DNA of 64,000 nucleotides from Somniosus microcephalus. Lineage: Eukaryota. Made by a program: the position numbers and the translations under genes. The DNA lies in assembly GCA_052327205.1 (NCBI GenBank), contig CM126213.1:166036001-166100000 (forward strand), in the 5' to 3' direction. How positions within the stretch are numbered: the first letter of the stretch is position 1; every line of letters starts with the position of its first letter. The notes under the pieces were generated by a model, which saw nothing but the letters and a program-made list of their open reading frames with translations, did no database searches and had not been told where the DNA came from. This document shows positions 1 through 64,000 of this stretch, one piece after another.

Positions 1-994
1 TTTTTTCCCAACAGCAGTCATTCATTCATTCTCTAGCACAAACCACTTCCCAATACGATGAACAGAAAAAGACGACATTTTTATATTCATCAATCAAAAT
101 CACTTACCATTAGGACTGTGCCAATTAGTCAAACAAAACAAATTACTTACCTAATCATTTAAATCAATTTAACTAATTGTTTTATTGCACAACCCTAGCC
201 AACATGGCACATACAGCTCTACACACACTGAATGGCGTCATACATATTCCATTCTCAGCAAAGTGCTGAAGTGGTTGCAAATATTTTTTTTCAAAAAGAC
301 CAAAAAGGGATCTTTTCCCATCTTCCCTTGCTTGTGTCTTCCAGCATCTCACACAGCATCCAGTCAACCTGCTCCCAATGCTGCCACAGTGAGCGTTGGG
401 AAGCAATTCAGTTGTGAAGAACGTCCCAGCTGAATCTAATGTGTCCTCACCCAGCACCCAGAGAGAGCCACTCCTCAGCAAGAGTCCTTGGAAAGCTATC
501 GTGAGCATGAACCCTGGCTGATGTTTCCTGCCAATCGCTACACTGCCAACACTGCTCTGAGACAGTCTTTTAGGAGATGCATGAATAATAGGGGCACAAG
601 TGTTGACTCGCTCCAATTATCCTTCCTTCCTGTGGAGGAAGCGACCTGGCCTCGCTGTGTGGGGTAAATTACAACCACAGGCATAAATAAATACCAGTCT
701 AAGGCACAACAAATTACTGCTCTACCACACTGTGCCATATCCACTGCTTTTTCCCTGAACTAAATTCAACAGCAAGAGTAGTTGAGTATTAGCTGAAAAA
801 AGTGAACAAATGGATGATTTATACATGCAATGGGATGAGGCTTTGTTCCCTTAGATTATCCTGCATGTCCTTCTTAGGCTCAATACTATGAGAAACTTTG
901 AGATACAGATGTGGTTTAAAATAGTTTATGCTGCAAATGATAAATCCCTTCCCCTTTGAAACTGATTTTATAGCCAGCCACAAAAAAATGACTC

Positions 995-1070
995 TTAATC
1001 ACTCCATTCTTTCCAACTATAGCCCCATGTCTAACCTCCCTTTCCTCTCCAAGGTCCTGGAACATGTGAG
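995..1070 (+). mobile_element. L2 LINE reverse-transcriptase fragment
   Basis: Translates as NYSPMSNLPFLSKVLEHV, matching the L2 NYRPISNLPFLSKVLE motif. Confidence 0.7.
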
Positions 1071-1323
1071 TGCTACCGTGTTTGTCCTCTGTGATTATGA
1101 CCACGGCGGTGATCCCTTCTATTCATCCTCAAACTCTCAATTGCATTCAGCACAACTGACCATTTAAGCCTCCTGGCTATGTGGCCCACTCCCCCCCTCA
1201 CCACCCCTTACTGCAAAAATCACCAAATCATGGCTCAGTCTCAAATGAAGTTCACCAATAAGGGAAGGATGTTGATAGTTGGGAAGCATTCAACTCCAGC
1301 TTGACCACCTATAAATACAGTAC

Positions 1324-1694
1324 TGTGGCGCAGCCACTAAGGGACTCTGATCAGTTGTATATAATTCCCTTTAATAATGTTAGCTACAGTCTGAGTCTGT
1401 ATCTTTGTTTTCACTCTTTACACGTACAGAGCGCGATCACTTTAATAGCGCGGGTAAACGCGATGGCGTCACGCCGTTCATCACGTGATCCCCCACCAGC
1501 GGGAAAAACGTGATGATGTCATGACGTCAGCCACGGGACCGCCCAAGCAGTCCTCATGGAGCCTCCGAACTGACTAGACCTATATTCGATGTTCTCCTGT
1601 AGTTATCTGTTAAACTCTTAGTTTCATTAAACCTCGTTTATTTGATCGCTTGAGTGGACCTCAGTCTTTTGGATAGGAACTAGACATTCCTACA
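1324..1694 (+). mobile_element. Gypsy solo LTR
   Basis: Begins TGTGGC and ends TTCCTACA; flanked by 4-bp TSD GTAC (1320-1323, 1695-1698). Shares blocks with the LTRs at 56499 and 60548 (TGTATATAATT, CCACGGGAC..CCCA.GCAGTCCTC.TGG, terminal TTCCTACA). Confidence 0.85.
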
Positions 1695-1724
1695 GTACAA
1701 GTGTGAAATAAAATGACCGTTATT

Positions 1725-2070
1725 TTTCCCCTAGCTTTTCCCTTCTCTTAAAAGTAGTGACTCTCGGAATTTCACGGCTTTTGGCAGTCATTTGGTAATT
1801 TAGCCAAATGGGCATTCTTCATGTGTGAGGCCACACAGTGAGCGTTGGGAAGCAATTCAGCTGAATCTGATCAGTCCTCACTCAGCACCCAGAGAGAGCC
1901 ACTCCTCAGCATGAATCCTTGGAAAGCTATCGTGAGCATGAACCCTGGCTGATTTTTCTTGCCAATCGCAGTGCCCAAATTATTCTGGACTGATATCAAG
2001 ACCAAAAATCAAACCTGGCACCTGAATGGCTTACTATTCCAGGCAGTGTCTATACTTGACCAGTGCCGCT
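1725..2070 (-). mobile_element. Ancient degenerate tRNA-derived SINE
   Basis: B-box-like GGTTTGATT on the minus strand. Core GAACCCTGGCTGA also occurs at 385-538 and, reverse-complemented, near 24017-24030. Confidence 0.45.
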
Positions 2071-3429
2071 TGCTCATCATTCAAAAAACAAATCAGTTTG
2101 CAAAGTAATTTTCCAAAATCTGTTTCCAGGAAAGCATATTAAATATTGCATGACTGCTCAGAAACAGATAATTAGTTGTGCTACCTGGCATTTTCCCCAT
2201 CTTGCAGCAACTGTAATGTTAGGTATGTGGAACGTTCCAAATCAACGAAGAGCTAAGCGGCACTGTTGCTGCTCAATTAATTGGAAACTGACAGCACAGT
2301 ACAAGTGAGTTTTTCAGAAGTTTATCACCTAAGCATAGAGCGAGCGATGTTTTTAAGCTATCACACATTGTATATGTTTTGCATCAATCTACTGCAGATA
2401 TTAAGCAATCGTTCAGTGTATGAAACCTTATTAAACACACTCACAAAGGTAAATAATATTGACTATCCATGCAATTTTCTGTATGTGAAACCGGTATCTG
2501 CAATTATCATTGTGATCACAAGGCTGGCATGTTCTGGGAGGTTTCATTACATGACCTCCTGCCTCCAACTGCCTCACCCCAAGCCCCCGAAGAGGCATAA
2601 CTAATAAATAAAAGTGTTCCAAAAAAGGAGGAAAAACCCCACTTTTATTTTAATGCCCCTATTGATTTTTCTCCCACCTTGCTTGCTGTATTGTCTGGCA
2701 GATTAATCTTTAACTCCTGGAGACTCCAGGACAAACTTGGAGGGCTGGCAATTAGTGGGCCAGTGAAATATTTCAATGTCCAAGTCATAAAACCTCCACA
2801 TTCACAATTGCATGACCTCATCTGGTACCAATTCACCTGGGAGTAGTGCATGAAGTGGAGATCAAAGATCAAGCGGTACAGGTTCCATTAAAATAACTTT
2901 TTAAAAAGGACTATACACACATCACAACATCAATGCAATGTGTCTGTGTGAAAGAATAGATAATTGAGTTGTCTCGTGAAAGCAGAAATTCAGTCTACGG
3001 AAGTACATTTTGTACAAATTTATAGTAATCTGGAATGTTATGATTAAGGTTATCCACCAGGTGGTGCTGTAGCCAGTGCTGCCACTAGTTAAGGTCAGGG
3101 GGTTGCTTCTTGTCAAGGTCAGCAAAGGTGGAATGGCAGGATGCAGGCCTGTATGTTGCTACGCAGTTGTTAATAAAGTATACAGACTAATTCTAATATC
3201 TCGCCTCTTCGAGTTCTTGTTTCACTACATGGGATTTATCACAAAATTATTGCCCTATTTTTGCATAATTTTTCAGCCCAACAGATCTATGCTCTACACG
3301 AGCCTCCTCCCACCCTATTTCATATTGTCCAAGAAAATACCAGCCTCAAAATGGTGATTCATTTTTAAAATACACATCACTCTAACTAGTGCCATGGGAT
3401 CCTTAAAGTCTACCTGAACAGTGAAAGAA

Positions 3430-5436
3430 GACAAAGTAAAAGAGTAAGGGAACCAAAGCAAGGGCTCCTTGGCTGATGAGGGAGATAGAGAAGGTGATGA
3501 AACAAAAAGAGGGTGTATGATGCATGTCAGGTGAATTCTTCAAGGGAGAACCAGACCAAATACAATAAGTTGAGGGGATGTGAAGATGAAAATAAGACTA
3601 GCAAAGAGAGAATGAGTGTAGAATGGCGGTTAACATAAAAGGGAACCCAAAATTATTCTATCAGCATGTAAACAGTAAGCAGGTAGTAAGAGACGGGGTG
3701 GGGCCTATTAGCGACAAAGAAGGTGATATATGCGGAGAGGCGCAGGGCAAGGCTAGAATACTCAATGAGTACTTTGTATCGGTGTTTACTGAGCAGGTGG
3801 ATGCTGACAAAATATCGGTAGAAGTGGAAAAGGTAGAAGCAATGGAAGGAGTGAAAATTGATAGACAGGATGTACGAGAAAAGCTGGGTATGCTTAGAGT
3901 GGACAAGTCGCCTGGTTCAGATGGCTTGCATCCCAGGTTGCCAAGGGAATTGGGGGAGGAGATAGCAGAAGGGCTTGCCATAATTTTCCAATCTTCCCTA
4001 GATGCAGGGGAGGTGCCTAAGGATTGGAAAGTGGCAAATGTGACATCATTGTTCAAGGGTTTAAGGACAATCCTAATAACGACAGGCCGGTCAGTTTAAC
4101 ATCAGTGGTGGGTAAAGTTTTAGAAACAATAATCAAGGAAAAAGTTAACGGGCACTTGGAGAGGTTTAAGCTAATTAAGGCGAGCCAACACTGATTTGTA
4201 AAAGGCAGATCATGTTTGACTAATCTAATTAAATTTTTTGATGAAGTAACAGAGGATTGATGAAGGGAATGCAATGGATGTTGTCTACATGGATTTTCGG
4301 AAGGCTTTTGACAAAGTACCACATAGAAGGCTGGGTAACAAAATTGAGGCTGATGGAATAGGTGAGTCAGTGGCAGCTTGGATAAGGAATTGGCTCAAGG
4401 ACAGAAAACAGCACGTTGTGGTAAATGGCTGTTTTTCAGACTGGAGGATGGAAGACAGTGGTGTTCCCCAAAGGTCAGTGCTGGGGCCACTGCTTTTTTT
4501 GATATATGATCTGGATATTGGAATACAGAGTAGAATTTCTAAATTTGTCGATGACACCAAACTTGGGGGTGTGACAAACAGTGATGATGATACCAATCGA
4601 CTGCAACAGGACATAGAAAGGCTAGCAGATTGGGCAGACAAGTGGCAGTTGGAATTTAATAGAGAGAAATGTGAGGTGATGCATTTTGGCAGAAGGAACA
4701 GGGAGAGGCAATATACACTTAATGGCATAGATTTAGAGGGACCTGGGAGTTAATGTGCATAGGTCCCTGAAGGTGGCAGGACATATTGAGAGAGTGGTTA
4801 ACAAAGCATATGGGATCTTGGGCTTCATAAATAGAAGTATTGAGTACAAAAGTAGAGAAGTTATGCTGAACCTTTATAAAGCGCTGGTTAGGCCACAATT
4901 GGAGTATTGCGTCCAGTTCTGGTCACCACACTTTTGGAAGGATGTAAAGGCCCTTGAGAGGGTGCAGAGGGGATTTACCAGAATGGTTCCGGGCATAGGG
5001 GATCTTAGCTACAAGGACAGGTTGGAGAAGCTGGATTTGTTTTCATTAGAGCAAAGGAGGGGTGATTTGATAGAAGTGTACAAGATTATGACGGGTTTGG
5101 AGAGGCTAGACGGGGAAAGGTTGTTCCCACTAGTTGATGGTACAAGGACTAGGGGACACAGATTTAAGGTTTTGGGCAAGAGATACAGGGGGGATGTGAG
5201 GAAAAACTTTTTTTTACACAGCGAGTGGTGATGACCTGGAATTCGTTGCCGACGGAAGTGGTGGAAGAGGAGACACTCAGTGTTTTCAAGGAGATACTGG
5301 ATAGGCACTTGAGCGAAATAAACTTGCAGGGCTACGGGGATAGAGCGGGGGAATGGGACTGACTGGATTGCTCGACAGAGAGCCGGCATGGACTTGATGG
5401 GCCGAATGGCCTCCTTCTGTGCCGTTATGTCTATGA
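3430..5436 (+). mobile_element. CR1 LINE, 5'-truncated and frameshifted ORF2 plus 3' UTR
   Basis: Fragmented ORFs with KSPGSDGLHPR, DVVYMDFRKAFDKVPH, SKFVDDTKLGG and LVRPQLEYCVQFWSP; CR1 3' end GGGCCGAATGGCCT...CTATGA. Confidence 0.93.
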
Positions 5437-5499
5437 AAGAAGACAGATGGAGCTCAGCTTAATTTCTCATCTGAAGCACAGAAACTTCGACAATGAGTC

Positions 5500-6997
5500 C
5501 ATAGAATCATAGAAATTTATGGTACAGAAGGAGGCCATTCGGCCCATCACGCCCATGCAAGCCGAAAAAGAGCTATCAAACCTAATCTCACTTTCCAGCT
5601 CATGGTCCGTAGCCTTGTAGGTTACGGAACTTCAAGTGCAAATAGCCGAGCAAGACACTCAGTTGTCAAAAAGACGGCTCACCACCAGCTTCTCATACCA
5701 GCCTTGCCTGTGACCTCCACATTCCATGAACGGATTTAAAAAAATCCAAGTGCTTGTTAATTGGGATGAGGGTTTCTGCCTCTACCACCCTTTCAGGCAG
5801 TGAGTTCCAGACCCCCACCACCCTCTGGGTGAAAAAAGTTCTCAACTCCCCTCTAATCCTTCTACCAATTACTTTAAATCTATGCCCCCTGGTTATTGAC
5901 CTCTCTGCAAAGGGAAATAGGTCCTTCCAGCCACTCTATTTAGGCCCCTCATAATTTTATGCACCTTAATCAAATCTCCCCTCAGCCTCCTCTGTTCCAA
6001 AGAAAACAAACCCAGCCTATCCAATCGTTCCTCAGATAGAATTCTCCAGTCCTGGCAACATCCTCATAAATCTCCTCTGTACCCTCTGTAGTGCAACCAC
6101 ATCTTTCCTGTAATGTGACCAGTACTGTCTGCAGAGGCCTAACTAGAGTTTTATACAGTTCAAGCATAACGTCCCTGCTCTTATATTCTATGCCTCAGCT
6201 AATAAAGGAAAGTATCCTGTCTGCCTTCTAAACCACCTTATCTACCTGTCCTGCTACCTTCAGGGATCTGTGGACATGCACTGCAAGGTCCCTCTGTTCC
6301 TCTACACTTCTCAGTGTCCTACCATTTACTGTGTATTCCCTTGCCTTGCCCCAAATGCATTACCTCACACTTCTCCAGATTGAATTCCATTTGCTCCTTA
6401 TCTGCCCACCTGACCAGTCTATTGATATTTTCCTGGAGTCGACAGCTTTCTTCCTCACCATCAACCACACGGGCAATTTTTGTATCATCTGCAAATTTCC
6501 TAATCATGCCCCCTACTTTGAAGTCTAAGTCATTGATATATGCCACAAAAAGCAAAGGAACTAGTACTGAGCCCTGTGGAACCCCACTGGAACAGCCTTC
6601 CAGTCACAAAAACACCCGTCGACCATTACCCTTTGCTTCTTGCCACTGAGCCAATTTTCGATCCAACTTGTCACTTTCCTTTGGATCCCACAGGCTTTTA
6701 CTTTTCTGACCAGTCCACCATGTGGGACCTTGTCAAAATCCTTGCTAAAATCCATGTAAACTACAAACGCACTACCCTCATCAACCCTCCTTGTTACCTC
6801 CTCAAAAAATGCAATCAAGTTAGTCAGACACGACCTTCCCTCAACAAATCCTTGTTGACTGTCCTCGATTAATCCATGCCTTGCTAAATGACAATTAATA
6901 CTGTCCCTTAGAATTTTTTCTAATAATTTGCCCACCGCTTAGGTTAGGCTGATAGACCGAGTAATTACGACCAATCCCTTTCTCCCTTTTTAAATAA
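5500..6997 (-). mobile_element. CR1 LINE fragment with a nested SINE/LINE tail at ~5641-5744
   Basis: Minus-strand ORFs with GRSCLTNL, FDKVPH and RKFADDTK; CATAGAAT tail repeats at 5500. Confidence 0.9.
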
Positions 6998-7904
6998 CCG
7001 ACTTCTCCGTGGGGATCCACCATGGGAATCTTTAAGCCAGGTCTCCCAGTCTGCTGGCTGCTTCAGTACAACTTCACTTATCCTATATCAGCTCCCTAGG
7101 AAACAGTTAGGGGCATGACCACAGTAACGCCCACGAGCCATCCAACCCCAGGGAATCACACTGTAGCTGGGATACAGATTTCTATCAAATGGAGGCTTTC
7201 AGGGGTAGGGAAGAGAGCGAATGCTGAACAAGTACCCTTCCCCCAACTTTATTTTGATCTTGAATTACTGTACAAGAAGCAAAATTAACAGAAATGCTCA
7301 AGAGATAAACTTGGCTGTGTGGCAAGATGAAGATAGCACAGGAAGGATGACGATGTGGAGGAAATTACAAGAAAACAACGTTATATAGCATAATGAATCT
7401 TCACACAATGCCTACATACAGCAGTCACAACACTTCAGAAAGTGCAGTGACTGTTGTGTAGGCATTGCATTTATGTAGGCAAATGAGATAGTCATTCTGT
7501 GCCAGCGACATCCCAGAACCAGGAACAAGGTGAAAGGCCTGCTAATTGTTTGGCGGTATTGAGGGGAATGTTAGTTATGACAAGAGAACTTTAATCTTCT
7601 TCAGTGCTGTGCCATCTTAAAACACCCATATGAATCACTGCAGCAGGCATATGGGGTGGGGCCTTATCTTAGAGTTTCATTTGAAGGAGGGCACCTTGGA
7701 CAGTGAACCAGTTATCTTCTACCAAGTTCCCAACTGCCTGCAGCCAAGAGAGCATCTGGGCAAGTACCTATCAGACCACAAAGTCACTCTAAGCTAACTA
7801 CACAACAGCAGGCTGGATAAATTTTAGCTTCTGGTCTGTGGGAAACTACTGCTTACAACCTACCTACAGCAGCACAGCAGAGATCAACAACTCAGCAGCA
7901 ACAG

Positions 7905-8047
7905 GCTTTCAAAAGGGAGTTCGGCAAGTACCTAAAGGAAAAAATTTTGCAGGGCTACGGGGAAAGGGAACTAGCTGCAGTGCTCTTGCAGAGAGCCGGC
8001 ACGGGCTTGACGGGCCGAATGGCCTTCTGCTGTGCTGTAACCATTCT
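7905..8047 (+). mobile_element. CR1 3' end fragment
   Basis: GCAGGGCTACGGGGAAAG...GAGCCGGCACGG...GGGCCGAATGGCCT, as in the 3' end at 5327-5436. Confidence 0.75.
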
Positions 8048-8849
8048 AACAAATCAAACGTGTGCACGTCACTGCCGTTCGAGAGTCAAGGAATACCAGG
8101 GCAAGGAAGGGGTTGAAAATAGCCATTCTTGAGCAGTTTAAGAACAATCTGAACACCTTGATTAGATTATAGCCTTATATATTATCTGGAAATTTATTTA
8201 CATGTTGGTTGAATTTATGCGGGGATTTTTTTTTTTTTTTTTTAAATCAGCAGCTATCGGCGTGGTCATCTACTGCATGCACTACGTACCCTTGATGGTC
8301 AAGAGGATTAATGATTGCTGTTATTACTCCAGATTTTAGAAATATGCAATTGATTTATATAATATTCAACAGCAATAAAATTTAATCCAGAGTATTGTTT
8401 TATGAATCCTCAAAACCACATGACTTTTTATGGAGTGCCTAAAGTTCAGTAATTCTACATGAGCTTAAATCACTGAAATTAAAAGCAGAAACCTTCAAAG
8501 GTAGGTGCTTCTTGATAAAAATACCCCCAAAAAATGAACCAGTGTGAGCCAAACTGGGGGAAAAAATTCAGTATCGCCCCGTTTGGGGCGCGATTATCGG
8601 CCGTGCGCAAAGTTTAGCGCCCGGCGCTAATTATCGCCTCCAACTGCAAACTTGGCTTTTATCACCCCTGGAAGTGATTGGAGCGCTAAATCAGGTGCTA
8701 CACACCTGTCTTAAGGCGCAAAGGCCGAGGAGCGAGGCGCTAACTCAGAGCGCGGGCGCAGTGCAGGTGATGTCAGTTAGCGATAGAACAGAGACACACT
8801 GGCACCGGACAGTTCTTAAAGTGGAGGGTCGATCTTGCTCTTCAGCCAT

Positions 8850-10353
8850 ACCATGGTGCCCAGGCCCCATACGCAATGTCGAAAAAAGTTCAACGATCTC
8901 ACTCGGGTTGTCAGGGTGAGTGGCTTTTTTTCAATACCTCTCCATCCCAACCTCACTTTATGGCCAAAGGGTCTTAAAACCCCAATGCCCAACACTCATC
9001 CAACACCTACAGCCCTCTCATGAAACACACACACATTCCACACTTTGCATACAGTAAGGGCTATTCACCTATGGGAGGCACATCAGGCAAGACCATGGCT
9101 GTATATTTACTCGGACGCCGTCCTTTTTCTTGCAGGCCAAGCTATCTCATAATAGGAGACAGCAGCAACAGACGGGTGGAGGGCAGCCTCAGCTGCAACC
9201 CCTCAGCGATCTTGAGGCGCGCGTCCACGGGATTGTGGCAAGCCAGGTGATCGGTCCCGTCGCCCCTGGAGAGGCCAACCCTGTTCGGGACAGCAATGGT
9301 AAGGTCATCTTTTTGTCCTCTCTCCTTTCACTTGTCCCTCAACACCAGCCTTTGACACTTTCAATCCAACTTACTAAATCGCTGCACTCATTCCTCCCTT
9401 ACTGCCCCCCTGTCCTCACGCTAAAGCCACTCTTGTACCTCCCTGCTTTCAGATGGTGATTCACCAGCTGAGGAGACGGGCCCTCAAGCTACCAGTGGGA
9501 GTGAAGCTGCAGGCGAGGAGGAAGAGGAAGCCGGAGCATCAGCGTCACGCTCTCCTGAGGCAACCCATGCCCACACTGGGAACACGCCTTCCCTGGAGGG
9601 GAGCGGGGGGGGGGTCTGATGAGGGTGAAGCTCCAGGACCCAGCGGGCTGCAACAACGCGATGAGGGTAGGGAAGCTTGGGGGGCCTTTTCCCCGGAGGG
9701 AGAGTAGGCCAGCGAGTTATGCTGCACTGGATGCAGAGGAGGAGTGGCTCATCGCTGAAATGAACACTCAGGACATGCACGCTGAGCTCATGGGTGCAGT
9801 GGAAAGGGTGCCCGAATGCGCTGAATCACTGGCAAGGAGTGTGGAGCACTTCGCTGTAGCACATGCGGATGTCACGCTAAAGTTTAGTGCTGCAATTCAG
9901 TCACTGGCTGCCATGACTCCATCTCAGAGTGCTCTCATGCAGACTCAGATTGAGGCCACGCAAGCACTGACTGCTGCCATCGTCGCTGGTTCGGTCACAT
10001 TTCCCCGGGGCTCTCACCGCGCCGCAGCAGGCCAACAATCTGTGCTCCAGCAGATTGCTCCGGATGCTGATGTGCTGCCCTGTGGGAGTGCCAGTGTGTC
10101 GGTCGAGCAGGGAGTTGCTGTCCTCTCTCAAGATGACAGCATTCCTGCTGCCACCACCGTCATTTCCCCATTGCACTTGCCACCACCTGTAGCCCAGACT
10201 GCTGCTGCCCATGCAAAGTTGGTGCAGTCTGCAGCCGGGCCCTCCAGGCCTAGAGCTGGTCAAGGCTGTCCTTCAAGGGCATCTGCAGTCTCAGGTTCTG
10301 ACATTCAGCAGCCTTGCTGCAGCCACTGGGGCCCCATTACAGAGGAGCAGTAG
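8850..10353 (+). pseudogene. Harbinger Myb/SANT-like DNA-binding protein, spliced and disrupted
   Basis: Exon 1 ends TQCRKKFNDLTRVVR at 8915 (GTGAGT donor). Exon 2 is 9136-9298 (AKLSHNRRQQQQTGGGQP; TGCAG acceptor, GTAAGG donor). Exon 3 starts 9453 after CTTTCAG. Frameshifts at homopolymer runs ~9606 and ~9685; N-terminus appears missing. Confidence 0.75.
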
Positions 10354-10728
10354 GGTGGGAAGGGGGGGGGGTGGAAGTGCGCAAGGGAAGGAGATCACCC
10401 TCGAAGGGCAAAAAGTAGGAGGTGCGACAAAATGTTGGTCAATTTTTTATTAAAGGCCGAGGTTCGTGTTCAAACTTTTGTTTAGTGTTTTGGACATTAT
10501 CTCCAGGTTGTGAGAACCAGTTTTGTTAATGACTGTTTTTTTGTGTTTCTTTCTATTAGTTTGTCAAGGAGAAATGACACACACACACAGTTTGTAAAAT
10601 AAATAAGTTTTTGTATTCAAAATGTACATGTTTGGTCTTTGGAATCATTGTTGCCTTGGCCGGCTTAGAGGTTGCGGGTTGGTTTTATTCATGTTCTCAA
10701 TGGCAGAAGCCATATCCTCAGCAGGGGC

Positions 10729-11875
10729 CTAGAAGTGGCTTGCTATCAGCCGTTGACGGACGGCCCTTGCAGTTTCAACATTGTGGGCCTCCCTCCCGCC
10801 TTGGTGCTGCTGATGATCATCCTCCTCCTCTGGTGGTGCTCCAAGGCCTGGTGGCATTGGCTGGGTCCTGAGGATTGCCAGGTTATGCAGCATGCAACAC
10901 ATAACTATGAAGAGGGAGACTCGCTCAGACGAGTACTGCAGGGCTCCTCCTGAGTGGTCCAGACAGCGGAACCATTGCTTGAGCACGCCGATCGTCTGCT
11001 CAATGATGTTCCTGGTGGCGAGATAGCTCTCGTTGTACCGCAGCTCAGCAGGGGTGTTGGGGTTACAGAGCGGTGTCATCAGCCAGGTGCACAGTGGATA
11101 ACCCTTGTCCCCTAGGAGCCAACCACTTGGGTGATGCGGTGCCTGAAAAAGTTCTGCCACAGCAGTCTGGCGCAGGATGAATGCATCGTGGCTGCTGCCA
11201 GGATAACGGGCATTGACAGCGAGTATCAGCTGTCTGTGGTCACAGACCAACTGGACGTTTAAGGAGTGGAATCCCTTGTGGTTGCGGAAATCCTCTGCAT
11301 TCTCATGTGGTGCACGCAATGCCACATGCGTGCAGTCAATGGCGCCCTGCACCATGGGGAAGCCCGCTATCCTCGCAAAGCCCAATGCGTGTTCATATTG
11401 TTTGGCCCGGGTCATCAGGAAAGAGATGTACTGGCGTCTCCTTTTATAGAGGACATTTGTGACCTGACGGGTGCAGCAATGGACCATGAACTGGGAGATA
11501 TTGGCGATGTCCCCAGTAGCTGCTTGAAAGGAGCTGGTGGCATAAAGGTTCGGAGCCACTGTGATCTTCACTGCCACCGACAGACGTCCTGGTCCTCAGT
11601 AAAGGCTGCAGATCTGGCTGCAGCAGGTGGCAGAGCTCAGTGACCACCTCCTTGCTGAAGCGCAGCCTGCGCAAACACTGCTCCTCAGACAAATTAATGT
11701 AGGAGAATTGTTGGCAAAATACCCTGGGAGGGCAAGGTCTCCTGTACAGAGGCCTGTTGGCCCTCCTCCGTCTGGCCATGATTGCCACTCTCTCTCTCTG
11801 CGTCTCTGTGGCCTCCGAATCTGCAGGCACAGGACGACGCCCTGAATCAGTGCAGCCCCCAAAGTCTCTTGGCAA
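10729..11875 (-). pseudogene. Harbinger (HARBI1-like, DDE_Tnp_4) transposase, frameshifted near 11580
   Basis: Motifs CLRRLRFSKE, GAIDCTHV, SLNVQLVCD, ARYPGSSHDAFIL, LLGDKGYP, RNIIEQTIGVLK, CCMLHN. Two overlapping ORFs (11444-11875 and 10729-11577). Confidence 0.92.
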
Positions 11876-13381
11876 TCAAAGTAATGAAGGTCAAAAACAA
11901 AAGTTCCTGCAAAGTGATGCTCAGTCGCCAAAACTACTTCACACAGTGTTGACTCTATGCAGAAGTCTCTCCTCTCAGAATGAGTGGTGCAAAAATGTCT
12001 AGCACAGAAAAAGCCAGGAAGAGGCTGCCTTCATATAGCGCCCCACCCCAACTGGGAAACGTTCCAGTCTACCGGTCATTGCTTGCGCCAGGCGGAAAGG
12101 AGGGGGGCACCACTTAATATCCGGTCCGGGGTGTCACAAGGGCGTTGCACGCTCGAATGACGTCAAGATCTGCAGGCGCAGGAGATCGGGGCGGTATTGT
12201 TTAGCGCCACCACAAAATGTCTGATCAATTTTGCGAGCAGCGCAGACATCGCCGCGCCCTGGTTGCTTTGCGTCCCATTAGCGCCCTCTTAAGGCGCTAA
12301 CGGAAGGCGCAAAATATTTTTTCCCCACTGAGTTTTATCAATCCAGCTACATAAATAGCATCAAATGCTTTAAAAGAAAATAGAATTAGTTTCTTAGCCA
12401 ATATCCATTAAAAAAAAATCCCCAGCTTTTATCAAAAACTTAAGTCACTTTTCACATAACTGGATTGTTAATTGAAAACAGTGTTCCCTTCGGTCTATGA
12501 CAGCCCATAACTTGCTTCAAAACAAGTTATGATGCAATTCTTCATTTGTACTCCTACCTGACAAAATTATCCTCGCTGAAACTATGCCGTCAATCCAACT
12601 AGCACTGACTACTGCAGCCACATTAGGGTGAACAGAATATCTAGACAAAAGAATTATTCCACACACCATTGTGAGTGGTCCTCATGCATTCAACCAGAAC
12701 ACAGCACCAATTTTAGAAGTACATACGTGCACAACCTACTTTTGAAACAATCTCTTGCAAACCCTAACCCTCAACCATTTCAACTAAAATCGAAGTTCAC
12801 TGTAGTTGTCAGCTCAACTGACCTTTTAACCCCGTTGTCAGAATTCGGATTCCATTATAATTAGGGTGGAGAGCATTGCACAGGCATGTACTATGTACTC
12901 CATACTCAATGGGGCAGAAATTCGGATCGGAGGCTTGCCGCGTGTGCAAGCCCCCGATCTGCACTTACCCGACGCGCCTGCCGTTCACCTCCAGGGACGC
13001 CTGGAATTCCTGTTTGAAAGAGAAGAATCCCGGGCAGCGTCTGACGTCGCGCCGCCCAGGAGTGCAGCCAGCGCGAAGCCTGGAGCGCGCTGTGCAACTG
13101 AGACACGCCCCTTAAGGTCTCAGTTTAATAGGACACGCCCCCAATGTTTCTCACAAGCTGCAAAGCATTTTTACATGGAGAGCAGCATTTCAAATAGGTT
13201 TTTGGTATTTTTATGAGGTTTTTGGTATTTTTATGAAGCTTTTGGTAACTTTTATAAACTTTTAAAAACGTTTACATATTTTGAAGAATCTGAAGTAGTT
13301 TTAAACAGAATTAAAGCAATTTAAAGACTTTTAAAAGCCCTGAAAGAATTTTTTTCATTCCATTTATTTATTTAGCAACGT

Positions 13382-13723
13382 CGTCGTCATACGTGTCTTC
13401 ACACTGTTCCCTTTGGGGAACTGTATGAAGTGGTGGAAGGATTTATGGCCGTGATTAACGCTCCTTCCGTGACCGTAACCATCTTTCTACCAGCCATTAG
13501 GGTGGTTAGTCCTATGGCGGGAGGGTTTTACAGGCTCCCACAAGCTATACGAGGAGGGGGGGCCACCCACACCCACGGACCCAAATATCCCACTGGATGT
13601 CAACCCAGAATTTAGAGCCGGAGCTCCGACTCCACTTGCCGGGACTGTCTGGAGCGGGGTTCGAAACCCTACCCCGTCTGGCCCAGCGGCGGGGATCCTA
13701 CCGCTACGCCAAAGGCCCACTCC
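13382..13723 (-). mobile_element. tRNA-derived SINE, copy 1 (family not recognised)
   Basis: Minus-strand A box TGGCGTAGCGG and B box GTTTCGAACCC; (GAC)n tail; TSD TTAGCAACGT at 13372-13381 and 13726-13735. Confidence 0.85.
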
Positions 13724-13973
13724 GATTAGCAACGTGAAATGGCTGGAATGAGCACAATTCACGGCATTAAAAGAACTCACAATTGAACTGATGATGACCT
13801 CAGCAATCTCCTCAATGAGGTGGAGGCACAGCGCCTGCTCATCATTGGTAATGAGAAGTCCAAGGCGCCGCAAAAAGGACAGATGATAGCTTGGTCTTTC
13901 AAGTGGCAGCATAGGGCCCCAGTCACAGAGAGGGAAAAGGCACAGGAAATGTATGGGTGTCACCTTTTGCGCA

Positions 13974-14318
13974 GAGTGGGCCTTTTGCGTAGCGGTAAGC
14001 ATCCCCGCCGCTGGGCCAGAAGGAGTAGGGTTTCGAACCCCGCTCCAGACAGTCCCGGCAAGTGGAGTCGGAGCTCCAACTATAAATTCTGGGTGGACAT
14101 CCAGCGGGATACTTGCGTCCGCGGGTGGCCCCCCCCCCCCTCCCCCCCTCAGATGAGTTGTGGGAGCCCGTAAAACCCTCACGCCATAGGACTAACCACC
14201 CTAATGACTGGTATGAAGATGGTTATGGTCACAGAAGGAGCATTAACGTGGCCAGAAATCCTTCCACCACTTCATACAGTTCCCGAAAGGGGACAGTGTG
14301 AGGATACGTACGACGATG
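13974..14318 (+). mobile_element. tRNA-derived SINE, copy 2 (same family)
   Basis: A box TTGCGTAGCGG, B box GTTTCGAACCC, tail ACGACGATG; TSD ACCTYTTGCGCA at 13962-13973 and 14319-14330. Confidence 0.85.
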
Positions 14319-14432
14319 ACCTCTTGCGCAATGCACCTCCTTGGACCCTCAGTCGCAGATGCGAGGGGGCAAATCGTGCAATTGTTAAATTTTTCATTTT
14401 ATTGACATGTAAAATGTTGGCCCAGTAATTCC

Positions 14433-15062
14433 ATGTTGGCCTTCGTAGCAAGAGGGTTTGAGTACAGGAACAAGGATGTCTTGCTGCAGTTGTACAGGGC
14501 CTTGGTGAGACCACATCTTGAGTATTGTGTGCAGTTTTGGTCACCTTACCTGAGGAAGGACGTTCTTGCCATGGAGGGAGTGCAGCGAAGATTCACCAGG
14601 CTGATACCTGGGATGGCAGGAATGACGTATGAGGAGAGATTGTGTCGATTGGGCTTATACTCACTGGAGTTTAGAAGATTGAGAGGGGATCTCATCGAAA
14701 CCTATAAAATTCTGTCAGGTCTGGACAGACTAGATGCAGGAAGGACGTTTCTGATGGCTGGGGAGTCCAGAACCAGGGGTCATAGTCTAAGGATAAGGGG
14801 TAAGCCATTTAGGACAGAGATGAGGAGGAATTTCTTCACCCAGAGAGTGATGAACCTGTGGAATTCTCTACCACAGAAGGCCGTGGAGGCCAATTCATTA
14901 AGTATATTCAAGGAGGAGTTAGATATATTTCTTAAGGCTAAAGGGATCAAGGGGTATGGGGAGAAGGCTGGAACAGGGTACTGAAATTGGATGATCAGCC
15001 ATGATCTCATTGAATGGCGGAGCAGGCTCGAAGGGCCTACTCCTGCTCCTATCTTCTATGTT
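14433..15062 (+). mobile_element. CR1 3' fragment, young subfamily
   Basis: 183-aa ORF nearly identical to the C-terminus of the 33191-35110 ORF; tail TTCTATG. Confidence 0.95.
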
Positions 15063-15365
15063 TGCTAGGCCATTTCAGAGGGCAGTTAAGAGTCAACCAC
15101 ATTGTTGTGGGTCTGGAGTCACATATAGGCCAGACCGGGTAAGGATGGCAGATTTCCTTCCCTAAAAGGACATTAGTGAACCAGATGGGTTTTTACGACA
15201 ATCCAATAGGATCATGGTTACCATTACTGAAATTAGCTTTTTATTCCAGATTTATTTAATTAACTGAATTTAAATTACCCAGCTGCTGTGGTGGGATTTG
15301 AACTCACATCTTTGGATCATTAAGTCCAGGCCTCTGGGTTACTGACCCAGTGACATTACCATTCC
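15062..15365 (-). mobile_element. tRNA-derived SINE, 3'-truncated
   Basis: Minus-strand head TGGTAATGTCACTGG...GAGTTCAAATCCC (B box); body AAAACCCATCTGGTTCACTAATGTCC...GAAATGGCCTAGCAA. Confidence 0.75.
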
Positions 15366-15371
15366 CAGTGG

Positions 15372-16200
15372 GCAAGACCATGGCATATGAAATATAATGT
15401 GGAGAAATGTGAAGTTATCCACTTTGGTAGGAAAAATAGAAAAGCAGAGTATTTTTTAAATGGTGAGAGACTGGGAAATGTTGGTGTTCAGAGGATCCTG
15501 GGTGTCCTTGTACACTAATCACTGAAAGTTAACATGCAGCTACAGTAAGCAATTAGGAAAGCAAATGGTATGTTGTCCTTTATTACAAGAGGATTTGCGT
15601 ATAAGAGTAAAGACATCTTACTGCAATTATATAGGGGCCAGGTGAGACCACACCTGGAGTATTGTGTACAGTTTTGGTCTCCTTACCCAAGGAAGGATAT
15701 ACTTGCCATTGAGGGAGTGCAACGAAGCTTCACCAGACTGGTTCCTGGGATGGGGGGATTGTCCTGTGACGAAAGATTGAGTAGACTGGGTTTATATTCT
15801 GTAGAGTTTAGAAAAATGAGAGGTGATCTCATTGAATCATACAAAATTCTTACAGGACTTGACAGGGTAGATGCAGGGAGGATGTTTCCCCTGGCTGGAG
15901 TGTCTAGAACCAGGGGTCATAGTCTCAGAATAAGGGGTCGGCCATTTAGGACGGAGATGAGGAGAAATTTCTTCACTCAGAAGGTGGTAAATCTTTAGCA
16001 TTCTCTATCCCAGAGTGCTGTGGAAGCTCAGTCGTTGAGTATATTCAAGATCGATAGATTTTTGAATAGTAAGGGAATCAGGGGCTATGGGGATAGTGCA
16101 GGAAAGTGGAGATAAAGTAGAAGATCAGCCATGATCTTTTTGAATGGCGGAGCAGGCTTGGAGGGCCAAATGGCCTACTCCTGCTCCTATTTCTTATGTT
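15372..16200 (+). mobile_element. CR1 3' fragment
   Basis: ORF with VRPHLEYCVQFWSP and RTRGHSLRI; CR1 3' UTR. Confidence 0.92.
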
Positions 16201-16799
16201 CACTCCTTTGAGACCAGAAGAGTTCATAAAGTGACTATGATATTACAATACGACAATTCAAATTTCCACAGCAAATCATTAGTTCTGAATGCTACAATCT
16301 GATTAAACTCAACAATTAACTCCACAAAGATCATTTTGAAATTTATGGTCAACTCCTTAAAACTGTGAACCACCAAAGTCAGCACACTACAGATCTAGGC
16401 TAACTCATACAGCCTCTTTCTCTGCTTAGTGCAGGGAACATTCCTTCAACCCTCCATACCAATGGACAGCATCAACATGAAGCTTCATACAGATGAACAA
16501 AGTTCCATGGGACAGGCAACACTGAGGGTGTGGTTAATGATCAACTCCATTTAGTATTCTACTTTATGAAGTCACTGTTATGTGATAATTTGCTTAAAAT
16601 GTTGTTTATTTGTTCCTTCCAATGTTTTGTTGAATAAATGGAAAGTTTGATTGCAAATGTTTTATTCTTGATCTAAAGCAGCACATTGATTTAAACCGAA
16701 TTTGTGATCTTAATTCAGTTAAAAAAATCATAAACCTTAAAGTTGAATACAATAAAAGCAGAAAGATACATTTCATATTAGCACTGTACAAATCATGAA

Positions 16800-17580
16800 G
16801 AACTGAACAGTGAAGGGGTCGAGAGAAGTGGTGGTGAGGTAGAGCTGGGTGTCAGTGTACACGATGGAACTGGACGTTTTGTTTTTGGATGTTGTTGTCA
16901 AGGGGCAGCATGTAGAAACAGAAGGGGCCAAGGACAGATCCTTGGGGGATTTCAGAGGTAATTGTGCAGAAGCGGAAAGAGAAGCCATTGCAGGTGATTA
17001 GGGCCGTTTCAGTACAATGGCAGGGCGAAACCCAATTGGAGGGATTCAAACGTGGAGGTCCGGGAAAGATCGGCACGGATTTGGGAAGCGGCAACACGTT
17101 CAAGGACTCGAGAGAAAAGGGAGGCTCGAGATGGGGCGGAAGTTAGCAAGGGCATGAAGGGAAATAGAGAAACTAGAGAAAATGCAAGGTCAGAGCTAGG
17201 GCAGCGGGGAACCTTAGGGGAAGTTTGGCCCGGTGGTCTCCGGGCAGGAAGGGAAAGGGCAGATGCAGCTGAATGTATGGTCTCAATCTTAGATGTCCAT
17301 GAGCTCCTCGCACTTGTTGTTTGAGGCGAGGGTGGAGGAGGCAGGGGAGAGTGTTTTAAGAAGACGATTTGTAGTGGAGAAGAGAAGCCGGGGGTTATCT
17401 TTGCATTCCAGGATAAGCAGTTGTGGCAGAGGAGAGCAGGACCCAACAGTGTCAAATCTGGCGACGAATGACTAACCCACTTGTCCGCCATAAACATTCA
17501 AGTCTGCGTCCCTTGGATTTAAGGGAGCGGAAAAATGAGGGCCATACCAGGGAGATCAACCAGGGTGAGGGTAATGGTTT
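16800..17580 (-). mobile_element. L2 LINE fragments
   Basis: Minus-strand IPQGSVLGP and YTDTQLYLTT; homologous to the L2 at 43502-44751. Confidence 0.75.
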
Positions 17581-17619
17581 TAATGGGGACAAGGGCATCA
17601 AAGGTGGAGGGATGAGTGA

Positions 17620-18066
17620 ATTCAGTTACCTGGAGAGACTTGAGAAGCTGGGGGTTGTTCTCCTTAGAGCAGAGAAGGTTTAGAGGAGATTTGATAGAGG
17701 TGTTCAAAATCATCAACAGTTTTGATAGAGTAAATAAGGCGAAACTGTTTCCAGTTGCAGAAGAGTTGGTAACCAGAGGACACAGATTTAAAGATAATTA
17801 GCAAAAGAACCAGAGGTGACGTGAAAAAAAAATTTACACAGCAAATTGTTTATGATCAAGAATGCACTGCCTGAAAGGGTGGTGCAAGCAAATTCAATAG
17901 CAACCTTCAAAAGGGAATTGGATAAATATTTGAAGGGAAAAAATCTGCATGACTATGGGGAAAGAGCAGGGGAGTGGGATTAATTGGATAACTTTCCCCA
18001 AGAGCCAGCACAGGCACAATGGGCCAAATGGCCTCCTTCTGTGCTGTATTATTGTATGATTCTATG
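17620..18066 (+). mobile_element. CR1 3' fragment
   Basis: GLFSLEQRRFRGDLIEVFKI and TRGHRFK; tail ATTCTATG. Confidence 0.88.
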
Positions 18067-18509
18067 TGATGACTTCTCAAGCTACTTTATTCCAAAGTAA
18101 GCAAAACGTACAGAACACTGAATATGCCAAGAGTCACTTGGTATAATCATTAAAACTTCTGTTTATGTAGCTTTACAAAAATAAACACACGTGTGCTAGC
18201 CCGCTTCAGTGGGCCCTTAACTTAACATAAAAAGCACAAACTCTTCCTGACCAGGGTAGACGCTCTCCCCTTGAAGTCAACTTATGTCTGGCTGATTTTT
18301 TGATGTCTCTGTCTTGATTCTAAAAAGGCCTTCTTCGAAGGGATCGAGAGAGTTTGGAAACACCACGATGCATGACGGCTTCCTAAATGACATGTTGCTA
18401 ATGAATTGTGCGCTGTTTGTGTACCATTATCACTTCTGTCATTTAATCATCTCCTGTACGCCACCTAATCACAGACCATTCTATTCTCAGTGATTATTGT
18501 ACCAACAAA

Positions 18510-18660
18510 TTTGAGTCATTCTGCGCATGCGCACCTGTATGAGGACGGAACCTAGCCCTCTAGGCCGAGCCTAAACACCATCTTGCCCCTCCACAGGAGC
18601 TGCGCACGCGCACCCGATGTTGCAGCAGCGCATGCACCTAGCTGCAGGGCTGCGGCCTGA
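18510..18660. promoter_or_regulatory. Cluster of NRF1-like and AP-1 motifs
   Basis: TGAGTCA at 18512-18518, perfect TGCGCATGCGCA at 18522-18533, TGCGCACGCGCA at 18601-18612; local CpG enrichment. Function not shown. Confidence 0.3.
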
Positions 18661-18839
18661 AACACTTTTCCTCCCTGTTGCCAGTCGATTTTGCATGGAT
18701 AAGATCAGGCGATCAGAGCGGGGAGAGGACAGGGATCAGAGGTGGGTGAAAAAAAAGACAGGAACTCGTGGGAAATAAAAGGTCAGGAGCTTTTGGGGGG
18801 GGGGGGGGGGGAAGAGAAGGGAGAAACGGTCAGTAGCTG

Positions 18840-19385
18840 TGGGGGGGGGGGGGGAGAGAGAAGAGAACAGATCAGGAGCTGGGGGTGGGGGAAGAGAACA
18901 GGTCAGGAGCTGGGGGGTGGGGGGGAAGAGAACAGGTCAGGAGCTGGGGGGGGGGGGGAGAGAACAGGTCAGGAGCTGGGGGGGTGGGGGGGCGGAGAGA
19001 ACAGGTCAGGTGCTGGCGGGGGGGGGGGGGAAGAGAACAGGTCAGGAACTGGGGGGCGGGGGGGAAGAGAACAGGTCAGGAGCTGGGGGGCGGGGGGGGG
19101 GAAGAGAACAGGTCAGGAGCTGGGGGGCGGGGAGCAAGAGAACAGGTCAGGAGCTGGGGGGTGGAGGGGGAAGAGAACAGGTCAGGAGCTGGGGGGCAGG
19201 GAAGAGAACGGTCAGGAGCTGGGGGGCAGGGAAGAGAACAGGTCAGGAGCTGGGGGGGGGGGTGGGGAAGAGAACAGGTCAGGAGCTTGGGGGGGGGGGA
19301 AGAAAGAACAGGTCAAGAGCTGGGGGGTGGGGGGGAAGAGAACAGGTCAGGAGCTTGCGGCTGGGGGGGTGGGGAAGAGAAAAGT
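18840..19385 (+). repeat. G-rich minisatellite, ~27-32 bp unit (G)n-AAGAGAACAGGTCAGGAGCT
   Basis: Directly visible tandem array with variable G-run length. Confidence 0.95.
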
Positions 19386-19945
19386 CAGGAACTCAAACAT
19401 GAACGGCAATGATTTGATTTCTCGAAATACCCGGCAAGTGTGCGACAAGTGACATCGGACACTGTCACTATTCACTTCATACCCAATAAACTGGTCAACA
19501 ATCCGTGACCTACACAATGCCCCCTCAGTCACCACAGCTCTCACCCAGAGTGTTTAGTTTCACAGACTGATTAGTGACAGTGTGGCTACTTCCGATTTTT
19601 GGTTGACCCATGATGTCATCCTGCGCATGAGCCGGGCCACTCAGTCATTCTCAGCGCACACTAAAAATCTACGGTTCCGCTAGTGATGTCACTTGCAATG
19701 AAGTCACCCTCACCTGTTCTCATTGAATGAAATGTGCTTCACTAAACCAACCTTGCAGCTCAAATTATGTATAGTCAATGCTGTGGATTTGTCAAATTCA
19801 TCCTCAAACAGCTACAGCACCCTGCATGATCTTACATCGCCTGTTCATGGAGTCACATTTTTCAAGAGGCCCACAAGTCAACTTGAGCACAGCCTGATGG
19901 CACCATTGCTGATTCCTACCATCACTCTGCTGATTCAAAAGCAAT

Positions 19946-21967
19946 AATTCAATTCAATTCAATTCGCTTTATTAGCATGACAAGTTACATTTTATGTTGC
20001 CAAAGCATCGGAAAACATTCATGTTTGTTCACAAAAATACAGATCTATCCATACAGTGTATAAACAGATATATCCCTGAGTGTATAAATATATACTTTCA
20101 TATAATTTATATATACTCTTTTCTTATATTTACTGGTTGTCCCTCTGTTTATGGCAAGCTGTAACATAGTGTGCCGCTAGTGTTATGCAATTTCTCTCTT
20201 CCCCTAGTAGGTATGGGAGTTTTTGGTCGTCATTCAAATTTCTGAATTCCGGGCATATTTTTGTGAATTTTGGGTAGAAATTCTCCCTTATGCCCTGATA
20301 TTTTCTACAAGCTGTGAGGAAGTGCATCTCTGTCTCCACCACTCCCTGACTGCAGTGAGAGCATATCCTGTCCTCTCTTGGTAGCCGGGTCTGTCTGTGT
20401 CTACCTTTTTCGATCGCCAGTTATGTTCACTAAGTCTGTACATTGTCAAAGTTTTTCTCAGTTTGCTATCCTTTACCATGGTCAGGTAATCAGCCATGTT
20501 GTATTGTCTGTTTAGGGCCAAGTAGCAATTGAGTTTGCTTTGGGTTTTTGTTGCTTCTGCCCAATATGACAGATATTTTTCCTTTTGCTTAGCGACGATT
20601 GTGTTGGGTCGAATTCTTTGTGTTACCCTGTCACTGTCCTGGGGCTGGTTATTGTTAGTAATGTTATTAGTTACTTCAGAGTCCCAGGACTAGTTGACTG
20701 AGGGTATTCTTCTTTATGGTCCTCTCTTGGCATTTCAGGGCTTCGTAGTGATAGCATTGGGGGTTGCTCATTTCTAGGTGTTTCCAAAATTTGGTGGCTC
20801 TTTTTTGGATAGTGATTATTAATGGATATTGGCCTAGTTCTGCCCTGCATGCATTGTTTACCGTTTTCCTTTGAGTCCGGAGGATACTTTTACAGAATTC
20901 TGCATGTAGGATCTCAATTGGGTGTTTGTCCCATTTTGCAAATTCTTGTTGTGTTAGCGGTCCCCACACCTCTCTGCCATAGAGTGCCATTGGTTCAATT
21001 ACTGATTTGAAAATTTTGAGCCAAATGCTAATTGGGATTTCTATTTGGATTGATTTTTTAATGGCATAGAAAGCCCTTCTTGCTTTCTCTTTCAGTTCAT
21101 TCACAGCCAGTTTGAAATTTCCCGTAGAACTGATTTTTAAGCCCAAGTATGTGTAGTTAGTGGTTTGTTCAATTTTGGTTGTTCCTAGTGAAATTTATTT
21201 TGGGTCCCTGATGTCTGGATCTTTGCTGGAACACAAGGACTTTGGTTTTTTGGGGATTTATTGTCATGGCCCAAGTCTGGCAGTATGACTCCAGCAGATC
21301 CAGGTTCTGCTGTAGACCCTCCTTAGTTGGTGACAGCAGAACCAGGTCGTCTGCATAGAGGAATTTAACCTTGGATTCATATAGGGTGAGGCCGGGTGCT
21401 GTAGATTGTTCAAGTAGTTTTGCCAATTCATTTATGTAAATATTAAAGAGTGTCGGTGAGATTGGCGAGCCCTGCGTCACCCCCCGCCCCTGTGGGAAGT
21501 ATTTTGTTTGTTTGTCTCCAATTTTAACTGCACATTTGTTGTTTGTATACATTGATTTAATTACATCATATGTTTTTCCCCCTACCCCGCTTTCGATAAG
21601 TTTCAGGAATAAACCGTCATGCCAGATGGAGTCGAAAGCCTTCTGGAAATCTATAAAGCATGTGTAGATTTTGCTTTTGTTTTGATGAACGTGTTTGTCA
21701 ATTAGGGTCTGTAGGGTAAAGATATGATCTGATGTTCTATAGTTTGGCAGGAATCCAATTTGGCTTTTACTCAAGACATTGTGCTCCTCAAGGAAGTTTA
21801 TAAGTCTTTTGTTTATGATGCTACAGAATACCTTCCCCAGGTTACTGTTTACACAGATGCCTCGATAGTTATTTGGGTCGACTTTGTCCCCACTTTTGTA
21901 TATGGGCGTTATGAGTCCTTTGTTCCAGATATCAGGGAAGTAACCGACACTCAGAGCCAAGTTGTGG
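19946..21967 (-). mobile_element. RTEX-like non-LTR retrotransposon, 5'-truncated
   Basis: RT motifs NYRGIC, FIDFQKAFDS, GVTQG, LYADDLVLLS, CRAELGQYP. C-terminal YRLSEH...CxxC...ETEMHFLTAC zinc knuckle. (ATTGA)n tail at 19946-19965. Confidence 0.8.
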
Positions 21968-21974
21968 AAATCTG

Positions 21975-22142
21975 ATATAAATTGCTGGAAACACTCAGCA
22001 AATCAGGCAGCATTTATGGAATTTAAGGAAAGAGAAACATTTACCGTTTCACGTTCTGATGAAAGGTCATCGACCTGAAACGCACACTCTGCTTATCTCT
22101 CTACAGATGCTGCCTGACTTGCTGAGCCTTTCCAGCATTTTA
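21975..22142. mobile_element. Palindromic Penelope-derived terminal repeat with minimal hammerhead core
   Basis: Inverted arms TGCTGGAAA..CTCAGCAA.TCAGGCAGCAT / ATGCTGCCTGA.TTGCTGAG..TTTCCAGCA; homologous to the Penelope 3' end at 61725-61850; CTGATGA-AGGTC/GACCT-GAAA. Confidence 0.75.
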
Positions 22143-22691
22143 TATCACTCAACTGATGACTGGGAGGAAGTCGACAGGGCAGGCCGTACGAGAGTTATCT
22201 TGCTTTTCTAGGTGATCCTCCACATTAACAGGTGGATGAGACTATCATGGCTGCACTGGAGCAGCTAGGCTCGGGGAGCCTGCCTGCGACAATGACTGGA
22301 TCAAATTATACACTGCAGAGGCCTTCAATTACTTGCCAGCAGGCAGAATCAAATTACACATTCCAGACAAACTGTTGGGTGTATCTTGTCCTCCAAGGGG
22401 AACAATGAGAAATCTGGTCCAACCCACTTGTGGTGCAAATAAACACAGCCTTCTTTTTTTCCTCTCGGCCCCTTTTTCCCTGGTTCAGTTGCTCATTATA
22501 AGCTGTTTATCTGAAATGTCAATCCTACTTTCCTCTCTATGTCATATTTGCAGCAGCTGCAGTATTACGCTTTTTATGCAATTTATATCCCTTTTTAAAA
22601 AAAATTCAAAATGGTGTATAAAAAAAGGCAAAACATGACATCCATGACACCCTCATATATATAGTAAATTACAAAATTGCTGCGTCACAAT

Positions 22692-22855
22692 CAACGTTCC
22701 CTCTAATTTTTTTGGGTGCACGGCACCTTTAACGGGCTGCGCAACCCATTCAAATTTCCTCGCATGCGCTGTTTTTTCCCCTTTGTAAAGCCGGCAAATG
22801 GCCTGCGCAGGACCTCCAGACCGCTGCGCAGCTGTGCAGTTTAATGGGAACATTG
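22692..22855. mobile_element. hAT MITE
   Basis: TIRs CAACGTTCCC.../...GGGAACATTG; 8-bp TSD GTCACAAT/ATCACAAT; related inverted copy at 30298-30443. Confidence 0.82.
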
Positions 22856-24414
22856 ATCACAATACAGTCATTAGTAAACCATTAATGAGATACCAACATT
22901 CAGGGAACTTTATGAAAAGTAGTACATCTCTCATGGCACTCGAGAGAAAGCTTGAAAATAATTGGAACTGACTGCACCTCAGCAGCTGGCACATGGGACT
23001 CCTTATAAATCCAGCCCCAGTAATCACAGCTCACACCTGAACCTACATTTCAAGTAGTTTTATTTTAAAATTTCAGACCTCAGTAATAGATATACGAGTC
23101 TATAGCTCCCTTCAACCGTAAAAGCTTGCTGCCTGAAATAGGTTGGGTGCTTCACTGTTGATTCTTCCTGTGGGAGGAAAGACTATAATGGTGGCAGAGT
23201 TATTTTTGGTACCCACCCACATTGGTTGGGCCGAACATCTCTCATCTCTTTGGTTGACAGCCAAAAAATATTATGCACATAGATAACCATGAAAATATCA
23301 AACCTATCAATAAAGGAAGCACTGCTACTCAGATGAAGTCTTTACTATAGCAGAGTACAAATAAAGTACTGAAACCGCTTTATGTTCTTCATATTTTATC
23401 ACAGGATCTGAAAGTTATTCTAAAGCATCAGACGCATTAGGCCAGTACCCCATATAACAAGAAAGTCAAAATTCTCTTTTTATTTTTAAGATGAAGGACA
23501 TTTGAATAAGCTCGTGAGCATTTTGCTTAACTGTTCTTTATTGGCTGGCAAGAAAGAAAAATCATGTGTCAATTGACAGAAAGGCAAATGCTAGTCAGGC
23601 CAATGTGTGCTGCCAAGAGAGAGACAGCGAGACTTCTCTGCATTGCTTCAAGTAACTTCATTATTATTAATGGAATAATGACTAAACACCGCTATGCAGT
23701 ACACTTCATGTCATTCTTTCTCGAGCATAGTTTGCAGGAACATAGTATGATTGGTTTACAGAGGGGGGGAAAACATTAATTTCTCCAAAAACTCATCTAC
23801 CTTCTTTGCTGAGTACCAAAAGTATATCCAGACAATTTATAACAGGATATAGTCACTGCAGTTTTTAAGCCAGTCAAGGAAGTATCTAGAAATCAAAACA
23901 AATACAGTAACGATGAGGATAGGATATAGCTTCCCTAATGGCTCAAGCAGTTAAGCTAATTAAGAACTAAGCCATACCAGGAAGGAGGAAGGAAAGATGG
24001 CTGGATAGATGGTCAATCAGCCAGGGTTCCAGCGCCTGTTCACTATCCAGCAACTCTATGCTGGAAGGTGCATATTCTAATTGTCAGCAGAAAACAGGAC
24101 TGGGCTTGGCTAGAATACCCTATCTGTTTGAATATCGTGGGCTCACATTGCCCCCTGGTCTCACCTGCAAAGAATGGGCACTTAAGCACAGTACGAAATG
24201 CTGTCTGAGGAACTATATTCCTGGCAGGAAGTCAATGCCTTCAAGCAGGGGAGAAAGGAACAAATTAGTCTCCACATTACTCCTGTAAAGGACTGCAAGA
24301 AACATGCATCTTATTTTTACTAAATTAAAGCATTTCTGACAGCAAGTGCTAGCATCAGATTAACCAGCTTTAAAGGCATACTGACAAAAAGCTTGTCTGA
24401 ATTGATTAATCCAC

Positions 24415-24620
24415 ACAGATAAAGTTAGAAGTATAAAAGCTTCATAACTCATTAACTGGTCACTTATCTCATTTGCTAAATGTGGGACTTACTATTTGCT
24501 AATTGGCTGCCACGTTTACTTACTTAACTACTGTGACTGCACTTAAAAAGTAATTAATTGACTGTGAGGCACTTTGGGATGTCCTGAGGAACTGAATGTA
24601 CAAGGTTTTCCTTTTTTTTG
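24415..24620 (+). mobile_element. Degenerate SacSINE1/DeuSINE 3' part
   Basis: CTGGTCA...AATTGGCTGCCACGTTT...CACTTTGGGATGTCCTGAGG, matching 52650-52800. Confidence 0.6.
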
Positions 24621-25920
24621 TTCATGAAGGTTCCATGACTCCTCGAGATGCAGTAAGACTGCCAAACTACATAATGATGTCCTCTGCAACAGTGAGGAAA
24701 TTTGGGTCACCACTCTACTGCCCTATATCAAAAAACTAGAAGCTACATCCAGGAGAATGGCTGTCGAGTTCCACAACAAAAGGACTGGCACAAACTATTA
24801 AGGCGTCACTCCTCAGCGATACAAGAAAAGAAAATAATTGTTTGGTAGGTTCTCTACAGAAGAATACCAATAACCAGGAAGACATTTTTCCCCCAAATAT
24901 GAATTTTCTGCAAACAGTTGTTCTCCTTTCTTCCCCCCTCCAACTCCAGAACTGTTGAGTGTTTACAGATACCAGAGACAAGAAAGATGGAAGCAAAGAG
25001 GACAAAAAAAACCCCACATAAAACCAGATCCCAATCACTAACGAGAATAACAAGAGATTCTAATGCAATCCTGAGGACATATTGAAGGAGATTCATCACC
25101 GTCATTGCATCACTCCAACTCTGCAAGCAGCTGGGTGCAAATAGATGGTTGCAAGGCTTCCTACAGCAGCAGTGCCAAAGACCTGAACAAATTTCTCTTC
25201 TAGTGCTGCACAAGTTGCAGTTTTGCAGATGGTGCAACAATCTGGCCACATCTCCGAACTTGTCGAGAGCGAACGCCAACACTGGGTCGACCATCCTCAT
25301 TAAATCCACTGGATTCAGGAGCAACAGATAGGTTTTCTCTGCAAACTATGCAACAGGTCTAAAGATCCATCACAGGGTGGATACAAGCTTGAACAATGAT
25401 GACAAGGGCACACGTTCGAGAATTCCTGCTCTTCCAGCTGCTCGCCCAGCCATCTTAGACACTCCTTTACTCCCAACACAAATCAGAAGTGATCAAACTG
25501 ATGTACCTGAAGACAGCTTGACACTTCTATACTGTAGAAGTCAGTAGCCAAAGTCATGACTTGTTTTTCTCCCAAAGTTATCGACTTAATCGCCTTAGCT
25601 CAAGAAAAAAAACTTACAAGGACAGTTTTAAATATGGAATGGACTATTCAAAAAATACAACTTCTATTTGGTCTGTAGCAGACCAACTATCTTGTCACCA
25701 CTGACATTAACAAGCTCTGCAAACATCACTGATACATCCACGAGGCATTTTGGTGCTCTTAGGAATTTTTGAAAAAACAAATTTGTAACATATTCAAATG
25801 TAAAAGACTACATTCAAAACGAAGGACAACATTCATTAGAATAATTGATCTCAAAGACTACAAACTCATTCATCCACAGGATTCAATCCTCATCTTTAAC
25901 TTGGACTGAAGATCATCAAT

Positions 25921-26545
25921 ACTGTGGCAACAAGAGCAAGTCAGAGGCTAGGTATTCTGCGGCGAATGTCTCACCTCCCGACTCCCCAAAGCCTTTCCAC
26001 CATCTACAAGGCACAAGTAAGGAGTGTGATGGAATACTCTCCACTTGCCTGGATGAGTGCAGCTCCAACAACACTCAAGAAGCTCGACACCATCCAGAAC
26101 AAAGCAGCCCGCTTGATTGGCACCCCATCCACCACCTTAAACATTCACTCCCTCCACCACCGGCGCACCGTGGCTGCAGTGTGTACCATCCACAAGATGT
26201 ATTGCAACAACTCGCCAAGGCTTCTTCGGCAGCACTTCCCAAACCCGCGACCTCTTCCACCTAGAAGGACAAGGGCAGCAGGCGCATGGGAACACCACCA
26301 CCTGCAAGTTCCCCTCCAAGTCACACACCATCCTGACTTGGAAGTATATCGCCGTTCCTTCATCGTCGCTGGGTCAAAATCCTGGAACTCCCTACCTAAC
26401 AACACTGTGGGAGTACCTTCACCACACGGATTGCAGCCGTTCAAGGCGACGGCTCACCACCACCTTCTTGAGGTCAATTAAGGATGGGCAATAAATGCTG
26501 GCCTTGCCAGCGAGGCCCACATCCCACAAAAGAATTTTAAAAAAA
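25921..26545 (+). mobile_element. CR1/L2-group LINE 3' fragment of a distinct family, with poly-A tail
   Basis: 185-aa ORF ASQRLGILRR...YKAQVRSVMEYS...LDTIQNKAARLI...SWNSLP; 3' UTR AATAAATGCTGGCCTTGCCAGC...A-tail. Confidence 0.85.
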
Positions 26546-26585
26546 TACCCCAAACTTGGCTACTGATTCTAGGCTGCACATAGGG

Positions 26586-26806
26586 TAATTCTCTGCCACA
26601 GAGGGCGGTGGAGGCCAATTCATTAAGTATATTCAAGAAAGAGTTGAATATATTTCTCAAGGCTAAAGGGATCAAGGGATATGGGGAGAAGGCAGGGACA
26701 GGGTACTGAATTTGGATGATCAGCCATGATCTCATTGAATGGAGGAGCAGGCTCGAAGGGCCGAATGGCCTACTCCTGTTCCTATCTTCTATGTTTCTAT
26801 GTTTCT
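26586..26806 (+). mobile_element. CR1 3' end, young subfamily
   Basis: Near-identical to 14860-15062; tail (TTTCTATG)n. Confidence 0.92.
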
Positions 26807-26893
26807 AAAACAGATTAATTATCACCCTGTCCCCTTCTCTTGGCTCCTTGACACATTATGAAAATTCTTTTCTGCTCAGCCGGTCAGTGATTG

Positions 26894-27226
26894 CAGGAAA
26901 CTTTTTTTAATCCGGCACCGACGGGACCAATGTGGTGCCGGTTCATAAAAAATTCCGGATAACCGAACGCTATAGTAAAAGATAGGGAGAGCTAAGAGCT
27001 CCGTATAAAGCAACAAACCCTGTTGCTTAGCAACAGGTTCAGAACAATGCCACAAGTTCCAAGCGTCTCTGTAGCTTAGCAACAGCTGCAGCCACACCCT
27101 TGCACAGCAACAGATGGAGGAAGGCAAGTACAATATGAAGTAAAACTTACTTGAAACTACTCCTGAATTTTGCCGGTTAACCGAGATTTCTGGTTATTTA
27201 GGTGCCGGTAAATCAAAAGTTTCCTG
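26894..27226. mobile_element. Tc1/mariner (pogo/Tigger-type) MITE, copy 1
   Basis: TIRs CAGGAAACT/AGTTTCCTG; flanks TG and TA; related copies at 29084 and 54162. Confidence 0.82.
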
Positions 27227-28282
27227 TAGTATATTCTGACAAGTGAGGAGACTGGCCCTTTGAGCCAGTCATTATTTTTTAACCACTTCAGGAAGTATGT
27301 TTCTGAACATCTTTGGGCCATCAACAAGAAAGAAGTGGAAAAATTAGGAGTGCCACACATAGGGGCATCTATTTACATTCAAAAGTTACCTACAACGCCA
27401 CCTTCTGCTTTAAAATCAGGATTGGTCTCTAACAAACTGAACTGATTTATTACTGGCATTTCAATGGAAAGACGTTGTAATCTACATCAGCCATCATTAT
27501 ACACCTAGGTCAAGACATGTTTAAAAGGTGCTCTGTTGGGCCTCCAGAGGATTTCATGAACTTACTAACAACTTATTTAATCTTTTAAGATAGTTTGTGC
27601 TCTCACCCATCCTTACAATCCCTTTAAAATTACCAGTAAAATTACCAGTGAGGCCTGGAGCTCTGCACGCCAAGAGCTGATTGGAAAGGTTGATTAATAC
27701 TGCCTGGTTGCGTATTCAAGTACTGTATTCAATTTCTCCCTTTTCCCCATTACATATAAGCATGAACTAGCTTATTCATAAAATGCTTATTTGTAACTCA
27801 GCCTTGAACTTTGGGTCATCTGTTTATTTGCACACAAACATTGCTCTACTGATAGAAAATTAAAATTCCAGTTGACTTGACAGACATGACTGCAGAACAT
27901 TTAGCAGAGTAAAATCCAGTGATTAAGAGAGAAATTTAATCACTTTAGAGTTTACACAACTTCGATTCTGTTCCATTTCCTCAATCTAGAAGTATCAGAC
28001 AAAATATGGAAAGAAACAGATTCACTAAAAGTTTGCAGTTTGGGAATTGAGCCACATGAATTTATTTAATTGAGTTCTCTAGTTCTGACAATATGCATTT
28101 ACAATACAGAAAATAAGATTTTTCCTCCCAAATAGTTGCTTGGGAAGGTTTTCTCACCTCCACTCTACACACCATTCCTAGTTTTCTCCCCTTTCTTGCC
28201 CCTCCTCACCTGCAGATGATGATTCTTGCTAAAGTGCTGTTTCACAGACTCGAGCAGCTTAAATACCATACCTAAATAGTCA

Positions 28283-30290
28283 TTCATAGGAACCGGAGGA
28301 GGCCATTCAGCCCTGAGTCTGTTCCTCCATTCCATTAGATCATAGCTAATCTTTACCTTAACTCCATTTATCCACTTTTGTTCTATATCCCTTCCTAACA
28401 AAAATCTCAATCTAACTCGGTCTTGAAATTTTCAATTGACCTTGCAGAGACAGCCTTTTAGGGAAGAATTCTAGATTTCCACTACCTTGTGTGTGAAAAA
28501 AGTGCTCCCTGATTTCACTTCTAAATAGCCTAGCTCTAATTTTATTATGCCCCCTTGTTCTGGATACCCCCACCAGAAGAAATAGCTTTGCCATATGTAC
28601 CATATCAAATCCCTTTAATATTTGAAATACCTCGATTAGGTCACCCCTCAAATTTCTAAACTCAAGGTAAGACAAGTCAAGATTATGCAACCTCTCCTCA
28701 TAATTTAACACTTTAAGCCCCAATATCATTCTGCTGAATCTCCGCTGCATCTCAAGGCCAATATATCCTTCCTGAGGTACAGTGCTCAAAACTGAACACA
28801 GTACTCCAGACGGGGTCTGACCAACACTCTGTACAACTGAAGCATCACCTCCTCTCCTTTGTATTCCAGCACGCTTGAGATAAAGGCTGACATTCCTTTT
28901 TGATTATTTTTGTACCTGTACACCAGCTTTTAGTGATTTTGTACCTGGATGTCCAAATTAGAGCTAGACTATTTAGAAGTGAAATCAGGGAGCACTTTTT
29001 TCACACACAAGGTAGTGGAAATCTAGAACTCTTCCCTAAAAGGCTGTCTATGCTAGGTCAATTTTGTTCACTCACTTAATCTACAGGAAACTTTTGATTT
29101 ACCAGCACCTAAATAACCGGAAATCTCGGTTAACCGTCAAAATTCAGGAGTAGTTTCAGGTAAGTTTTACTTCATATTGTACTTGCCTTCCTCCATCTGT
29201 TGCTGTGCAAGGGTGTGGCTGCAGCTGTTGCTAAGCTACAGAGACGCTTGGAACGTGTGACCATTGTTCTGAACCTGTTGCTAAGCAACAGGGTTTGTTG
29301 CTTTATACGGAGCTCTCAGCTCTCCCTATCTTTTACTATAGCGTTCGGTTATCCGGAATTTTTGATGAACCGGCACCACGTCGGTCCCGTATTTAAAAAA
29401 GTTTCCTGTATGTCCTTTTCTAACTTCTTGCTCACATCTACACAACTTACTGTACCTTCTAACTTAATGTCATCTGCAATCTTTGATATACAACTCTATA
29501 CCTTCATCCAACTCAATATATATGATGAAAAGCTGAAATATCAGTACAGATCCCTGGGGAACATCACTGGTCACACCCTGCCAATTAGAGAATATTTATT
29601 TTATCCATACTCTCTGTCTACTACATTCCAACCAATTACCAAACTATGTCACAAGGTTAATTCCAATTTCATGCACTCTCATTTTTGCTAATAATCACTT
29701 GTGTGGAACTTCATCCAATGCCTTCTGAAAATCCATGTGCACAACATGCAAAGACACTCTCCTACCCACCATGCAAATGACATCCTCAAAAAATTCAACT
29801 AGATTAGTCAGACCTGACCTACCTGTTACAAATCCATGCTGACACTCTCTGATCAGCTCATACTTGTCCAAGTGCTCAGTCACTCTGTCCCTGATCATGA
29901 ATTCCAGTAACTTCCCCACAATTGATATTAAACTGACAGGTCTATAGTTTCCCATTTCCTTTAAAAAAAAATGGCAAGGCACAATTCATGAATCGAACGT
30001 ACTTCGGAAACTTAGGCAAATTATGGAAAATTACACATTTGCAATTTCCTCACCTATTTCTCAATTCCCTGGGATAGAAACCATCAGGTCTTGGTGATTT
30101 CTCTATCCGAAGTCCCATTATTTTCTCCCATTACCTTTTTTTTTAAAAACTTAGATTAAATCCAGTTTCTCCCCTTGACTTATTTTTTAGGTACCCATGT
30201 TACCACTGATATTTTGTCCTCTTCGCCTACTGTGAAAATGGTTGTGTTCATTTGAAAAGTCTGCCATTTCCTTTTTTTTCCCCATTATAG
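28283..30290 (-). mobile_element. Old CR1 LINE fragment interrupted by an inverted duplication and a MITE
   Basis: Minus-strand GNYRPVSL, QHGFVTGRS, DFQKALDEVPH and LRGDLIEVF. Confidence 0.85.
29084..29408. mobile_element. Tc1/mariner-type MITE, copy 2 (inverted relative to copy 1)
   Basis: TIRs CAGGAAACT/AGTTTCCTG with TA on both sides. Confidence 0.85.
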
Positions 30291-30297
30291 TCTCACC

Positions 30298-30443
30298 CAA
30301 TATTTCCTTTAAGCTGCGCGGCCACACAGCGCTCCAAGCTCCTGCGCAGCTGGTTCACTGGCTTTTAAATAGAAAAACCGCGTATGCACGGAATTTTGAA
30401 TGGGTGGGCCGCACAGCCCCCCCAAAAAATTAAGGGAACACTG
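30298..30443. mobile_element. hAT MITE, copy 2
   Basis: Ends CAATATTTCC.../...GGGAACACTG; 8-bp TSD GTCTCACC/GTCTCACT. Confidence 0.75.
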
Positions 30444-33013
30444 GTCTCACTTGTACCTGCTTTTTTCGTTGTTTTCAATTCTTCATTTTATTACCTTACA
30501 ATGAGAAATTAATATAATAGAAATGTCACTATGTCCACTCAACATGGCCTCTCAATGTTGTGTAACACACCAGATATAAATAAAACTGTGTGTTAAAACA
30601 GACTGGTACACTTAACAAAGAAGCTCAGTGTGCCTCAGGAAGTGTTTGCTGGTACAGTAGCTGACAATAATTCTACTGCGGTTTTTAAAATTAAAAGCCA
30701 ATGAACTGTCTTGCTTTGTTGAGGCCTTCATTTGCAATATGGACATGGGAAAAAACTGCACCAGTCCATTTCCCAGCCAGCTTACGGTGTAAGGACAGAT
30801 GGAAAAGGCTGACTATACCTGACCAGGGATGACCCCAAAGAAAAAGCACAAGGGTAGAGGAATCCTCTTGGTGAAAATCTGCAAAAATTACAGAAACAGA
30901 AAATTTATTTCAAGTGACAGGGTTGGATGAGGTGTAGGAGGGGTAATTATATTGCCAGAGAGGTAGCTAAATTAAAGCTTTTGAATTAGTGAAACCTGTA
31001 AATCAGGGACACCAAAGGGACTTGCATCAAGTGTCCTTATTTTCAAAATGGTCATTGTATGTACAGTAAACCAGATGAGCCAAATATTCCAGGATTGGCT
31101 TTACCCCCTTAAGCAACTCTTCTTTTCTTTGCCCTCACCTGGGATCGCATCTAATTCTGGAGCTGTCAGGAAGTTGTAATTTCAGTTCATTTTCTGTTTG
31201 TTGGGTTTCCAAGTTCATTGTCATCCCATGTCCTAATCCTAGGGTCTGCTACATTGGCAGCCTGCAAAGGGAAAGGTGGCTGCTGTAGGACCAGATTGCC
31301 TGGCAGATACCAGCCAAATTGCGAGGGGAGGGGACCTCCACCCTCCGTGTGCTATAGCTGCTAATGTTTAATGTGGTGGGGGGTGGGTAGCAGCTCATCA
31401 GTACCTGACGTTCTGGTGGAGTAAGGTTGCGAACTCTGGTTGGAGGCATTCCTGGAGGTTTGATTGCGTTATGTTCTGACCACATGACCTCATTACTGTC
31501 TAACGGTTGCGAGTTGAAGACACTCCGACACATAAGGGAAGGGAGGAGTATCTGGACAGTTTAGAGTCATACAGCACAGAAAGAAGCCCTTCGGCCCATC
31601 ATGTCCACGCCAGCCATCAAGCCCTGTCTATTCTAATCCCATTTTCCAGCACTTGGTCCGTAGCCTTGTATGCTATGGCGTTTCAAGTGTTCATCTAAAT
31701 GCTTCTTGACTGTTGTGAGGGTTCCTGCCTCTACCACCCTCTCAAGCAGTGAGTTCCAGATTCCAACCACCCTCCGGGTGAAATTTTCTTTCCTCAAATC
31801 CCCTCTAAAGCTCCTGCCCCTTATCTTGAAACTATGCCCCCTGGTTATTGACCCCTCAACTAAGGGGGAAAGTTCCTTTCTATCTACGCCCCTCATAATT
31901 TTGTACACCTCAATCAGGTTCCCCCTCAGCCTTCTTTGCTCCAAGGAAAACAACCCCAGCCTGTCCAGTCTTTCTTCATAGCTGAAGCGCTCCAGCCCAG
32001 GTAACATCCTGGTAAATCTCCTCTGCACCCTCTCCAAAGCAATCACATCCTTCCTATAGTGTGGTGACCAGAACTGCACACAGTACTCCAGCTGTGGCCT
32101 TACCAGCGTTTTGTACAGCTCCATCATAACCTCCCTGCTCTTATATTCTATGCCTCGGCTAATGAAGGCAAGTATCCCATATGCCTTTTTAACCACCTTA
32201 TCCACCTGTTCTGCTGCCTTCAGGGATCTATGTACATGCACACCAAGGTCCCTCTGATCCTCTGTCTTTCCTAGGGTCTTACCATTCATTGTGTATTCCC
32301 TTGCCTTGTTAGTCCGTCCAAAATGCATCACCTCACTTTTCAGGGTTAAATTCCATTTGCCACTGTTCCGCCCATCTGATCAACCTATCTATATCGTCCT
32401 GTAGCCTGAGGCTTCCCTCCTCACTATTTACCACCCCACCAATTTTCGTGTCATCTGCAAACTTACTGATCATACCTTTTACATTCACATCCAAATCATT
32501 AATGTAGACCACAAACAGCAAGGGACCCAGCACCGATCCCTGCGGTACCCCACTGGACACAGGCTTCCAGTCACAAAAACAACCTTCCACCATCACCCTC
32601 TGCCTTCTGCCACTAAGCCAGTTTTGGATCCAATGTGCCAAGGCACCCTGGATCCCATGGGCTCTTACCTTCCTGACCAGTCTCCTATGCGGGACTTTAT
32701 CAAAAGCCTTACTGAAATCCATGTAGACCACATCCACTGCACTACCCTCATCCATACACCTAGTCACCCCCTCGAAAAATTCAATCAAATTGGTCAGACA
32801 TGATCTTCCGTTAACAAAGCCATGCTGGCTATCCCTAATTAATCCTTGCCTCTCCAAGTGGAGACTAATTCTGTCCCTCAGAATTTTTTCCAATAATTTC
32901 CCTACCACTGATGTTAGGCTCACTGGCCTGTAATTCCCTGGTTTATCCCTACTACCCTTCTTGTCTGTTGTACCAGTGTGCTTCAAGGAGACAACCATTG
33001 TGCCGTTACATAA

Positions 33014-35771
33014 ACGTAGAAACATAGAAGATAGGAGCAGGAGTAGACCATTCGGCCCTTCGAGCCTGCTCCGCCATTCAATGAGATCATGGCTGATCAT
33101 CCAAATTCAGTACCCTGTCCCTGCCTTCACCCCATATCCCTTGATCCCTTTAGCCTTAAGAAATATATCCAACTCTTTTTTGAATATATTTCATGAACTG
33201 GCCTCCACCGCCCTCTGTGGCAGAGAATTCCACAGGTTCACCACTCTCTGGGTGAAGAAATTCCTCCTCATTTCAGTCCTAAATGGCTTACCCCTTATCC
33301 TTAGACTGTGACCCCTGGTTCTGGACTCCCCGGCCATCAGAAACATCCTTCCTGCATCTAGTCTGTCCAGGCCTGACAGAATTTTATAGGTTTCGATGAG
33401 ATCCCCTCTCAATCTTCTAAACTCCAGTGAGTATAAGCCCAATCGACACAATCTCTCCTCATACGTCATTCCTGCCATCCCAGGTATCAGCCTGGTGAAT
33501 CTTCGCTGCACTCCTTCCATGGCAAGAACGTCCTTCCTCAGGTAAGGCGACCAAAACTGCACACAATACTCAAGGTGCGGTCTCACCAAGGCCCTGTACA
33601 ACTGTAGCAAGACATCCTTGTTCCTGTACTCGAACCCTCGTGCTACGAAGGCCAACATACCATTTGCCTTCTTAACCGCCTGCTGCACCTGCATGCTTAC
33701 CTTCAGCGACTGGTGCACAAGAACACCCAGGTCTCGTTGCACTTCCCCTTCTCCCAATCTATTGCCATTCAAATAATAATCTGCCTTCCTGTTTTTGCCA
33801 CCAAAGTGGATAACCTCACATTTATCCACATTATAGTGCATTTGCCATGTTTCTGCCCAATCACCCAATCTGTCCAAATCATACTGGAGTTTCACGACAT
33901 CCTCCTCACAGCTTACCCTCCTACCCAGCTTTGTGTCGTCTGCAAATTTGGAGATATTACATCCAATTCCCTCATCCAGATCATTAATATATATTGTGAA
34001 CAGCTGGGGTCCTAGGACCGATCCTTGCGGTACCCCACTCGTCACTGCCTGCCACTCGGAAAATGACCCGTTTATTCCAACTCTTTGCTTTCTGTCCGCC
34101 AACCAGTTCTCTATCCAAGTCAATACCTTGCCCCCAATCCCATGTGCCTTCATTTTGCACGCTAATCTCTTATGTGGGACCTTATCAAAAGCCTTCTGAA
34201 AGTCCAAATACACCACATCCACTGGTTCTTCCTTATCTATTTTACCAGTTACATCCTCAAAAAATTCCAGTAGATTAGTCAAGCATGATTTACCTTTTGT
34301 AAATCCATGTTGACTTTGTCCGATCCTGTCACTGCTTACCAAGTGCTCTGCTATTACATCTTTTATAATAGACTCTAGCATTTTCCCCACTACCAATGTC
34401 AGGCTTACCGGTCTATAATTCCCCGCTTTTTCTCTACCACCTTTTTTGAATAGTGGGGTAACATTAGCTACCCTCCAATCCATGGGTACCGTTCCAGAGT
34501 CTATAGAGTTCTGGAAGATGACCAGCAATGCATCTACTATTTCTAGGGCCACTTCCTTAAGTACCCTGGGATGTAGATTATCAGGCCCTGGGGATTTATC
34601 GGCCTTCAGTCCCATCAATTTTCCTAACACCATTTCCCTACAAATACTGATTTCTTTCAGTGCCACCCTTTCATCAGGCACCATGTTCCCCGGCATCTCT
34701 GGGAGGTTATTTGTGTCCTCCTTTGTGAAGACAGAACCAAAGTATGAATTTAGTTCGTCTGCCATTTCTTTGTTTCCCATTATAAATTCCCCTGATTCTG
34801 ACTGTAAGGGACCTACGCTTGACTTCACCAATCTTTTTCTCTTCACATATCTATAAAAGCTTTTACAGTCAGTTTTTATGTTCCCTGCAAGCTTACGCTC
34901 ATATTCTATTTTCCCTTTCTTAATTAATCCCTTTGTCCTCCTTTGTTGAATCCTAAACTGCTCCCAATCCTCAGGATTATTGCTTTTTCTGGCCAATTTA
35001 TATGTCGTCTCCTTGGATCTTATGCTATCCCTAATTTCCCTTGTTAGCCACGGTTGAGTCACTTTTTTTTTATGCCAAACTAGGATGAACAAATTCTGTA
35101 GCTCATCCATTCAGTCTTTGAATGTTTGCCATTGCCTATCCACCGTCAACCCTTTGAGTGCCATTCCCCAATCAATCCTACCCAACTCGCTCCTCAGACC
35201 ATTGTAGTTTCCTTTATTTAAATTGAGGACCCTAGTCTCTGAGTCAACTACTTCATTCTCCATCTTAATGAAGAATTCGATCATATTATGATCGCTCAGA
35301 CCCAAGGGGCCTCGTACAACAAGATTGCTAATTAATCCTTTCTCGTTACATAATACCCAGTCTAAGATGGCCTGATCTCTGGTTGGTTCCTCGACATATT
35401 GGTCCAGGAAACCATCCCGTAAATACTCCAGGAATTCCTCCTCCACAGTATTTACTAATTTGGTTGGCCCAATCTATATGTAGATTAAAATCACCCATGA
35501 TGACTGCTGTGCCCTTATTGCACGCTTCTTTAATTTCCCTTTTAATGCCATCCCCAACCTCCGCCTTACTGTTGGGAGGTCTATATACCACTCCCACTAA
35601 TGTTTTTTTCCCCTTAGTATTTCTCAATTCTACCCATACAGATTCCACATCATCAGAGCTAATATCCTTCATTACAATTGTATTAATCCCTTCTTTAAAC
35701 AGTAATGCTACCCCACCTCCCTTTCCTTTTTGCCTATCTTTCCTGAATATCGAATACCCCTGGATGTTGAG
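33014..35771 (-). mobile_element. Young CR1 LINE (partial APE endonuclease plus RT), nested in Rex1
   Basis: 639-aa ORF 33191-35110 with intact ISKFADDTKL; endonuclease motifs IMGDFN and SDHN upstream; few stops or frameshifts; (CATAGAA) tail at ~33015-33028. Confidence 0.96.
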
Positions 35772-35815
35772 TACCTAAGATCACCAAGGTAACAGGCCTC
35801 AATGACTATCGTCCT

Positions 35816-36955
35816 GTGGCTCTAACATCCATAGCCATGAAGTGCCTGGAAAAGCTGGTCATGATACACATAAGCAGCATCATATCCGATTCCTTGGACC
35901 CGTTCCAGTTCGCATATAGGGCGAACAGGTCTGTAGACGATGCCATCTCCCTAACACTACACACTGCCCTGGAACACCTAGACACGAGGGACACTTACGT
36001 CAGACTGTTGTTCATTGATTACAGTTCTGCATTTAATACTATTATTCCCTCCAAGCTGGTCCTGAAACTGAGGGACCTAGGCCTGGGCACCCCCATCTGC
36101 AATTGGATTCTGTATTTCCTGACTGGTAGGCCTCAAGTGGTGAAAATAGGGAACAACACCTCATCCACTCTGGTCCTCAACACCGGAGCGCCACAAGGCT
36201 GCTGCCTCAGTCCTTGGCTGTACTCTCTGTTTACACATGACTGTACAGCCATACACAGCAATAACCGGATTATCAAGTTTGCCAACAACACCACAGTAAT
36301 TGGCCTGATAAGCAACGATGACGAGACGGAGTACAGAGGTGAGATAGTCCAGCTGATGAGATGGTGCAATGACAACAACCTTGCCCTGAACGTTGGCAAG
36401 ACTAAGGAGCTCATCGTGGACTTCAGAAGCCACCGAGGGAACCATCGCCCCATCAGCATAGACAGGACACCAGTGGAAGTCGTCAGTTGCTTCCGATTCC
36501 TGGGACTGCAGATCTCTGATGACCTGGCCTGGAACCATAATACTGAGGCTATGCTGAAGAAGGCACACCAGCGCCTTTACCCTCTGCGGTGCCTGAGGAA
36601 ATGCGGCATAAGCACACAGTGGCTTGTGAACTTTTACCGCGGCACCATAGAGAGTGTCTTGACGAGTGGTGTCAATGTGTGGTATGGTAACACCACTGCA
36701 CAGAACAAGAAAGCCATCCAGAGAGTTGTGAATACGGCAGAAAAGATCATCGGGTGTGCACTCCCGTCCATCGAGGAGATCTTCCAGACCAGGTGCCGGA
36801 ACAAGGCCCGCTCCATCATCCAGGACCCCAATCACCCTGGGCACAAACTGTTCTCCCTCCTGCGGTCCGGACGTCGGTACTGCAGCATCCGAACCAGGAC
36901 CAGCAGGTTTAAGAACAATTTCTATCCACAGGCAGTGCGCCTACTGAACTGCTAA
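35816..36955 (+). pseudogene. Rex1 reverse transcriptase ORF, catalytically dead
   Basis: 379-aa ORF with [34 protein letters not shown] and LRSGRRY. The catalytic FADD reads FANN. Confidence 0.9.
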
Positions 36956-39739
36956 TCGCACTGCCCCATATATTATAGTGATATGTTTATGTAAATATAT
37001 ATATTATGCTTATATTACCATATATTTATATTACATTACTATTATTTCCAGTGGTAATGAGGCTTTTTTGCACTATTCATCATATCCTGCAACTTGGACT
37101 GTTATTGCTATACTTTTTGCTTATTTGCTTATTGTTTTTATTTATACTTTTTATTTTTTTGCTTTTATATTTATATGCTTGTATTGTGGGAGTGAGTGGG
37201 GAGTAAGCATTCCATTGTACTAGCTACATATGGCAATAAAATGATCTTGAATCTTGGTACTATGTTAGCTGTTCTCCAGTCCTCTGGCACATCCCCTGTT
37301 GCCAGAGAGGTTCTGAAAATTTGTGTTAGAGCCCCTGCAATCTCCTCCTTTGCCTCACATAGCAGCCTGGGATACATCTCGTCCGGGCCTGGGGATTTAT
37401 CCACTTTTAAGCCTGCTAAAACCGCTAGTACCCCCTCCCTCTCGATGCTAATATGTTCAAGTATATCACAGTCCCCCTGCCCGATTTCTATGTCCACATC
37501 GTTAGCAAGCACATCGACAAACAGCAGAGAAATCCTCAAATAAGAGCTGGAAAGAGTACAAGATAAGTATATTCCTTTAAGGCAAAAAGAGCATGCATCA
37601 AATAATGGAGTTTTATAGATAAATAGAGATTGATATTGACCTGAAACTTGAAAGGGAGGCATATGATAAAGTTAGGATTGTCTCATTTACTTTAGCAGAA
37701 AGGACATGGCTTCTGTGGGCAGCAGCATAGTAAAGTAAATGAAGCTACATCCATGCTTCCATGGAAGACTGAGCAAACTGCTTCCTGGTGAGGAGGAAGG
37801 AATAAAAAGGCAATCTCAGACCACTCTCGCCACTGCATCGGTGATGCCTGATATCAGTCAAACCTCCTTTTAAGCACTGACCTGTATGTAGCACAACAGG
37901 AGACAAACAGATCAGTAACATTTATGAAGGAGATTTCATCCTTCAAAAAAGTCACCAACTGCAAAGCAAATTGTACGGTATAGGTGCTACACATTTAAAA
38001 AAGAAATTGGAGTATTTTTTAAAAATCAGAATCTACTTTGGGATGGGTGAGGGCAGAGTAAAATATATATGAGGAAACACTTACTTTCAAGAATGAACAA
38101 ACATGTCTACAACATAAAAGAGATCACAACCCAACCAAAACTAAGCATTATGTTTTCAGTGCAAGACAACTCCTTAAATAAATGAACTTTAGGAAAACCA
38201 CTGAGACAACCTTTAAGAAATTCTGAAAATTAAATCTGCAGCATGCCAAGAAAATATTGCATAGATTTTATTAGCTACCTGACTTTAAAATAAAAACAAA
38301 AAGGGCTTACAGATGAAGTCTGAACACTGCAAATCTGCACGCACAAGTTTTGATTCCCTTCTCAAGAAACTGTTGTTGGCAGTATTAGAGCAGAATCACA
38401 ATTTAAAAATCATGTGCCAGTGGTTCCCCCCGACCCCCCACCCCACCCGCAGTGGCTCAGCAAATGCATGAAGCAGCATGGTGGCGAAACATCCACAGCA
38501 GCAGGCTCCTAGATTCTTTTACCGAGTAAGCCAATCTTATCCAGGCATCAGTGGCAGCACAAAGATCGGCCACAGAGCCCTCCAACTAGACATACACTGC
38601 TCACTTGGGCAACTTACTGAAGGGCTGCAATAAAATCACGTCCTAGTACAAAGCTATTGCTGTCAAGCTCGGAGGAGTCAACAGTTAAGCTTGGAAGAAG
38701 AAATACAAACTGTACACAACTTATCCTCTCCCTAATAATCCTATCTGTACATAAAACATTTATATCCTCTACTCACACTCAGCACCTGACAAAACAATCT
38801 AAAGCAGCCTATTTTTTCTAAGTAGTCACCACTTCCTTAGTAATGAACATTAAGTCATTCTGTCTTGCCCAACACTGCAGCAAGTTCAGCTCTCTGAAAA
38901 TTCTACTCCAATCTAGCGCACATAAATGTCACCAAGTAATATTTGTTGAAATTTATCAATTCATTTACGATAACTCCATTTCACACTGCCATCCTGCCCC
39001 ACCAGGAAGTTACTTTCACCTCTTTTTAAGTCCCCACACATCAGTCAAACCCCAGCAGAGGTGGAGAAAGGCATTCTAGTCCTAGGTTTCTGCTAATTTA
39101 ACTCTGTGGCCAAGTAAAAAAAGAGCAAACTTGTATTTTATATAGCGCCTTTCACGGTCTGAGAACGTCCCAAAGTGCTTCACAGCCAATAAAGTATGTA
39201 GAAGTATAATCACTACTGTAATGTAGGCGTATTAAATTATTATGGAATCATTTAGCACCGTCTCGGACACGATGCCAGGAATTCATCTTGTGGGAAATCT
39301 GCCACCTATTACCTTGCAGTGCCTATCCAAGGAAACCAACCCTGATGCCAAACTTTTAAAAAGCAATCTATCGTTAATTAGCCCATTACAAATTTGTCTC
39401 TTATTTTTGCTGAGGTGTTAAGTTGATCAACTACATAAGTTTTGTAGACACATGGTTTGATATGCTTGCAGTTTTTACTCAACCCAAAAGGATGAAAAAG
39501 AATTGGTGAAAACTGCAACTTTTAAGTTACTGAAGTGATGCATGAACAGACAAAGGAAACTGCTTTTAAGCTGTTAGAAAAGGATGCTAGTTTTTGTAAA
39601 GAATTATGAAGATTTGTTAAAATCTTCAGTGCCAGAGTGCTAAGTTGTCTCTACACTATCCATTCGTGGAAATTCTCTTCCTTTCTCTCTACCCATTCAA
39701 AACAGAGAATTTAGGACCATACTATCTGCAAAATTAACC

Positions 39740-40090
39740 TTCAAAGTCATGAAGGGCTTTGATAGAGTAGATGTAGAGAAAATATCTCTGCTTGTAGGGG
39801 AATCCAAAACTAAGGGTCATAAATACAATATAGTCACTAATAAGTCCAATAAACAATTCAGGAGCAGCATCTTTACCCAGATAGTGGTTAGAATGTGGAA
39901 ACTAAATACTGCATAGAGTAGTTTAGGCAAATAGCATAGATGTAGTTATCTAGCTGCCCCTTAAATGCATGAGGGAGAAAGCAATGGAAGGTTTGCTGGT
40001 AGGGTGAGATGAAGTAGGGTGGGAGGGAGTTTGTGTGTAGCATAAACCAGTTGGGCTGAATGGACTATTTCTGTGCTGTACCTTCTATGT
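39740..40090 (+). mobile_element. Old CR1 3' fragment
   Basis: TTCAAAGTCATGAAGGG.TTTGATAGAGTAGA...ACTAAGGGTCAT...TGGGCTGAATGG...TTCTATG. Confidence 0.7.
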
Positions 40091-42874
40091 AAAATCAGTT
40101 TGCAGAAAAATTCATGCCAGAAACTAAGTAAACACCCTAGTACAGACTGCTTTCCCATCTCCTTCAATTTTTTTCTTTTACATTCAAAAAATATAAAAAC
40201 ATAGTCCCACAACGGTTCAGTGCATAAATGCAACATCTGGTGCAACTACTGAATAATGGATCATAAAGATCCCTTGTTTGATCCTTGAAACGTTGGAGGG
40301 AGAAAAAGTCATGACCGCTATCCAGTGATCACTGCAGGAAGTGTGCATGTGGGTCATTCAATGGAGTTCATAAGGAAAAGGGAGGTTGGGTTGGGGGGCG
40401 GGAAGCAAAGTACAAAATATAAATTGTGTTCAAAGTTAGTAATACTAATTTTTCCCCATTTGTGGCATGTCTGGCAATGCCGAGAGAGACAAGAGTTTCC
40501 GATGGTTAACAGTAACCATACACATAAAAGATAGTTTCCAATTGCGAAATGCCCATATCATTCGTGCATACAACAAAACAAAGAACATAATAATCAGGGC
40601 TCAACAGAACTACTGCAGCACAAACCAGAAACAACAGTACAGAAATAATGTGTTTTCTACACTGCTATGGATCACAAGCAACATGATTCAAGTTTCCTTT
40701 CCAAGCTGAAACAAGTGCTGCACCCAAGGTTTCACATTTTTGACACCTGACTAGCAGACATGTATCAAATGCTGTACTGCTGTGACAGCAGTTTCTTTTT
40801 CTATGGAGGATCTCGTGCGCACACACATTGTTGCTTCTTAAGTGTCAGAATAAATTAGTGTCAAAACTTGAGGAAATGTCTAGGTACACAAACTATTTAG
40901 AAAATGTCAAATTCAACTAACCTAATCCAACATTAATGACAAAACTTACGAAAATGATGACATGCCCAGGCAATAAAGAAACCAACATTATTATAAAACA
41001 GTTTTAACAGATCCATCCAAACAGAGGAGCAGTGTTCCTTTTAACACAAGAAAAACTGCACACTCATTGCTGCATCTGAAAGGAAAATCAATGGACCACA
41101 GCTTCACAGATCAGATTCTAGTTCAGCCAAGTTTCCTCCAAGCTCCCTTCACTCTCCCCCTTTTTGAGGGGAAAATTGCTAATGGTGACTTAGCATTTCA
41201 CATTTACAATACAAGCTTCAACATTAAGACACAGAGAAAGCATTAGTACCCAAGGCTGTTACTACATTTTCAGTCCAAATGCACAACCTTCTCACTAAAA
41301 TGACTGGGGATTCATGCTCATGTACTGCAGTGTGATCGCTTCCGTAGGAGCTACGCACTGAGAAAATGTCAAAACAAGTAGGATTTTTTTTTAAAGCATT
41401 GGAAGATAAAGTTCTATTATGAGTTGAACAAAGTGTTTGCTTGGATGAAGGCTCCAAAGATTATACCACCCGTGAACTACTTGCCAGATAACCCACTGTA
41501 CATCTTCACACAACAAAGCTGTGAATTCAGGTGCACAGGTCAATAGCTTTGTGACTTCCTACACACCAGTAGAATCTAAAGTTTCCTAGGTATACATCAC
41601 AGCCCAGCATCAAGTTCTAAAGAATACATGTACACACAAAATTACAAAGCACATGATAATTTATTACATGGCACCAAATTATAAAAATAGACTACGGAGA
41701 ACTGGAGGTAGGAGAGCAGGCAGCTAGAGCATCGTCTTGATCTTGACAAAAACATTAGTTTGCTGACAGTACTGCACAGTATAACCCAATTATGCCATGT
41801 AATTTGACAAGTGCAACCAACTTACAGCTCAGCACTCACAAAAAGAAACATATCTTTATCTACTTGAGCAACAGTCAAGACATCCTGAAGGAAATTGTTT
41901 CTGGAAACTCAAAGCACATTTAATCAAATCTTGAGATTTCTCACCATCTATTCTCTTAATAAAACGTACAAGTTGCAATTTTCAAATCTAATCCCAGCTA
42001 CTGGAAAATCTGGACTATAAATCACAACTGCATAAAATTTATCCACCCCATTTTTGGGGATGCACAGAGGCATAAAAGTACAACATTGGCATGAAATGTT
42101 ATGGGGCCCAATTCAAAATTAAATGGTCAACATAATCCTCGACAATTAAGTTATATGGATCAGTTATTGAAGTGCCTAACAGATACAGCTCTTACATTAA
42201 ACAAATCAAGACTTATCTGTTTCACAATTTGTAAAATAAATTGGAAGTAGATGTGTAAATAAGAAGTTGCTATTTTCAAATTCTATAGCCTGTTGCCAGG
42301 GGCCAGCAAAGCTTTAAAACAGTTTACAATTGAAGTTAACAGGGGAAGCAAGATTGAAACTGGACTGGATGGAAAGAAAGAATGGAAATTGCAGTCAAGG
42401 GATCGGAAAGCATGGATAAAAAAAAAACCAGAAGTAAGCCTGAGGTAGAAGAATCATCAGTTTCATAGGGGCCTGTATGAATAAAGCTTCAGAGGGCTGG
42501 AGCTCATATTTCATCCCAATTTGAAATTCATTAATCCATTTGACATTTGTTTGAAATCTACACCAAAAAATTTGCTACTGCACTGTGAAAAGTTCTACAG
42601 GATCCACTCACAGCCTGGGTGTTAAGTACAGCATCCATGAATTTTTCATAATGTTCCCAGAGTTATATTTCCACTTTTTAGTGTCACGCCAAGACACATA
42701 ATTCATTAGCAAGAATCTGCATCAAGGATTTCCCAATCTCCAGCCTAATAATGCTCTGCAATTTACCCATTTTGTTTTAAAAGGAACAGCTGGAGGTGAG
42801 CCATTCATTTTTTGCTTATCCGAGTTCAGTACAGGGAACTAGACCAGTTCCATTTTTCACATCCGTGTCAGCAG

Positions 42875-43207
42875 CATGTACTGCCAGGTCAGAGATACCA
42901 GATCCAGATGCAGACTGAAGCTCTATCTCAACAGGTCTTAAACCTCACTGCACCACTGCATATTTCTCTACTTCCTATGCAGTAACCTTCATAGCTTCTG
43001 TGCAAAATTGCTGATTTGCACCAAATTCCAGGCTGTGTAGCACTATGGACCCACAGCAACTGATATCTGAGGCAAATCAGACAAAAAACACTCTGTATAG
43101 GACACCTAGAGTTGGTAGAGAGACAATTTTCATTCCAGTCAGGACTGGATCTGAACTCTCAAGTCCCAGAGGTGAATACTCAGTAAGCAAACCCAGTACA
43201 ACACTAA
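42875..43207 (-). mobile_element. Highly degenerate SINE, LF-SINE-like
   Basis: Minus-strand TTCACCTCTGGGA...GTTCAGATCCAG head and ACCTGTT...ATAGAG.CTTCAGTCT 3' part; resemblance to LF-SINE is from memory only. Confidence 0.35.
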
Positions 43208-43486
43208 GGGGTAAAAATTGGGTAGTGCCCCCTACCTTCGCCGGGGCGCTAAATTTAGCACCCCACGGCCAATTTTCCCAGGTAGCACCCCGAGGGAGGA
43301 GGCAAACGAGCCCGACACTGCAGCTGGCACCCTGCAGGGGTGGGGGTTGGGGGGGACTTCATGGGGGCTGGGGACAGGTGCTGGCAGGTGGCCAGCAACA
43401 AAAATGGCCCCCAGCCACTTTCCCTTTAACTAATGCTGCCGTGCCTAGGTGCTAACGGGAGGCGCAAATCAACCGAATTTAGCCCC
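43208..43486. mobile_element. Harbinger-type MITE
   Basis: Ends GGGGTAAAAATTGG / CCGAATTTAGCCCC; subterminal GCTAACGG.AGGCGCAAA shared with the right end of 8557-12326. Confidence 0.7.
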
Positions 43487-43501
43487 CAAGTCTCTCGAGA
43501 T

Positions 43502-44751
43502 ACAACAACAATTTATATAGCGCTTTTAACGTAGTAAATAGTCCCAAGGTGCTTCACAGGAGTACGAAGACAAGAAAATCGACAGCGAGCCAAAAAAAAA
43601 TTAGGGCAGATGAAGATGTAGGTTTTAAGGATGTCCTAAAGGAGGAAAGAGGTAGAGAGGTGAAGAGGTTTAGGGAGGCAGTTCCAGAGCTTAAGGCCTA
43701 AGCAACAGAAGGCCACCGATGGTTGAACGATTATAATCAGGGATGCTCAAGAGGGCAGAATTTGAGGAGCACAGATATCTTGGAGGGGGTTGTGGGGCTG
43801 AAGGAGATTACAGAGATAGGGAAGGGCCAGGCCGTGGAGGGATTTGAAAACAAGGATGAGAATTTTGAAATCAAGGTGTTGCTTAACCGGGAGCCACTGT
43901 AGGTCAGCGAGCACAGGGGTCATGGGTGAACGGGACTTGGTGCGAGTTAGGACACGGGCAGCCTCAAGTTTACGTAGGGTAGAATATGAGAGGCCAGCCA
44001 GGAGTGCGTTGGAATAGTCAAGTCAACATGGATGAGGGTTTCAGCAGCAGATGAGTTGAGGCAGGGGCAGAAACGGGTGATGTTACGGAGGTGGAAATAG
44101 GCGGTCTTAGTTATGCCATGGATGTGGTTGGAAGCTCATTTCAGGGTCATAAATGACACCAAGGTTGTGAACAGTCTGGTTCAGCCTCAGATAGATGCTA
44201 GGGAGAGAGATGGAGTCAGTGGCTAGGGAACGGAGCTTGTGGCGGGGCCCGAAGACAATAGCTTTGGTCTTCCCAATATTTAATTGGAGAAAATTTCTAC
44301 TCATCCACTGCTGGATGTCGGACAAGCAGTGCATCAATTTAGAGACCGTGGAGGGGTTGGGAGAAGTGGTGCTGAGGTAGAGCTGGGTGTTGTCAGCATA
44401 CATTTGGAAACTGACGCCGTGTTTTCAGATGTGGTCACCAAGGGGCAACATATAGATGAGAAATAGGAGGGGCCAAGGATAGATCCTTGGGGGACACCAG
44501 AGATAATGAGGTGGGAGTGGGAAGAGAAACCATTGCAGGTCATTTTCTGTCTACGATTAGATAGATAAGAATGGAACCAGGTGAGTGCAGTCCCACCCAG
44601 CTGGACGATGGTGGAGAGGCGTTAGAGGAGGATGGAGTGGTCAACCGTGTCAAAGGCTGCAGTCAGGTCGAGAAGGAGGAGGGGGGAAGAGTTCACCTTT
44701 GTCAGTCACAAAAGATGTCATTTGTGACTTTGACGAGAGCCGTTTCAGTAC
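43502..44751 (-). mobile_element. L2 LINE 3' fragment
   Basis: SGVPQGSILGP, MYADNTQLYLS, WMSRNFLQLNIGKTK; 3' tail AGCGCTATATAAA...(TTG)n. Confidence 0.9.
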
Positions 44752-45067
44752 TGTGCACTGTTGACAACATAGAAGATGGCTCCGCCATTGGAATGTTGCC
44801 TGACGAGGCAGGTCAGCTGAGTACTGGCAAAACTCATCAATTGGGGCCAACAGAATTCAAACACCAGCCAAGGAGATTTTCAAACTCAGATCTTCTAAAT
44901 AGGGAGTCAAATGCAGTGGGAAATGTTACTATTTTTTCTTGGAATTTGCCACAGGTACAGCAAATCAGTTTTCAAACTTGTCCTTATTGCCAGGAGTTAG
45001 TGTCAGCCTTGTGCATTCACTTTGTAGGAAAACAAGGAACAGACATAAACTACATGTAAAAAGCACA

Positions 45068-45734
45068 GGGGTGGAATTTCTGCTTTGGGCCCAATCGGCA
45101 ATCTGGGTGCAAATTGCACTATTTTCTGAAGTGAAGTTATGGTTCAAGTTTCCGCCCAACTCATTTGCATAATCACAAAAGTAAAATCTTCCATGAACCA
45201 GTGCAATAGAATGTAACTGTTTAATTTTTTTCCTTGCATTAAAAAGCTCATTCATGTATTTAAAAGTGGTAACCTGGTGCAGTTTTATTAATACAGCTGA
45301 AAATCTGTTGATCACAAAAAATAAGCATTTTAATATGAATGTCCAGTCCACCACCTGTGAGTAACCTGATTTTAAACGATTGAAAATTACTTAAAAAAAA
45401 TATACTGAACCATTTAATAGCTTCACTGGTGTTTTTAGTAAATGGAATATTTAATATTTAAAAACTTTTCAAACATGCCTACTAGTGCCTTTGCACCTGA
45501 AAGAAATCAATTTGAAGAGCCTCATCGAATGGTTGCACACAGCAGAATCTCGCCATGCTCATTATTTCGATCTGGGGTCATGGCCACTTTTGGGGGTGGA
45601 ACCAACTTCTAGCGCGATATTTTTTAAACCAGCGTTAAAGATCGCGGAAACTCGATTTACACTTGACGTAACTTACGCTTAAAATTCCCCATCTTTTACA
45701 CTGGTTTGGCCAATTTCAGGCGAAACTCTCGGCC
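45068..45734. mobile_element. Probable Harbinger-type MITE
   Basis: Imperfect termini GGGGTGGAATTTC / GAAACTCTCGGCC around an AT-rich core. Confidence 0.4.
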
Positions 45735-46642
45735 ATGGTCTCCAACTCCTTACACAGAACAAATATGCCACGCTTCATACAATTATAGATAAGATAACTG
45801 CGAAACAGATTAATCAATTTTCCCAGCAGGCACTGAAAGGAAATTGCTTGAAAACAAATTTAATGTTGGCCTGGGTAACTGCTGATGTCAAGCCCTGAAT
45901 TACAGCTACTGGAGCTTGAAGCCATTTTGAGGAGGGGTCAATTTTACTCATTAGTTTTATTGTGTGTATTTATATACAACAGAAAATCAAGGCAATTAAA
46001 ACCCAGCACCATGGCTCAGTAAATGGTTGCCGTGCACCAGCAACTGCCCACTTAGTAACTCCTGATCTCAGCAAGGCGGTCAAGGGGAGGCATGGTACTT
46101 TTTTAAAAAATGTGTTCACTGATGTGGGCGTTGCTGCCAAGGCTCCTTTACATAAAGGGGAAAAAAATAGCTGGTCTGCAAGCCACTGGAGCATGTGATT
46201 ACTGAATGAGAGAGGGGTGAGACGGAGAACACTAATCAGTTGTCCATCCTCCAGTCTAAGAATAAAGGCTTTCTATTTTGAATAGGGGAAGGAAAAAAAC
46301 AAACTAAAAAGATAAAAATTCTACAATTAAAGACATCGATGATCCTAAATTGGCATCAGTAATAACAAAATTCAGCAAAATAATGTATATTCACAAAAAG
46401 GTAAAGCACAGCACTTTTGTAATTCAACTTTCAATAAACTTGAAACACTAGTTAAAATTTGTGGTTATTATTTATGAGACCCGATGGTTATTACCACTTG
46501 CCCAAGGCAGTGTGAATTAACTTTCCAATAACTACCGGTGCTCATTTGCCTAAATAGGCAAGTTGATATGAAATCGAATCAGACATCCTGTAGAATATCA
46601 TCTGGTCATACTGGGTGCAGCATATATTTCCCATATAAAATA

Positions 46643-46695
46643 CTAGCTGGAGTGCCCGGCGGTGCCGAGGCTTTTTCGAGGGCATGTTGTTGTTG
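46643..46695 (-). mobile_element. Probable Helitron 3' terminus
   Basis: Minus strand reads hairpin CTCGGC-ACC-GCCGGG, an 8-nt spacer, then CTAG followed by T. Confidence 0.55.
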
Positions 46696-47416
46696 GAAGA
46701 GAGCGAGCGACTGGGGGGGGGGGGGGGGAAGAGAGCGAGCGACTGGGGGGGGAAGAGAGCGAGCGACTGGGGGGGGGAAGAGAGCGAGCGACTGGGGGGG
46801 GAAGAGAGCGAGCGACTGGGGGGGGAAGAGAGCGAGCGACTGGGGGGGGGAAGAGAGCGAGCGACTGGGGGGGGAAGAGAGCGAGCGACTGGGGGGGGAA
46901 GAGAGCGAGCGACTGGGGGGGGAAGAGAGCGAGCGACTGGGGGGGGAAGAGAGCGAGCGACTGGGGGGGGAAGAGAGCGAGCGACTGGGGGGGGAAGAGA
47001 GCGAGCGACTGGGGGGGAAGAGAGCGAGCGACTGGGGGGGGAAGAGAGCGAGCGACTGGGGGGGAAGAGAGCGAGCGACTGGGGGGGAAGAGAGCGAGCG
47101 ACTGGGGGGGAAGAGAGCGAGCGACTGGGGGGGGAAGAGAGCGAGCGACTGGGGGGGAAGAGAGCGAGCGACTGGGGGGGAAGAGAGCGAGCGACTGGGG
47201 GGGAAGAGAGCGAGCGACTGGGGGGGAAGAGAGCGAGCGACTGGGGGGGAAGAGAGCGAGCGACTGGGGGGGAAGAGAGCGAGCGACTGGGGGGGAAGAG
47301 AGCGAGCGACTGGGGGGAAGAGAGCGAGCGACTGGGGGGGAAGAGAGCGAGCGACTGGGGGGGAAGAGAGCGAGCGACTGGGGGGGAAGAGAGCGAGCGA
47401 CTGGGGGGGAAGAGAG
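46696..47416 (+). repeat. G-rich minisatellite, ~23-24 bp unit (G)7-8-AAGAGAGCGAGCGACT, running into the gap
   Basis: About 30 visible units that differ only in G-run length. Confidence 0.97.
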
Positions 47417-47916
47417 NNNNNNNNNNNNNNNNNNNNNNNNNNNNNNNNNNNNNNNNNNNNNNNNNNNNNNNNNNNNNNNNNNNNNNNNNNNNNNNNNNNN
47501 NNNNNNNNNNNNNNNNNNNNNNNNNNNNNNNNNNNNNNNNNNNNNNNNNNNNNNNNNNNNNNNNNNNNNNNNNNNNNNNNNNNNNNNNNNNNNNNNNNNN
47601 NNNNNNNNNNNNNNNNNNNNNNNNNNNNNNNNNNNNNNNNNNNNNNNNNNNNNNNNNNNNNNNNNNNNNNNNNNNNNNNNNNNNNNNNNNNNNNNNNNNN
47701 NNNNNNNNNNNNNNNNNNNNNNNNNNNNNNNNNNNNNNNNNNNNNNNNNNNNNNNNNNNNNNNNNNNNNNNNNNNNNNNNNNNNNNNNNNNNNNNNNNNN
47801 NNNNNNNNNNNNNNNNNNNNNNNNNNNNNNNNNNNNNNNNNNNNNNNNNNNNNNNNNNNNNNNNNNNNNNNNNNNNNNNNNNNNNNNNNNNNNNNNNNNN
47901 NNNNNNNNNNNNNNNN
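47417..47916. other. Assembly gap (500 N)
   Basis: Run of N. Confidence 1.
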
Positions 47917-50900
47917 AAGAGAGAGATGCTCGTGAATCACTTAATTGGACGACTATCTGTGGCTGCTTTTAAAGAGGTGTAAAATCCAGATATGCATAGT
48001 TAAGAAGCAAGGAGTTCATGGGGATGCAATGCAATGTAACAACATTTTGATGCTCCCTAACACTGCACTGCAGTGGAAGAGGAACGATTTACAGCCATAG
48101 TTGCCCATTTAGCAAGTTCCAATTTCTGCATTGCTCAGAGGTGGACAGGAAACTGTGAAATTCTTACCCACACTTAGCTAGACAGCTGGATGCCCAGGCT
48201 GCTGCCCTGGCCCTGCACCAAGAACGTCCGTGTGAACTGCTTCGAGAGCTGATTATGAACCATGTTAGCCTGGGTACTGTCCCCGGTTGCTGCATAGATT
48301 ATGCTGTAGCTCTACTAATCAACATGGCTTATAGAAAATTTGAACTATCGAGCATAGGACAATATAGATTACAAGATATCTTGAGAATACATCACCATTT
48401 TTTATCCGTTACCCAGTTAATTTTTTTTCCTTTACAGTAATAGAATCCTACACAGAGTATTTTCTGTACCTGGGTCTATGTGAAAAAGACGACTGGAAAG
48501 AGTCCATTTCAAGATACACAAGGATCTAGGATCCTTATGGAAACTCCAAAGGCTGTCTTGTGGTGCTAATTACACCCTACTTTGGTAGCAGACCAACACA
48601 GGAATCATGGGATACTTAAGCTAAGGGTCCAGTCCCTCCACCAAGTCTATTATACAGAGCGACTGCTTGTGTTTTAGGTCCCCTGGTACATGAGCTGTCA
48701 AACAAGACAAAGCAGAAGTTATAAAGCAGATTTACGCAGGTTAAAACATAAAATAAATTTATTTCCACTTAAATGTACAGAAGCAAATATATTAAGCAAG
48801 TCACAACATTCCATCTCAAATGCACTGAAAACTCATTTCAGGCTTTGTTAATGGGAAAACCCATTTTAAAAGGGTCAACATTTACCTGCAGTACGTGTTA
48901 TACCTTTCGGCAGCACTGTGCTTGGTAATGCTGATTAAATGCCTTTCACATACCATTACGTACAAAGGTCACCAATGGTACGGTGTTTTGGCACTCAGAG
49001 TTAATATCCCATCCCAGTGCGAACACACTGGGTCTGAGGTTATACCAAATCATGAGTTGTTTTTAAATTTCTTCTTTTAAGATAAATCTAATAAAAGAGT
49101 TGCATTTATATAGCGCCTTTCACGACCACCCGACGTCCCAAACCGCTTTACAGAAGTAGATTGTTTCTGAACCAGAACCATTGCCCTTAATCTGGGCCTG
49201 GGAGTGCCACAAATTATTCACCTCCTCCAAGCAGTTCTAGGAGTAACCTAATTCAACTACCTATCACCCTTCCCACTCTCCCCAAGGGATTGCCTGTCAG
49301 CCATCACCAAGTGTTCCCCTTTTGAGCTCCCCACTCACAAGCCATAGCTTCCGGCAGGTCCCATTTGCAACCTGCTCTTGATACTTCCTCCCCACCGGCT
49401 ACCACCTGCCTCATCCCAGTCCCATTTGCTTTTGGTGCTCATCCTGACCTCATTCAGTCTTCTTGTGTTCCGCTATCGCTCAGTGCTTCTCCCTCATGTG
49501 CCTCAGCCCATCTGGTCTACCAACTCCCCTGCCTCAGCCCCAGCTTATCCTGTCCTGTGCTGACTTCCAACCGGTTGTGCTGCCTCAGCCTACCCCAATT
49601 ACAGTGCCCAAGGCTGTCCCCACCCTCTTGTTCTTAGCTCCTTTCCAGAACTAACAAGGGAAAGTTAGTACTGGAAGCGGCAATTTATTTTTGAACATAC
49701 AAATGGATGACTCTCACTAGCCATTCTCCAACAATCACAATGTAATTTTCTTAGAATATAACAATATCTTGCCTTACAGTTTCACAGCAGAGGTGAGCTA
49801 AACCCTCCAAATCTGAACAGTGTCCAGAATCCAGTCAGAACCAAGGAAACACAAAAGCCCAGGTTTTTTTTTACTCCCCCTTAATTCCTCTGCAAAAAGA
49901 AAATTAATTGACACAGAAACCTTAGCATCCTACAGCAATAAAATGGGTAACCAGATTTTGCAGAGTCAGACCCACCATGTAGAGCATCTCAACAAATCAG
50001 CCAGTCACCTTAACAACTGACAACAGCTAGAAATCCCATTTTACGTCACAACAAAGATACTTACAAAAAATTTCAAACACATTAGATGGCTCATAATTGA
50101 AGGAACCACATACTGCTAACCAAGACAGCTGAACTAAATGTACTGCTCACAAATTAACATTAAAGTATTAAAATTAAGCTTTTTGCTCTAATTTTACACA
50201 GGTACCAAAAGCTAAATAACCTTCTTTGAAACAAGACTTTATTCCTTCTTCACAAAATGCTTCATCTTTCTGACACATCTTAAAATAAAATCCAAATTAG
50301 TGACGTGGCTCCCTTTCAAATTTGTCATTCAATCTTGAGTAACTGCTAGAAGCAATTTGACTAAAAGTTCACATACTGCCAACACATGCTAGTACTACAG
50401 TTGGTATTTTTCACAAGTCAAAATGACTGCTCACTGGTAACAACAGTTTTGGAGTAAACCCTGCAACTTTAACACACTCCATTCAAAGCATCGATTATAA
50501 TAGAGCTCTACCCTGAACAAAACAGCAAAATGCGTCACATCCTTCTTGAACAATTTAGTTCCTCTTTCTTATCCCTGTCTTCAGCAAATCTTTAATTATT
50601 TTTTATAGGAAGGACTTTCTTGCTAACTTAAATGCAATAGGCATGGGTAGCTTCACATGATTAATAAGTCAACCAGATTCACAAAAATACATACAAGCAA
50701 GATAGTTTCACTGACCCAAGGAACAAATGTTATTTTACTGGTAATGACTTAACCGATCATATTACTAGTCTGAGGTTGACAACATAACAAGTGTCTTGTG
50801 GTGGGGGCCAGAGAACGACAAAAGTGATACGGCCACTTACTTATATCTCCGCAACAGTGCCGAGCTCTGCCCCACCTCAATCCCCGCCTTCTCACCACTG

Positions 50901-52377
50901 CTGAAACCTTTACCCACACTGTTACCACCAGGCTCGATTGCTCCAGTGCCCCTTGCTTGCCATCACCCACTCTCCATAAACTACAAATATTTGAAGTGTT
51001 CTGGATTTTTCCTTCACTTATGTTCTTGACGGACACTTTTTTTCCTCCTGCCCCTACTTTGTAATTACACAATTTATCTACTAACACCAAGGCTTTAAAA
51101 AAAATAACACACATGGAAATAAGAATGATAAACTGGTTACATATTTGAATTCTTATTCTAGATATATTACTTGGGTTCAGTGTCACTGGCCACTCCTGTT
51201 GGCAGATTTCCCGTCCCCTGCAAACCAGTGAGTCGTTTATCTGCCCAATAGCTAGGTAAATGTAATGGGTCTCCGGGATTGAACAAAGAACCCTTGTCAC
51301 TGTTTACTGGAATTTATCACATACCACCAAGAAAATTATACAATCTATCAGACGAGCTTAGACTGCAAACTAAAATGTATTTAACATTAAACAGGTAAGT
51401 TAACAGTCAAAATAACAAGGTACTTCTACATTACCTTTCAACGTAACATTGGAATATAGGAACAGGAATAGCCCCTCGCCATTCAATGAGAACATGGCTG
51501 ATCTGCGACCTAACTCCATATACACGCCTTTGGCCCATATCCCTTAATATCGTTGGATAACAAAAATCTATCAATCTCAGATTTGAAATTAACAATTGAT
51601 CTAGCATCAATTGCCGTTTGCAGAACAGTTTTCCAAACTTCCACCACCCTTTGTGAAGTGGTGTTTTTTTAAAGGGCCTCTAGGTAATTTTTCCTGCTTT
51701 TTATGATTTTTGACTGCTGTGGCTGAGAAACCCAACAATTTTGCTTAGGGCTCCCAACTTGATTAACATCAGATGAGAATCTGAGCTGAATGGGAATCAA
51801 ATCTGCATCCATCCAAACTCTGTTACTGGTAGCACACAAACAGTACATTTACCTTGAACTTTTAATAAATACCATTGATGGAGGCTGGTTCCTTTAATGA
51901 TATTAATGTCTTCATTGAAGTAGTGCCACATGATATAGGACACCACACAGTACTGTGGTGTATCCTGAATAACCTGCAAGATCCTGATACATTATCCTCA
52001 ATAGTAAATTGCACAGAACTTCAATCATCTGCATATTATAACTTGGTTATGCTGCTAAAAGCAAACTTTGAGGATAAAAGTAACTCTTCATTGAAGAATC
52101 TTGCTTAATATTCAATGGCTCCGATTTCCTTGTTAATGTTATTCAACTTTCACCATCAAAAACAGATTAACTGGTTACCTCTGTGGGAACTTACTGTGAA
52201 TAAACTGACTGCCATATTTGCCGCCATAACAGAATCAGCATTTTAAATCAATTAATTATATGTGAAGCACTTTCAGGTGTTTGAGAGATATGATAAGGTG
52301 TTCTATAAATTCATCTCTCTGTTCTGGCTTCATACTCTAAGGATATGGCTGGAAGATCAAGAAAGTTCACTGCCGAA

Positions 52378-52400
52378 TGTGTGTCAGCTGTGGCTCAGTT

Positions 52401-52431
<31 letters not shown>

Positions 52432-52817
52432 GTGGGTTCAAGTTCCAGGCCAGATATTTGAGCACAAAAATCTAGGCTGACACTCCAGTGCAGTACTGTG
52501 GTGCCGTCTTTCACATGTGACGTTAAACAGAGGACCCATCTGCTCTCAGGTGGACGTAAAAGATCCCACGGCACTATTTTGAAGAGGAGCAGGGGAGTTA
52601 TCCCCGGTGTTCTGGCCAATATTTATCCCTCAATCAACATCACTATAAACAGATTATCTGGTCATTATGTTTGTAGGAGCTTGCGGTGCGCAAATTGGCT
52701 ACCATGCTTCCTACATTACAACAGTGACTACATTTCAAAAAGTACTTCATTTGCTGTAAAGTGCTTTGGGACGTCCAGTGGTTGTGAAAGGCTATATATA
52801 AATGCAAGTCTTTTTTT
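52378..52817 (+). mobile_element. SacSINE1-type DeuSINE, full length
   Basis: A box TGGCTCAGTTGG, B box GGTTCAAGTTCC, Deu domain GGTGGACGTAAAAGATCCCA.GGCACTA, L2-like tail GGCTATATATAAATGCAAGTC. Confidence 0.9.
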
Positions 52818-53196
52818 CTTTGTGTGTAGAAGTGTTTCCTAATTTCATTCCTGAAAGGTCTGGCTCTAATTTTTAGACTATGCCCCCTTGTCCTGGAATC
52901 CCCAACCAGCCAAAATAGTTTCTCTCTACCATATCTGTTCCCTTTAATGTCATGAAAACTTCAATCAAATCACCCTTTAACCTTCTAAATTCTAGGGAAT
53001 ACAACCCTAGTTTGTGTAATCTCACCCTTGGAGTCCGGGTATCATTCGGGTAAACCTACACTGCACTCCCTCCAAGGCCAATATATCCTTCCTAAGGTGT
53101 GGTGTCCAGAACTGCTGACAGTACGCCAGGTGTGCTCTAACCAGGGCTTTGTATAGCTGCAGCACAACTTCTACCCCCTTGTATTCTAGTCCTCTA

Positions 53197-54007
53197 TCAA
53201 ATCAAATCAAATCAACTTTTGTCATTGTTAGTGCACAAGTGCAGTACAACGAAATGTAGGCCTGCGGCTTCCGAGAGTGTACATTTGGATTAAGACATTT
53301 AAACATTCAACATACATTTGGCTTGTAGTATATTAACATAAATATAACCATAATAAAGTGCATTGGCAGATATGCAGGCTTTAGAGTTTATTTGTGGAGT
53401 TCAGTAGGATGACAGCCCTGGGAAAGAAGCTGTTCCTAAATCTGGTCGTACGGGTGCGAATGCATCTGTAGCGTCTCCCAGATGGCAGGAGGGCGAACAG
53501 ACTGTGGCTGGGGTGGGTAGGGTCTTTGATGATGGACCGTGACCTCCGTAGACAGCGTTTCTGGTATATGTGCTCTATGGTCGGTAGCCGGGTGCCGGTA
53601 ATGCGTTGGGCAGTTTTGACTACCCGCTGCAGGGCTTTCCGGTCATAGTAGCTACAGCTGCCATACCATACTGTGATACAGTTTGTCACGATGCTCTCTA
53701 TTGTGCAGCGGTAAAAGTTAGAGAGGATCAGGGGTGACAGATTACATCCCTTCAGCCTCCTTAGGAAATATAGGCGCTGCTGGGCCTTCTTCACCAGAGA
53801 GGTGGTGTTGAGGGACCAGGAGAGGGCTTCCGTGATGTGGACTCCGAGGAACTTAAAGCTGTCCACCCTTTCCACCACAGCCCCATTGATGTGGATGGGG
53901 GTGTGACTTCCGCCTTTGGACTTCCTGAAGTCCACAATGATTTCTTTTGTTTTCTTGGTGTTAAGGGCCAGGTTGTTATCGGCGCACCACTTCACGAGAT
54001 GCTGGTG
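53197..54007 (-). mobile_element. Rex1/Babar LINE 3' fragment
   Basis: WCADNNLALNTKKTKEIIVDFRK...LPSGRRYR...FFPRAV; tail (ATTTG)n. Confidence 0.92.
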
Positions 54008-54161
54008 AAGGCCAGCATTATCTAAATATAAAGGCCAGCATTTCATTAGCCTTTTTGATTATTTTCTGTACCTGTCCATGACATTTTAATGATCTATGTA
54101 CCTGGACCCCCAAGTCTCTTTGGACCTCCACTGTTTTTAGCTTTTCACCATTTAGAAAATG

Positions 54162-54479
54162 CAGGAAACTCTCGATTTACCGGCACCCAAACAACCGGCA
54201 AAATTCAAGAGTAGGTTCAGTTAAGTTTTTCTTCATATTAGTGGCCGTTTCTTGATTCTTGGCTGTGTAATCAGGGTTCCTGCACTTGTTGCTAAGCAAC
54301 AGGGACGCTTGGTCTGTGGCCGGGCTTCTTGCACCTGTTGCTAAGCAACAGGGAAGCCTGGATTTGTTGCTGTGTACGGAGCTCTCGTACCTTTTAACTA
54401 TAACTCTCTGTAATCCGGACTTTTTGATAAACCGGCACCACGCCGGTCCAGTCAGTGCCGGATAAAAAAAAGTTTCCTG
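54162..54479. mobile_element. Tc1/mariner-type MITE, copy 3 (diverged subfamily)
   Basis: TIRs CAGGAAACT/AGTTTCCTG; flanks TG and TA. Confidence 0.8.
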
Positions 54480-54767
54480 TACCGTTTTATTATTTTTAAG
54501 CCCAAAGTGGATGACCTCACATTTGCCACATTTTTGCCTATTCATTTAATCTACCAATATCCCTTTGTAATTTTGTCCTTTCATCTACACTGCCTACCAT
54601 GCCGCCTATCTGTGTCATCGGCAAATTTGGATATGTGGCTTTCTATGCCATCATCTAGGTCGTTAATAAATACAGTGAATAGTTGAGGCCACAAACACAG
54701 ATCCCTGCGGGACACCACTAGTCACACCTGCCAATTAGAGTACCTACCCATTATTCCTACTCTTCAT

Positions 54768-55158
54768 AATAATAATAATTCAACTTTGCACAAGTACACG
54801 AACAACGAAATGTGATCTTGCAAGCTCCCATGAGTCTAGTACAAATAACATTAACATTAAACGTAAATAGCACCGTCCTGGGAGAAGCAAAGCCGCTGCG
54901 TCGGTGCGCGCCGCCATTCCATTTCCACCATTCCTCCTGTCCGACAATCTTCAGCCCAACGCCCGGGCCTGCTCACCAGCCGCCCCTCCCGGGACTCCTT
55001 CCGTGACCTTCTCACCAACCGCCCCTCCTCGGGGCTCCTTCCGTGACCTTCTGCATCTGGTCTTCCCTGGTGGTCACCCCTCCAGGTACTAACCAGGCCT
55101 GGCTCTGCTTAGCTTCCAAGCCTTGCCAGTGACCCTGTCCCTAGTCTCAGGAACAGGG
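54768..55158 (-). mobile_element. 5S rRNA-derived SINE (SINE3-type) with Rex1-like tail
   Basis: 5S internal control region at 55047-55120 (AAGCTAAGCAG..CCTGGTTAGTAC.TGGA.GGG.GACC); tail homologous to the Rex1 3' end; (TTA)n terminus; TSD CTTCAT. Confidence 0.78.
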
Positions 55159-55420
55159 CTTCATCTCCTGGCGCTCAGCTAATTTCCTAACCAGGTCAAT
55201 AATTTGCCTTCAATTCCATGGGCTTCAACCTTAGTCAACAGTCTCTTATGAGGAACTTAATCAAATGCCTTCTGGAAGTCCATCCAAGTAACATCTATAG
55301 ACTTTCCCCTAATCACCTCTTCAAAAAATTCAATCAGATTTGTCAAGCATGACCTACCTTTCACAAATCCATTGATCCTTGAAACACAGTAACATACTTC
55401 TTTAGTGATGAAATACTAGA

Positions 55421-55728
55421 AAGAACTTGCATTTATGCAACACATTTCACGACCTCAGGGCGTCCCAAAGTGCTTTGCAGCCAATGAAGTACTTTTGAAG
55501 TGTAGTCACTGTTGCGATGTAGGAAACATAGCAAAAATTTGCACAAGTGAGCTGAATGACCAGATAGCATGTTTTCTGTATGTTGATTGAGGGTTAAATA
55601 TTGGCCTGGACACCAGGGAGAACTCCCCTGCTCCTCTACAAAACAATGCCATGGGATCTTTCACGTCCACCCGAGAGCAGACGTTTAACATCTCATGCAA
55701 AAGACGGCACCTCCGGCAGTGCAGCACT
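55421..55728 (-). mobile_element. SacSINE1-type DeuSINE fragment
   Basis: Reverse complement of the Deu domain and tail seen at 52378-52817. Confidence 0.85.
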
Positions 55729-55769
55729 GAACTCACAATCTACAACTGACAAATACTACCAAACAACAG

Positions 55770-55970
55770 TAACAATTTGTATTTAAAGCACCGTTAAGAT
55801 AATAAAACGTTCCAAGGCGCTTCACAGGAGCCTATACAGACAAATATTGCCACTGAGCCAAAGGAGGAGACATTAGGGCAGGTGACCAAAAGCTTGGTCC
55901 AAGAGGAAGGTTTTAAGGAGCATCTTAAAGGAGAAAGGGGGAGAGGGTTAGAGGGAATTCCAGAGCTTAA
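55770..55970 (-). mobile_element. L2 3' end fragment
   Basis: Homologous to 43502-43700. Confidence 0.75.
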
Positions 55971-56216
55971 AACCAGATCTAGCTCAGTCTCTGCTAGCTT
56001 AAACTATCTGACTGACTACCTGCTGACAGTCAGCCATAATATACATCATGCTCAATCCTTAGCAGATATATTGGAACAGAGCCCAATAAATCACTCATAA
56101 CTATATTAGACTGAGTGACATTCAGCAGATTTAAATACAGGCAATGTTTGTGGACCAGGCCTGAACCTACTGTGTCAGCAGATTTGAATTGTATAGATTG
56201 GCCATTTAAACACATT

Positions 56217-56385
56217 GGTAGTCATTTTCAGTTTGGGCTCGGGTGGAAATTAGTAATTGTGGATCGGCCGCCTGTTATGCACCCCACCCAATTTATTTGT
56301 AAAGGAAAGCTGGGCATGATGTACACCAGGCAGCCGATATACAACCATCAATTTACCACCTGTGCCTGAACTGAAAATAGCCCCC
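56217..56385. mobile_element. Short palindromic MITE
   Basis: Long imperfect inverted arms ATTTTCAGTT..GG..C.GGTGG.AAT / ATT.ACCACC.G.GCC..AACTGAAAAT. Confidence 0.65.
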
Positions 56386-56788
56386 AATATTATAATGAAG
56401 CCACTAGTTTGATGGGACCCCATCCAATTATTGACATCCGCCAGCCTGACTGTAGCTGTCAAATAGACCGAACTGAAATAGAATGACAAAGACAACAATG
56501 TGGCAGAACCACTGAATGACTCTGGCTAACTGTATATAATTCTCTTTAACGATGTTCTAACACCAGCCGAAACCTGTACCATTGTGTCAGGCATTACAGC
56601 CTTTTGTATATAGAGTTTGCATGTACGGGGCGTGGGCCCTTTAAGAGCGCGGGAAAACACGGGCAAACGCGATGACGTCACGTCGCAAACCACGGGACTG
56701 CCCAGGCAGTCCTCGTGGCATCTCCGTTGAATAAAGACCTGTTTGATTGTTCTCGTGTCGATCTCCGTTCACAAAAGAAGAGCACAGC

Positions 56789-57705
56789 ATGGAAGAGAAC
56801 GCCGTTTCCCTAAAGCTACCGCAGTTCTGGGAGCAGCAAGCGCCCTCGTGGTTTATTCAGGTCGAGGCCCAGTTCGCCCTGAGGAACATCGATGCGGATC
56901 AGACCAAGTACCTTTATGTGGTCTCCGCACTCGACAGCTCGACCGCCTCTCGGATCGTCAGCCTCCTCGAAAACCCCCCAACGGAGCGCAAGTATGAAAC
57001 CCTCAAAGCGCGGTTACTGCAAGTTTTCGGGCTCACGAAATCGGAGCGCGCCCGTCGATTACTCGCTATGCCCAGGCTTGGGGACTTCAAGCCTTCAGAG
57101 TTGATGAGCCAAATGCTCACACTCCTGGGCTCAGAACAGGAATGTTTCCTATTCCGCGAGATTTTCCTCAGCCAAATGCCTGAACAGGTACAAGCTGCCG
57201 TGGCCAGGTCTGAAGTTGAAGACTGCGCAACACTCGCTGCGGAGGCGGACAAAATTTTCGCTGTAACTCGGCAGTACTGCGCCGCCACGAGGCACCCATC
57301 CCCCCCAGATGCCGCCCAAGCTCGTCAGCCTGCTGGACTGTGTTTCTACCACGCGCAGTTCGGCGCGAAGGCGAAGCGTTGCCGCCCTCCCTGCAGTTTT
57401 CCCCCCAAAAAACTGACACTGCGACCACCGAGGAACGGGTCTAACGGGCACCCCGCGGCCGCGATGGCCATCAGCAGCACGGGAAAATTGCTGTTCATCA
57501 CCGATACTCTCTCTGGTCGTCGTTTTCTGTGCGACACCGGAGCGCAGTGCAGCATTTTACCCGCATCCGCCCTCGATGTGCAGATGGGGAATCACGGCCC
57601 CACCCTTGAAGCGGCCAATGGCAGAGCAATTCGGACCTTCGGCAGACGTCGAGTGGAGGTGTGCCTCGGGGGGCAACGTTTTCACTGGGATTGTGTTACG
57701 GCCAA
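56789..57705 (+). pseudogene. gag: Gag (CHCC knuckle) plus aspartic protease
   Basis: LKLPQFW...WFIQVEAQF; CFYHAQFGAKAKRCRPPC (CX2HX9CX3C); protease FLCDTGAQCSILP. Confidence 0.88.
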
Positions 57706-60513
57706 ATTTCCCAGCTCCTCCTCGGTGCGGATTTCCTGTGTGCCAACAGCCTCCTGGTCGACATCAGGCACCGGCGGCTGATCAACGCAGCAACTTTTAA
57801 TTCTCTTTCGTGTTACCGCAGTAACACTACATCACGCACCGTCTCCTGTGCGTTCCCAACTCCTGATGAGTTCGCTCACCTGCTCGGCGAATTCCCCGAC
57901 CTGACAAGACCCACGTTCTCCTCCAAAGCCACGAAACATGGCGTGGAACACCACATCACCACCAACGGCCCCGGCGCCTGGAACCTGGCGGTCGCAAAGG
58001 CGGAGTTCACAACCATGGAACGGTTAGGGATTATTCGCCAGTCGAATAGTCCCTGGTCTTCACCCCTCCATATCGTCCCGAAGCCTGGTGGCGGATGGCG
58101 GCCATGCGGCGACTATCGACACCTAAACGACGCCACCACTCCCGATCGGTACCCGATCCCCCATATCCAGGATCCTCTGCCCACGTGGCATGGAACACCG
58201 TGTTCTCTAAAGTCGACCTCATCCGGGGCTACCACCAGGTCCCAGTTCATCCACAAGACGTCCAGAAGGCCGCAGTCATCACCCCATTCGGCCTCTTCGA
58301 GTTTTTACGAATGCCGTTTGGGTTAAAGAGCGCCGCCCAGGCTTTCCAACGCCTGATGGACTCCGTGCTGCGGGACCTCAAGTTCCTCTTCGTCTACCTG
58401 GATGACATTCTAATTGCCAGTCCTACTAAGGAAGAACATACCTGTCACCTACGCACCCTTTTTCGACGCCTCAGCCAACACGGCCTGATTATCAACCCGG
58501 CCAAGTGTCAGTTTGGCCTGCACCAAATTGACTTCCTGGGGCATCGCATCACCTCAGAGGGAGCGGTTCTTTACCTTCGAAGGTAGAGGCGGCGACATCC
58601 TTTCCACGCCCCCAGAACATGAAGGCCCTGCAGGAATTACTAGGCATGGTAAACTTTTACCACCGTTTCGTGCCGAAGGCTGCACTACTCATGCAGCCCC
58701 TGTACGAGGCCCTCAAGGGCAAGACTGGCAAGAACCCGGTAGACTGGACGGATGACATGGCCCGAGTGTTCGCCGACACAAAAAGCGCCTTAGCCAATGC
58801 GACTATGCTGGCGCACCCGCTGCCAGGAGCCACCATCGCCCTCACCACCAACGTGTCGGACTACACAGTCGGTGCCGTGCAACAGCTGTGGGTGAACGGG
58901 ACGTGGCAGCCGTTGGCATTCTTCAGCCGTCAACTACGGCAGAACGAGAGCATACAGCACGTTCGACCGGGAGTTGCTTGCCCTTTTTCTGGCCATCCAC
59001 CATTTTCAGTTCCTTCTGAAAGGACGTCGTTTCACCGCCTTTGTGGACCATAAGCCGCTGACCCTTGCAATGTCCAAGACCGCCGAACCGTGGTCAGCCC
59101 AACAGCAGCGTCAACTGACCTACATATCCGAATTCACCACGGATATACGGCATATGGCCGGTAAGGACAACCTGGTGGCAGACTGCCTCTCCCGCGCGTT
59201 CGTCAATACGGTTCATTTGGGCATCGACTACGCCCTCATGGCAGCGGACCAAGCCTCAGACCCGGAAGTCCAAGCTTACAGAACGGCCATCACTGGCCTC
59301 CAGTTGGCCGACGTCAAGTTCCATTCGGCAGGTACCACGCTGTTGTGTGACGTCTCCGTACAGGATCCTTGCCCTGTCGTGCCGGTCGTCTGGCGCCGCA
59401 AAGTGTTCGACGCCATACATGGGTTGTCACACCCTGGAATGAAGGCCTCTCAGAAACTGATGTCAGCGAAATTTGTATGGCATGCATAAAGATGTCCGCG
59501 ACTGGGCCAACACCTGCGTGGTCTGCCAAAAGGCCAAGGTACAGCGCCACATCAAAGCTCCGTTGGCCACCTTCACAGTTCCGGAGCGACGTTTTGACCA
59601 TGTCAACGTGGACCTGGTAGGACCACTCCCACCCTCCCATGGTTTTTCACACATCCTGACCATGGTTGACCGCACCACCAGATGGCCAGAGGCGGTCCCC
59701 CTGTCATCCACTACTTCGGCGGACGTGGCCAGGGCGTTCATTTCCTCCTGGATCGCCCGTTTCGGAGTGCCCGCAGATATTTCGTCGGACAGGGGACCGC
59801 AGTTTTCCTCCGAACTCTGGAATGCAGTGGCCCAAGGACTCGGTGTCAAATTACACCGCACCACAGCCTACCACCCACAGGCAAATGGCCTCTGCGAACG
59901 CTTCCACCACTCAATGAAAGCTGCCCTGAGGGCCAGCCTCCAGGACGCTGGATGGGCAGACAAGCTAACGTGGGTCCTGTTGGGCCTTCGCACAGCCCCC
60001 AAAGACGACCTTCACTCTTCATCAGCGGAACTCGTGTATGGTCAGCCGCTGCGAGTCCCAGGGGACTTCCTACCAACATCGACGGAGCCCTGGTCCGTGT
60101 CTGCCCAGCTTGCTAGTCACCAAGAGGCGGCCAGATGTTTCGCACCGGTGCCCACTTCGCACCACGGGCTGCAGAGGTCACACGTTCCCACGGAGCTTCA
60201 CAAGGCTGAATATGTTTTTTTTCGCCATGACGCACATAGGGATCCGCTCAAGGCCCCATATACCGGTCCCTTCCGCGTGTTGGAAGCAGGGGACAAAACC
60301 TTCACGGTAGATGTCAGTGGTAAACCGGACCACATTTCGGTCGACCGCTTAAAGCCAGCACATTTGGACCTCGATCGCCCCGTCGAGACAGCACAACCGC
60401 CGAGACGGGGTCGGCCACCCATCGTCGTTACGGCAGACCAAATGCGACCGCCCGCCGCCCTGCAGCCTCCGCCTCGAGAGTACAGGAGTCGTTCTGACAG
60501 GCTCGTCGCTTGA
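57706..60513 (+). pseudogene. pol: Pol (RT, RNase H, integrase), multiply frameshifted
   Basis: [65 protein letters not shown]. Confidence 0.92.
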
Positions 60514-60849
60514 CTTTGTCCGTTAAAGCGAATTCTGGGGGGGCGCATGTGGCAGAACCACTGAATGACTCTGGCTAACTGTATATAATTCTCTTTAACG
60601 ATGTTCTAACACCAGCCTAAACCTGTACCATTGTGGTAGGCATTACAGCGTTTTGTATATAGAGTTTGCATGTACGGGGCGCGGCCCCTTTAAGAGCGCA
60701 GGAAAACGCGGGCAAACGCGATGACGTCATGTCGCAAACCACAGGACTGCCCAGACAGTCCTCGTGGCATCTCCGTTGAGTAAAGACCTGTTTGATTGTT
60801 CTCGTGTCGATCTCCGTTATTCGTAGGAATTCGTTAATTCCTACAAGAA

Positions 60850-61858
60850 GCCATTTCAACCACCTCCAGCGTGATCCCACCACCAAACGCATCTTCCCCT
60901 CACCTCCCCTTTCAGCATTCCGTAGGGACCGCTCCCTCCGCGACACCCTAGTCCACTCCTCTACCAAACCCAGCACCCCTTCGCCCAGCACCTTCCCGTG
61001 CAAGCACAGGAGATGCAACACATGCCCTTATACCTCCCCCCTTCCTACTGTCCAGGGCCCCAAACACCCCTTCCAGGTGAAACAGCGATTTTGTACTTCT
61101 TGCAATTTAGTATACTGTATTCGCTGCTCACGATGTGGTCTCCTCTACATTGGGGAGACCAAACGCAGATTGGGTGATCGCTTTGCGGAACACCTCCGTT
61201 CAGTCCGTAAGGGGGACCCCGAGCTCCCGGTGGCCTGTCACTTTAATTCACCGCTCCATTCCCACTCAGCCCTCGGCCTCTTGTATTGTTCCACGGAAGC
61301 TCAGCATAAGCTCGAGGAACAGCACCTCATCTTTCGATTAGGCACTCTACAGCCCTCTGGACTCAACAGAGTTCAACAATTTCAGATCATAACCTCGGCC
61401 CCTATCACACATAAATACATGTTATGCATGTAAAAAAAATATATATATATGTATATTCTTTTTTTATCCACACTTTTTGTTTGGCTTTTTTTCTCCCCTC
61501 CCACATGGCAGCTGTCCTTCACTCTGCCAGCGCAATTCACACTTCATCTAGAGCCATCCTTTGTTCCGTAACCTGTCCCATTACCATCTCCTTTTGCCTT
61601 GAATATCTCTCAATGTCTCTTAATCTCTCCTGCTTTCTATCCCATCACTGACCTTCCCTTTTGTTCTTTCATCCCTCCCCCTTTTCCCAGCCCCTAAACT
61701 TACTTTCCATTTCCTGCTTTTTTCCAGTTCTGACAAAAGGCCTTCAACCTGAAACGTTAACTCTGTTTCTCTCTCCACGGATGCTGCCTGACCTGCTGAG
61801 TTTTTCCAGTGTTTTCTGTTATTTCGGATTTCCAGCATCCGCAGTATTTTGCTATTGT
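60850..61858 (+). mobile_element. Penelope-like element 3' fragment (GIY-YIG endonuclease plus terminal repeat)
   Basis: PLSAFRRDRSLRDTLV...CKHRRCNTC...NLVYCIRCSRCGLLYIGETKRRLGDRFAEH...PSGLN; hammerhead-like core at 61730-61760. Confidence 0.9.
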
Positions 61859-62339
61859 GTTGGAAGACGTAAAGAAATGCCTCTAAGGAATAAAACTAGT
61901 TAAGGGACCTGCTTTGCACCCACACTAATGTATATTCCTGGACCTTGCAGTAACAGCCATTAACCAGATGTGTGCACTATAGCCAACAATTAACAAACCA
62001 ACAGATGACCTGACAAAAAAGCATCACTTTTGTCACAATTTTCTTTTCTTTTTTAAAATGGACCAAACAAGGTTACTTCAGATGAAGGAGACCCCTTGAA
62101 CCATTTAAACCAGAGGCAGGCAAAAAACAGCCCGTGAAAGGATTCTATCTGGCCCGCTGCTTCTGGAAATTACCAGAGAGAAAACAAAAAGTTTTTGCTT
62201 CTGCTGCTTTGATTGGTTGCTGCCGGGGCTCTGTGGCCCTCTAGGGGTCGACGAGTTTGGTATGTTCCATCTGCAGTGTCCCTGGTATTGGTTTTGTCTG
62301 GATCAGTCTGCCTAGCACCCCTCTGTATCTGAGACGATT

Positions 62340-62648
62340 CCAGAACCAGGGGTCACAGTCTAAGGATAAGGGGTAAGCCATTTAGGACTGAGATGAGGAG
62401 GAATTTCTTCACCCAGAGAGTGGTGAACCTGTGGAATTCTCTACCACAGAAGGCCGTAGAGGCCAATTCATTAAATATATTCAAGAAGGAGTTAGATATA
62501 TTTCTTAAGGCTAAAGGGATCAAGGGATATGGGGAGAAGGCAGGGACCGGGTACTGAATTTGGATGATCAGCCATGATCTCATTGAATGGCGGAGCAGGC
62601 TCGAGGGGCCAAATGGACTACTCCTGCTCCTATCTTCTATGTTTCTAT
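62340..62648 (+). mobile_element. CR1 3' end, young subfamily, nested in hAT
   Basis: Near-identical to 14767-15062. Confidence 0.93.
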
Positions 62649-63494
62649 GAAGTCTCCGGTACAAAGACTGTGTATGTGTGCTGGCGAGTCATTTTGCAGC
62701 ACGTGTTGGGTGAGGTCGCAGCTCGAGGAGTATCCAGCTATGTTTTTTTTTTGATTATCTCTTTGGGGGCCTGCTTTTAAAAATAAATAAATCTGTGTAC
62801 TTAATGTGCAGGTGGGTTGCGAACCAGGGGGGGAGCCGGAGTCAGCCTGGAATTGCATTGGTGGGGTTTGCAGGGGGTGGGGGGTGGTGCATTTCCCACA
62901 GTTGAACGAAGCGGATTGGCTGTCTGATTTTGCATTCGCCGTTGACATAATGGGCCACATGAACAAACTGAATTTAAGACTGCAAGGGAAGGGGCTTTTT
63001 GCTCATGATTTGCAGTTCAGTGTGAAGTCATTTATGATGAAGTTACTCCTTTTCTCTAGTCAGATAGAAAACAAGCAGTTCAGCCATTTTCCCACTTTGC
63101 AACAGATTGCTGTTTGCGATGAAAAGCACACAACGTCACTACTTGACTTGCACGCTGAATTTTCTCGCCGATTCCAAGATGTTAAAATGATAGAAAATGA
63201 TCTGTCTTTGGTATCCTCGCCATTCGCATTTGATGCTGACAATGCTCCATGTAAGCTCCAACACAAGTTCATCGATCTGCAGGGTGACTCATTGCTTGCG
63301 GTGCAATTCAAATCGGTGCCGCTTCCTGGGTTTTACGCCTCTGTCAATGAGCAAAGCTTTCCAAAGATCAAGGCTCATGCCCAGAAGATACTTGTGCTGT
63401 TTGGATCAACATACACATGCGAGCAGATATTTTCTGGGGTGAAATTCAATAAATCAAGACATTGCTCATCAATGAGCAATGACCACCTTGCAGC

Positions 63495-63890
63495 AGTCCC
63501 ACTCCAGGGACTTGAGCATATAAACCTAGGCTGACATCAGTGCAGTACTGAGGGAGTGCTGCACTATCAGACGTGCCAGCTTTCGGATGAGACGTTAAAC
63601 CAAGGCCCCCGTCTGCCCTCTCAGGTGGACGTAAAAGATCCCATGGCACTATTTCAAAGAGGAGCAGGGGAGTTATCCCCAGTGTCCTGGCCAATATTTA
63701 TCCCTCAATCAACATCATAAAAACAGATTATCTGGTCATCACGTTGCTGTTTGTGGGAGCTTGCTGTGTGCAAATTGGCTGCTGCGTTTATAACAGTGAC
63801 TCCACTTCAAAAGTACTTCATTGGTTGTAAAACGCTTTGCGACGTCCGGTGGTCGTGAAAGGCGCTATATAAATGCGAGTCTTTCTTTCT
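63495..63890 (+). mobile_element. SacSINE1-type DeuSINE, 5'-truncated, nested in the hAT ORF
   Basis: Deu domain and tail as at 52378-52817. Confidence 0.9.
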
Positions 63891-64000
63891 ATTGCAACCA
63901 CGGAGATGATGCCTGGCTTCAGTTCTCTGGCTAGTGCACATCAGAGGCTTCATTCTTCCCATTGAGTGCGTCTTTGTTTTTTTTCAATCCAATTTTTAAT

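Follow-up and report, generated by a model that had tools for sequence, protein, structure and literature searches.

The 391-bp insert discussed here raises the question whether it is one copy of a SINE family or only a chance joining of pieces, and which LINE contributed its parts and moves it. The window is the whole stretch of DNA that was analysed, 64 kb in length, and all coordinates refer to it.

Insertion and target site

The whole SINE copy lies on the minus strand at 54768-55158. Among 24 listed sequencing runs, four were compared in detail: X1 (organism A), X23 (organism B, RNA), X9 (organism C) and X11 (organism D). Organisms E-J, whose shares were 0.07-0.12, do not enter the counts. 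The 391 bp of the insert were covered end to end in the runs of organisms A, B and C. On the plus strand the hexamer CTTCAT is found at 55159-55164, the 5' side of the element, and again at 54762-54767, its 3' side, as target site duplication (TSD). The insert splits an old CR1 fragment of the reverse transcriptase (RT) region (54480-55372, minus strand), which has the same orientation as the SINE. An earlier note on this DNA had described a 391-bp minus-strand insert inside a CR1 with a 6-bp TSD, and all of these features were found.

After removing the insert and one CTTCAT, the CR1 fragment regained collinearity with two other CR1 copies of the window (near 33.9 kb and 29.6 kb). CR1 copies without insert span the site in all four runs compared (joint of 54763 to 55164), these being paralogues and not the orthologous empty site. 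In CTTCAT, 3 of the 6 letters deviate from those that CR1 usually has at this site (loose-end consensus at 55164), and since the hexamer nevertheless flanks the insert on either side, the target duplication is genuine. A CR1 protein from the window showed 79% identity to Chiloscyllium, 72-77% to Hypanus and about 40-55% to birds and turtles. Because Chiloscyllium and Hypanus are the nearest among the named hits, the host is an elasmobranch and not a salmonid.

The same CR1 also contains a repeat at 54160-54481, which is one of three related MITE-looking repeats of about 330 bp (the others at 26876-27229 and 29081-29410). Its internal duplication gave chance miRNA hits; these and the other Rfam matches (E 0.16-9.8) were dismissed as chance. 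An LTR retrotransposon is located at 56498-60818, with 272-bp LTRs that are 95.6% identical and with gag/pol in several broken frames, gypsy-like by eye. Also judged by eye, open frames resemble a Harbinger-type transposase (10729-11595), a Penelope-type endonuclease (60780-61433) and a hAT-type transposase (62791-63534). A gap of 500 N at about 47417-47916 adjoins a tandem array of ~70-bp units (46695-47416).

Abundance, variants and age of the family

Words of the insert were present in 20 of the 24 listed runs, belonging to 9 studies, and 7 runs hold at least half of them. Four of these 7 runs, with a word share of 0.56, comprise 8-35 million letters only. In X1 the summed depth was 3.1e5-7.6e5 in every bin of 54784-55147, compared with 14-28 for single listed contigs. 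Summed depth exceeded that of single contigs about 10^4 times in X1 and 10^2-10^3 times in X9; these ratios are not copy numbers, and the depth is read indirectly as thousands of copies or more. Full-length elements occur in organisms A, B and C, while all four organisms share the head, the ATGGCG block and the tail. The insert is therefore a copy of an abundant elasmobranch SINE family, not a one-off. A single copy was the main doubt left by the earlier note, and it is removed by the abundance of head, block and tail in all four runs.

With 391 bp the element is well within the length of a SINE (<1 kb) in the SINEBase definition (PMC3531059). Its dispersal is suggested by one copy with TSD inside CR1 and by one contig of organism D with another flank; this X11 contig aligns over 55015-55160 and runs into other sequence past the 5' end. 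The insert could be explained as a one-off template-switch chimera, a 5S pseudogene or a satellite unit, as only one copy exists within the 64-kb window and flanks are visible for few copies. But the depth is very high over all modules, diagnostic variants are common to four organisms, the TSD lies inside a CR1, and no head-to-tail (tandem) joint was seen among 15 of 130 joints. We regard all three origins as extremely improbable.

Between the window copy and the majority form of X1 there are no fewer than 7 listed differences (1.8%), a divergence that points to a young copy.

The middle of the element contains two GC-rich units of ~40 bp (55012-55051 and 54972-55011, minus strand), which are identical to each other at 37 of 41 positions; the duplication proposed for them is thus real. 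They are followed by a linker (54918-54971), by the ATGGCG block and by a variable segment of 44-55 nt (54837-54886), which may come from either the 5' or the 3' part of Rex1, all on the minus strand. The form of organism D is without 54955-55014 and 54837-54886, so it has one GC-rich unit only and an inferred length of ~290 bp. Its linker is shorter and runs into AAGATGG. Loose ends were found in X11 at 54922 and 55015, and that at 55015 joins directly to the linker. A skip of 44-47 nt over 54837-54886 was also seen in organisms A and B, so that the variable segment is missing in D and in some copies of A and B. It is bounded by a 9-bp inverted repeat (54825-54833 / 54876-54884), and the skip in the RNA run could partly be an artefact of reverse transcription at this repeat.

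The 5S-derived head

The head includes a 5S rRNA-derived segment at 55047-55116 (minus strand), corresponding to 5S +48 to +117. Positions 43-112 of the element align ungapped with the 5S gene L062 (+48 to +117) at 50 of 70 positions (71%), a score reached by 0/5000 shuffles. The lower limits set for SINE3 are 60% identity to 5S rRNA and a matching length of 60 nt, and this segment lies above both values. L062 looks non-vertebrate to us, and so the 71% is probably a lower bound. The Rfam model RF00001 gave 27.8 bits (E 3e-4), under its gathering score of 38, and the match left out positions 1-29 of the model. We placed box A at 55100-55114, the intermediate element (IE) at 55092-55097 and box C at 55067-55084, on the assumption of standard 5S numbering; the three keep the 5S spacing, as the register is ungapped. 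Against L062, a divergent 5S, the best-kept parts are box C (15/18) and +70..77 (8/8), while box A has 8/15. Organism D matches 5S at two extra positions, 55062 and 55085. The segment with box A, IE and box C that the earlier note had read from the letters alone is hence borne out by a real 5S gene and by RF00001. L062 and L074 (G001:C240 and C39) are tandem eukaryotic 5S rDNA arrays with units of 1.2-1.6 kb, located in a mycoplasma bin.

Upstream of this segment the element has a leader of 42 nt which is not 5S (55117-55158, minus strand): it is identical to 5S at only 10 of 42 positions, gave no credible match to another Rfam family, and is covered in all four runs. The head folds with z = -5.25, including an 11-bp hairpin at 55133-55158, and this agrees with the earlier description of a hairpin in place of the 5' part of 5S. 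In lepidopteran SINE3s, too, the 5S region upstream of the promoter is described as lost or diverged (PMC10886601).

By the spacing of box A, the first base of the element is at the position of 5S +6, which is about where Pol III would be predicted to begin a type 1 transcript. The element itself is free of T4 runs, the first one being 297 nt downstream. The cDNA RNA-seq run X23 of organism B has reads on both strands, and among the listed starts no pile of 5' starts at 55158, in a library type that is ill-suited to the question of Pol III transcription. These reads fit copies embedded in longer transcripts and have little bearing on Pol III.

The element might also be a non-autonomous Rex1 derivative driven by Pol II, with the 5S piece as passenger. 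No discrete transcript appears in the RNA reads, the ATGGCG block has a YY1-like site, and type 1 promoters are said to rely on signals upstream of them and to have little strength once retroposed (PMC3272025), all of which would suit such an element. However, its 5' end is at 5S +6, the resemblance to 5S persists in the promoter boxes but not upstream of them, and in X1 and X11 the head is covered at least as deeply as the tail, which is not the pattern usual for 5'-truncated LINEs. So we consider a Pol II-driven derivative very unlikely, and a Pol III type 1 head is the reading followed below.

Rex1-type tail and partner LINE

The element ends with a Rex1-type 3' tail (54780-54836, minus strand) and an (ATT)4 microsatellite (54768-54779, minus strand). 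A 5'-truncated LINE, Rex1 A, is a separate insertion at 53196-54007 on the minus strand; it carries the PF09004 domain and is kin of the partner LINE. The name Rex1/Babar for A is our assignment from the known domain layout. Its protein has up to 78% amino acid identity to relatives, of which the named ones are mostly teleost. Features of Rex1 were taken from the description in PMC6274825, and Rex-Babar is reported in whale shark (PMC8455134).

The last ~100 nt of the SINE were compared with the 3' UTR of Rex1 A (53190-53318), and 0/5000 and 0/3000 dinucleotide shuffles reached the score. The tail also matched the Rex1 locus L007 significantly (4/2000 shuffles). It did not match the second Rex1 of the window (36930-37200; 1567/5000 shuffles reached the score) or the downstream regions of the other Rex1 loci tested, L007 having been tested separately. 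A and L007 are the nearest relatives among 15 aligned rows (73%, support 84/88), and the tail type is common to both. A search for the tail motif with one mismatch gave nothing above control, and no conserved stem-loop was found in the tail (z +1.2). The earlier claim of a tail alignable to Rex1 thus stands by the shuffles against Rex1 A, and its view of Rex1 as mobilising partner probably holds for the subgroup of A. It does not extend to the neighbouring copy as such: SINE tail and A have blocks in common but differ in many places, so A is kin of the partner and need not be the partner.

The window copy lacks 9 nt behind 54785 in its tail, which complete the Rex1 terminal motif in other copies. 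Most contigs leave the alignment near 54785. Among the sequences that cross this point, the 9-nt insertion was present in 52/52 of the depth in X9, 72/297 in X1 and 5/19 reads in X23; in X11 it was 0/1011, and the loose end there bears the same motif.

The second 5'-truncated Rex1 (B, 35771-37200) has 394 open codons with RT and PF09004, 54% identity to A and the other tail type. A stretch of 12 nt from the CR1 flank next to Rex1 A recurs at its 5' junction (54008-54019 = 54031-54042), which is probably a target-templated addition.

The ATGGCG block and Rex1 5' ends

The block at 54887-54917 (minus strand) is a probable Rex1 5' end or ORF start, and contains a YY1-like motif. An exact search of a metagenome collection with the 25-mer of its family-majority form gave one hit, L001. 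The 25-mer match of L001 is there by construction, and the independent point is its context: about 100 nt after the 25-mer follow the Rex1 terminal motif and a microsatellite, with a chance of ~3e-5 by base composition. The L001 element (721-880 of MDSQ01121726.1) is a headless element of ~160 bp in AT-rich vertebrate-like DNA, in one copy and with no clear TSD; the source genome is probably a teleost. Its arrangement makes it a candidate for a headless remnant of Rex1 5' and 3' ends, a bipartite non-autonomous element. The tail of L001 is not significantly similar to that of the window copy (492/2000 shuffles), and no second copy of the L001 element was found in five host-contaminated genome bins.

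Near-full-length Rex1 contigs (n=5) were obtained from host DNA that contaminates bacterial bins. In 3 of the 5, the 5' end bears ATGGCG in a related YY1-like motif, level with the ORF or shortly above it; one is without ATGGCG and one starts at the ORF. Four of the contigs have a single open frame of ~1000 codons. Compared with the three Rex1 5' ends, the block ranked first of 12,680 windows and first of the 22 ATGGCG sites in the 64 kb, above all 60 elsewhere (96.5 against a best of 82.5), the three ends being anchored on the shared hexamer, all distant, and none a full-length Rex1 of the partner subgroup. When the hexamer was left out, the block dropped to rank 2/22 of the ATGGCG sites. Long Rex1 proteins carrying the opening motif were also compared (n=10, of which 9 were retrieved and one is the ORF of L004), and 8 of them begin with MA. 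In a profile of 8 Rex1 N-termini the reading frame of the block had rank 24/993 with E 3.7, which is not significant.

In L003 and L008 the block seemed to match upstream sequence, but neither match falls on a Rex1 5' end, and both were rejected. Patterns of block and head and the element itself gave nothing credible in the five host-contaminated genome bins, and 179 and 35 related bins yielded no new Rex1 source. Viral contigs gave no match when searched with the motifs of block, head and tail or with a single Rex1 protein, and one weak locus when searched with the alignment. Much animal host DNA is contained in G001, a bacterial bin of 17.8 Mb with 153 RT matches, and in G002, the bin with the five near-full-length Rex1 contigs; the loci from the two are L004-L006, L008, L015 and L046.

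A YY1 site, CAAGATGGC, is reported to open almost all mammalian L1s (PMC5381506), and so the motif is not Rex1-specific. The family could therefore be a SINE3 with a Rex1 3' tail only, whose ATGGCG block is a generic YY1-type motif or the 5' end of another LINE. It fits with this that 29 of 30 YY1-like sites in the five contaminated bins head no Rex1 ORF within 1.5 kb, and that the N-terminal profile was not significant; the sole YY1-like site which heads a Rex1 ORF had the top score (31.0, the next being 30.5). Against it, L001 shares 25 contiguous bases with the family majority, far above a motif of 9-11 nt, together with a Rex1 terminus, and none of 30 control YY1-like sites had a Rex1 terminus within 600 nt. 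A tail-only origin from Rex1 seems unlikely to us. The earlier suggestion that the block comes from the Rex1 5' region gains from the context of L001 and from the three Rex1 5' ends, and is weakened by the profile result and the generic YY1-like motif. Given the family, we hold the bipartite Rex1 reading to be quite probable.

Comparison with known SINEs

OS-SINE1, a salmonid DeuSINE, likewise joins a 5S head to the tail of a LINE, RSg-1 (PMC3747384, PMC3472496, PMC3272025, PMC5135761). It belongs to salmonids and has a Deu body, whereas our element is from elasmobranchs and has a GC-rich body of ~130 nt, a replaced leader and a probable LINE 5' block. We take RSg-1 to be of the Rex1/Babar clade, and on this assumption rests the use of OS-SINE1 as precedent for a 5S head with a possibly Rex1-type tail. 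Three copies of another SINE-like repeat in the window (52441-52819, 55418-55728 and 63495-63890) are presumably of SacSINE1/Deu type; the element, which has ~130 nt between head and block, showed no BLAST hit to them.

Zebrafish SINE3-1 and AmnSINE1 also have a 5S-derived head with type 1 promoter, but are described with Deu body and CR1-4_DR-type tail and without Rex1 parts (PMC3747384, PMC7245038). According to Kojima 2020, vertebrate SINE3s were moved by the CR1 clade (PMC7245038). The tail of SINE2-5_NV from Nematostella is shared with Rex1-24_NV; its head is from tRNA, and no LINE 5' part is given for it in the available descriptions (PMC3747384, PMC3472496). Ped-1, CoeSINE5, HaSE3 and SINE-1_Pmo are similar in having a 5S head with LINE-derived body or tail, but their LINE is RTE; CoeSINE5 and SINE-1_Pmo are described as bipartite, with parts of 5' and 3' UTR (PMC3747384, PMC5786205). 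According to Kojima 2018, 5' parts of SINE bodies come only from RTE and Vingi, and ORF-less bipartite derivatives only from RTE, Ingi, Vingi and R2 (PMC5786205). The tail of our element instead matches an element with RT and PF09004, which is Rex1-type and not an RTE or Vingi donor.

HE1, SacSINE1 and CmiSINEs have chondrichthyan hosts too, but tRNA heads and tails of HER1, CR1 or L2 (PMC3747384, PMC5499810), and the chondrichthyan SINEs found in the literature are tRNA-headed (PMC5499810, PMC2746220). The element is not a new class, as 5S heads, Rex1 tails and bipartite bodies each have precedent. Their combination, a 5S head with a Rex1 tail and a probable Rex1 middle, was not found described in the open-access literature.

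The family may already be named in Repbase, Dfam or SINEBase, which would be compatible with the origin proposed here. Since it is abundant, de novo repeat libraries of sharks probably contain it under some label. On the other side, SINE/LINE pair tables of 2012-2013 give only tRNA-headed SINEs for cartilaginous fishes (PMC3472496, PMC3747384), the rows seen of a 2024 table of rDNA-derived elements include none from these fishes (PMC10946416), and Rex does not come up in the text and supplement of Kojima 2018 (PMC5786205). We find an existing name possible but rather doubtful.

Proposed origin and mobilisation

It is likely that the insert is a young copy of a high-copy elasmobranch SINE3, which derives from a Rex1 with lost interior fused to a 5S head and is mobilised by Rex1; a SINE3 with bipartite Rex1-derived body and tail is the best reading. 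In its origin a Rex1 LINE would have lost its interior, giving a short derivative of 5' and 3' ends. This bipartite remnant would then have been fused behind a 5S-derived head, of which the first ~45 nt were replaced by the hairpin leader. An origin by such fusion would follow the model of Kojima 2018.

For mobilisation, TFIIIA and TFIIIC would bind box A, IE and box C, and Pol III would start ~50 nt before box A, a point that differs by no more than 5 nt from the 5' end of the element. The element, free of T4 runs, would be transcribed to its end and beyond, as far as a T-run of the flank. A Rex1 protein of the A/L007 subgroup may then bind the tail and nick the target, and target-primed reverse transcription from the (ATT)n end would leave a short TSD. 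The cycle is that of established SINE biology.

Other clades which leave ORF-less bipartite derivatives have a single ORF, and Rex1 with its one open frame is like them. With somewhat more confidence than doubt, we propose that Rex1/Babar is an unlisted clade which forms ORF-less bipartite derivatives and donates its 5' end to SINE bodies, and that the block acts as a second cis-element.

If this is true, cartilaginous fishes would have in this family their first 5S-headed SINE, which would also be the first bipartite-Rex1 SINE known, and the pattern that single-ORF LINE clades leave bipartite derivatives would be extended. The block of 25 nt is identical in the family majority and in L001 and occurs in all variants seen; as a second cis-element it would be required in trans by the Rex1 protein, or would serve as YY1 site to prop up a weak type 1 promoter. 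Because the block is short and kept in all these variants, the role of a LINE 5' part would become testable. According to Kojima 2018, the restriction of bipartite derivatives to RTE, Ingi, Vingi and R2 could reflect either sampling bias or mechanism (PMC5786205). With a young high-copy 5S SINE made from both ends of Rex1, the lists of bipartite donors and of SINE3 movers would each grow by one clade. In addition, the structural variants and the low divergence of the family could give presence/absence markers for the phylogeny of sharks and rays.
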